From Octopus vulgaris (taxonomy: Eukaryota): a stretch of DNA of 64,000 bases. Location: NCBI GenBank assembly GCA_951406725.2, contig OX597828.1, positions 51,894,001 through 51,958,000 of the forward strand, read 5' to 3'. Positions 1 to 64,000 of this stretch are shown here, one piece after another. The notes beneath the pieces are model-generated. The model was not told the origin of the DNA. It saw only the letters and a program-made list of their open reading frames with translations, and searched no databases. The translations under genes were made by a program, and so were the position numbers. Position 1 is the stretch's first letter, and each line of letters opens with the position of its first letter.

Positions 1-63
1 TTCGAACTCGCGATCCCTCGACCGCGTGTCCGCTGCTCTAACCACTAGGCCATGTGCCTCCAC
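1..63 (-). mobile_element. SINE family C, tRNA-like head only (cut by window edge)
   Basis: Reverse complement gtggaggcacatggcctagtggttagagcagcggacacgcggtcgagggatcgcgagttcgaa has A-box and B-box motifs and matches the heads at 5231, 19117 and 59252. Confidence 0.8.
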
Positions 64-692
64 ACTTTGTCTATATAATATCACATAATATGCATTTGGC
101 ATACACTTCCAACTTTAATAGTAGATAACAAGCATATCACTTTCATTTCTCTGTTTTCTCATTCCACATTCCTTCTTTGATTCAAAGTAATTTTTAATCA
201 CATGCATTCCTACACTTCCTTAGTATCTTACTTATTTCATGTGTTTCTATCAAGCTTAAAATTTCGAAAAGTTTTGTGAATTCTATTTTTCTATTAGATA
301 ATGGTTTATATTAAACTTACTTCTTTAAACATGTTAGATCGCACTTGTAACAGCGAACACAAGAGCAATATTTTTACACAATTTTCGCTTCATAAATTCA
401 TATTTATCCTCCCGTAAATTTATAACAGCTTGTATGTAAGTCGTAATGCTTCACTTTCCAATTAGCTCTCAGGAAAACTTGAAGAGTGGATCTAGGTAAC
501 GCTGCTACTTCTGTCAGTACTTGAAGCATTGCTGCATGTGCGAGTGTATGTATGTAAGTATATATGTATATACAAATGATTGTATATACGTTTGTATGTT
601 TATATGTATGTAGGACTGCATGTAAGTACGTATGTTTGTATGTGTGTGAATATATAGATATTTGTGTATATATGTATACATCTATATGTAAT

Positions 693-1150
693 CTAAATAG
701 AGACTTCAAACTTGAAATCTTCAAAGCCACAGTCGAATCAATTCTACTATATGGCTCAGAAACCTGGACGTTATCAAAGAAGCTTGAGAGGTGGTTGGAT
801 GGAACCTACACTCGCCTCCTTATGAAAGCTCAAAATCTCTCGTGGAAGCGCCATCCAACCAAAATGCAAATATCTGGGAAACTACCACCTGTGTCATCTC
901 TTGTGAAAGGTAAGAGAGTCCAGTTTGCTAGACATTGTTGTAGAGCTGAAAAAGAGGTAATTTCTACTCTTCTCCTCTGGAAGCCATCTACTCGCAATAC
1001 CAGAGGGCGCACACTCTCCTACCCTGATGTAATCTCCAGGGATACAGGCATCCAGCAACAGGACCTCCGTAATGCCATGATGGACCGTGAAGTCTGGCGT
1101 AGCATGGTAAATTCCATTGTCTCGACCACGGTCGAACAATGATGATGATG
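693..1150 (+). mobile_element. 5'-truncated RTE-clade LINE (ORF C-terminus plus (TGA)n tail)
   Basis: Peptide FKATVESILLYGSETWTL...RVQFARHC...DREVWR is typical of the RTE post-RT region. Stop at 1142, then a (TGA)n tail. 9-bp TSD atatgtaat at 684-692 and 1151-1159. Confidence 0.9.
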
Positions 1151-1522
1151 ATATGTAATTAAGCATGTATATTTATATCAGTATACAAGTGTGTGTATGT
1201 GTATATATATGTATGTGTATGTGTGTGCATGTTTGTGCGTATCTATTTTTGTGTATATGTCTGTGTGTTTGTAAAGTATTATGTAGACCTAAGATGATAC
1301 ATCACGAATGAAAGCCATCTATTCCGGTCATGACTAGTTAAATCTGTTGCTCAAACATAAAGTATATCTTGGTCTACTAGTGTACAATTTGTAATATCGT
1401 AATACCTACTTTACTTATAAGACGGTGGAGTTGATTTGAGGAAGATTAGGGTTCTATTTCTAAAATGTCGAACGACCAATGAATTGCTAAGTGTTAGGAT
1501 ATAGACTAGCTTTATTCCTCAT

Positions 1523-1583
1523 TACCACCACCACCACCACTACCACCACCACCACTACCACCACCACCACTACCACCACCACC
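1523..1583 (+). repeat. (ACC)n microsatellite
   Basis: Direct reading. Confidence 0.95.
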
Positions 1584-1862
1584 AAAAAGGAAAATATTGC
1601 TATTAATAACAACAAAATGCGAGATTACAAAGCAAATTACAATCATACATACCCAAATATACTAAAAAAAAATACACACAGATCAAACATACACATACGC
1701 ACATATACATACATATATACATACATGTATACATATACAGTTAAGCAAATGCGCAGAAAACGACGTATAGAACAGCAGAATACAGAGGAATGCAAAACAC
1801 CTCAATATTTATATACACAAGAGATAATTGGATCGTTCAATAGATGGATATAAGATTAGGCA

Positions 1863-2095
<233 letters not shown>

Positions 2096-2375
2096 TATAT
2101 GTAGAAATGTTGATAGATAGGATGATAGATAGATAAATATTAAGATGGGAAGTGAGTCATAGAGACCATACAGATATAAGCACAATGACACCAGATGTAT
2201 CTCAAAGTGTGTGCTTGTACATAACGAAATAATATATACAAATACATAGAGGAGTTTAGAAGGAATACATGTAGTTAATTATGAGCTACCTATGTGTATG
2301 TTGAGATAGCTATGTCGATAGACAGAAAATCAAATAGTTGTATAAGTTCTAAGGTAGAGGTAAGTCAAATAATTT

Positions 2376-3018
<643 letters not shown>

Positions 3019-4326
3019 TGTTTCTTTATTAGCCACACAGGGCTGCACACAGATAGAACAAATTACAAGGTAGAGCTTTTCTTTTGAAGGTTTAAGAAAA
3101 AAAAAAAAAAAAAAAAGGAAGGGGGAGTTTCGATCAAAAGGGATCGTAAAAGGAGAGAAAGAGGACAAAAAAAAAGGGGGGTTTAAAAAAAGGGGGGAGG
3201 AAAAAAAATTGATCAATAGGGATCGTTATCACAGAAATGTCAATATGAAGTGTAAAGGGGAGGACAGGTGAGGTTTACCCGTGCAAAGAAAAGCCTACGG
3301 AAAAGACCACGGTAACCTCGGTCAATGATGTCACATTTTATATTTCTTTTTTTTTTTTTTTGCAAATAAGCAACTCTCTGTTTTCGATTTCTGGGTTCAT
3401 AGGACTATGCTCAAGGTGGCTTCGTCATTCATACGTGCCATTCTTGCTACATTCACCCATCTTTTTTAAAACATTCGCTAGACAAAACTTGCCTCTCTAC
3501 TCTCACTTTCCTTTTCAAGTGGTACTTGAAGAAGTTGATGAGAGATTGACCAGAGAGGAAAGTGTTTGTCTCCAATCCTTTCAGACGCGTCCACCAGATA
3601 CATTCCTTCGCCATAGCCACAAGGATGATGAAAATAGCTCTTCCTTCCCGTTTGAAGGAAGGAGGCGTGACAATATTGACGATAGACTCAGCTGATAAAC
3701 CGACTCGTCCCACACGTGACAGCAGTTGTTCGACATAAGCCCACAGGTCGGAAATTGTTGGACACTGAACGAGTGCGTGCAGAACGGTTTCGTCGCTCTG
3801 ACCGCATCTCGGGCAGGTCGGCCCCGTGTTTCTCGAGCCGTGTCTGTAGAGCTTATCCCGAACGGGTAGCGCTTCTCGGTAGCACTGCCAGGCCAGGGAT
3901 CTCTGGAAGTTGTCCATGGGCCCTGGCCCGAAAGTCGTCCTGAACAGGCGGGTCAGGTACTCCTCGTCGACGTCCAGGTTCGCCCCGAGCTCGTCGTCGT
4001 ACCTCCCCTCCACTAAACCCCTATAGAATGCTTTGGTTGTGTTGAAGTCACTTAAGGTCGACCCAGGACGGCAGAGTTGCTTGAGAGCAACGCGACACTC
4101 GCGGTGCCATTCGCCCTTCCTCGGCCTCTTTTTGATCCACGACTGCAGTTCGGTCATGGAGACGAGCTGCGGGAAAACGTGCCTCACAAACGGCGACCAC
4201 ACCTGTTCACCGTCGTCTACATAGAGCCAGAGATGCCGCAGTCTCAGCGCGTGTCTGCGCATCATCAACCACGGCATGCCCAGCCCTCCTTTTAACGGGT
4301 GTTGACAGCAAATGGATCGCCTGACC
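3019..4326 (-). mobile_element. 5'-truncated L1/Tx1-clade LINE (ORF2 C-terminus with zf-RVT, plus 3' UTR), embedded in (GATA)n
   Basis: Frame reads LVRRSICCQHPLKGGLGMPWL...LAWQCYREALPVRDKL...CPRCGQSDETVLHALVQC...IWWTR (GGLG motif and the C-x2-C..H..C zinc finger of L1/Tx1). The GC-rich body contrasts with the flanks. The 3' UTR ends aataaagaaaca(tatc)n, and both junctions abut GATA arrays. Confidence 0.88.
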
Positions 4327-4423
<97 letters not shown>

Positions 4424-4886
4424 CAAAGGAATAAAACTTACGCGACAGTAACAGAGAAGAAAAGAGAGAAGGATGTGAAGTTCTGAAGGAAAGATATAGA
4501 TTGAGTGAGATATTGCGAGGTGAACAAAGAGCCGATAGTTAGACATAAGAATAATTATATTGTTAGATAATGACATATAATGGCTGAATAGAAAATAACG
4601 TTACAAGGTATTTTTGAATGGCAGGATTCCCTGAAGATCCTTCCATATTGCATATTAGATGGAGAATAACTGATAACGAATACTTCCGACAGCTGAAAAG
4701 CTGAATTAGTAAGTCATAGCACTTTAATAAATGATTACAATGATGAAGTGATTCTATTGACACGTTGTTTCATATGATTGTTACTGGTTCCTAAAAGGAA
4801 GATCTACGATGGTCACGGTAGTGCAATTCTTTATGAAAACCTTAGCATTGTCTTAACAGGGAATACACGCACACAGACATACACGC

Positions 4887-4955
<69 letters not shown>

Positions 4956-5137
4956 TACATCCACACATTCATGTATCAGAGTATCTGTATGTTTAGATGT
5001 GTGTGTGTGTGTGTTGGGAGAGAGCGTGCACAATATGCTATGTATAAGTGCTGGAAAACATACAAGTGTATGTATGCAAGCTCGTATGTATACGCATAAC
5101 GAAACAGAAAGAGCTCGAGAGAAACATAATCCTATAT

Positions 5138-5174
<37 letters not shown>

Positions 5175-5230
5175 CTAGCGCGAATTTATACACACACACA
5201 AACACGTGTGTGTTCGTGTATTCAATATTT

Positions 5231-5622
5231 TGTGGAGGCGCAATGGCCCAGTGGTTAGGGCAGCGGACTCGGGGTCATAGGATCGCGGTTTCGATTCCCA
5301 GACCGGACGTTGTGAGTGTTTATTGAGCGAAAACACCTAAAGCTCCACGAGGCTCCGGCAGGGGATGGTGGTGATCCCTGCTGTACTCTTTCACCACAAC
5401 TTTCTCTCACTCTTACTTCCTGTTTCTGTTGTACCTGTATTTCAAAGGGCCGGCCTTGTCACTCTCTGTGTCACGCTGAATATCCCCGAGAACTACGTTA
5501 AGGGTGCACGTGTCTGTGGAGTGCTCAGTCACTTACACGTTAATTTCACGAGCAGGCTGTTCCGTTGATTCGGATCAACCGGAACCCTCGTCGACGTAAC
5601 CGACGGAGTGCTTCCATCCATC
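5231..5622 (+). mobile_element. Full-length SINE family C (tRNA-derived head, tail type 1)
   Basis: A box tggcccagtgg, B box ggtttcgattccc. Near-identical inverted copy at 26373-26750. (TCCA)n end. Confidence 0.88.
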
Positions 5623-5800
5623 CATTCAATATTTTATGCATATGATCTGATATAAGACGAATTGGAAACGATTGCTCGAATATTTCTTCGCACTTTCTGA
5701 CGGTTTCGTACGCCGAAATCGCTAGTCACAGTAATGCATGGCACTTCACCTTTTGATAACGGCAGTAAGTTCAATACACTCAGCTCATTAGCGGTCGACA

Positions 5801-5846
5801 TTCTAGAACACCAATGTTTCGACATATTTTGCCACGTCAGCCAGAA
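5801..5846 (-). ncRNA. Minimal type I hammerhead ribozyme-like motif (A9U variant)
   Basis: Reverse complement: ttctgg CTGACGT ggca-aaata-tgtc GAAA c-attggt-g TT ctagaa. Stems I, II and III all pair. Confidence 0.5.
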
Positions 5847-6235
5847 GTAACAGGGATCTTTACACATACATATATACATACATGCATACATACATTTATA
5901 CATAAATAACAAAAATACATACATACGTATATGCATACATACAATCATGCTTACATACATACATACATACATACATACAATCATGCATACATACATATGA
6001 GTATACAGGAAATTTTATACAGGACAGAATGGACCGGCTTCATCAGAAACACTACAATCGTTTCGACGCATCAGTATCAACTGCTAATAGCTGTATTTGA
6101 GAAACATGTACGTTCTTGCATTAATGTGAGTCAACATTAGCTGTACACCTGCACGTCTTCCAGAGAGTAGGGTCCTGAGCACTGCATTTACAGTAGATAT
6201 AAGTAAAAGAAATAGCATATATTAAATATATATTG

Positions 6236-6640
<405 letters not shown>

Positions 6641-7419
6641 ATACATATACAAACACACGCTCACACACATACATAGAAAATACACAAACACGGACATGCA
6701 AGCACATGAATATGCAGAATACATACATACAGATGCACACACATACATACATACATACATACATACATACATACATACATACATACATACATACATACAT
6801 GCATGCATACATGCATAGGGGGACACACACACATGCGCACAAAGAAACAAAAAGGAACGCTGTGTAAATAACGGACAGAGTCAAGACTATTGAAAAGATT
6901 GCAAGACGCAACGAAAATTTTAGGAAAATATAAATAAGAAATAAATGGAAATTTTACCGGTGAGTGTGTTAAAATATAAGGCACAAATAGAAAATGACTC
7001 TCCCCAGACACAACAGTATATATATATAATCACAAAGGATACGGAGTCTGGTACATTTTCAAATCTTTCTTTTAAGTTAACAGAGTATATTTATGCGTGA
7101 CTAGTTTATTTCATTATTCTGCTATGGTTTAAAATACAAAAGGAAAATGAAAGGGAGATGTTGAAATCCGATATCGCTATAGAATTTACTTTGTATCTGA
7201 CCTCTTCACCAGTACAAATTTGAAAATTCTATGCTTTACATTATCTCAAAGTATATCTGAACATTCTTATGTAGCTTCATCGAAGGAATTCTGTTATTTA
7301 TAATTAAGATTTTCATATGAAAGATGCAGTTGTTAATAGAATTTTATATTGATTGGAAGCTACTGTGTCCTATATATATTGTTATGATTTATAAAAAAGA
7401 TATTCTAGGCTAGTGATAA

Positions 7420-7570
7420 TAACCCTTTCTACTAAGAGCACAAGGCCTGAAATTTGTTAGGAGGGGATTAGTCGTTTACATCGACTTCGGTGTTTCACTG
7501 GTACTTAATTTATCGACCCCCAAAGGACGAAAGCAATTCGAACGCGGTAGAATTTGGAACTCAGAACACA
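7420..7570 (-). mobile_element. Degraded SINE family B
   Basis: gcacaaggcctgaaattt...ctggtacttaatttatcgacccc...gaactcagaac matches the family B reverse complement. Confidence 0.7.
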
Positions 7571-7599
7571 AGGCCAGTGATAATAATACTAACAATAAC

Positions 7600-8098
7600 T
7601 ATCTGAAAGTTAACCAAACTGTCCCGAGGTTCAATGAAGGTGTCTAGCAGAATATTGTAAGTTATGCCACTGCACATGCTCCGTGCAGCAGAAACACGTG
7701 TCGCTCATTTAACTGAGTAATTATGCTGAATTAAAAGAAAAGTTTGAAGAAGTATAAATATCCGTATTCTTTGTAAATTTTTGGATTTACTGTCCCGAAA
7801 ATATTCAAAATCCAGCGAAGCGAACATGGGTTTCCCACCAAAGGAATTACAATGGGATTGCTCAAACTAAGCGATTCTTGTGCTTCTTACTCTCCATGTA
7901 GTTAGCCGGAACTTGGGACTATACGTGAGACCTCTATGCGCATGAGTGGTGACGCATGTGTCAGAACAGGTCAGAAGTCAGGCTGGTTGTCCTGTATGTC
8001 AATCAAGTGACAAATTGATGGATGATAGGCCGACGTCTCTGTTTTTTAATGCCATGCGATCTGCCAGTAGATCGCGATCGACGTATTGGGCACTCCTG
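7600..8098 (+). mobile_element. Probable hAT DNA-transposon right-end remnant
   Basis: Ends gcgatctgccagtagatcgcgatcgacgtattgggcactcctg, resembling Charlie-type hAT termini (CAGG...CCTG). The upstream sequence is only weakly transposase-like, and the left boundary is uncertain. Confidence 0.45.
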
Positions 8099-8121
8099 AT
8101 ACACACATACACACATATGTA

Positions 8122-8246
<125 letters not shown>

Positions 8247-8247
8247 C

Positions 8248-8575
8248 CAGGCGCATGGTTCAGTGGTTAGAGCGTAGAGCTTATGATCGTGGGTTCGATT
8301 CCCGGACCGGGCTGCATGTTGTGTTCTTGAACAAGACACTTTATTTCACTTTGCTCCAGTTAAGTCAGCTGTAGAAATGAGTTGCAATATCAATGGTGCC
8401 AAGCTGTATCGGCCCCGTTGCTTTTCCCTTGGATAACATCAGTGGTGTGGAGAAGGGAGACTGGTATGCATGGGCGACTGGTGGCTTTCCATAAGCAAAC
8501 TTGCTCGGACTTGTGCCTCGGAAGGTAACTTTCTAAGTGCAATCCCATGGTCATTCATGACCGAAAGGGGTCTTC
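8248..8575 (+). mobile_element. Full-length SINE family D
   Basis: tRNA-like head (tggttcagtggttagagc...ggttcgattcc) plus gtgttcttgaacaagacactttatttcac core. Full homolog at 50546-50870. Confidence 0.85.
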
Positions 8576-8847
8576 TCCTCCTCCTCATAGCTCAGTTGTA
8601 AATGATAAATGGGAGAGTTCGACATCATCTCAGATCCATTAGCAGTCATCTCGGACGGCAAGCAATCTTCATATTTCCGGTAACTTTGCTGAATATATAC
8701 AATTCTTGCCGGCAAAGGCCACCAACTGTCTGCCTTCCTGGATTCTCGTTCATCTTATATACATACACAAGTATGTTTGGTAATATTTTGGATTCTGATA
8801 ATAGTATGTGTTGTCTATCTAGAGAGATATTATAATTTATACCTTAA

Positions 8848-9458
8848 GGCGGCGAGGTGGCAGAAAGGTTAGCATGCCGGGCGAAGTGCGTAGCCGTATT
8901 TCATCTGCCGTTACGAACTGAGTTCAAATTCCGCTGAGGTCAATTTGCCTCTCATCCTTTCGGGGTCGATAAATTAAATACCAGTTACGCTCTGGGGTCG
9001 ATGTAATCGACTTAATCCGTTTGTCTGTCCTTGTTTGTCCCCTCTGTGTTCAGTCCCTTGTGGGTAGTAAAGAAATAGGTATTTCGTCTGCCGCTACGTT
9101 CTGAGTTATTCCGCCGAGGTCGACTCAGCCTTTCATCATTTCAGGGTCGATTAAATAAGTACCAGTTACGCACTGGTGTCGATATAATCGACTTAATCCC
9201 TTTGTCTGTCCTTGTTTGTCCCCTCTATGTTTAGCCCCTTGTGGGCAATAAAGAAATAAGAAACGTTAGCATGCCAGAAGAAGTTCTTAACTGTATTTTG
9301 CCCGTCACTACGTTCCGAGTTCAAATTCCGCTGAGGTCGACTTTGCCTTTCATCCTTGCGGGGTTCATAAATTAAGTGCCAGTTGCGTACTGGGGTCGGA
9401 CAAATCGCCTGGCCTCCTCCCCACCCCCAAATTTCAGGCCTTGTGCCTATAGTAGAAT
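8848..9458 (+). mobile_element. Head-to-tail trimer of SINE family B
   Basis: Units 8848-9077, 9078-9258 and 9259-9458, each with gagttcaaattccg..gaggtcgac..gcctttcatcc..ggggtcgataaattaagtaccag. The first two end ...aaagaaata; the third ends aggccttgtgcctatagtagaa. Confidence 0.88.
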
Positions 9459-9661
9459 GATTTATAGTCTATACCAGATTCTTTAGACATTGGATTCTGG
9501 AAATTTAATGCTTCATTTATTTTATTTTTTAATTGTTCTGTTCAAGTTATTCAATTTATGATGGTAGTTTTGCAATGAGCGGTATGGACTTACATCCTAA
9601 TTTAACGATATAGGATATATACGTTGCATCTTTCTCTCTCTCTCAGTTTCTATCCATCCAG

Positions 9662-9724
<63 letters not shown>

Positions 9725-9769
9725 ACTATCTATCTATCTATCTATCTCTCTATCTATCTCTCTCTCTCT

Positions 9770-9816
<47 letters not shown>

Positions 9817-10182
9817 TCTCTCCCACTCGTTCTCACTCTTTGTGTGTATATATACATATACACAGACACACATATACATAGGGTGCTCTGCAGATGTATG
9901 GGTATACGTGAGTGTATGTTTGTAAATGTATGTATGCATCTGTTTTTATGCTAGTGTGTGAGAGAGAGTGTGTGTGTGTTTGTGTCTGTGCGTGTAACAG
10001 AATCATAATGCTTCTTATCGATACTTGCATTGAAACAATTTTGTTCTATACTGGTGAGTAATAGAATTCGCTCTTACCAAAGATAGAGAAAGATACAGGT
10101 ACCGAAACAAATGATCAACAATGCTTTCTATTATTAGTTTCTTTCTTTCTTTCTTATTTATTTATTTATTTATTTTCTGCAG

Positions 10183-10549
10183 AATCTTTTTCCATGAAAG
10201 AAAAAAAAAATTGAAACCTTAATTGCACAAGCATAGACATTTCCAGCTGGCAGCGGTGCACGGTCAAAGAGATTAATTCTGATTGGACAAGCTCTGAGAA
10301 AATCTCAAATAGAAGTAGTCGATCTTTTGTATCACAAATCTAAAGCTACAAAGCCTTATCTCGTTGAAGAAGATTTGAGAAGGACATACATTTGCCAAGT
10401 TAATGAGAAGCTAGCCATTTTCAATATCAGATTTAGCGAAGCAGTTGACAAGGCTATGAATATGGACAATCGGTGAAAGCCGATTATCCTGTGCTGAGTG
10501 CACAAGAATTATTGTCACTGTGGAGAGTGATGAAGAAGGAGCAGTGGAT
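10183..10549 (+). pseudogene. Possible decayed coding exon of unknown origin
   Basis: Polypyrimidine tract ending ttttctgcAG at 10182 and donor GTGAGT at 10550. About 80 open codons (TFPAGSGARSKRLILIGQALRK...DKAMNMDNR), then a shifted frame VKADYPVLSAQELLSLWRVMKKEQW. One in-frame stop. Confidence 0.3.
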
Positions 10550-10816
10550 GTGAGTACATTCTGTGCAAAATACCGATAACTTGTTTCTGATAGGCCGTTA
10601 TGAAATTAAAATTTCACATAGTATCTTGATAGCCTTGAGGAAAAGCGTGTACGACGCAGATAATGTTTCCCGTAACCTACAGAATTTCTGAAGAAATTTC
10701 TTTAGAAGTTATTCTTTAGAATTCCATGGAAATCTGTCATTTATCTACGACGACTATATTAGATTGCATCATTTCAATTATATACGCGCATAAACTCTAT
10801 CGTAAATATATATATC

Positions 10817-10889
<73 letters not shown>

Positions 10890-11156
10890 ATGTATATATG
10901 TGTGTGTATATATATATATCTGTGTGTGCATATTTGTTATTGTGTCAAGTTATATGTTAAATGAATTTTACATTAAGCTAAAAAGGTTATTCAATAAAGT
11001 ATAAGTTTTATCAACTTTTGAAAAAAGAAACATTGCTAGTGACTTCGAAGTTTTGGCTTACTCCATGAAGATGAGCAAGTCGAAACAACGAGGTAAGTTT
11101 CAAACTTTTCCTTGTGTAAAAGTTTATATGTACACATACATATATATATATACTTT

Positions 11157-11209
<53 letters not shown>

Positions 11210-11392
11210 AAATACATACAAACAAATATTGTATGTTTGCTTACAACTACGGCCGTCAATCGCAGGTGTGTATGACTAGATAGTATTATCATTCTTTTAC
11301 TATTTGTTTTAGGTTTCCTTTCACCCCTCCCACACTTCACCCCTCCATAATATGTAGAAGGACAAGTGAAAAGACAGAAAGAGAGAAAGTTG

Positions 11393-11427
<35 letters not shown>

Positions 11428-12255
11428 CATATGAATTTGAAGAGCTCCTATTTCTTTTTCGACCCTGATAAGATGAAATGTATAATGAGCGCCACCACGA
11501 TTTGAACCCAGTGCACAGATACCTGGAGCTAATATCGCATTATATTGTGTCCAACGATCGAACAACTCTGCCACAGGATTGTGTATATTTTACTATACCT
11601 AAACTGTACATATACTGTCCTATACTATAGGGATATGATTATCTCTGTTGTGTGGTGGTTGAGATTTATTGTTCTTCGTCCAACATAAAGTGTGTGATTC
11701 GTGCTAACTACAGCTATTTTCTTATATATATTATACTAAAGTATGACCACTTCCTTGCTGTTTATTTTTCGTTAGCGCCATTTTTATCACACCCAGACAA
11801 CTACGTATCATTGATGTCGTGTTTTCTCGCATATCGCACGATTTGCTTATTTCTTTTTATGATATTCTTCTTTGAAGGCTTTCTTACTTCCTTCCGAACG
11901 ATATTTTGGTCAGAAGCAATCAAAGTGCATATGAAATGTCTTGATGCATTTAGTTAACATTGTTTACTTTGGTTTCTCTATCAGTCTGGACAGGCATGTC
12001 TGCAAGTGTGGCAGCCATGTCGTTTTAACTTACCGGATTTTGTGCGTGCTTATCAAATTTATTTTAAGATTTCATGTAAAAGAGTCTCCTCAAGGCTACT
12101 TATTCACTCATCTGTCGTGTGAATATATATTGTCCTAGCGATGATTGTCCGCTCGGAAATAATTTCTTTCTTACATGTTTTTGATATGTTGCGTTTATAG
12201 CTTTTATCCTCTACATGTACGATAATATATGGGTATACATACATATATACATATG

Positions 12256-12298
<43 letters not shown>

Positions 12299-12321
12299 GT
12301 ATGTATGTATGTATGTATGTA

Positions 12322-12384
<63 letters not shown>

Positions 12385-12559
12385 TAAATTAGAGATAAAA
12401 CCACTATTAGGCAACTCCAACAGTGATAGACATAAACCAATACATAAATAACAAAAAATATATAATTAATATAATATATAATATATATATAAAATATAGA
12501 AATTAAAATTGAAATTATTTAATCTTTTATTTTTTTTAAAATTTGGATATTCTCCCTAA

Positions 12560-12644
<85 letters not shown>

Positions 12645-12659
12645 TGTGTGTTTGTGTGT

Positions 12660-13489
12660 AGCAATATTATTTTATTCACTTCGATTTACATGTTTACGTT
12701 TTTATCATCTTCAAAGTATTCTCCATAGGAAGCAATGTTCGAAGCAGTGAAGGAACACTTGCCAAGTGATGCCTGTTAACACATCCGTCGCTAGTTTCTT
12801 CCCCTCTTCCACATTTGAAAATTCCATAGCACCAGCATTTCGTCACCAGTGATGACCTTCCAAATAAGGTCCGGAACAACTACCAAATGTTCACAGTTCA
12901 CGACACGATCTTCCAGGAGCAAGTGAGTTACAAATTTTATTGCAACATTTTCATTCCCAATTCTTCGCTCAAAATTCGCTGGCAAGTGCTTCAGGGCACA
13001 CCAGTCATATCCAACAAATTAAGCAATTATTCGGTGATGGTCCTCCAAGATCAGTTCATGAATTTTCATAATGTTTTCTTTCGTTCGGGAGGTTGATGGT
13101 CGCCCTGAAAGAGTTTGGTCTTCAAGCGACAAGCGACCATTCCTAAAGCGTGAAAACTAGTAATAGACTTGTGTTTTTTTTTTTATGGCACAGCATCTTT
13201 ATAAGCAATTTGAAGCATGATAACTTTTCGACCGCTGTTTTCCCCAGCAGAAAACAAAATTTCACGGAAATACGCTGTTTATCTTGTTTCGCCCATCGCA
13301 AAAGTCGAGGAACAGTGGAGAAGAACTACAAGAGTAAGACACGCCACTTGGCAGTGTTACTTAACGCGACAACGCCGATCGGAAGACTGGTGCCTGTCGA
13401 ATCAAGTGGTTTCTAGCAGCGGAAGCTTTAATTACAATGGGCTTTTCCCACAGTGAACATTTCCGTTTACTTTTGGGTACCTCCTCGTA
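12660..13489 (-). mobile_element. Internally deleted, degraded mariner transposon
   Basis: TA followed by TIR start cgaggaggtacccaaaag at 13487. Frames give GRPSTSRTKENIMKIHELILED, CQRILSEELGMK, KFVTHLL and KVITGDE..WCYG, fused to C-terminal FSNVEE and IASYGEYFEDD. Confidence 0.85.
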
Positions 13490-13527
13490 TATACACACAC
13501 ACACAGACACACACAAACACACACAAG

Positions 13528-13569
<42 letters not shown>

Positions 13570-13575
13570 GCATAA

Positions 13576-13760
13576 GTAGACGCAGGAGTGGCTGAGTAGT
13601 AAATAGCTTGCTTACCAACCACATGGTTCCGGGTTCAGTCCCACTGCGTGGCACCTTGTGCAAATGCCTTCTCCTATAGCCTCGGGCCGACCAAAGCCTT
13701 CTGAGTAGATTTGTTAGACGGAAACTGAAAAACCCCGTCGTATATGTGTATATATATATG

Positions 13761-13795
<35 letters not shown>

Positions 13796-13999
13796 TTGTG
13801 TGTCAGTGTTTCTTCCCCCAACATTGCTTGACAACCGATGTTGGTGTGTTTATGTCCCCGTACCTTAGCGGTTCCGCAAAAGAGACTGATAGAATAAGTA
13901 CTGGGCTTACAAAGAATAAGTCCCGGGGTTCGATTTGCTCGACTAAAGGCGGTGCTCCAGCATGGCCGCAGTCAAATGAATGAAACAAGTAAAAGAGTA
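13576..13999 (+). mobile_element. Full-length SINE family A
   Basis: Head gcaggagtggctgagtagtaaatagc...gggttcagtccc, internal (TA)n(TG)n, tail aaacaagtaaaagagta. Confidence 0.88.
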
Positions 14000-14296
14000 C
14001 TGGTTATAAAATTTCGAGGAGAGACAGAGTAGCATCGTTTACTAAACGGTAAAACGAGTAACCATTTCAAAGTGGCAGATGAATGGTTCTACTTGTTTAA
14101 TACCGGGCGTATTCTCCACTAACTGGTTTTCGGTGCAAGCTCTGCACACTTTATATTTAACAAATCGCAGCAGAGAGAGAGAGAGAGAGAGACTCTTCTA
14201 CTCTCCAGCAGCTAAATAGCTCGAAACTGGCCGGTCCCGCGATCCTGTCAGCTACTGAAAGTAGCAGGGGTTCGCTCTCCCTGCTAGAGATATATT

Positions 14297-14720
14297 CTTT
14301 TCTTTTCTACTCTAGGCACAAGGCCCGAAATTTTGGGGGAGGAGCCAGTCGTTTAGTTCGACCCCAGTACGCAATTGGTGCTTAATTTATCGACCCCGAA
14401 AGGATGAAAGGCAAAGTTAACCTTGGAACTCGGAACGTAAAGACAGACGAAATAACTCTAAGCATTTTTCCCGGCGTGCTAACGTTTCTTATTTTTTATT
14501 GCCCACAATGAGCTAAACGTAGAGGGGACAAACAAGGACAGACAAATGATTTGGTCGATTATATCGACCCCAGTGCGTAACTGGTACTTAATTTATCGAC
14601 CCCGAAAGGATGAAAGGCAAAGTCGACCTCAGCGGAATATGAACTCAGAACGTAAAGACAGGCGAAATACTGCTAAGCATTTCTCCCGGCGTGCTAACGT
14701 TTCTGCCAGCTCGCTGCCTC
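14297..14720 (-). mobile_element. SINE family B dimer
   Basis: Two tandem units with junction near 14490; same motifs as 8848-9458. Confidence 0.85.
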
Positions 14721-15353
14721 CCTGTTACAGATATATTGTATATAAAGGGTGCAGAGCTTGCACCAAAAACCAGCTGGCGGATATTCCGCCTGGGTTAAAC
14801 TAGCAGTAACATCCATCTGCCAATTTGACGTGTCTTATCGCTTTACTGTTTATAAATATAAGCAGCTAAAATTAGATACTCTTCGTACTTTACCCATTTT
14901 ACCGGGTTTGGCCATTTATACTACGTGTTCATTGTAGCTAGTTTTTCTTTCAAATTTTACTGAAATATTTCTCCAGTCCTTTGAATTCGCATATTTCTGT
15001 TGCTTTATATTTTCACTCGTTTTTATGTTGCTTTGCTTTTGAATTTCCTTTAGTTTCCTTCTGTTAAGAGTTATGATAACATTCTTGGCTCATATGAACA
15101 GATACTGCTTTTCTAGGGGACGTGTGTTCTTGTATGTGTGTGCGTGTGCGTGTGTGTGCGTGTGCGTGTGTGTGTGTGTGTGTGTATTTTCAGACTTGTG
15201 TATTTTACTAACTAGTTACGTGTTTCATTTCGCAAAGCCATTGTAATGTAGGGTACGTTGAAATATATGAACTGAAGAGTGAAATATGAATTATTTACTT
15301 CGTTTTCGTATCTGATCTGTAAGGTTATTTATGCGAATTCGTGAGTTGAAGCG

Positions 15354-15494
15354 AATTATGTTGTGTCTGGGGAGCGTTATATTGTCTTAATGCTTTATTA
15401 TCTAACGTGCTCACCGCTTCAACATCCATTGACGAGGGGAATGAGTTAGATAATAAGGCATTAAATCATGTCTTTTCCCAGACACAACATAACT
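15354..15494. mobile_element. Small MITE-like inverted repeat
   Basis: ttatgttgtgtctgggga...ttaatgctttattatctaac pairs with gttagataataaggcattaa...tcccagacacaacataa. A related arm (ctccccagacacaaca) occurs at about 6960-7015. Confidence 0.6.
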
Positions 15495-15831
15495 TTTTAC
15501 ACACTCACATATTTATATATAGGTGTACAAACGCACATGTATAGTGTGTGTGGAGTTTACATCAATGATATTTGTTCATAGGTAGTTTGTTTATTTCATA
15601 TGTAGTACTCAATATATAACACACGTGTAGATTTGGTTTTACGATAGTCTTCGGGCACTGACAGTCAAGCGAAGATCTAGATGATAATGGTGAAGACGAT
15701 TTTATACGTACATACATAATTCATACATGCATATATACATACGTACGAACGTTCGTACATACATACATACATACATACATACATACATACGTACGTGTGT
15801 GTGTGTGTGAATATGTATAAAGGTTCAAATG

Positions 15832-16070
15832 GCGTTCCTGGGCCATGGGACCATAAGGACGATTACCCGGATTCTGTAGTGTATTTATTCCCTGGTCGGG
15901 ATGCCGGTCTATAGCAGGATTTTTCATTTTGTCATTTTGCCAGCTGAGTGTACCGCACCAACTTGAGATAAAGTCTTTTGCTCAGATATTCAACGGATTA
16001 CCCGGTCTAGGAATTGAAATCAGAACCTTACGATCATGAGTGTGATACTCTAACCACCAAACCACGCTCT
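15832..16070 (-). mobile_element. Degraded SINE family D, tail type 3
   Basis: tttgccagctgagtg..., cttacgatcatgag...ctctaaccac; similar to 29871-30118. Confidence 0.65.
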
Positions 16071-17039
16071 TACACACACACACACTCATGATATATATGT
16101 AGGGTACACAGATAGATACCTAGGTTTAAAAATCTTGGATTCCCTGTAATAAAGATCACGGCTTCTGAAATTGGTCTTTAAAGACATCTGCAGTGAATAT
16201 AATGCTGAGATGAGCGAATGAAATCTTTGTAGAACACGAGGAGTAAATATAGTTTGCATTTATGATTCCCTGTTTTACAAGTAAACAAAATCGCTGCATT
16301 ATGTAGACTGGTCGTCACACACCTATCAGTATGCCTTATCTTGTATGTGGCGTACAAAATATACGGTTTTTTTTTAAATGAACAAAGCAGAGAAACAAAT
16401 TCTGACCGAAAATTCCTGGTCTTTTCGATGTCATCGCATTGCAACAAAGAACATTCTGAAATATCTCTTTTAATCCATTTTTATAATGGATGGTAGATGC
16501 TTGTTGCAAAAACTGAAGATTATTCAATAGTTGTTTCTAATTAAAGTACATTTTGAAGAAAATGTTGAAGCCATTTTGAAGGAAAGGGATTAGTCGATTT
16601 CATCGGTCTCAGTTCTTGACGAGTACTTTGTTTTAATGACCCAGAAAATATGGAAGGTAAGTTGACTTCGGCGGAATTTGAACCCAGATCATAAAACGAT
16701 AAATAAGCCTGTAAGAACATAAATAAAAATTACAGAATTGAAATGGAAATAAAAATAATAAAAAGATAAAATTTTAAAAAATGAAGCCTAAAATTTTAAT
16801 TTCTTCCTATCCATAGCAACAGATTTTTAATGAATAAAATTAAAATTAAATTATCTTTATCGAACAATCCGGCTCTGACCGACAAAAATCCGGATCTTCG
16901 CATGTGAAGTGAATTCAGTGTTGTTTTATGATCGATGGTGTTGCTGTTATCACCTGATTCGATGTTCTATTTATTGTGGTTTTTTTAAAATCAATCTTGA
17001 CATTGAAAATATTTAGAAAAATCCCCTCTCGGCATTGCA

Positions 17040-17860
17040 TTCAGTGAGACTAAGAAAACATATCGGCAATATTCCTAAGAATATCTGAAATTTGGATTCA
17101 CAGCTGCCGCTTATAACGAATTTATGCTTCTGCTTTTGTTCTGTAAAAAACAGTCATTTTGTTATTATTCAATAAAACAACCCTAAAATGCAATATCTTT
17201 TAAAGGAGATGCATTCGTTGTGATAAAACACATAAAACGATGTTCAATATTTTAATGCATTGAAAGACAAATTGTGAATGTTCCGTTCAATGAACGTGGG
17301 GTGTTAGCATCTTATAAAATTTCCTTACTTATTGCTAAACAAAGCAAAAAGGTAAAAAAGGGAAAACCCCTATATCTTTGGAGAAGAGATTAGCGTGTTC
17401 TCTGTAAGAAAAATAACGGAAAATATTTGACAAAAAAGCGTAGTTCCGGTATTAAAGCATATTTCATTAAGTAATGGCAAAGTACAACAGTAACGATAAA
17501 CCGGTAGCAAAGGATTGAAAAATATTTATTATAGAATTACAAAATGAAAAAAATTAGATTTTCATGTGCATGAGTCGACATCTGGCAGTGAGAACATTGT
17601 TATAGTCTAAGAGTACGATACTAAAGTCTTGTAAGAATTATGCTATTGACCAATTTCTGTTTTGTTAACTAAAATAAACAAAAAGCAAAATTCAATGATG
17701 AATTACATGACTATTTAAAGATGTGCATTAGAATAATTAATACAATTACACTAAAAGCCCACAAGTTTTTGGCATTTTTATGAATTTGTGTAGAGAAAGT
17801 GATGACAATTTTACTGATCTGATCCTTCATACTGAAATGATTATCGACAGAAAGTTACAT
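17040..17860 (+). mobile_element. Degraded hAT (Buster/ZBED5-like) transposase remnant
   Basis: Interrupted frames KKTYRQYS*EYLKFGF, ERGVLASYKISLLIAK..KP..GEE, LSN...HES(T) and NLCRESDDNFTDLILHTE resemble the conserved RQY..EYLKFGF, ASY.ISL.IAK.GKPHTIGE, LDEST and LLLHTEVRWLS motifs. Confidence 0.8.
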
Positions 17861-18047
17861 AATCTGGTACATTAAGTCAAACGTACCCAATGAAATCACA
17901 TAAGTAGTAAAATAAATAACTATATATTTTTTTTATTATACTTTGACTTAAATGTAAGAAAGCTTAAGCTATTTATTGATTCAATTCTGTCAATAGTGAA
18001 ATGAAGAATTTATATCATGTATCCTGTTTATATTAGTCGGACTCGTG

Positions 18048-19013
18048 TCTTCATCTTGATTGTTGCTTTTCGCTACGTTTTTGCTGTTGCTCACTCCAGC
18101 CTTCTTTAGGTGTCTTGTGTTAAACTCGGTTGCTATCCGAATTTTGAACCTCACCATTTATTTGATCCACGGGGTTACATTGTTTGGATCTTTTCGGTTT
18201 GAACGGCAGTTTTTTCTAGCGGTGTCATATGAAATTGTCACCCATAATTATAACCCTAGTATCGATCTATTGCATTTCAATCTGTTTTAGGGTTAGGGTT
18301 AGGGGTGGGGGGAGGGTATCTTTTTTCTTCACAAATGTAAATAAACCCAATCTTTTTCTTAAACGAGGGACATATGCATACGGCACAGAATGTGTTTTTT
18401 TTACCTCAATGGACGTCAGTGATTGGTTGAAATGGCAGAAATTGAAGAAAAAAAACAAATATCTTACAAACTATAGAATTTTCTCAATAAAGCCAAGAGA
18501 AAAAGATGTTTTATAAACACATTCTATCAGTATACGAAGTTTAAAATTTTTTAGTTACCTAGAAATTATGTTAAAAACTGCCGGTCAAACCGAAAAGATC
18601 CCATTGCTTTCATCTCTCTCTCTGCGTTTCGTGCATTTTTTTCTTCAGATAAATTTTTGTGAATTACGTTAGTGCCTTGCCTGAGATTGAAATCAGAACT
18701 TCCAGGCGGCTATACTGCATTAAACAACGTCGTCATTTACGGGCATAACATAACAGGGAACTACGTTGGTTAACGCAATGTAGTCTCCTCGAAGTTCTGA
18801 GTTCAATCTCAGGCAAGGCACTAAGGTAATTCACGCAAAATCAACTTAAGCAAAAATGTCACAAAACGCAGAGAGTGGAATTAGATCTTTACATCTGTAA
18901 ATCAATTAAAACGTTCAGGTTCGAAATTCTGATACAACAAGTTTAACACATGACACATGAAACATAAAACGTACAACTTCCGAAACGTAATGAAATCAAC
19001 AATCAAGATGAGA
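18048..19013. mobile_element. Long fold-back (palindromic) element interrupted by a MITE
   Basis: Inner arms: gtgaattacgttagtgccttgcctgagattgaa..cagaacttc (about 18659-18702) and gaagttctgagttcaatctcaggcaaggcactaaggtaattcac (about 18791-18833). Outer arms: catcttgattgttg/caacaatcaagatg and gtgtcttgtgttaaact/agtttaacacatgacac. Confidence 0.7.
18186..18601 (+). mobile_element. Merlin-like MITE with internal (TTAGGG)n
   Basis: TIRs ggatcttttcggtttgaacggcagttttt and aaaaactgccggtcaaaccgaaaagatcc. 8-bp TSD cattgttt/cattgctt. Second copy at 62078-62521. Confidence 0.8.
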
Positions 19014-19116
19014 ACATAATATAATATAATTTAAACAATATACATATGTATAAATAATAAACATATCTATTGATTGTTACAACATATTTAGTGATGGAAT
19101 ATCTATTATTAATAAT

Positions 19117-19426
19117 GTGGAGGCGCAATGGCCCAGTGGTTAGGGCAGCGGACTCGCGGTCGTAGGATCGCGGTTTCGATTCCCAGACCGGGCATAGTGA
19201 GTGTTTATTGAGTGATAACACCTAAAGCTCCACGAGGCTCCGGCAGGGGGTGTTGGCGATCCCTGCTGTACTCTTTCGCCACAACTTTCTCTCTTTCTTC
19301 TGTTGGCCTGCTCGCTTAGCCAGCGGGGCGGAGTCACTTGAAGGCTAAAACAATGCGAAGTGCATTGTGACCAGCGATGTGTAGCAACATCTGATTGCCT
19401 GGTCGGTCACGGTGATCACGGTGATA
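19117..19426 (+). mobile_element. SINE family C, tail type 2
   Basis: Same head as 5231 but tail gaaggctaaaacaatgcgaag...ggtcggtcacggtgatcacggtgat, as at 27981-28200 and 42254-42545. Confidence 0.85.
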
Positions 19427-19883
19427 TCTATTAATAATACGTTAAGGTAATATGTAGATATTAAGATACGATTAGCTTTTAAAGTTACGCAACACACAGT
19501 CCAACTTGTATGCTGATAACTTAGAGTTGAATGTCAGCGTTTTATATGTTTTAGAGGGCAGCGGTTCTGATGAGGAAACATATATCAAATGTACAAAACG
19601 TACGGTTATGAATGGAGGAATGCAAGAGCTTCTGATTGAGTTAGGTGGAGGTGAGCGACGGCACATTATAAAGGGCAGCAGAAAGCATTTTAATATGAAT
19701 AGAGAGTTTACTTGAACGGGTATCAAGGGCAAGCCACTTATTAACAAAGGTATACCACTTGTTAGAACGGCTCGCAGAAAACACCACAGCATGTGTAATA
19801 TATTCAGGTGCTTAAGTCACACATTTGTATGTATGCATGAGTGTATGTATGTATATGTGCATGTATGTACGAACGTAGGTATT

Positions 19884-20252
19884 TACTCTTTACTCTTTTA
19901 CTTGTTTCAGTCATTTGACAGCGGCCATGCTGGAGCACCGCCTTTAGTCGAGCAAATCGACCCCGGGACTTATTCTTTGTAAGCCCAGTACTTATTCTAT
20001 CGGTGTCTTTTGCCGAACCGCTAGGTGACGGGGACCTAAACACACCAGCATCGGTTGTCAAGCAATGCTAGGGGGACAAACACAGACACACAAACATATA
20101 CACACACATATATATATATACATATATACGACAGGCTTCTTTCTGTTTCCGTCTACCAAATCCACTTACAAGGCATTGGTCGACCCGGGGCTATAGCAGA
20201 AGACACTTGCCCAAGATGCCACGCAGTGGGACTGAACCACACAGCCACTCCT
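19884..20252 (-). mobile_element. SINE family A (deletion in head)
   Basis: Reverse-complement match to 53061-53474. Confidence 0.85.
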
Positions 20253-20982
20253 GTATTTGTGTACGAACATACGTATGTACGTACGTACGTATGTATGTAA
20301 TGTGACGGCTATGTGTATCTATGTAATATCCAATCAACCAGATATCCGTCGTGAAGGCGAATATTTTAGTGATACACTAAGGAGAAAAATTGAAGCACTG
20401 ATCACATTTAGGTTTTAAAGAGAATCAACAACAGTAATTTTCTTATTATGGAGACGAATATAATTAAAATTTATGTGATTGACAAAAAAAAAAAAAAAAT
20501 TTCTTAACATTTCAATCACATTTTTGAGTTTTAGATTTTTGTGCTGATCGTGTAAGTACAAGATGTACAGGTAGAAGTGTATCTATAAAGTAGGCGTTAA
20601 TTACAAATGCTTCGTTGAAGGTGGTGTCAATGACTCAATGAAAACTATTATTTCGGTAAATGATGTGTAGATTTCGTAATGACAATAACAAGAATACGCA
20701 CAGAATGTGGGTTTAGTTTAATTATAGAGAAAAGTTATTTACACAAATATGATGATTAAAGCGTGGGTGTATATGAATTGTGTAATATCAATAGACTCCA
20801 TTCTAAACGGTTAAAGATATTACTGAGGTTATAAACGCAAATAACGGTTTTGCCTCAAAACGATTTACGAAAGCATTTCTTCCTTCATGATGAAAACTAT
20901 AGCCATCTCTCTCGCCCCTCCTTCTCTCTGCGTACATAGTTATACATGTATATATATATATATATGTGTGTGTGTGTATATG

Positions 20983-21041
<59 letters not shown>

Positions 21042-21171
21042 TATGTATGTATGTATGTATGTATGTATGTATGTATATAATATATATATATATATTTCTG
21101 GCCGCCTCTTTATTCATTTTATTATTTCTATTTATCCATATATACATACACGTGTGTGTGTGTGTTTATGT

Positions 21172-21215
<44 letters not shown>

Positions 21216-21438
21216 TCAATATAGGGTGGCAAAAAAAATTTTGTAGAATTCTTTTGCCACCAGCGGCCTAGTAGGAAAAAATTAAAATAGTCATAGACCA
21301 TTTTTAAGTTCAACATCAACAATAAAGGAACGGCCATAATAGGCCATTCACCCACTAGAAATAACAGCCAAAGCTTCAACCGCAAATAAAAGTTAATTCA
21401 GTAAACCAGGAGAAAATTTAAAAAACATTTACCCTGTA

Positions 21439-21545
21439 ATTTCTTATACGATATACCGTTTCATCTGCTGATTAATGGTAAACTAACCTGATTAAATTAA
21501 ATCAAGCCAATCTTCCACAGGCCCTCAGATTCTTCAGTAAGAAAT
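21439..21545 (-). ncRNA. Type I hammerhead ribozyme (copy 1)
   Basis: Exact reverse complement of 22142-22248. Confidence 0.82.
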
Positions 21546-22141
21546 AGCCCAAGACGGAACAGATATTTTCACGAGGCATTTCCGACGTTGCCAAGTTTAT
21601 ATCTGACCTAAAATTTTCAAATCGTCGCACTCGCGCCAAATTTATCGGCAGCAAATAAATATAAGCCGTCGATTCCATTACGGAATTAACCAGAAAATTC
21701 ATAATTAATCAATATAGGGTGGCAAAAAAATTTTGTAGAATTCTTTTGCCACCAGCGGCCTAGTAGGAAAAAATTAAAATAGTCATAGACCATTTTTAAG
21801 TTCAACATCAACAATAAAGGAACGGCCATAACAGGCCATTCACCCACTAGAAATAACAGCCAAAGCTTCAATTGTTGATGTTGAACTTAAAAATGGTCTA
21901 TGACTATTTTAATTTTTTCCTACTAGGCCGCTGGTGGCAAAAGAATTCTACAAAATTTTTTTTGCCACCCTATATTGATTAATTATGAATTTTCTGGTTA
22001 ATTCCGTAATGGAATCGACGGCTTATATTTATTTGCTGCCGATAAATTTGGCGCGAGTGCGACGATTTGAAAATTTTAGGTCAGATATAAACTTGGCAAC
22101 GTCGGAAATGCCTCGTGAAAATATCTGTTCCGTCTTGGGCT

Positions 22142-22248
22142 ATTTCTTACTGAAGAATCTGAGGGCCTGTGGAAGATTGGCTTGATTTAATTTAATCAGG
22201 TTAGTTTACCATTAATCAGCAGATGAAACGGTATATCGTATAAGAAAT
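22142..22248 (+). ncRNA. Type I hammerhead ribozyme (copy 2), extended stem II
   Basis: Stem I atttctta (22142-49) / taagaaat (22241-48); CUGAAGA 22150-56; stem II atctg/cagat enclosing a G-U-rich hairpin; GAAA 22225-28; near-palindromic stem III acggtatatcgt; GUA triplet, cleavage predicted after 22240. Confidence 0.85.
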
Positions 22249-22368
22249 TACAGGGTAAATGTTTTTTAAATTTTCTCCTGGTTTACTGAATTAACTTTTA
22301 TTTGCGGTTGAAGCTTTGGCTGTTATTTCTAGTGGGTGAATGGCCTATTATGGCCGTTCCTTTATTGT

Positions 22369-22485
<117 letters not shown>

Positions 22486-22829
22486 GATAGAGATAGAGAT
22501 AGAGATATATATATGTATATGTATATGTATATCTAACTATATATCTATCTATCTATCTATCTCTCTCTATATATATGTGTATGTATACACACCCACACAC
22601 GTGTATCAATATATGGATAAATAGAAATAATAAAATAAATAAAGAGGCGGTCAGAAGGCGAGAGAGGAGCGAATATTACTTGAGTTATAATAGCTAAGTA
22701 AACGATGTAGTTTAAGAGAATGGGATTAAGAAAATCGCAACGACCAAAGTATTAATACCGACATTAAAACTACATTTATTTGCATTTATCATTCCAATGC
22801 GTCTGCATGCTATTTTGGTTAGAATAGAT

Positions 22830-25620
22830 TTTATACTGAGGCTTCGTTACCAGAAGTCTCCTTAAATCTCAACTGTCTTTCTTGCAGAATGCAGTATCTT
22901 ACTTTTCTGCAGATCGAAGATGAGTGTCTTAATTCCAACGTCATTCGCCTCTTTTGTAGAAGCTTCGTTGTGGAACCTATTATATCGATTACCACGAGAA
23001 TAATTATCGTCTTTGTCTTTTGTATTCTTTTCGTCATTCTGGCTTCTTTTCACTTTAGTCAGTTTCTTTAGTATCCACTCTAGTATCATAGGGTATCGCA
23101 AAGTCTATAATCGTAATATGTTCGTAATTCTTGTCCACTATAATCAAATCATGTCTTCTTGCTTCAGTAGTGTGGTCAACCATTAGGAGTAGAGGCGGAG
23201 AAACTCCACAATTACTACAATGATTGTCCCCCATGACATTCTTTGGCTCGTATTCATTCTACTTTTCAACAAATTTTATTCCATACACATCCTAAACAGG
23301 TTTTTCACTTACGCTTATGCCCGTACTTATTATCTTCATGCTAGAATACTGCTTTCACTTAAGAGCTGGTTAATACTTTAATACAACCCTGACTTCTATA
23401 AATCTTTGCTTTTATCAAATTCCTTCTCGTTCTAATGGCTTGCTCCTGATTATCGTTTCAACTTTTCTCTTTAGTTGTCTGCCGCCACAACTAAAGTTTT
23501 GCTCTTCCAAAATCCTCGGCTTGTGACATGAATTGGCCATGTTAATTCTTTCTTTTTTAGCTTCCTGTTCTGACACTCTTCCTTCTGTTCTCAATTTCTT
23601 CAACATTTTAAGTAACTTCTTTGGTTTGAAAAGACGCCGATCATATTTTTTTTATCATTACGCCCGACATAGTTTTTTTCAAACTCGAGCTTGCAATGTA
23701 ATGGTGTCTTTTACGCTTGGCAATCTTGTGCCTCCTTCCTTTCTTGATAGGTAGGGACCCTGTCATTATCACTTTTAGGGTGATGCACGTTTTAGATTAC
23801 CAGTAGCTTTCACGCTCTATGTCCTATACTTTTACCGTGTCCATTCAAAGGAAAGAGCAGAGTATCTTAAAACTTGTATGGACCATGTATTCACTCCTTG
23901 ATAACATTGCTTACTTTGGATTTTACTCTGAGCACCTACATTCTTCTTCTCTTGAAATTTGAAGATTTTCTCTCTCATTTTCCTTTCTACTATTTCTTTC
24001 TTGTAGTAAATTTAGTTACTTGAATCCCTGATTATTTCTTAGTAATCAAGATGTCTTGTAGTAATTTTATATTTCAAAGTTCAGAATTCAGCCTTGCTTC
24101 ATAATTAACGCTGCATATTCATTTACTCCAAATCTGTGTTCCAATATATTCGTATTCGCTGAATAAGGCAGCAAGCTGGCTGAATCGCTAACACGCTGGG
24201 TAAAACGCTTACCGGCATTTTGTCCGTCTTCACGTTCTGAGTTCAAATTCTGCCGAGGTCTACTTTGCCTTTTAACCTTTTCGGGTTTGATAAAATAAGT
24301 ACCAGTTAAGTGTTGGGGCCGAAAGAATCGACAACCCCCACTTCCCCAAAAGTGCGAAAATTAAAATCAATATATTTGCTGAATACTGTTACTGTTTGAA
24401 TTAGAGAATCCAGGTGTTTACGATTTTTGTATTGAATTTGAGGTCATCCTTAAAAAATAGTTGATTCATTTTCATTCCTCATTTTGATAAATTTATATAC
24501 AGGCTTGAATTTTCTCAGTATACTTGTCAGAGAAATTAACGTAATAGCAAAGAGTAATGAAGAGATCAAGTCTCCCTGAAATATCCCGGAGTGAATTTTC
24601 ATGTTTCTCAACGATTCATTTGCGCATGGACTTCCAAGACGTTGTTTTACTTATTGACTCAGAGCGTCTTCAGGCACGTCAAGATTCAGAAGTTTGGAAC
24701 ATTTCCTTAAGGCTTCTAGTCTCTCCTTCAAACAGCTAAATCTGACTGTCTTACTCGTACTTACTTTTCTACCCTACTATTAATATACTGCAGACCAGCA
24801 GTTACCTTTGACTTCTTTCTACTTCCTTTTTGCTCACTAGCAATAAATTCTCTTTTTCCTGTTAATAACTTCCAGTCTACTAGTAAGCGTGTAATATGTC
24901 TATAATTACTGACTACCACCCTTTCTTTTCTTTGTGCTACTGCTTCTACTCTCTTTTTCTTTTCATCATCCCTGTTGGCTTTCCATTTTCTATACTCAAT
25001 AAAAACATTCAGATATAGCTGTATATACTTGAGAGATTTTTATCAGAATCCTTCAACAACATGTGGTCTGAGGGCTTTCCAATTACGCATTTTCTTAAAC
25101 ATTTCTCACTTTCTTTTCTTTAATAGTTATAGTTTCTAGTTTTTCATCTATTTTCCATTCTACTTTTAAATTACCCCAACCACTCCGCTTACATATTTTG
25201 CTGTAGTCCTTTGCGCCAAATTTCTAACCAAGCATTCCTTACTGCTTCAGCAAATGGCAATCTTTTCTCTGATGTCCATCCACATTGTACAGCTGTTGGT
25301 GAAATTTCCTTTCATAGTTTCTGAACATCTAGTTCTGCTAGTTTTGATTTAAAACATTATGGCATTTATTTCGTTTTTACCTGGTATTACTTTTAACTTT
25401 TGATTATTATTTTTCTTTAAATACTTCTAATTGTTTGTGTGTAATGATGTAGTTTCTTTGGAATCCGTTCCTGTTTTTTTTTTCCTTTACCCTATTCTTT
25501 TATATTATTGTACTATTCTTCCAAGATCTTTATTCAGCTTGGTTCTCAAGACCCTCTGTTCCCTGCATTTTCTTGATCTTTAACCCCCAAAATTTCCAAA
25601 GAAACAAGCACAGCATAGTA
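22830..25620 (-). mobile_element. Old, heavily degraded R4/Dong-type LINE (RT plus REL endonuclease), interrupted by a family B SINE at about 24167-24360
   Basis: Minus frames: KMNQLFFKDDLK (about 24440-24475, RT YxDD-box equivalent), RRHDLIIVDKNYEHITIIDFAIPYDTRVDTKE (PD..D..K REL motif) and DVGIKTLIFDLQKSKILHSAR (C-terminus). Many stops and frameshifts. Confidence 0.75.
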
Positions 25621-25653
25621 TATGAAATCGTTTACTCTATAATAATAATAATG

Positions 25654-25696
<43 letters not shown>

Positions 25697-25769
25697 CAAC
25701 AATAATAATGATAATAATAATAATAATAATAATATTAATAATAATAACAAAAATAATAATAATAATAAC

Positions 25770-25820
<51 letters not shown>

Positions 25821-25821
<1 letters not shown>

Positions 25822-25962
25822 TGAAATCACCATGTCGCGCACATATGGTTGTGATGCATGTGCCTAGTGTAACCTCATCAGACGGGTAGTCATGATTGTT
25901 ATACTGGGCTTCGTATATTTTACCCCAGTGTCAACTTGATGGCGTGCACTGCTCTCTCACTC
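25821..25962 (+). mobile_element. 3' fragment of the (TAA)n-embedded non-coding retroelement
   Basis: Matches the 3' end of 36142-36701 (minus) and 36755-37241. (TAA)n arrays on both sides. Confidence 0.8.
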
Positions 25963-25987
25963 AATAATGATGATGATGATGATGATG

Positions 25988-26055
<68 letters not shown>

Positions 26056-26065
26056 TGTTTGAATA

Positions 26066-26335
26066 CTACATATATAATGTTTTAATAAACAATTTGCGAG
26101 TTACAGAGAGAAAGGTACTATGGAAGGCTCATAGTATAATAACTGCACAGTAACTGTTTATGATATACACCATAATGATATTTAATCTCCGATTTTAAAT
26201 CGATAATTTTTAAATATACACAAATGACCCAAAATGATGAGCTAATGATATTATACTATGAGCCTTCCATAGTAGATTTCCCTCCGTAACTCGCAAAGCC
26301 TATCGGGTTTGTTTATTAAAATATTATTTATGTAG

Positions 26336-26337
<2 letters not shown>
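26066..26337. mobile_element. MITE-like inverted repeat (~270 bp)
   Basis: actacat..ttttaataaaca..tttgcgagttac..tactatggaaggctcatagtataat pairs with attatactatgagccttccatagta..gtaactcgcaaa..tgtttattaaaa..atgtagt. Confidence 0.7.
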
Positions 26338-26924
<587 letters not shown>

Positions 26925-27899
26925 AGTCAGGCGTATGTCGTCTCACTTTATGATCTAACCACTAATATTCCCTGTTATCTCAAAGGTTTGTCATCCAATT
27001 TCAGGTGTACACCGATAGATTTATATAACTAACAGTGATAGAACTAATATATTAAGTATATACTGGAGCTACGTTAGCAGAAATGTATTACATATGTATG
27101 TGTATGAATAAGTTGTATATGCATGTATGCAAGTATGTACAGCTTGATACAGGCACACACGCATACACGCACGCATGCATATATATAACTATATAATAGT
27201 CGCAAAAATATATATACGTCTCGACGCATAGCTCCGAGATTTCAACAATTCGCAAGAGTTTTGCAGAATGATATATTTTCGATATAATAAGAACTCTGTA
27301 TTTCTGTAATCAATATAGCGCTTTTCTATATCTTAATTTTAAATAACATTTTTATTGTTATTCTCTGAGAATAAAACAGTTTACTATAATAAAGTTTTCA
27401 CACGCAAAAACGCCCGTAATTGAATTTTCGCTATTTCAACATTTTACGCAGAATACTGGCTTTAACTGATAGCATTACTGATGTGTGGAAACCAATAAAT
27501 TTTAGATTTACAAGTGTTATGTTACCCACTGATAACAGTACAACGTGGATGTATTTAATTTATACAAGTGTGTCCAATAATAACATGAATCATGTTCGAA
27601 GAAATTATATAGACTATACATATATATATATTCTAATATATATTCCACAGATAAGATCCAGAGATTCGTGGCAGTGAATATACTTAGGAGTGGTCAATGA
27701 TTCAAACTTAGACCCCGATGTCTTTACGTGGGATCACTTCCACAGGGTGAAGATTGGATATAAGAGAGATCAAATTTGTAAAATTGCGTCTGTATTTCAA
27801 TAAATGGGTAACCAATGTTTCTTAGTGTGCGGCGTTATACTAATACATCTGTTTGTTTTGTACACCACCTGTCTTCGTCTTTTTTTTTTCGTAAACTCT

Positions 27900-27960
<61 letters not shown>

Positions 27961-27980
27961 TATATATATCTATGTATGTG

Positions 27981-28196
27981 GAGCGAAAACACCTAAAGCT
28001 CCACGAGGCTCTGGCAGGAATGGGGGGGGAGGTCCCTGCTGTACTCTTTCGCCACGACTTTATCTCACTCTTTCTTCTGTTGGCCTGCTCGCTCAGCCAG
28101 CGGGATGGCGTTATTTGAAGGCTAAAACAATGCGAAGCACATTGTGACCAGCGATGTGTAGCAACATCTGGTAGTCTGAGCGGTCACGTGATCACA

Positions 28197-28200
<4 letters not shown>
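27981..28200 (+). mobile_element. 5'-truncated SINE family C, tail type 2
   Basis: Homology to 19210-19426. Confidence 0.8.
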
Positions 28201-28257
<57 letters not shown>

Positions 28258-28644
28258 ACTTATAAACAAGGGCAAAGAAAAAAATTCTAATGCCTAATAT
28301 GCCGAAAGTAGACGATGCGTCTAGTTTATAAATTTAACCTTTAAAGGTAATTTTTAATATGCTGGCCAAATTTTCAAAAAATGTTATCCTATATTATATA
28401 TATATATAGGAAAGCAGATTTGAGAATGCAGAGGTATTTTTAAAATGTATATTGACTTGACCGGTTTCACTTTTTTAAAACAAGATTTTCAAAATTAAAA
28501 TGTAAAGCTTTCTATAAACTTTGTAGTGTTAAAATAATGGTTACCATAGTAGTATTAAAATACAGTTATACAGTCTTTGATAATGATAAGAAAATGCTAA
28601 GAAATATAATCTTTGACAATGATAAAAAGATATTCAGTATAAAA

Positions 28645-28812
28645 GGGGTCGATACAGCTTGGCACCTGTGACGTCGCGACTCATTTCTACAGCTGGTTGA
28701 ACTGGAGCAACGTGAAATAAAGTGTCTTGCTCAAGAACACAACACGCAGCCCCATCCGGGATTCATACTCACTACTTCACGATCGTAAGCTCCACGCACT
28801 AACCACTGGTCA
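28645..28812 (-). mobile_element. SINE family D, 5' half
   Basis: Homology to 50546-50712. Confidence 0.75.
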
Positions 28813-29259
28813 AGTCAATAAACATCTTTAAAAGACCTTTGCATTTTCAAATTATCTTCCCTATATATTTTCACTCGTGCGATACCTTGCAAGTTTACTT
28901 TGTTTTATAGATATATATGGTAGTTTGTTCCTGTCCGGCGGTCATGAACAAGAGCGATATGCCTTTAAGTGGCTATATAAACCGATCCTTGACGCTTCAG
29001 GGTTTTCCTTACTGTATGCACTCAAAGTGTGTGGGGGGGGGTGTCTGTTCTGCGCAACCTGATTCCACCCTTTAGACAATAATTCCTAGCGGTTGAGCAG
29101 ACTAAGACGGTTGCTGTGACAAACAAGTTATTGGTTTTACATTGGAGAAATCTTCTCTCGGGTGAATTGCCTCACAGGCTACAAAGCTCCACCAATCTTG
29201 GAGTTCTGGGAAAATTGCCAAAGTGTGCACCGAGGGACTTTACTCTTTGGTTTGCTGTC

Positions 29260-29853
29260 AAGTTTTGCATTCGGTACAATTTTGTTTATTTTAGTAGTTT
29301 TTACCGCAAGGGTCCCTCCTAGCGTGCAGTATCTATGAATAGTAGTACCCTCTATTAATATAAATAAATTTTTTCAAAGTGGAAAAATTTACACATTTTT
29401 TCTCTTACGAGGTTTTTCACGCTAACTACTGATAATTTCTTATAAAGATTTTATCCTCAATTTTAAATTTATATTTTTCACCGGAATAGTTCAATACTGA
29501 AATTTTGTTCCGAGTAAGCAATTTGGTACCGAAATGCATTGCGAATAATTCGCCATTTTCATAGATATGTAAAGATAAACATTCGTACATGCTACGACGA
29601 ATTCTACGGTTGACTGTCGGGTTTGTAATGTTATGTTTTTTCTTATATGTCTTGAGTTTGTTGCACTGATGAGCATAGAATGCATATTCTGCATTAATTG
29701 CGAAATCACAGGTGATATGTAACTAAATTCTTTTTTTTAAATGACTTGCTTTGAAGTTTTGCATTCGGTACAATTTTGTTTATTTTAGTTTTGACCGCAA
29801 GGGTCCCTCCTAGCGTGCGGTATCTATGAATAGTAGTACCCTCTATTAATATA
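29260..29853 (+). mobile_element. Second hammerhead-containing ~494-bp unit with ~100-bp terminal direct repeat (retrozyme / Penelope-like pLTR)
   Basis: aagttttgcattcggtacaattttg...gtaccctctattaatata at 29260-29362 and again at 29754-29853, where it runs into (TA)n. Confidence 0.78.
29660..29723 (+). ncRNA. Type I hammerhead ribozyme
   Basis: Stem I gttgca/tgtaac; CUGAUGA 29666-72; stem II gca...tgc; GAAA 29702-05; stem III tcac-ag-gtga; AUA triplet, cleavage predicted after 29717. Confidence 0.82.
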
Positions 29854-29870
29854 TATATATATATATATAG

Positions 29871-30117
29871 TGGGGGCGCGTGGCTTATTGGTTAGGGTGT
29901 TGAACTCATGATCGTAAGGTGGTGGCTTCGATTCCTGGACCGGATGATGTGTTGTGTTCTTGAGCAAAGCACTTCATTTTCACGTTGCTCCAGTCCACTC
30001 AGCTGGCAAAACTGAGTAATCCTGCGACGGACCGGCGTCCCGTCCAGGTGTAGAATTTCTCCGCCACTGAAACCGTGAAACCGGCCCTTATGAGCCTGGC
30101 ATGGCTCGAGAAGGAAC

Positions 30118-30118
<1 letters not shown>
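29871..30118 (+). mobile_element. SINE family D head with tail type 3
   Basis: Tail cctgcgacggaccggcgtcccgtccagg...atgagcctggcatggctcgagaaggaac is shared with 59452-59550. Confidence 0.8.
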
Positions 30119-30168
<50 letters not shown>

Positions 30169-30300
30169 CCAACATGATTGCGCTTTCTGTTAATAAGATA
30201 TACAAGTATATGTATGTACGTATGCATGCGTGTACTTATGGATAGATGTACGTATGTGAGTACCTATGTGTGTATGCATTCATGTATATCCGCATGTATA

Positions 30301-30582
30301 ATTTTTCTTTGAGTTTAATTTAAGCTTTCTTGAGAGAATTCAAACCGGTTGCTAATAAAGCAATGCGACAGTTGAATTACGATAGTTCCCGGTATTTGGA
30401 AATATGAGGCTGGGTTATTGTGTTGGTTGAACTGTCGAAGCATACCCACAAGTCCATCTATTCCCATAAGAATCTCACATGGAAATTTTCTGGAATGTCT
30501 CACAAATCGGTACTGTGTCACTAATACATGGGATCTGGAGAATCCGCGTCAGATTCTTTTGCTTTTTTTTCCGTGGAACCGG
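30301..30582. mobile_element. Unclassified ~280-bp repeat flanked by (TATG)n
   Basis: Diverged homolog at 54914-55173 with the same ends (atttttctttgagt...gagaatccg.gtcag...aaccg.g(tatg)n). Confidence 0.65.
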
Positions 30583-31662
30583 GTATGTATGTATGTATGT
30601 ATGTATGTATGTATGTATGTATGTATGTATGTATGTATGTATGTATGTATGTATGTATGTATTTATGTATGTATAAAACCTGATTATATTTGTCAGAATC
30701 TTCTCATTAAAACCATCCCAAGCTTATATGTTAACTCCCCTGTAAATGAAAATTTACCTTGATACTGTGTAGTTTATCTTCATACCTGTGTATTCAGAGA
30801 AAGGTTTGTAAAACATTATACCAGTTGTCTCACAGTCTGCTGGGATTATCATCACGTTACTCTCTTGAACGTCCAAATCTTAATCCAGTTAGTTAGGATC
30901 ATCACTTGAAAGTGCATGAAGCAGACATCTGACTGATTAAACGCATCGCCTATTGCTTATAAATCTCCCACCTATTTCCCGTTTGAGTCACCACCTGCCA
31001 ATTACAAATACAAACTAATGGAGATTAATGTTATTATTTCTTTCGTTTGTACACACATAAACCAAATGTATTTATCCGTTTATATCTATTTGTAGAGAAT
31101 TCATCTATAAACGTCAAAAACTATACCCACAGTAATGAAAAATTTAATTAACGCTGCGAATCTACAATGCATTATTATAAATGCATTAAATTCTGATGGT
31201 ACAAATTTGCATGTATCTAGATAATCGGCTAAAATGATTTTTAAAGGCAACATATTTAGAATGAAGAGCAGAAAACGATAAACTTAATGATTTAATTGTG
31301 TTCAAGGCATCTACATGATAGCTCTTGGAAATTGTATTTTCTATAACCTCTGCTTAGCCACTACCTTTTAAAATTAAACTGAGTAGAGAGAAACTGTAAT
31401 GAAGGCTGTTGGGTGGATTGTAAAAGCACAAAAAAGACCATGAAACTGCAAAAATATCTTACCATAGGCAATATATACATTTATACGAGTATACATACAT
31501 ATATGTGTGTGTTTGTGTTTGTGTATGTGTATTGTTGTATTTCGAAATAGTCACATTTGCCCAATTAAACACGCACAAGTTTAACAACTACAGCAATATC
31601 TGTTTCAACACAGGATTTCACACGTAGAATCTGGCAAAACAAGTACATGTACACACACACAC

Positions 31663-31733
<71 letters not shown>

Positions 31734-31865
31734 TACACACATGCACACACATAATATACATGTAGGTATAGCCCTTCAACTTGTGACTAGTTTGATAATT
31801 GCAAACGCACGAAACTCATTCGACTTGAGTCACTCTGTTACTTTTGATTTTTATATATATATATG

Positions 31866-31915
<50 letters not shown>

Positions 31916-33693
31916 TATCTGATGATCTATAACATGAAACTCAGTGTAACATTGTATGAAATCCTTGAGCTTTAACAACTTATTAGATATGCGTGTATTT
32001 CCGGGTGAGTGTTTGCGAGCGCGCGCGAGTGTCATATAACACTATTATATATAATATATAATAAACTTATGATAGATATAAAAACCAAAAGTCTCATGTA
32101 CACGGACAGGAGTAAGATACCTGATAGCCACTGGAGATAAGCTTTAGGTATAAACAATGTCAATATTATATTGACGGTTATGTGTCTCATATACAATTCA
32201 GCTACAAGCTCTTGACGTTTACTAAAGTATATAAATAATTTTTGTCAGTTTCCAGGTGAAAAGAAATCGTAAATTGAAGAATATTTTTCTTCATAAAATG
32301 ATGCGAACCTCATTTCCGAAAGCCGTGGTGAACATAAATTTTTTTAAAAATCACCGACAAAATGGAGAAAATGTCACTAATCCGAAACCCCGGCCTGCAA
32401 TACTAATAATTCTATAAATACTAAAGTAATGTAACAAAGTTCTTGTAACATGGCTAAGAATTTTGCCTTCCATTTTATTGCCTCAATGCATTCCGATTTT
32501 GCTTGGAGACTTCATTACACCGCCAAGTTTACAAACTCAGAGCCATGAATTGCATAATCTGTTTATTCAGGTTGTAAATTTTTTCTCCGATTGTCTTTTG
32601 TTGTTTTTTTTTTTTTTCTTTTGCTCTAGGATATTTATTGCTTTCTTCACGTTAGTACTAAAGAGATGTAATATTAAATGGCCTTGTTCTTGTTTACCGT
32701 TGTAATTCTGTGTTGCTGGCAGCTCGAAACACTTTCCATTGATTCTTGTTCTTAGAGAACACTCTAGCTTATCTCTAGCAGTGTTTCTCATAGTTTTAGC
32801 GCTGTGAGGGCTGAAAAGATGACGGACAAATATATGCATTAATGAAATTTAGCTAGTTTTAAACGTTTTAAACATATTCCACAAGAAGAATTATTCTGAG
32901 GCATATTCTATATTAAATTCGCTGCATTAAGGAGTTGAGGGTAGCAAAATAATTGCTCTAAAATTATATGGAAAGGGATGATTTTCATAGGCTAGAGTAT
33001 TTCTGATCCACAAGATCCATGTTCGTCACTCGGATTGAAGAATAAAAGAAAAACATTGAAAGACTCCACGTTTCATTTTATACCTAAGTATTTGCATAAA
33101 TCTCAGTTGTGATTATATCCTTTCTCTTATATTTGTAACAATTGTTTCTCATACAAACACAAGGCCAGATGATGGCGAGATTTAGTTGATGAAATCAACC
33201 ACACTCCTTGATATAGGTTATCGATCCTTAGAGGATAAAAGTTAGTCACGGTAGGATTCGATCTCAAAATGCATACAGCAGACAGCAGGAAGAAATTTAC
33301 ATCAGAAATAATTATTTCTAATTTAGGCACAAGGCCAGCAATCTCGAAGTGAATTGTGTAGTCAAAGCTACGGAACCCAGAATTTGATTGGTATATTTTT
33401 TTAAATATCAGTGAGGATTACATGCAAATTTAAGCTTAGTAAGGATTGAACTCGGAAGTAAAGAGCCGAATTTAATCGACAAGGTTATTATTTCCGGCGT
33501 CCTAACGAGACTCCCAATCATTCCGTCTTCGCAAAATTAAAAGATAATTAGAAAATATACTAATGAAAAAACACCTATTCCTCGAAAAGTCTTACATTTC
33601 GTGTCGATCTGGTGCAGGAACTGAAAATCCATCTGCTAAGCTCTCTTTAAGTCAATATAACGGATTATCTAGAGGCGCACTAAACAACTTTTA

Positions 33694-34360
33694 TCTCTCT
33701 CTATATAAACGGCAGTTTGTCTGTGCGTGTTTCTGTGTGTCTGTTTGCTTGTACCTTCACCCTGACCACGGCTTTCAACCGATTCTGATGAAACTTGACG
33801 CACACATAGCCCAATGTCATAATTCAAAACTAACGCAGCGAAAATTTTGAAAAGTTCCCCCAGTTACATTAATTAAATTTCTCTCTGAGACAACTTACGT
33901 AGCTGGCCTTTTCAGTGGTTGAATATGCTTTAACGTGCAAAGTAAAAATTGTGCATAAAGTATAACAAATTTCTTGGTAACTATTGTAAGAATTTTAAGT
34001 TCTCCGCATCAAGACGAAAGCACGTTTAAACGCTGATGCTTTAACTTGGTTCATAAATCTTTTCACTCGCATGAATTTTTCATATACCAGTGTTTGTTTT
34101 TATCCCATGAGACCTAACTAAAGTTGAAAGAAGATAATTAAAATAATTAACGAAAAAATCGATAAATTCGACATGGGGTCGAGAATCAGAAACACGAACT
34201 ACAAACTGTCTAGGGGACGCAACTCCACCTTTTTTAAATCTCAAAAAAAATTTACCATCATTTTTTTCCATTTTTTTGCTATTTTTTGGCTATCACTCTC
34301 TAAAAATGCTTTATAGTTATTTCCCTTACAAACCTGAGCAACGCCGGGCGATACTGCTAG
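33694..34360 (+). mobile_element. Non-autonomous Helitron
   Basis: Starts A|TCtctctctatataaacggcag. Ends with hairpin cctgagcaacgccggg, spacer and CTAG|T. No TSD. Confidence 0.82.
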
Positions 34361-34799
34361 TTGAAATATACGTGTCTACATTTATATTTAGCATATCCTT
34401 AACATTGGAAAGACTTTCGCTGTTTGTAATTGATGAAACGTTACGACACAAGAATCCTGCGCTCCGGTGACGTCACACAAGATCCAAAAATACGTTTTAC
34501 ATTAATTAGAATTTCTCTCTGGAGACAACTTACGTAGCGTGGCCTTTTCAGTGGTTGAATATGCTTTAACGTGCAAAGTAAAAATTGTGCATAAAGTATA
34601 ACAAATTTCTTGGTAACTATTGTAAGAATTTTAAGTTCTCCGCATCAAGACGAAAGCACGTTTAAACGCTGATGCTTTAACTTGGTTCATAAATCTTTTC
34701 ACTCGCATGAATTTTTCATATACCAGCAGAAATCACGTTTGTTTTTATCCCATGAGACCTAACTAAAGTTGAAAGAAGATAATTAAAATAATTAACGAA
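33864..34799 (+). repeat. Local ~290-bp direct duplication (33864-34154 inside the Helitron; 34497-34799 in the flank)
   Basis: Near-identical; the internal copy has a few 1-nt deletions and a ~9-nt deletion. Confidence 0.9.
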
Positions 34800-35443
34800 T
34801 ATAATTAGCAGAAATAAAACACAAGAGAATTTAGTCTCCTGGTTTTGACAGTGAATGATAAGAATAAAATAAATTTACAAATATCAAATGAAAGATTCCG
34901 TTTGTTGAAAGAGCAGAAGAGATGAGAAGGAAACTAATCGGGGATGGAGTACAGCCTTTACAAAATTGATGAAGGCATGCTTATCTACTAGATATTATGA
35001 TTTCTAACATAAGTAAAATGTTATACGCTATCGATGAGTGATCAATGATTCCGTCCTATGAAAATAAAAGATAAAATTAATCAAACTGGTTTTAAGGGTG
35101 TAAATTCACGCATAATTCGTCCTGACAAAAGAATTCAGATGGCTCGTTTCACAGACAGGTGTAATGCAGTTAAACAGCATCAATGAACGTGTAAGTCTGA
35201 TGAAGATTTTGAAACAAACGGACATTGTAGTGGACAGTTAATCTGTAACAGGGCTTTAGAGTATATTAAAACCGATGATTAAACAGTTATAGGAGTAATG
35301 CACTTGCATTATAAGATGCTATGATAACATTAGATACGTGTGTACATGCGTTTATCATATAAATATGCATATACATATTTTAATATGCATATATATATGT
35401 ATATATTTACAAGCACACATTCAGAGATACACATATAGGTATC

Positions 35444-36141
<698 letters not shown>

Positions 36142-36701
36142 GAGTGAGAGAGCAGTTCATGCCATCAAAGTGACACTGGGGTAAAATATACGAAACTCAA
36201 TATACCCATCATGACTACCCGTCTGATAATGGTACACTAGGCACATGCATCACGACCATATTTGCGCGACATGGTGATCTCATATCAACAAAAAACAGCA
36301 CATGACCTTGCAGGTGGGGCCCAGTTAGATTTTTTTTCAGGTTGAGTAGCCCATCCCGCTCAAAAGGTCCCTGAATAAGGGTTGTTTAAGGATGTTGAAA
36401 GAACCACCCATGTTTCCAGAGGTGAATTATTCAAACCCCAAAGAATCCCTCTCAACACACGGCTATGATGCTCCCCCACTACTTCTGCTCGTGATCAGAG
36501 ATGCACATATCGTCAGCCACTAAGGGACATGCTCAACTGGTTAAGGTCAAACAACTGACAAGCAAATCTGTGGTATTGAGCAGAATATTTGCTGTAGCCC
36601 ATCTTTTATACCAAGACAAAACAATGTACATGATAACACTTCCGATAAGTTAAGATCAGAAGCCATGAGGACCACTGCCTGGTACGGCATCAGGGCATTT
36701 A
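36142..36701 (-). mobile_element. Non-coding ~560-bp (TAA)n-tailed retroelement (copy 1)
   Basis: Starts taaatgccctgatg and ends ctctctcactc(aat)n. Homologs at 36755-37241 and 25821-25962. Confidence 0.8.
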
Positions 36702-36709
36702 TTCCGGCA

Positions 36710-36754
<45 letters not shown>

Positions 36755-36756
<2 letters not shown>

Positions 36757-37241
36757 AATGCCCTGATGCAATACCAGGCGGTGGCACTTATGGCCTCTGA
36801 TCTTAACTGACTGGAGGCGTTATCATGTACATGTTTTGTCTTGGTCTAAAAGATGGGCTACAGCAAATATTCTGTTCAATACCACAGATTTGCTTGTCAG
36901 TTGTTTGACTTTAACCAGTTGAGCTGATGTTATGTGCATCTCTGATCACGAGCAGAAGTAGTGGGGCTGGAACACAGCCATACTTTGAGAGGATATCTCT
37001 GGCGGGTTGAATAATTCATCACTGGAAACATGGGTATTTTATACATCATTCTTAATCAAACCTTATACCTGAACATTTTTAGCAGGATGCGCTACTCGAC
37101 CTGAAAGAAATTCTAACTGGGCCCCCACCTGCAAGGTCATGTACTGTATATCTTGGTATGACATCACCATATCGTGCACACATGGGCTTTGTATATTTGT
37201 ATCTCAGTGTCATTTTGATGGTATGTATCGCTATCTTACTC
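36755..37241 (+). mobile_element. Same family, more diverged copy 2, head-to-head with copy 1
   Basis: taaatgccctgatgcaataccaggc...ctatcttactc(aat)n. Confidence 0.78.
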
Positions 37242-37272
<31 letters not shown>

Positions 37273-37410
37273 GTTTCAAATTTTGCTAAAAGGGCAACAA
37301 CTTTGGGACAGGTGATGAGTTGATCACATGGACCCCAGTCGTCAACTAGCACTTAATTTACCCACCCTGAAAGGATGAAAGGTATAGATGAGGTCAACTA
37401 ATTTGAACAC
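37273..37410 (-). mobile_element. Degraded SINE family B fragment
   Basis: ggaccccagt..aactagcacttaatttacccaccctgaaaggatgaaagg. Confidence 0.6.
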
Positions 37411-37439
37411 AGAAAGTAGTACATGTATATATGAATATA

Positions 37440-39310
<1,871 letters not shown>

Positions 39311-40451
39311 TATAGAGACATGTCTGTTCTCTTTATATTCTTATATCAAATAAATAGTGTTGTTTTTGCGCTAGATCACAGAATATAATAGAAGTTTGAA
39401 ACAAGAAAAATAAAGTCAACGCACACCAGACTTCAAATATACAATTTGATTATATATAGTGGTTGGCGACAATATACACATACAAATATACCAGTTTCTT
39501 TAAGTATTTTTCCCTTGTACACCATCGTGTCTCTGCAATAATTTGTTTTTGTATGCTTTCATATTTTGGCTTGTTTCCGTCATGGTCTGCGCACATACTA
39601 GAGCATTCTGTGAAAGAATTTGGCCAAGGAAACACATTTCTATTAATGTCTGATACTTTCTGTATCGACATCATTTGCCGAACTGCTCTCAGTAGCCAAG
39701 TGGTAGGAGAAGAAATACAAGCATAAAGACGTATAATCCACATACACGTGCGCACACACATACACCTACACACTCGCACACAAATACCTACATGCATGTA
39801 TGTCTATGCATGTATATGTACGTGTAAATTCAATGCAAGGAGAATAAAAAAAGCAACGTATAAAGAATAACGTTTTACAAGTATGGTATTAATTTACTTC
39901 TTCAATGGGCGAAGACAATGTTTTAACTTTTCGTACTTTGGACATTCATCAGAAGGTAAAACTAAATAAAAGCTATAAGAATGGGAGAGAGAAACAACTA
40001 GAGTGAAAAAAGAGAGTGATAAACAGAGGAAGATCAAAATATAAGGACACTGGAGAATGATGAGGAGTTAGAAACCCGGGTAGAAACATGTCCTAGGCTT
40101 GGAAGGTAGAAAGGGTAGAATTGGCAGTTGTGTAGATGCATGTATCGGGGAGTACGATGAAAAAGTGTTCACGTGTGTGTTAATTTGCTACATGTGTATA
40201 AGTGAGTACAAGTGAGGAATAATATTTGTGTTGGTTAATGAAGGTGGGAGACGTGGGTATATAAGTGTGTGAATATATGAAAGCGTCTACTACCGTGGAT
40301 AGATAAAGATGTTATATACACACATTACTCCAAGTACAAGATGGAAGGTAATGTACCTCTATACAGTTTGTTACTACAATATTCCCTTACAAAGCTTTTG
40401 CTTGCCATCAGGGCCAATCCCGGAATTGTATGGTTACCAAGCAGGTGCCAG

Positions 40452-40750
40452 AAGGCACATTGGTTTAGTGGTTGGGTTGTTATGTCATGATCGTAAAGCC
40501 ATGATTTCTTATTCCGGCGGCGCGTTGTATCTTTGAGTAGTGTACTTTATTTCACGCTGCGCTGCACCAGTCCATTCATCTAGTACAAATGAATGGTACC
40601 TGTATTCCATACAGCCAGCCTTGCCACACACACATTATCACGCTGAATCTCTTAGAGAATTACGTTAATGGTACACGTGTCTGTGGTGTGCTCAGCCACT
40701 TGCATGGTATTTTCAGGAGCAGTCTATTCCATTGATCGGATCAATCGATG
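40452..40750 (+). mobile_element. Degraded SINE family D head with tail type 1
   Basis: Similar to 52456-52776. Confidence 0.65.
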
Positions 40751-41227
40751 AAGTGCTAGAATAACTACAAACTGAATACTTATATATCTAAAAACATAAG
40801 AATGTAAACCATGAAAATGGCATTAATTTGTATAGATATGCTAGTGGGCTTTTAACTGTAGATTTTGTAAGCTTGTAGGGTTGTGTGATATCCAGAATCA
40901 ATAAGTCACAGCAGGTGATTAAACTGGGGTTAATCCTCGCTTTCTGTACGTGATAATAAGGGTATTAATTACATATTGGAATCAATGTTTCACAACTTGT
41001 TGACGTCAAATAAGTCGAATATATTGTCGTTCACAGCAACCACAATAATATATAATAATGACACTCTGGTTCTTTGTTGGGTAAGACTTAAAAGACTCGG
41101 CTAGCTTTTCACCTGAGAAAATCTTAAGATATTTTGAGAAACATTTGATCATCTACTGGTTTAGAGAATGTTTTACAATATTAGATACAGAGAGAATCAT
41201 CTCAAAATGAAAGAAAGGAAAGGCACG

Positions 41228-41285
<58 letters not shown>

Positions 41286-41912
41286 AAAGAAATATATTGA
41301 GTTCGGTGTAGTCTGTGTAAATCGTATTGTAACTCGACATTAATGTTTACAAAACGTAAAGAACTCGTGTAATTTATATTGAATAAAGGCAGCATAGAAA
41401 TAAAGCTGTAGAAGCCAAAACTAATAAATATGTAATAAATAGAAAAAAAAAAGTAAGGTAGAATAAAAGAGAAACAAAAAAATAAGGAAAAGAAAGAAAA
41501 AAAATGTACCTTTTTACATAATCTTTGGCTCCCATGCTGCGGTATATACAACCGCTATATACGCGCATTCACGCAATTTCATAGTAATTTTGTACACGCA
41601 AACATTCATGTACGCGCTTACGCATATACGCTCAAACACGCACACACTCATACACACTCACACACACACACACAAACACACATGTATATACATATCTTTT
41701 AGTCTTTAATAGTAAGAGTGATTCGACTACGGCCATATTGGAGCAAGGTTTTAGTCGAACGGATCGATTCCAGTAAGCTTGATACTTATTTTACACGGGG
41801 ACGTAAATATACAAACACCGGTGGCGAAACAGTGATGGTGGCCCAAAACACAAACATAAACAAGCACACGTCCATATGTACATATATACGAACAACTTCT
41901 TTCGGTTTCTGT

Positions 41913-42143
41913 CGGCGGCGAGCTGGCAGAAACGTTAGCACGCCGGGCGAAATGCTTAGCGGTATTTCGTCTGTGTTACGTTGTGAGTTCAAATTCCGCC
42001 GAGGTCGACTTTGCCTTTCATCCTTTCGGGGTCGATAAATTAAGTACCAGTTACGCACTGGGGTCGATGTAATTTACTTAATACCTATGTCTGTCCTTGT
42101 TTGTCCCCTCTGTGTTTAGCCCCTTGTGGGTAATAAAGAAATA
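41913..42143 (+). mobile_element. Full-length SINE family B nested in an older minus-strand family A copy (about 41695-42175)
   Basis: 9-bp TSD ggtttctgt at 41904-41912 and 42144-42152. Confidence 0.9.
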
Positions 42144-42196
42144 GGTTTCTGTATTCCAAATCTACTCACAATGCTTATATACATACATACATACAT

Positions 42197-42240
<44 letters not shown>

Positions 42241-42253
42241 TTAGGTATATATA

Positions 42254-42545
42254 GGTTAGGGCAGCGGATTCGTGGTCGTAGGATCGCGGTTTCGATTCCC
42301 AGACCGGGCGTTGTGAGTGTATATTGAGCGAAAACACCTAAAGCTCCACGAGTCTCCGGCAGGAGGTGGTGGCGATCCCTGCTGTACTATTTCGCCACAA
42401 ATTTCACTCACTCTTTCTTCTGTTGGCCTGCTCGCTTAGTCAGCGGGGTGGCGTCATTTGTAGGCTAAAACAATGCGAAGCGCATTGTGACCAGCGGTGT
42501 GTAGCAACATCTGATAGCCTGGTCGGTCACGGTGATCACGGTGAT
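42254..42545 (+). mobile_element. SINE family C, tail type 2
   Basis: Homology to 19117-19426. Confidence 0.85.
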
Positions 42546-43589
42546 ATATCTGTCTTTTATGCTTCACTAGTTCCTGACATTGGGCTGTGGCCAACCTGGG
42601 TCACCATCTTGAAGTATTTAGGGGAACTAATCGTCTCCAGTTCAAATTTTTGGAGTCTGGTATTCACTCTATCGGTCTCTTTTGTCAAACCGCTATTCTA
42701 CAGGAATTTAAACAGATCGATACAGCTTATCAAGTCGTGTCAGGTACACAAGAAAGATACTCGGAAAAACTCGAAAATATTTACATACACACACGTGTCT
42801 ATAGCAAGATTCTAACCATTTAACATCGTACCTAATTCATTCACAAGCTATTAGTTGGGTCTGGACTACAATAGAAATCGCTCGCTCTAGATTCCGCGCG
42901 GAAGGAACGAACCTAAAACCACGTGGTTTCAAAGCACATATATATTATATATTATGTTGAGAGTTTATTACCTCCAACTGACTGTTTTCTCAGCATTGAG
43001 AGACAGATGCAAAGTCAAAGATGCGCGCACACGTATGAATACACAGGTTTACATACATACATGCGTACGTACATGTATACATACATACATGCGTACGTAC
43101 ATGTATACATACATATGCATGTGCATACATACGTACATACGTAATGGATACATAAGTACATACATACAGTACATACATAAGTACGTACATACATACAGAC
43201 TACGCACATGCATACATACATACGTATGTATGCAATTATGTACTTATATTCAAAGATACATACATGCATGCATGCATACATACATATATACATACATATA
43301 TACATACATACGTACATATATACATACATACATATATACATACATACATATATACATACATACATACATACATACATACGTACATACATACATACATACA
43401 TATATGTGCTGTGGAGGTGTATACGCCTGTGTGTATATGCATATATACATGATGATAACCGTCACACATTCAAACTGATTCTTCTGATTTACTTTCATCC
43501 TTGCATGTGTGCGGATATAAATTTGTTTGCTACCCATCCATCCTCGATGGACTGTATATGGTATAAAACGGATTAAAGAACAAAATCTT

Positions 43590-43765
43590 AGGCGCAGGAG
43601 CGAGGCTGTGTGGTAAGTAGCTTGCTTACCAACGACATGGTACCGCGTTCAGACCCACTGCGAGGCCCTTAGGTGTCTTCTCCTGTAGCCATGAGCCGAA
43701 CAAAATCTTGTGAGTAGATTTGATAGACGGAAATTGGAAGAATCTCGTCGTATATATATACATAT

Positions 43766-43845
<80 letters not shown>

Positions 43846-44053
43846 TTGTGTCTGTATTTGTCCCCCACCCCCATCGCATGTCAACCGATGTTGGTGTGTT
43901 TACGTCCCCGTAACGTAGCGGTTCGACAAAAGTAAACCGATAGAATAAGTACGGGGCTTACAAAGAATAAGACCTAGGATCTATTTCTTCGACTGAAGGC
44001 GGTGCTCCAGCATGGCCGCAGTCAAATAACTGAAACAAATAATAGAATAAAAG
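43590..44053 (+). mobile_element. SINE family A
   Basis: Homology to 53061-53474. Confidence 0.82.
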
Positions 44054-44457
44054 AATACGTCACTAGATATAAGTGACAAAAACTGGTGCAACATTTTTGC
44101 TACGCACTCGGCCATCATCGTAGACTCCAGTGACAAGCATTGCAAGATGACAGGTGCTCTCTTTACTGTATGAATTTTCTGGTTGAAGAGCTGTTTTACT
44201 AAGGCTGTGCCGAGAATAACAGGAACCCCTTCTGACCTTCGTAAATTTAACACATAGATGGCACCCTGGCAGGCACTATCTTTCCGGGTCAGAAAGGACC
44301 TAGGACTAATGGTAAATTAAGAGTGACTCCACCTTCCCCACAACTCCCAAATTCCCACAATGGAACCATTGCGATGCAATTTAATGTGACACCCATACAT
44401 ACACACATAAACATACATACCTACACGTACATACACGTATATATATATGTGTGTGTG

Positions 44458-44489
<32 letters not shown>

Positions 44490-44510
44490 AATACACACAT
44501 ACATACGTAC

Positions 44511-44568
<58 letters not shown>

Positions 44569-44756
44569 TCGCAAACATATATGTATGTATGATCGAAATG
44601 TGGCTGCATTACAAGAGGTCTGCCGAAGAGACTACTCAGCGTGACACCACGTGGATGAACAGCGAGAAAATAAGATTCTGAACCTGAAGCAATTTCATTT
44701 GTGTGTATGTGAGTGTATGAGTGTGTATGTATATATAAATATGTGTATATACATAT

Positions 44757-44805
<49 letters not shown>

Positions 44806-44811
44806 CACATA

Positions 44812-45212
44812 TACTCTTTACTCTTTTACTTGTTTCAGTCATTTGACTGCGGTCATGCTGGAGCACCGCCTTTAGTAGAGCAATTCGACCCCGGAACTTA
44901 TTCTTTGTAAGCCCAGTACTTATTCTATCGTTCTATTTTGCCGAACCGCTAAATGACGGGACGTAAACACACCAGCATCGGTTGTCAAGCAATGCTAGGG
45001 AGACAAACACAAACACACACACATACACACATATATACATATATATACATATATACGACAGGCTTCTTTCAGTTTCCGTCTACCAAATCCACTCACAAGG
45101 CATTGGTCGGCCCGGGGCTATAGTAGAAGACAATTGCCCAAGATGCCACGCAGTGGGACTGAACCCGGAACCATGTGGTTGGTTAGCAAGCTACTTACCA
45201 CACAGCCACTCC
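44812..45212 (-). mobile_element. SINE family A (young); an older degraded copy follows at about 45275-45545
   Basis: Reverse-complement match to 53061-53474. Confidence 0.88.
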
Positions 45213-45573
45213 ATGCATATATATTTATATATATGTATGTATGTATAAATAGACATCTTTTACCTTATGACTTTCATCTTTTACTGGTTTCAGTTCTGAG
45301 GCTGCGTCCATGCTGGGGCAACTTCTTGGAGTATTTTTGTCAAATGCCTGGTACTTAGTCTATTATACTATCGTCACTTTTACCGATCCGATTACGTGAA
45401 CGTAAACACACCATTGCCGGTTTTCAAGCGGTGGTGCAGAACAAACACAGACACAATAGCATACACACCTGGATACATATATATATATAACGGCTTTCTT
45501 TCAGTTTCCGTCTAACACATCCACTCACAACAGCTTAGTCGGCGCATACACACGCAAACTTTCAGAGATAGCC

Positions 45574-45632
<59 letters not shown>

Positions 45633-45859
45633 ATGTATACATACATTTATATATAAATATATATATGTATATATAAGTATGTATGTATGTATGTATGTAT
45701 AAAGTGTATAGAGGGTTAGGTGTAATGTACAGAATTGAATATTGAATATTGAGAAAAAAAAGTCGTCAGAATTTGGGGGAAAAAAAATATTTTTATTTCT
45801 TCATTATTATTGGCGCTTTCGTTCCTCTCCAGAACTTGTCAAATACAATTTTATTAGAA

Positions 45860-45928
<69 letters not shown>

Positions 45929-45986
45929 TACATTTATATGTAAGTGTATGTACATATGTATATATATATATATATGTACATATGTA

Positions 45987-46036
<50 letters not shown>

Positions 46037-46075
46037 TGTATGTATGTATATATGTATGTATATATCTATGTATGT

Positions 46076-46139
<64 letters not shown>

Positions 46140-46391
46140 ACGGAAAATGTGTATGAGAGAGGGGCGATTGACCATCTGGGATCACCAAGCTATCAGGTTC
46201 TCTAATCAGAAAACAAAATCGTAATTTAATCAATAACGAAATATCGACTGAGACTGAAGCCTGTGATCTTGGTAAACCACCACAGCGGAAATAAGGAAAT
46301 ACAAAACTGATAAAATGAAAATAGACTCCCAACATTGTATATACAGCGATATAAGTATTGTAAAATAGTACAGCACCACAAATATAAAACA

Positions 46392-46472
<81 letters not shown>

Positions 46473-46558
46473 TATATATATACATATATATATATATGCA
46501 TATATATATATATATACATACAGATATACATTCATATATTCACACACGCGTATGTGTG

Positions 46559-46623
<65 letters not shown>

Positions 46624-46824
46624 ACTATAGGCAACCCATAAAAATGTCCGCAGGATGTAACTTACTGAAATACACACGTACGCACAGAACTCCCCTCTCT
46701 TGTCATGTTCTCTCTCTCTCTCTCTCTCTCTGTTCCCGTCTGTCAATCCATCTCTATATCTTTCTTTGTATCTGTCCCTCTGACAGTCACTCTCTCTTTC
46801 TGTCTCTCTCCCTTCCCCCCCCCC

Positions 46825-46859
<35 letters not shown>

Positions 46860-47150
46860 CATCAATCTATTTATATGTCTATCTATCGCTCCCCGGGAAA
46901 AGAAACACGGAGAGAGTGTGATAGAGTGCAGAAAGTATTTTAATACATTTGGTGAAGGCTTTTGTAGTCGTTTCTTTTAAAACATCCGAATTGCAGAGTA
47001 AAATTATTTTCTTTTACAAAGTAAATATGGAAATGTATATTTGTTTATCTGTTTCTGTTTCAGTGTGTGTGTGTATGTGTGCAAGTGTGCATGTGAGTTT
47101 ATATGTAATATTCTCTGTATTTGATCCATGTGCACACAAGAACACACAAA

Positions 47151-47184
<34 letters not shown>

Positions 47185-47233
47185 TCATATATATATATAT
47201 ATACATGCATATATATACATATGTATATACCTA

Positions 47234-47288
<55 letters not shown>

Positions 47289-47419
47289 TATGCATGTATA
47301 TACGTTATACATGTGTGGGTATACGTACATTCACATGTACAGACATGCATTTAATTGAAATATATGCATAATAGTGCACAATATAGCATATACATACATG
47401 GGTATTATGTATCTGTGCG

Positions 47420-47465
<46 letters not shown>

Positions 47466-47488
47466 GACACTCACACACACACACACAC

Positions 47489-47548
<60 letters not shown>

Positions 47549-47689
47549 CTCTGCTTATACCTATACATATATATGTATATGTGTATATATGGATACCCAC
47601 AAATATTTGTGTGTTTGTATTATATATGTATATAGTATATATATATATATATATATATATACTTACATATATATATATGTGTGTGTGTG

Positions 47690-47721
<32 letters not shown>

Positions 47722-47804
47722 TGTATGTATGTATGTATGTGCATGTGTATATGTATGTAAAACGTTCATGCGAAATAACAGCATTGAAAGAAATCGTTCC
47801 GTGC

Positions 47805-47813
47805 ACTCACCTG
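47805..47813 (-). other. Consensus 5' splice donor CAG|GTGAGT in a unique CpG-containing island (possible non-coding exon end)
   Basis: Minus strand ...gcggcggacgtttaaattcaCAG|GTGAGTgcacgg; exon would end at 47811. Confidence 0.3.
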
Positions 47814-48177
47814 TGAATTTAAACGTCCGCCGCTAAAGCCTCACTTTGTAAAATACCAAGTACGCGAGCGTAGAGAGCAATACGCATGTGTATTTGTATA
47901 TGTCAGTATATGTAAACAAAGATATAATTATGTGTGTGTTGTGTGTATGCCTCTGTATGTGTGCATACGTGTTGCTGAGCATATTTCATGTAAGTCTTTG
48001 TTGTCGATGGTGGTTGTATGTATGCAATAACATTCTGTTGTTTTCTCTTTAGTGATAACATATAAGATATGCACGTTATTATTGTTGCTAATATATTGTC
48101 TGTGTGTCGGTGCCTAAGCATCTATCTTTGCATATATGTACATATACACATGAATACATGCATACAACTGCATATAC

Positions 48178-48212
<35 letters not shown>

Positions 48213-48240
48213 AAACACAAAATGGGACAAGAACGCAAAA

Positions 48241-48284
<44 letters not shown>

Positions 48285-48314
48285 TATATAGATAGATAGA
48301 TAGATAGATAGATG

Positions 48315-48365
<51 letters not shown>

Positions 48366-49185
48366 GGATATAGATAGATAGATACGTGTGTGTGTGTGTG
48401 TGTTCGTGTTGTGGTGTATGGTGTGTATGTGTTTATGCGTGTGTGTGTATTCTAAGTTTGATCTAGTGTTTGTGTTTTATATCCGTGTATCAGTAAATAC
48501 ACACATGGTAATTCTATAGTGCCTGTGTGTGTGTGTGCGTCTGTGAACTTGCTTGTGTGTGTGTCTACGCTATTCGTTATACTTGGTACAATTTTGTATC
48601 AATATATGTGTGTGTGTGTGTGTGTGTGTGTATTCGTATGTGAGAATGTGGTAGTATATAATGCGTGTACGGTGTGTTTATGCTGCTCGTCATCAGACGG
48701 GTGTACATCAAACTGTTGCAGTTGTTGATAACATTATGTGTATTTGAATATATGTATATGTATGTGGTTATATGTGTATGTGTGTATGTGTGTGTAGTGT
48801 AGTCTGGTGCGTGCTGTATTCGTTGTGTGTATGGTAGATCATAGATAGTATGGTTTAGCGTGTGTGTGTGTGTACACAGGTTTGCAAGTGTGTGTGTGTA
48901 CACGTGTTTCGTGAGTGTCCGTGTGTGTGTGTGTGTTGGTGTGTGCATGAATGTGTGCACGTGTGTGCGTATGTATGCGCACCTGTGTGCGTGTATGTTT
49001 GTGTGAGAATATGAGTGTGCGTGTGTGTGTGCGTGGGCACGTGTGTGTGTGCGTGTGCACGTGTGTGTGTGCAGGTTTGTGTGAGCACGTTGTGCTTATG
49101 TGTGATCGTACGTGTATGTGTGTGTGTGTGTGTTTGTGCGCGCGCGTTACCCTTGTTGCTATTTCTGTTTCGGCTGTATGAAATT

Positions 49186-49541
49186 TATGATGATGTTGAC
49201 GGGGCAGTTATGCTAGTATTGTTGTTGTTGTTGTTGTTGATGATGACGATGATGACGATGATGATGGTGATGATGGTGTCGGTGATGAGAATGAATCGTG
49301 CTTTGGTTGATGATAAAAAAAATGAGGCAGAAGTGGAAATGGATGAGGTGGTGGTGGTGATGCGAGTAGGTGGAGTGGGCGTGAGACATCGATGATGAGG
49401 GAATTGGTTTTGGCGGCGGTGGGGGTGGTATTGGACGTCGTCGTTTCAGACGATGGCGACGACAGCGACGTTGGCAACGTTGATTGATGATGACGGCGAT
49501 GACAACGACGACGTTGACAACAACAACGATGATAATGACGA

Positions 49542-49575
<34 letters not shown>

Positions 49576-49680
49576 TATAAGCTTAAATCTATTGATGATG
49601 ATGATGAGGATGATGATGATGACGATACGATGATGATGATGATGATGATGACGATACGATGATGATGATGATGATGGTGG

Positions 49681-49732
<52 letters not shown>

Positions 49733-49746
49733 GATGATAATGATGG

Positions 49747-49804
<58 letters not shown>

Positions 49805-49814
49805 GGTGATGATG

Positions 49815-49845
<31 letters not shown>

Positions 49846-49911
49846 CGATATGATGATGATGATGATGATGATGACGACGATGGTGACGATATGATGATGA
49901 TGATGGTGAAG

Positions 49912-49943
<32 letters not shown>

Positions 49944-50020
49944 GATGGTGATGATGATGGTGATGATGATGATGGTGATGATGATGATGATGATGATGGT
50001 GATGATATGATGGTGATATG
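49186..50020. repeat. (GAT)n-rich degenerate trinucleotide array with CpG-rich left part
   Basis: Direct reading. Confidence 0.9.
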
Positions 50021-50168
50021 CTCCCTCTATTGTTGATCTCGTTCAGCCTTTTTCTTGCATTTTTCTAATGTTGTTGAAGTTCTTGTTATTGATACAGCTA
50101 TCATCATCATCATCATCATCATCGCCATCGTTATTATTATTATAGTTGCTGTTGTTATTATTATTATT

Positions 50169-50388
50169 AGCTGGCAGAAACGTTAACGCGCCGGGCGAAA
50201 TGCTCAGCCGTATTTCGTCTGCTGCTACGTTTTGAGTTCAAATTCCGCCGAGGTCGACTTTGCCTTCCATACTTTCGGGGTCGATAAATTAAGTACCAGT
50301 TACGCACTGGGGTCGATGTAACCGACTTAATACCTATGTCTATCCTTGTTTGTCCCCTCTATGTTTAGCCCCTTGTGGGCAGTAAAGG
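50169..50388 (+). mobile_element. SINE family B within (ATT)n
   Basis: Homology to 41913-42143. Confidence 0.85.
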
Positions 50389-50459
<71 letters not shown>

Positions 50460-50513
50460 CATTATTATTATTATTATTATTAATTATTATTATTACTATT
50501 ATTATTATTATTA

Positions 50514-50545
<32 letters not shown>

Positions 50546-50870
50546 GGCTCAGTGGTTGGAGCGTCCAGCTTACGATCGTGAGGTTGCGAGTTCGAGTCCC
50601 GGATCGGGCTGCGTGTTGTGTTCTTGAGCAAGACACTTTATTTCACGTTGCTCCAGTTCACTCAGCTGTAGAAATGAGTTGTGACATCACAGGTGCCAAG
50701 CTGTATCGGCCCCTTTGCCTTTCCTTTGGATAACACTGGTGGCGCAGAGAGGGGAGGCTGGTATGCATGGGCGACTGCTGGTCTTCCATAAACAATCTTG
50801 CCCGGAGTTGTGCCTGGGAGGGTAACTTTCTAGGTGCTATCCCAAGTTCAGTCATGACCGAAGGGGGTCT
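50546..50870 (+). mobile_element. SINE family D within (ATT)n
   Basis: Homology to 8248-8575. Confidence 0.85.
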
Positions 50871-50892
50871 CAGCATTATTATTATTATTGTT

Positions 50893-50924
<32 letters not shown>

Positions 50925-50960
50925 TATTATTATTTTTATTATTATTAATATTATTATTAA

Positions 50961-51012
<52 letters not shown>

Positions 51013-51019
51013 GTTATTC

Positions 51020-51399
51020 GTCAGCACGCCAAGCGAAATGCTTAGCAGTATTTCGTCTGCTGCTATGTTCTGAGTTCAAATTTCGCCGAGGTGGACTTTG
51101 TCTTTCATCCTTTCGGGGTCGATAAATAAAGTACCAGTTACGCACTGGAGTCGATATAATCGACTTAATCCGTTTGTCTGTCCTTGTTTGTTCCCTCTGT
51201 GTTTAGCCCCTTGTGGGTTGTAAAGAAATAGGTATTTCCCTTTGACGCTACGTTCTGAGTTCAAAATCCGCCGAGGTCGACTTTGCCTTTCATCCTTTCG
51301 GAGTCGATAACTTAAGTACCAGTGAAACACTGGGGCCGATGTAAACGACTTTTTCCCCCTCCCCTAATATTTCAGGCCTTGTTCCTATAGTAGAAAGGA

Positions 51400-51400
<1 letters not shown>
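51020..51400 (+). mobile_element. SINE family B dimer
   Basis: Junction taaagaaata|ggtattt at 51230/51231; second unit ends aggccttgttcctatagtagaaagg. Confidence 0.85.
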
Positions 51401-51961
<561 letters not shown>

Positions 51962-52455
51962 TTCTAAAACTTCCTTACTTTTTCCTGTCACCATGTGAAT
52001 TAATGTGCAAGTGTGTTTCATACTATATGCATGTTCGTTTGCTTATGCGCGCACGTGTGTGTGTTTGCGTGTATGTGTGTGTATGTCTACGTGTGCATGT
52101 CTGTGCGCGTGTGTATATGTGTCAATGCGTGCCTGTTTTTAACTCTGCATTTTACTTCAAAATTCCTCCCAGCCGTTCCTCTTATGACACTTAATGCAGC
52201 TGTTGCGAATGCACTGTGGAAGTTAATATTGCAGTTGTCGTTGTTGTTCACATCGTTGTTTTAACTATTGCTGTTGTTGTTGTTATTATTATTATTCCTG
52301 ACGTTCACGTTACTATTACTGCTGCTGCTGCTGCTGCTGTGGTGTTTTTGCTTTGGTAGTTACTGTTGTGTTGTTGTTATTGCTATTGTTGTTCTTCATT
52401 TCTTTACTGCTGTCTTCGATGTTATATCCCTCTCTCTAGTCGTTAATATTTGTGA

Positions 52456-52776
52456 AGGCGCGTGGCTTAGTGGTTAGCGGCATTCGCTCATGATCGTATG
52501 GTCGTGAGTTCAATTCACGACGGCTCGTTGTGTCCTTGAACAGGACACTTTATTTCACGTTGCTCCAGCCCACTCAGCTGGCAAAAATAAGTAGTACCTG
52601 TATTTCAAAGGGCCAGCCTTGTCACACTTTGTGTCACGCTGAATCTCCCCGAGAACAACGTTAAGGGAACACGTGTTTGTGGAGTGCTCAGCCACTTGCA
52701 CATTAATTTCACGAGCAAGCTGTTCCGTTGATCGTATCAGCTGAGACGCTCGTCGCCGCAACCGACGGAGTGCTCC
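52456..52776 (+). mobile_element. SINE family D head with tail type 1
   Basis: Head and core like 50546; tail gtacctgtatttcaaagggcc...aaccgacggagtgc like 5431-5612. Confidence 0.85.
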
Positions 52777-53060
52777 TTAAGTCGTTAATAATGTTCTTAA
52801 GATTGTAATAATATCTATACATTTTCCTTCCTTTTGCTGTTGTTATTGATGTCGCTGTTATTGATGATATTTTGCTAAGGTCATTCTTGTTTCCTTTGTT
52901 TTTGTCAATGATGTCTAATGGAGAAGCCAAAATATTTGTAATTCTAAAAGTGCTCGGCATGCATCAGACAAAAAAAGTATTAACCCATCGCTGCGTTAAC
53001 GATAAAACTGTACCTGTTTGTCATTTATTAAAACACCTCTTTCCAGCAGCTGTCATTCAT

Positions 53061-53232
53061 AGGCGCAGGAGTGGCTGTGTGGTAAGTAGCTTGCTAACCA
53101 ACCACATGGTTCCGGGTTCAGTCCCACTCCGTGGCATCTTGGGCAAGTGTCTTCTGCTATAGCCCCGGGCCGACCAATGCCTTGTGAGTGGATTTGGTAG
53201 ACGGAAACTGAAAGAAGCCTGTCGTATATATG

Positions 53233-53263
<31 letters not shown>

Positions 53264-53474
53264 TTGTGTTTCTGTGTTTGTCCCCCCTAGCATTGCTTGA
53301 CAACCAATGCTGATGTGTTTACGTCCCCGTCAATTAGCGGTTCGGCAAAAGAGACCGATAGAATAAGTACTGGTCTTACAAAGAATAAGTCTCGGGGTCG
53401 ATTTGCTCGACTAAAGGCGGTGCTCTAGCATGGCCGCAGTCAAATGACTGAAACAAGTAAAAGAGTAAAAGAGT
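53061..53474 (+). mobile_element. Full-length SINE family A
   Basis: aggcgcaggagtggctgtgtggtaagtagc...gggttcagtccc...(TA)n(TG)n...aagtaaaagagtaaaagagta. Confidence 0.9.
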
Positions 53475-53956
53475 ATATGTATAAGACATATTTCCTAGTT
53501 TATCTAGGCTGCATCATCCGTAGTACGGCCCGGAATCATTGGGTGCTTCGTGTCTTTTAACCACATGCACCATTATCCAAGTGCCCCAGCCAGAACTCAG
53601 CGGTCACCGACCTGGGTCTCAGCAGCTGTCATTCACAGGTAAACTCTATTAATTAAAATCCACCTGGTAGGTTTCTGTGCAGATTCGTTCACGGATTAAA
53701 TCGTCTTTGTTGCCCCTTCCCATAGAAAGCGCAGTCGATCGAGGACTTCGCAAAGTGACTGTTCGAAAAAGCTGTCAGTCCAACTCCAGGGTTTCATAGT
53801 ATAGCTTCCGTTCTGCGTTTCCTCTTTTTAATACATAAAAAAATAATTTTAAAAAATGAAAATCTATTTTACTTTTCCCGGTATATATTCTCAGTATTTT
53901 TGTTCAAAACTATAATCCATTAATTAAACCATGGTATTATGAAGCAAATCTCCTTG

Positions 53957-54172
53957 AGCGACGAGCTGGCAGACTGGTTAGCACGCTGACCAAAATGCTT
54001 AAAGGTATTCCGTCCGTCTTTGCATTTTGAGTTCAAATTCCGCCGAGGTCGACTTTGCCTTTCATTCTTTCTGGGGTTGATAAATTTTATACCAGTTGAA
54101 CCCTGGGGTAGATGTGAACGATTTACCCCTTATCCTGAAATTTCAGGCTTTGTGTCTAGAAGAGAAAGAATT
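53957..54172 (+). mobile_element. SINE family B (alternative tail)
   Basis: gcgacgagctggcaga...gagttcaaattccgccgaggtcgactttgcc...tttcaggctttgtgtctagaagagaaag. Confidence 0.8.
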
Positions 54173-54913
54173 ATTTAATCAAGCTAAGATATATATTAGG
54201 ATATGAAAGGCGATGCTTGAAGTTTAGGATTCAATTTAAATGAACTAATTGCATTTCATTATTTATATTCCCAGGACACAAAAGAGTATTCAGTTAACAT
54301 ATACCATTTGTATCAAAAGTAGATATACACCCACTTTTTTACCAAAATTATATATATGAGCACATAAAAGAAACGTTAATATATTATTCTTAACAAATTT
54401 ACGATTACTTGAAATCAACGGTTTCTCCTTAGTTTTCAGATGATTATGAAAGGAACTGATTTTATTGATTTTATTGAATTTCCTTAAGTTTTGTAGACTT
54501 GCACCAATTCAAAGAAGTATTTTTTAAACTAAAACATACTAAACTAAATATTTAAAAATCTATTTTGAAATTGCAAATTCGAGAACCTTACTTAAACTCG
54601 TGTGCGTAGATATATTCATTTGTGCATATTTTATCTTATAAGCAGGAATTAAATCAATGCGCATGTCCTTTAACAAAGCCTCCGAAACTAAAGCGAGAGA
54701 GAAGAAGGGTGGTGTCCGCAAACCAGTGAATAGGTCCAAATGATTCTAATTGAAGGTATTCAGTGAAAGGCTCTCAAAGTACCAGATGCTGTTGTTCATG
54801 AGAGCGAAGAATTAGGTCTACCACCCAAGAACTTGTGTCTCTAGGTATGTATGTATGTATGTATGTATGTATGTATGTATGTATGTATGTATGCAAATAT
54901 GTATGTAAGTATG

Positions 54914-55173
54914 ATTTTTCTTTGAGTCTAATTTAAGTTTTTCTGGAGAGGGTTCAAGCCGGCTGGTAACAATGCAACAAGACATTTGAATTCAGGGAAT
55001 TCCCGGAGTCGGAAATAGGTTGTTGAAGTGGTGTGTTTGCTGAGCTATCGATGGATACACCAAAGAGTGTGCATCTATTCAAATGGAGAAATTTTGGAAA
55101 ATTTTCACTGAGCCACAAATAGATTGGTTTTAGAGAATCCGTGTCAGCTTCTGCTCATTTTCAGTGAAACCGA
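54914..55173. mobile_element. Second copy of the (TATG)n-flanked unclassified repeat
   Basis: Homology to 30301-30582; (TATG)n at both ends. Confidence 0.65.
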
Positions 55174-55550
55174 GTATGTATGTATGTATGTATGTATGTA
55201 TGTATGTATGCATGTATGTATGTATGTATGTATGTATGCATGTATGTATGTATGTATGTATGTGTGTATGTATGTATGTATGTATGTATGTATGTATGTA
55301 TGTATGTATGCATGTATGTATGTATGTATTTATGTATGTATGTATGTATGTATGTATGTATGCATGTATGTTTTATGTATGTATGTATGTATGTATGTAT
55401 GTATGTATGTATGTATGCATGTATGTATGTATGTATGTGTGTATGTATGCATGTATGTATGTATGTATGTATGTGTGATTGTCTTGTCCATAGACACAAT
55501 GGAGGTTATAATGAATGCTATTTCTGTTTACTGTAATATTATCCATTGCT

Positions 55551-55620
55551 TAGAGTACGCACGGGCAACCTGGCCCGAGGGCAGCATATGGCCCACGCCA
55601 GCTTATTGTGCGGCCCTTGA
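55551..55620 (+). mobile_element. hAT-like terminal fragment
   Basis: gggcaacctggcccgagggcagcatatggcccacg...tgtgcggccc resembles the GGCCC-rich subterminal repeats of hAT/Charlie-type elements. Confidence 0.4.
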
Positions 55621-56006
55621 AGAGTTTCTAGGATACTAAATTGCAGCATGACCGAAGAAATTCTACCTAATATTGAAAATATGGTAAAGAATGGGAATCG
55701 GCAACAATCTGATACATATAATGAGATTTGTTCTTTAATAAAATATCAATGAATTTTAAACTAAAATTTATTTACACTAGTAACCATCAGTATTATCATT
55801 AGGAAGTAGTGAAAGAGATGCCAGGTTAATGTAAATTTTCATAGCAAGATAAATAAAATTAAAAAGAACTGCAAAAATTTAACGTATCTTATACTACAGA
55901 CTTGAGACAACCAAACCTCTTGAGTGATTTTAATACACAGAAACTCAAATGATCCCATCACACTCAGACACACAAACACGCACACAAACACACACACACA
56001 CACAAG

Positions 56007-56038
<32 letters not shown>

Positions 56039-56414
56039 CATACACATTTCTTGCTTGCTGATCATTTTATTTCTTCAAACGTATGATTTTTATTTGTTAT
56101 TCCTACTCTGTTCTGCCGGCTTCATCACCCACTTCAAGTTATATCTTCGGCGAATTAAACTGAGATTCTTTAACGACAATCCAACCTTCATATAGTCAAT
56201 GTATCTTCGACTCGATGAGTAGCCGGTTGAGTACTCCTCGTTGTGAAATTATTACATCAGATGATCTGCTAGATAGGAAACATATGTAGACTTGATTTTA
56301 CCTGCAACAGTCCCTCACTTTAGATTCTTATATGTATACATACACACTCACACACACATACATATATACGTATATGTATATGTGTGAGTGAATATATATC
56401 ATATTTATATGAAT

Positions 56415-56735
56415 TTGAACGACGGGCGAAATACCGCTAAACATTTCGTCCAGTGTGCTAACAATTCAGCCAGCTCGCCGCCTTCATGAGACAGACGAAA
56501 TACCTATTTCTCTACTACCCACAAGGGGCTAAACACAGAGAGGACAAACAAGGACAGAAAACGAATTAAGTCGACTACATCGACCCTAGTGCGTAACTGG
56601 TACTTATTTAATCAACCCCGAAAGGATGAAAGGCAAAGTCGACCTCGGTGGAATGTGAACTCAGAACGTAACGGCAGACGTAATACGGCTACGCATTTCG
56701 CCCGGCATGCTACCATTTCTGCCAGATCGCCGCCT
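56415..56735 (-). mobile_element. SINE family B cluster (full copy 56505-56735 plus head fragments)
   Basis: Reverse complement ...gtagtagagaaata|ggtatttcgtctgtct. Confidence 0.85.
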
Positions 56736-56737
56736 TT

Positions 56738-58298
56738 AAGACTAGGTGTATTGAAATAGTCATCATATCACTTTAACAGCACGTTGAGACTAGATATTTT
56801 GCACATATTTAGATACATTTAATATCTATCATTCATGAAAGCCTCAAGTGAATGGAATAAATGCTTCGTAAGTTATGAAACAATAAACAAACAATCTTCC
56901 AAATTGCAGCGGCCAAAACTTAGAAAAATTTGACTAACCGAGGTATTTGCTGTTTAGAAGACTGTTAATGGGCTAACTGTTATTTCTTATGATTTTATAT
57001 TATTGGAACATTCATCTGTGAACATGGCAGCGTGCGAGAGGCAAACAGTGTCCTGTGATGAAAAGCAAAGGATTGTGTGCCTTCACCAAGAGATCAAGTC
57101 AAGTTCTGTGATAGCAACTATTGTAGGAAGGTCTAGAAGTGTTGTGCAACGAATTGTTGCTCGTTTTAAGTCATCGACAGGTACTAAACCCCAAACCGGT
57201 AGACCTCGTAAAAATTCACCAAGACAGGATCGTATTATGATTAGAATGTTACTGAAGGATAGGTTTAAGAGTACTGCTGAGATATCTTGCCAGCTCAACT
57301 CCACTTCTGATGTCAACGTATCGCGCAAAACAGTTTAGCGGAGGTTACGCGGTCTGGGCTGCTTGCTCGGGCAACGGCAAAGAAATCTCTGATCGCCAAG
57401 AAGAATCAGAGGGCCCGTCTTCGTTCACGAACATGTCGTTTGGACAGAAGAACAGTGGTTGCAGGTTCATTTTAGCGATGAATCGAAGTTTAATCTGATT
57501 GGTCCCGATGGCTTGATGTACGTCCAACGAAGTGTCGAAAGGTTACCTCGTGCATGTATTAAGAAGACAATGAAATATAGAGGAGGCAGTGTAAAGGTAT
57601 TGGGAGTGATCTCTACTGCTGGTCCTGGTCCATTTATTCGCCTACGAGGGAATGTCAATGCTGAAATCTACAAGCAGATTCTTAGACAGCATGCCCTTCT
57701 ACATCTCCGGTCCTCGTCAGATCAACCACCTATCTTCGTGCAAGACAACACTCCCTGTCGCACTGCGAAGAGAGTCAAAGATTTTTTGAGTGATGAAGGA
57801 TTTGATCTCAGGGACTGGCCATCTTAAAGTTCGGATCTCAACCCTATAGAAAACGTATATAAGATTATTGAAGGCTCGAGGGAGAAACCCAAAAACCTAG
57901 ATGATCTTTGACAATTATTGAAAAACGAATGGAACATTATTACTCGATCATTTTGCAAGAAATAAATTCAGTTCTGTGGTAAGAGATGTCAGGAGGTGAT
58001 ATAGTAAAGGGATGTTCAGAAAATAAATATTAATAGTAAGGGTCTCTTTTTTGTCCTTGTTCCATTTTTCAATGTTTTCCTAAGTGATCCTTAACTTTTG
58101 GCCGTTGCAGTTTGGAAGATTATTTGTTTATAACTTACGAAATATTTATTGCATTCCCTTGAAACTTTTACGAAAGGTAGATATTAGATATATCTAAATA
58201 CGTGTAAAATATCTAGTTTCAACGTTTTGTTAATCCTTTATAATAAATATTTCAATACACTTGTTCTTACTAACCCTTATATTATGTTCGCTACTGTA
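56738..58298 (+). mobile_element. Tc1-family (DD34E) transposon with long TIRs; transposase pseudogene about 57024-58027
   Basis: HTH region with GRPRK; FSDESKF; GGSVKVLG; FVQDN followed 34 residues later by E (WPS*SSDLNPIE). Inverted repeats about 56738-56925 and 58090-58268. Right end ...ctactg|TA. Stops and frameshifts present. Confidence 0.92.
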
Positions 58299-58351
58299 TA
58301 TATAATATATATGTATACATTCCCCACATATATATATACATATATACATAC

Positions 58352-58410
<59 letters not shown>

Positions 58411-59178
58411 TGTGTGTGTGTGTATATACAGAGAGAGAAAGAGGGAGAGGGAGAAACAAGGGCAAATTTTTGCATTTTAAATTACATTTACTGCATATTG
58501 TAATCTACAGAGTCATTACTATTTTCATCGCATCTTCACTCGCAGATTTCTGTGATTTGTGGTGCTTCCCTCGTCAGGAATTTAACATATTTTATACGAC
58601 AAGAATAAAAGTGTTGAATGTAGGATCCTGAACAAAAAGAAACTGAGAATTCAAAGATTTTTGTGGGTGAGAAACACCTTATACGGGAAAGGGTAAAAGT
58701 AAGACTTGCTTTAGATTAAAAGTAGAAGTAAAATTTTACGTGAAGATGATGGCAATGGCATTTCAGAATGTGCTATATTTTTTTAATCGCTGTAAATTGA
58801 TAAAGGTCTTCTATAGATATACTGAGATAAGTCTTTAGTATAATCTTTTAGAAAGGTGAATGAGTGATATCAATTAAATGCGTTTGTTTGGAAGAGCAAG
58901 AAGTATCACAGGAGTGTTAGAAGAGACACAGAGGAAATGCAAAGGTTTGGTAAGGTAAGTGGTTAATGTGAATGGAATAATGAAGATTTAAATTTCACTC
59001 TAAGGAATTACTTTAGATGCGTCCAGAATATAAAGCCCTCTTGTATCTAATCAACACTCTGACACCATAAGAGCCATGTGTGTACAGTAACGATTCGGCT
59101 ATAATACTCGACTGCACTATAGGTGTGTTGCCCCTATAATTAAGGGTTTGGTGTGCCAGGATCTAGCATTTGCATCGA

Positions 59179-59221
<43 letters not shown>

Positions 59222-59251
59222 GGGGGGGTATGTGTGTGTGTGTGTGTGTGT

Positions 59252-59562
59252 GTTGAAGCACATGGCCTAATGGTAAGAGCAGCAGACTCGCGGTCGCGGG
59301 ATCACGGGTTCGAATCTCAGACCGGGCGATGTGTGTGTTTATGAGCGAAACACCTAAGCTCCACGCGGCTCCGGCAGAAGGTAATGGTGAACTTCTTCTA
59401 ACTCTTTCGCTACAACTTTCTCTCACTCTTTCCTCCTGCATCTTGCAGCTCACCTGCGACGGACCGGCGTCCAGTCCAGGCGGGTATCCTATACGTCAAG
59501 GAAACTGGGAAACCGGCCCTATGAGCCAGGCGTGGCTCGAGAAGGAACAAACAAGCAGCAAC

Positions 59563-59571
<9 letters not shown>
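59252..59571 (+). mobile_element. SINE family C head with tail type 3, (CAA)n end
   Basis: Head like 5231; tail like 30020-30118. Confidence 0.85.
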
Positions 59572-59603
<32 letters not shown>

Positions 59604-60062
59604 AAACCAATGTGTACGTATGCCGCTATATATATAAAATATAAACTGGGACAAGAACGCAAAGCATCCAGATAGACGATAGAAAGAAAACAAGGACCGG
59701 TCATTCGAAGTTTTCTTTCCTCAGTCAAGTTCCAGATTTTCTTTGCAATTTCGGCTGAATCAAACTGCAAAGATATAATCTGGAACTGTTAGGTGAAGGG
59801 GCTAACTCTAACAGGATGAAAAGGGAGCTGACTCGTACGAAATTTTGGGTGGTTTAAAACTGTATTATGGCTAATAACTGTCTGGGTCTCCAAGCATATT
59901 TTTACATTCACACACACACATGTATATAATGTGTATTACTTTATTATCTCCCCTTCTTCCTAGCTCACATGTCAAGCTATATTTTCCCAACCAGACATCA
60001 TGATTGATCACTAAATCCACAAGATTTTTTTTATTCTCTCCCTGTTTATTTCCTCATATTCC

Positions 60063-60123
60063 TTTCTGTTGAAGAGTGTAGGCTCGAAACGTTTGAGAAT
60101 TTCTCACTTTCCCGAACGTCAAA
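60063..60123 (+). ncRNA. Hammerhead-like variant in a Penelope-like 3' end
   Basis: ttt CTGTTGA a gagt-gtag-gctc GAAA cgtttg...cgaacg TC aaa. Core position 6 is U rather than A. The downstream ctaatacacctg..cacctgtcttcgtc..(TA)n also occurs at about 27840-27903. Confidence 0.4.
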
Positions 60124-60181
60124 CTAATACACCTGCTTGTTGTTCATGCACCTGTCTTCGTCTTTTATTTTCCTGTAAATT

Positions 60182-60259
<78 letters not shown>

Positions 60260-60292
60260 ATATATAAATATATATATATATATTTATTTTTA

Positions 60293-60323
<31 letters not shown>

Positions 60324-60866
60324 GTGCCAACCAAGTATAGCATCTTATACAGGACAGTGCTACTGACGTTTGTAACCTCGGAAGGCATCTCCTCCGGCTG
60401 GCTAAAATTTGAAACCAATATCAAAAATTAATTATTCAACAAAACTTTAAGATATTATCGTAAGAGAGCAATAATTTGTAACTGGCTGTGCGGTGGACTG
60501 AAAGATTTTAAGTGCTTGGAATTAGTAAATACAGTATCAGATACAGATATTATCTTGATGGCTAATTGCATGGCACTTTATGATATAAATGGTTTTAAAT
60601 TTTGGTCAGCGAATTTGGGAAGTAGGTTAAGTCAACTACATCGATCTTAATATAAAAAGAAAGAAATGGTGGATACCCTAGAATTTATGTACAGATAGAA
60701 GGGTAGAGACAAAAGGAAAAGTGATACAGTGACGAAGTAGGTACTACCAAACCGAGGGAGAATAGGCAACAAGAATGGGGCGAAAATTACACAGGATATA
60801 CAAAATAACAATGAAAAAATACAAACAAATGAAATTAATAAAATAAACATAGCAGAAACAAAGGTA

Positions 60867-61100
60867 CAGTAATCACTCGCTATATCGTGGTTCACCTATC
60901 ACACCCTCATTACATCGCGGATTTTTTTGGCTAATATATGTAAATATATATCGCGCACTCCTCCGGATATTGCGGGTTTCTGCGGCCGATAGGTAAATAT
61001 AATTTTTTAGATTTTAATCATTTCTGTGGTAAAATAAGCATTTTAATGCCTAAAAATTAATAGATTAATAAATAAAAAATACAGCACAGTACTGTAAAAA
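60867..61100 (+). mobile_element. pogo/Tigger-like transposon left end
   Basis: TA followed by cagtaatcactcgctatatcgtggttcacc...atcgcggattttt, resembling pogo/Tigger-type TIRs. No partner TIR found. Confidence 0.5.
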
Positions 61101-61643
61101 TATATATAAAATATATTAAAAGAAAATACGTAGCGTATCGTAGGGAGTAAGCAAAGAATCGCACATACTATTATATGGAAAGCGGGGTGGTAGAAAAGAG
61201 TGGATGTTGGGTGATAAACATACATATTACACTGATTCTAAGAAACACAGTCATACATACATTAATAGAGTTACTGTAAGTAAATATAAATTGATCAGTA
61301 AGCAAATGGAAAATTTTTGAAGTTGAGAGTTCCATCGACCCTCTGTGCTTTTGTGTTTTGAGAGCAAGAGAAAGAGAGAGATGGAAGAGAGAGAAAGAGA
61401 AAGAAAAAGAGAGAGAAAGAGAAAGAGAGAGAGGGGACTGTATACGAATATCTTTGAGTAGTAAATATTCAATTAAAATATGACTCCGTGAAAGAAGATC
61501 ATTATTCAACAGCTGGGAGTTGGTTCTCGTTGAATATGAATACTTGTATATGTACACTGACCTTTGTAAACTGTTCCAATCTATGACACATTTAGAGAAA
61601 TTAGATATGGCGAAATTTGTGGAATGTTTTTTCCTGTTTTTGA

Positions 61644-62035
61644 AGGCGTGGGCTTAGTGGCTAGCGTGTTCGTCTCACGATCGTATGGTCACGTGTTCGA
61701 TTCCCGACGTTGCGTTACGTTTTTAAGCAAAAACTTTTACTTCGCATTGCTCCAGTTCGGTTCACGATCGTAAGTAAGGTCACGAGTTCAAATTCCCGGC
61801 GGCGTGTTCTGTCCTTGAGAAAGACACTGTATTTCACGTTGCTCCAGTCCACTAGGCTGGCAAAAATGAGAAATACCTGTATATCAAAGGGTCAGCTTTG
61901 TCACATTCTGTGCCCCGCTGAATCGCCCCTGAGAACTACGTAAAGCGTACGCTTGTCTGCGGAATGCTCAGCCACTTGCCCGTTACTTTCACGAGCAATT
62001 GGGAAATCTCGTTGTCATAACCGACGGAATGTCAG
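61644..62035 (+). mobile_element. SINE family D with duplicated head, tail type 1
   Basis: Two cacgatcgta...ttgctccagt modules precede the tail-1 sequence. Confidence 0.7.
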
Positions 62036-62077
62036 TTCTTGTGTTTCAGTATTGTTTTAACATAAGACAATACAAGG

Positions 62078-62521
62078 GGATTTTTTCAGTTTGAACGGCA
62101 GTTTTTAACATAATTTCTAGGTAACTAAAAAATTTTAAACTTCGTATTCTGGTAGAATGTGTTTATAAAACATCTTTTTCTCTTGGCTTTATTGAGAAAA
62201 CTCTATAGTTTGTAAGATATTTGTCGTTTTTTTTCTTCAATTTCTGCAATTCCAACCAGTCAGTGACGTCTATTGAGTTAAAAAGCATTCTTTGCCGTAT
62301 GAATATGTCCCTCGTTTAAGAAACAGATTGGGTTTATTTACATTTGTGAAGAAAAAAAGATACCCTTCCCCCACCCCTAACCCTAACTCTAACCCTAATC
62401 CTAACTAACCTTAACCCTAAAAGAGATTGAAATGCAATAGATCGATTCCAGGGTTATAATTATGGGCGACAATTTCATATGACACCGCTAGAAAAAACTG
62501 CCGTTCAAACCGAAAAGATCC
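62078..62521 (-). mobile_element. Merlin-like MITE, copy 2
   Basis: Inverted homolog of 18186-18601. 8-bp TSD atacaagg/atacaaag. Longer (CCCTAA)n-like tract at about 62375-62420. Confidence 0.8.
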
Positions 62522-62672
62522 ATACAAAGATTTCGATGGCTGTTATTTCACTATAAGTAGATTTGTTTGGACAAGTTATTCATTGGCTTTTCTTCACTCG
62601 TTTGTACAATCACATAAACTTAGATTTTCACATACATAAGTAGATTTATGAACTATATCTTTCCCAATATTA

Positions 62673-62894
62673 GGGCGGCGAGCTGGCAGAAACGTTAGCG
62701 CGCCGGGCGAAATGCGTAGCTGTATTTCGTCTGCCGTTACCTTCTGGGTTCAAATTCCGCCGAGGTCGACTTTGCCTTTCATCCTTTCGGGGTCGATAAA
62801 TTAAGTACCAGTTACGCACTGGGGTCGATGTAATCGACTCAACCCGTTTGTCTGTCCTCTCTATGCTTAGACCCTCGTGGGTAGTAAAGAAATA
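62673..62894 (+). mobile_element. Full-length SINE family B with 18-bp TSD
   Basis: tatatctttcccaatatt (62654-71) and tatatttttcccaatatt (62895-912). Confidence 0.9.
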
Positions 62895-63104
62895 TATATT
62901 TTTCCCAATATTTATGCTCATTGAAAGTGCTAAATTGTCACCTGTAGGGCGAGTGTCTCTTTGTAATTTGTGTCACTTGGCTTTCTTTAACTGACGTAGT
63001 GGTGCAGGGGAGAGGGGGGCCGTCTTGATAGTTACCAGCAAAGACAGACATCGACGAGACCTCATTAATTATTTACTCAACAGAACATCGAGAGTGTGAC
63101 AGTT

Positions 63105-63484
63105 GGAGAGTGAGAGAGAGGTGGAGGATAGAGGACGGAAGAGAAATGCGTAAGATGGGAGGGGAGACAGGGGGTGGTTAAGAGAGTTGGAATGGGAGTG
63201 GGAGACAGTTGCAGGGGGAAACAGGTGGAGGGTGGGAGAAGGAGGGGAAGGTGGAGCGGTGAGAGAAGTGCAGGGGAGACGGGTGCAAGGGAGTCAGGTG
63301 GAGGGGAGACTTGTAGAGAGGGAGAAAATGGGGTAGAGGGGAAAGGGAGAGACGTAGGAAGCAGATGGAGGTTGAGACAATTGGAGGGGAGAGAAGGGAG
63401 GCCGGAAGAGGTGGCGGGTGAGACTGTTGGAGTGAGGACATGTACAGGAAGACTTAGGAGGAGGGGTGAGAGGGAGAAGACGAG
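63105..63484 (+). repeat. Purine-rich (G/A) low-complexity tract
   Basis: Direct reading; many GGG/GGGG runs. Confidence 0.8.
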
Positions 63485-63823
63485 TGAGCGGAATATTATT
63501 CCTAACTTACATGGAAAAATTCAATTTAGAAATACTAAATCAAATTTCACAAAATATAATATATATATAAAAATTAGAAAAAAACACCTTTTATCAATTC
63601 AAAATGAACAATTAAATTACACCACCTAGAAAATTACATATAATAGAAATATTAAAAATAATAATAAAAACGTATATATATACGTTTTTATTATTATTTT
63701 GCAATTTACTTAATCATCGGTATATTATTGTTATTTTATTTTTAATATTTCTATTATATGTAATTTTCTAGATGGTGTAATTTAATTGTTCATTTTGAAT
63801 TGATAAAAGGTGTTTTTTTCCTA

Positions 63824-63907
<84 letters not shown>

Positions 63908-63974
63908 TTGTGAAATTTGATTTAGTATTTCTAAATTGAATTTTTCCCTGTAAGTTAGGAATAATATTCCCTCA
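63485..63974. repeat. Large near-perfect palindrome with nested 46-bp perfect palindrome
   Basis: ggaatattattcctaacttac...gaaatattaaaaata pairs with tatttttaatatttc...gtaagttaggaataatattcc. The (TA)n is expanded in the right arm only. Inner palindrome aaaataataataaaaacgta(ta)n cgtttttattattatttt at 63655-63700. Confidence 0.9.
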
Positions 63975-64000
63975 AATTATTAAGATCTACGAGTATATTT

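Follow-up and report, generated by a model that had tools for sequence, protein, structure and literature searches.

We consider it highly probable that the hammerhead-bearing repeat at 29260-29853 of the window (by which we mean the whole 64,000-nt stretch of Octopus vulgaris contig OX597828.1 analysed here) is a 5'-truncated, non-coding 494-bp hammerhead repeat, i.e. a non-LTR retrozyme, written into a (TA)n tract by the GIY-YIG endonuclease and reverse transcriptase (RT) of a Penelope-like element (PLE) acting in trans. The source genome is large (2.8 Gb) and rich in microsatellites. We call the family to which the repeat belongs family A and number its unit from c1, the first base past the predicted ribozyme cut (29718 in the window). 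The relevant features of the window are the following:

28900..29259, no strand assigned: unrelated old dispersed repeat in the 5' flank, outside the element; its best other copies are 66-78% identical over most of their length
29252..29259, plus strand: 5' junction, where host TTGCTGTC is similar to unit TTGCTTTG; the aligned relative of the flanking repeat has GACTTGCT
29260..29853, plus strand: family A insertion, a single 5'-truncated arm of 1.2 units running from c37 to c494 and then from c1 to about c141
29260..29359, plus strand: first copy of the terminal redundancy (about 100 bp), with an unused start site 1 inside (ACCCT at 29347-29351)
29453..29474, plus strand: start site 2, ATCCTCAATTTTAAATTTATAT (c230-251), skipped by the window copy; the 3' end in 37 of 86 family A arms
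29660..29723, plus strand: type I hammerhead, core CTGATGA at 29666-29672, predicted cut after 29717 (AUA)
29754..29850, plus strand: second copy of the terminal redundancy; it stops at start site 1 (ACCCT at 29838-29842, c~124-141), where 42 of 86 arms have their 3' end
about 29849..29870, no strand assigned: (TA)n target tract, into which the 3' end of the window copy runs
21208..22372, no single strand: family B, two head-to-head arms, the minus arm from c68 to c238 and the plus arm from c124 to c132, with hammerhead cores at 21537 (minus) and 22150 (plus)

The direct repeats of about 100 bp, 494 bp apart, that the first-pass annotation described are present. Positions 29252-29295 recur at 29746-29789 with a spacing of 494 and 95% identity, and 29295-29382 at 29786-29873 with a spacing of 491 and 90% identity, the drop after the first 44 nt being due to 3 nt that the second copy lacks. 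The claimed end of the unit in (TA)n agrees with a junction at about 29849-29870. No target-site duplication was seen at the window copy; insertions within (TA)n mask such duplications. Microhomology was likely used for the 5' join, since host TTGCTGTC resembles unit TTGCTTTG and the flank relative reads GACTTGCT. The stretch upstream of this join (28880-29259) was considered as the body of the element and rejected, as it is an old, unrelated repeat. The window copy differs by about 8 near-private substitutions per 458 nt and, with its single hammerhead, would be unable to release unit-length RNA alone; one ribozyme and these substitutions are our reasons for regarding it as an aged, ordinary dead-end insertion. 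A very abundant SINE-like repeat lies in inverted copies on either side of the element (29871-30120, plus strand; about 28650-28810, minus strand). These copies may be tRNA-SINEs; ARAGORN found no tRNA in them. A two-copy tandem repeat of 181 bp occupies 8896-9258 of the window.

The canonical hammerhead proposed for 29660-29723 was recovered by a descriptor scan, at the sequence level, as a type I motif with an intact core. Stem I is GTTGCA/TGTAAC (6 bp), stem II is GCA/TGC, lengthened by ATGCA/TGCAT and followed by GAAA, and stem III is TCAC/GTGA. In the whole window the descriptor finds three sites, i.e. this motif and the two of the 21-kb element, and its strict form finds none in 30 shuffles. 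An Rfam scan of the window at the gathering score gave no match, the hits of RF00163 in the genome belonged for the most part to other families with short stems, and the minimum-energy fold of the isolated motif differs from the hammerhead fold (z -1.3; -8.4 kcal/mol for the hammerhead fold versus -15.3). A sister family, A', which is 74-83% identical to A and has a 497-bp period, keeps the core, has AUC as its cut triplet, and differs from A in stem II by two double changes (C-G to U-A and A-U to G-C). Across A and A', 91% of the cells pair, compared with 16-45% in slid controls, and this covariation amounts to 2-3 events rather than 15, because all of it stems from one split between two families. 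Subfamilies of A differ at, among other places, the free core position 7 and loop III, and in one of them G10.1-C11.1 has become A-C. The compensatory changes in stem II and the kept core of A' indicate selection on the predicted ribozyme fold of family A. Among published retrozymes, eight of nine predicted dimers failed to cleave in vitro (Li, Clavereau and Pollet 2026, bioRxiv 10.64898/2026.07.22.740005).

The genome search yielded at least 91 family A matches from the best 40 of 2294 first-look candidates, and an exact pattern of the 32-nt ribozyme occurs at 27 further places in the genome (reversed control: 0). After removal of six duplicates and of one locus with the same flanks, the set comprises 61 distinct loci with 86 arms, which are best-scoring hits or exact pattern matches and not a random sample. 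Units measured from cut to cut span 486-499 bp (n=23, the duplicate-flank locus counted). The unit has 31% GC and no coding frame was found in it (the longest ATG frame of the doubled unit is 29 aa on the plus and 67 aa on the minus strand), nor was any PLE protein match found in the window. Family A has the short, low-GC (<45-50%), non-coding tandem units in many copies, without LTR, and the type I hammerhead with intact core in each repeat unit that define non-LTR retrozymes. The number of hammerheads that the definition asks for is present in 9 of the 61 loci; the window copy, with one, falls short of it. The earlier suggestion of a family of ribozyme-bearing repeats of about 0.5 kb is thus borne out by a dispersed, non-coding family with a fixed unit of about 494 nt. 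Among contigs matching family A, seven runs guessed to be RNA and one unlabelled run cover parts of the unit; joints in these contigs that go back by 489-494 nt say nothing of expression, cutting or circles, because genomic tandems produce them as well.

The unit could instead be only the pseudo-LTR (pLTR), i.e. the 3' end, of a long autonomous PLE, of which the copies would be 5'-truncated ends. PLE pLTRs do hold hammerheads (PMC4209133), and a contrast family in the same genome, with a CCAC-CTGAAGA hammerhead (L271-L282, L348-L350), does have a common upstream body of more than 1.5 kb, and of 3.2 kb in one pair. Upstream of a full family A unit, by contrast, there is either a further unit (up to 2.7 units in L016) or host DNA; no unique upstream body was found in the 61 loci, and among the 5' flanks (300 nt) of single-arm loci common sequence was seen in three pairs only, in no case abutting both junctions. 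Likewise, the PLE protein hit just 9 of 133 loci of families A, A', B and C, in scattered fragments, which include the PLE loci through which two were found. The first-pass annotation had itself named the tail of a long autonomous element as the case that would speak against its reading, and this case is absent, as upstream sequence is always another unit or host DNA. We regard this alternative as largely refuted and leave it very little probability.

The manner in which family A copies end is more informative for our preferred reading, that of a retrozyme mobilised by a PLE. The 3' ends of the 86 arms fall at site 1 in 42 cases (c136-160, about c146), at site 2 in 37 cases (c240-256, about c251) and elsewhere in only seven. 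The two sites lie about 105 nt apart. All of the 79 site ends except one enter (TA)n, in line with the proposed targeting of TA repeats. Head-to-head insertions with two arms make up 25 of the 61 loci, and wherever both ends of such an insertion lie at a site the two arms use different sites (20 of 20; P~1e-6 against even, independent choice). From our reading of the tables the same rule holds in family B (6 of 6 insertions in which both ends can be seen), in family C (7 of 7) and in the autonomous PLE (1 of 1, L096). The 5' ends, on the other hand, are spread from c1 to c445. A shared gaag(c/t)ttt start, which had been claimed for this unit and the 21-kb unit, was rejected as a chance truncation point, since it lies 37 nt past the cut here and 68 nt past it in the 21-kb arm.

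The end motif accct..tat does recur in both units as had been described, and more generally CCT followed by an AT-rich run precedes all six ends of families A, B and C as well as the second end of the autonomous PLE. CCT is found 24-5 nt from the junction at 9 of 16 family-level ends compared with 142 of 747 background (TA)8 junctions, two further ends that could not be extracted having been dropped. Leaving out A and B, in which the motif was first noticed, and the B-like family D, a weak signal persists (5 of 11, P 0.04).

This anatomy also disposes of a satellite, or a tandem duplication at the DNA level, in which the ribozyme would be a chance or dead look-alike. Expansion by unequal crossing-over has been discussed for retrozymes (Li et al. 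2026), and the window is without Rfam hit, as such a look-alike would be. Fixed 3' ends, variable 5' truncation, head-to-head arms and TA targeting refute it, and the compensatory ribozyme changes and the lack of descriptor hits in shuffled DNA also stand against it. PLE insertions are marked by partial tandems, an inverted 5' copy and a one-ended tail (Craig 2021, PMC8557442; Arkhipova 2013, PMC3846280), and a tail on one of two inverted arms has already been described in them (same sources). Family A shows the partial tandem with the inverted 5' arm and an optional 3' tail that results from two start sites. A PLE protein has been reported to prime internally at two RNA sites on AT-rich DNA and on both strands, the gap between the sites giving the tail, and is predicted to be a dimer (Frangieh 2024, PMC11167929).

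We envisage the following series of events for a PLE-mobilised retrozyme. Multi-unit copies would be transcribed and their RNA cut by the hammerhead at unit intervals. The PLE protein would nick (TA)n and prime within the RNA, each cut strand using one of sites 1 and 2. Reverse copying could then run backwards beyond the length of a unit, and the cDNA end may be joined through microhomology. As for the RNA template, the odds between a circle and a cut linear multimer are about even, and both may serve. A stricter claim is that the template of every insertion was a covalently closed RNA circle of 494 nt, on which reverse transcription rolled round from both cut strands. This claim is a serious contender to which we give somewhat less than an even chance. 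It would account for the arrays of family B, with five or more full units per arm, for the insertion-wide variants common to units and arms in that family (T239C at one locus, A451G at another), and for the finding that just one pair of loci has two differences between first and second repeat in common. Folded as circles, A, B and C give stable structures (z -5.2, -4.6 and -4.4), and retrozyme circles have been shown in coral, mussel and axolotl (Cervera and de la Pena 2020, PMC7229834). However, read-through of a homogeneous parent array yields the same sharing of variants, and the anole PLE favoured uncut RNA in vitro (Frangieh 2024).

The 5' ends of arms speak against an exclusive use of circles, as they cluster just 3' of the cut, where the 5' end of a cut linear RNA is predicted. 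Of 25 short family A arms, nine stop 5-22 nt past the cut, where 1.4 would be expected; in family C, two arms start exactly at it. A count of 6 of 54 family C arms at the cut carries no weight here, being inflated by TA microhomology, which also renders two of four inspected stops of that family ambiguous. Stops near the cut fit the 5' end of a cut RNA, but equally a stalling at the U-tract or at the ribozyme fold. Repeats within a family A locus differ by 2.3-2.8% compared with 7.9% between loci, the differences seem to be private to a locus, and 14 locus-private alleles recur in both copies within their locus. This homogeneity within loci, together with the insertion-wide variants of family B, fits either a circle or a homogeneous parent array.

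Candidate enzymes are present in the genome, which contains many GIY-YIG frames. Among them are intact RT-GIY-YIG frames of 781 aa with a CX4CXXC linker (PF00078 at E 1e-6, just under its cut-off; PF01541 over its cut-off), which lie in 4.7-kb elements with (TA)n ends at two sites 40 nt apart. These frames are probably Neptune/Nematis-like, judging from the description in Craig 2021. No autonomous PLE that shares DNA with the family A unit was found in 50 PLE loci (30 from the GIY-YIG set and 20 extended), most of which belong to one PLE family, and a profile run against one PLE end did not match the unit. The single hit in this search turned out to be a separate insertion of A' and was discarded as a parent. 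The PLE partner of family A is only inferred because of this lack of common DNA, and the tail of the local PLE (40 nt) is shorter than that of family A (about 105 nt).

Several observations on these PLEs may be added. In the pLTR of the 781-aa PLE (L094:5640-5700) a hammerhead-like stretch is seen by eye, with the core TTGATAA (a U3-A8 variant) and a palindromic CATG stem III. In several copies among L091-L102 the start of the RT frame is overlapped by a second, upstream open frame of 330-480 codons, perhaps a first exon, perhaps an upstream ORF. The CCAC-CTGAAGA element is young and long, its two 3' ends lie about 85 nt from each other, and its examined stretches yielded no RT frame. An RT fragment with a YRDD motif, possibly of another PLE clade, adjoins it (L272:2419-3219, plus strand). 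An open frame at L350:395-946 (plus strand) includes a stretch that presumably resembles a Cys-loop ligand-gated ion channel exon.

The 21-kb element was described beforehand as a unit of like size and little other similarity, and both statements hold. Its period is 492-493 bp (units of family B 491-495 bp, ends c132 and c238), and BLAST, alignment and profile searches gave nothing significant between A and B (global alignment z 2.2, reached by 4 of 200 shuffles). We see in this a weak hint, at most, of their homology. A third unit of 494 bp turned up fortuitously in DNA flanking a PLE locus, its size being disregarded:

L106:826-1725 (G000:C4:176463219-176464124), minus strand: family C, hammerhead unit of 494 bp, the third of this size; the basal pair of stem II is A-C or bulged

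Copies of family C have units of 485-498 bp, with ends at c145 and c239. Other hammerhead units measure 366, 378, 456, 466-475 and 596 bp, each from one or two loci. Units of 493-495 bp are thus found in three of eight families, two of the three having been selected for size. The earlier idea of a constrained length stands for A, B and C (493-495 bp) and A' (497 bp), and fails for the five other units (366-596 bp). Unit length is conserved within a lineage and clustered in three families, and is no genome-wide rule. A period of 957/1099 at L189 was dropped as unreliable. The end of family D (466-475 bp; L160:1-640) shows a GGTGG...CCACC hairpin followed by CTATAT, similar to site 2 of family B (window 21220-21270), and BLAST gave no match between the two; the end of family M (596-bp unit, L278, minus strand) resembles site 2 of family C (CCT..ATTGCTTAGTA).

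It appears doubtful to us that A, B and C have a common 494-nt retrozyme ancestor, from which they would have diverged past recognition in sequence while structure or enzyme geometry fixed the size and the spacing of the start sites. The units of 494, 493, 494 and 497 bp (A'), the ends at c146/251, c132/238 and c145/239, each after CCT and an AT-rich run, the in-register global alignments (z 2.2, 1.5 and 1.8) and the chance discovery of C are what one would expect from such a descent. None of these alignments is significant, however; the A+A' profile misses B and reaches C at E 2.3 only, the pairing of A and B was made on size in the first place, five further units have other lengths, and C has 107 bp (73%) in common with the 378-bp family E instead. 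Less likely still is a size class, in which A/A', B and C are unrelated in sequence and held at 493-497 nt with the same geometry by a dimeric Penelope RT that engages a single RNA at both its sites and copies it from the two strands of the same break. The geometry of such a class would be the ribozyme cut, followed by RT start sites at about 140 and about 245 nt, each after CCT, and if it were true the size and tail of retrozymes would be a molecular ruler of the enzyme.

In a random survey of 100 evenly spaced 10-kb stretches of the genome, 11 strict hammerheads were found. All of them lay in the first 600 kb (shuffled 600 kb: 0), and none in the 400 kb surveyed with fewer TA tracts; only one trustworthy period, 366, was found among them. 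Eleven strict hammerheads per Mb would scale to tens of thousands in the whole genome.

By every feature testable here, and as far as sequence allows us to judge, family A belongs to the animal non-LTR retrozymes and not to the autonomous PLEs. Like the metazoan retrozymes of Cervera and de la Pena (2020) and Li et al. (2026), it consists of AT-rich, non-coding tandem units with one type I hammerhead each and without LTR. Its 494 bp exceed the 170-400 nt given in the former account and fall inside the 51-972 bp range of the latter. A target-site duplication, when present, is to be longer than 4 bp according to the retrozyme-defining papers (PMC7229834 / bioRxiv 10.64898/2026.07.22.740005). Two fixed start sites and strict (TA)n targeting do not figure in the available text of these accounts, whereas family A has both. 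Circles have been shown for published retrozymes (PMC7229834), whereas the cut of the family A ribozyme is predicted, from DNA alone. Metazoan retrozymes co-occur with PLEs and have been proposed to be moved by them (both accounts); in Xenopus, 24 of 57 retrozyme families match known elements, nearly all of them PLEs (PMC7229834 / bioRxiv 10.64898/2026.07.22.740005). Unlike retrozymes with homology to PLE pLTRs, family A had no pLTR homologue in the 50 PLE loci, mostly of one family. Octopus retrozymes or a 494-nt class were not found in the literature covered, which lay outside Repbase and the subscription journals. Family A appears to be new; its kind, non-LTR retrozymes as non-autonomous partners of PLEs, is already known.

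With endonuclease-bearing (EN+) PLEs, as portrayed in the parts of Arkhipova 2013, Craig 2021 and Frangieh 2024 drawn upon here, family A shares AT-rich or (TA)n targets, microhomology joins and a type I hammerhead. It differs from them in the lack of an ORF, so that no RT and GIY-YIG frame lies between pLTRs and the whole unit is the repeat, in its longer tail of about 105 nt (93-106 in A, B and C) versus 30-40 bp, and in a hammerhead with helix I of 6 bp and helix III of 4 bp in contrast to the minimal hammerheads found in PLEs of animals. A further comparison is with non-autonomous members of the Chlamys PLEs, e.g. MRC1 (Craig 2021). These, too, are non-coding PLE derivatives; they have pLTRs and insert as multiple head-to-tail copies. 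In contrast to family A they share 3' sequence with their autonomous families, for which we found no counterpart in family A, and they belong to a clade without canonical hammerheads. Both retrozyme accounts leave open which enzyme mobilises animal retrozymes and what template it copies. The octopus families carry a clean PLE footprint of two start sites, a single site being used by each arm wherever this could be scored. They also have cDNA ends at the ribozyme cut, and these ends and the two start sites provide exact coordinates for the established in vitro PLE system. What is noteworthy in comparison with the known systems is how cleanly the two-site rule holds, how long the tail is, and that three unalignable families have an unexplained size and geometry in common.
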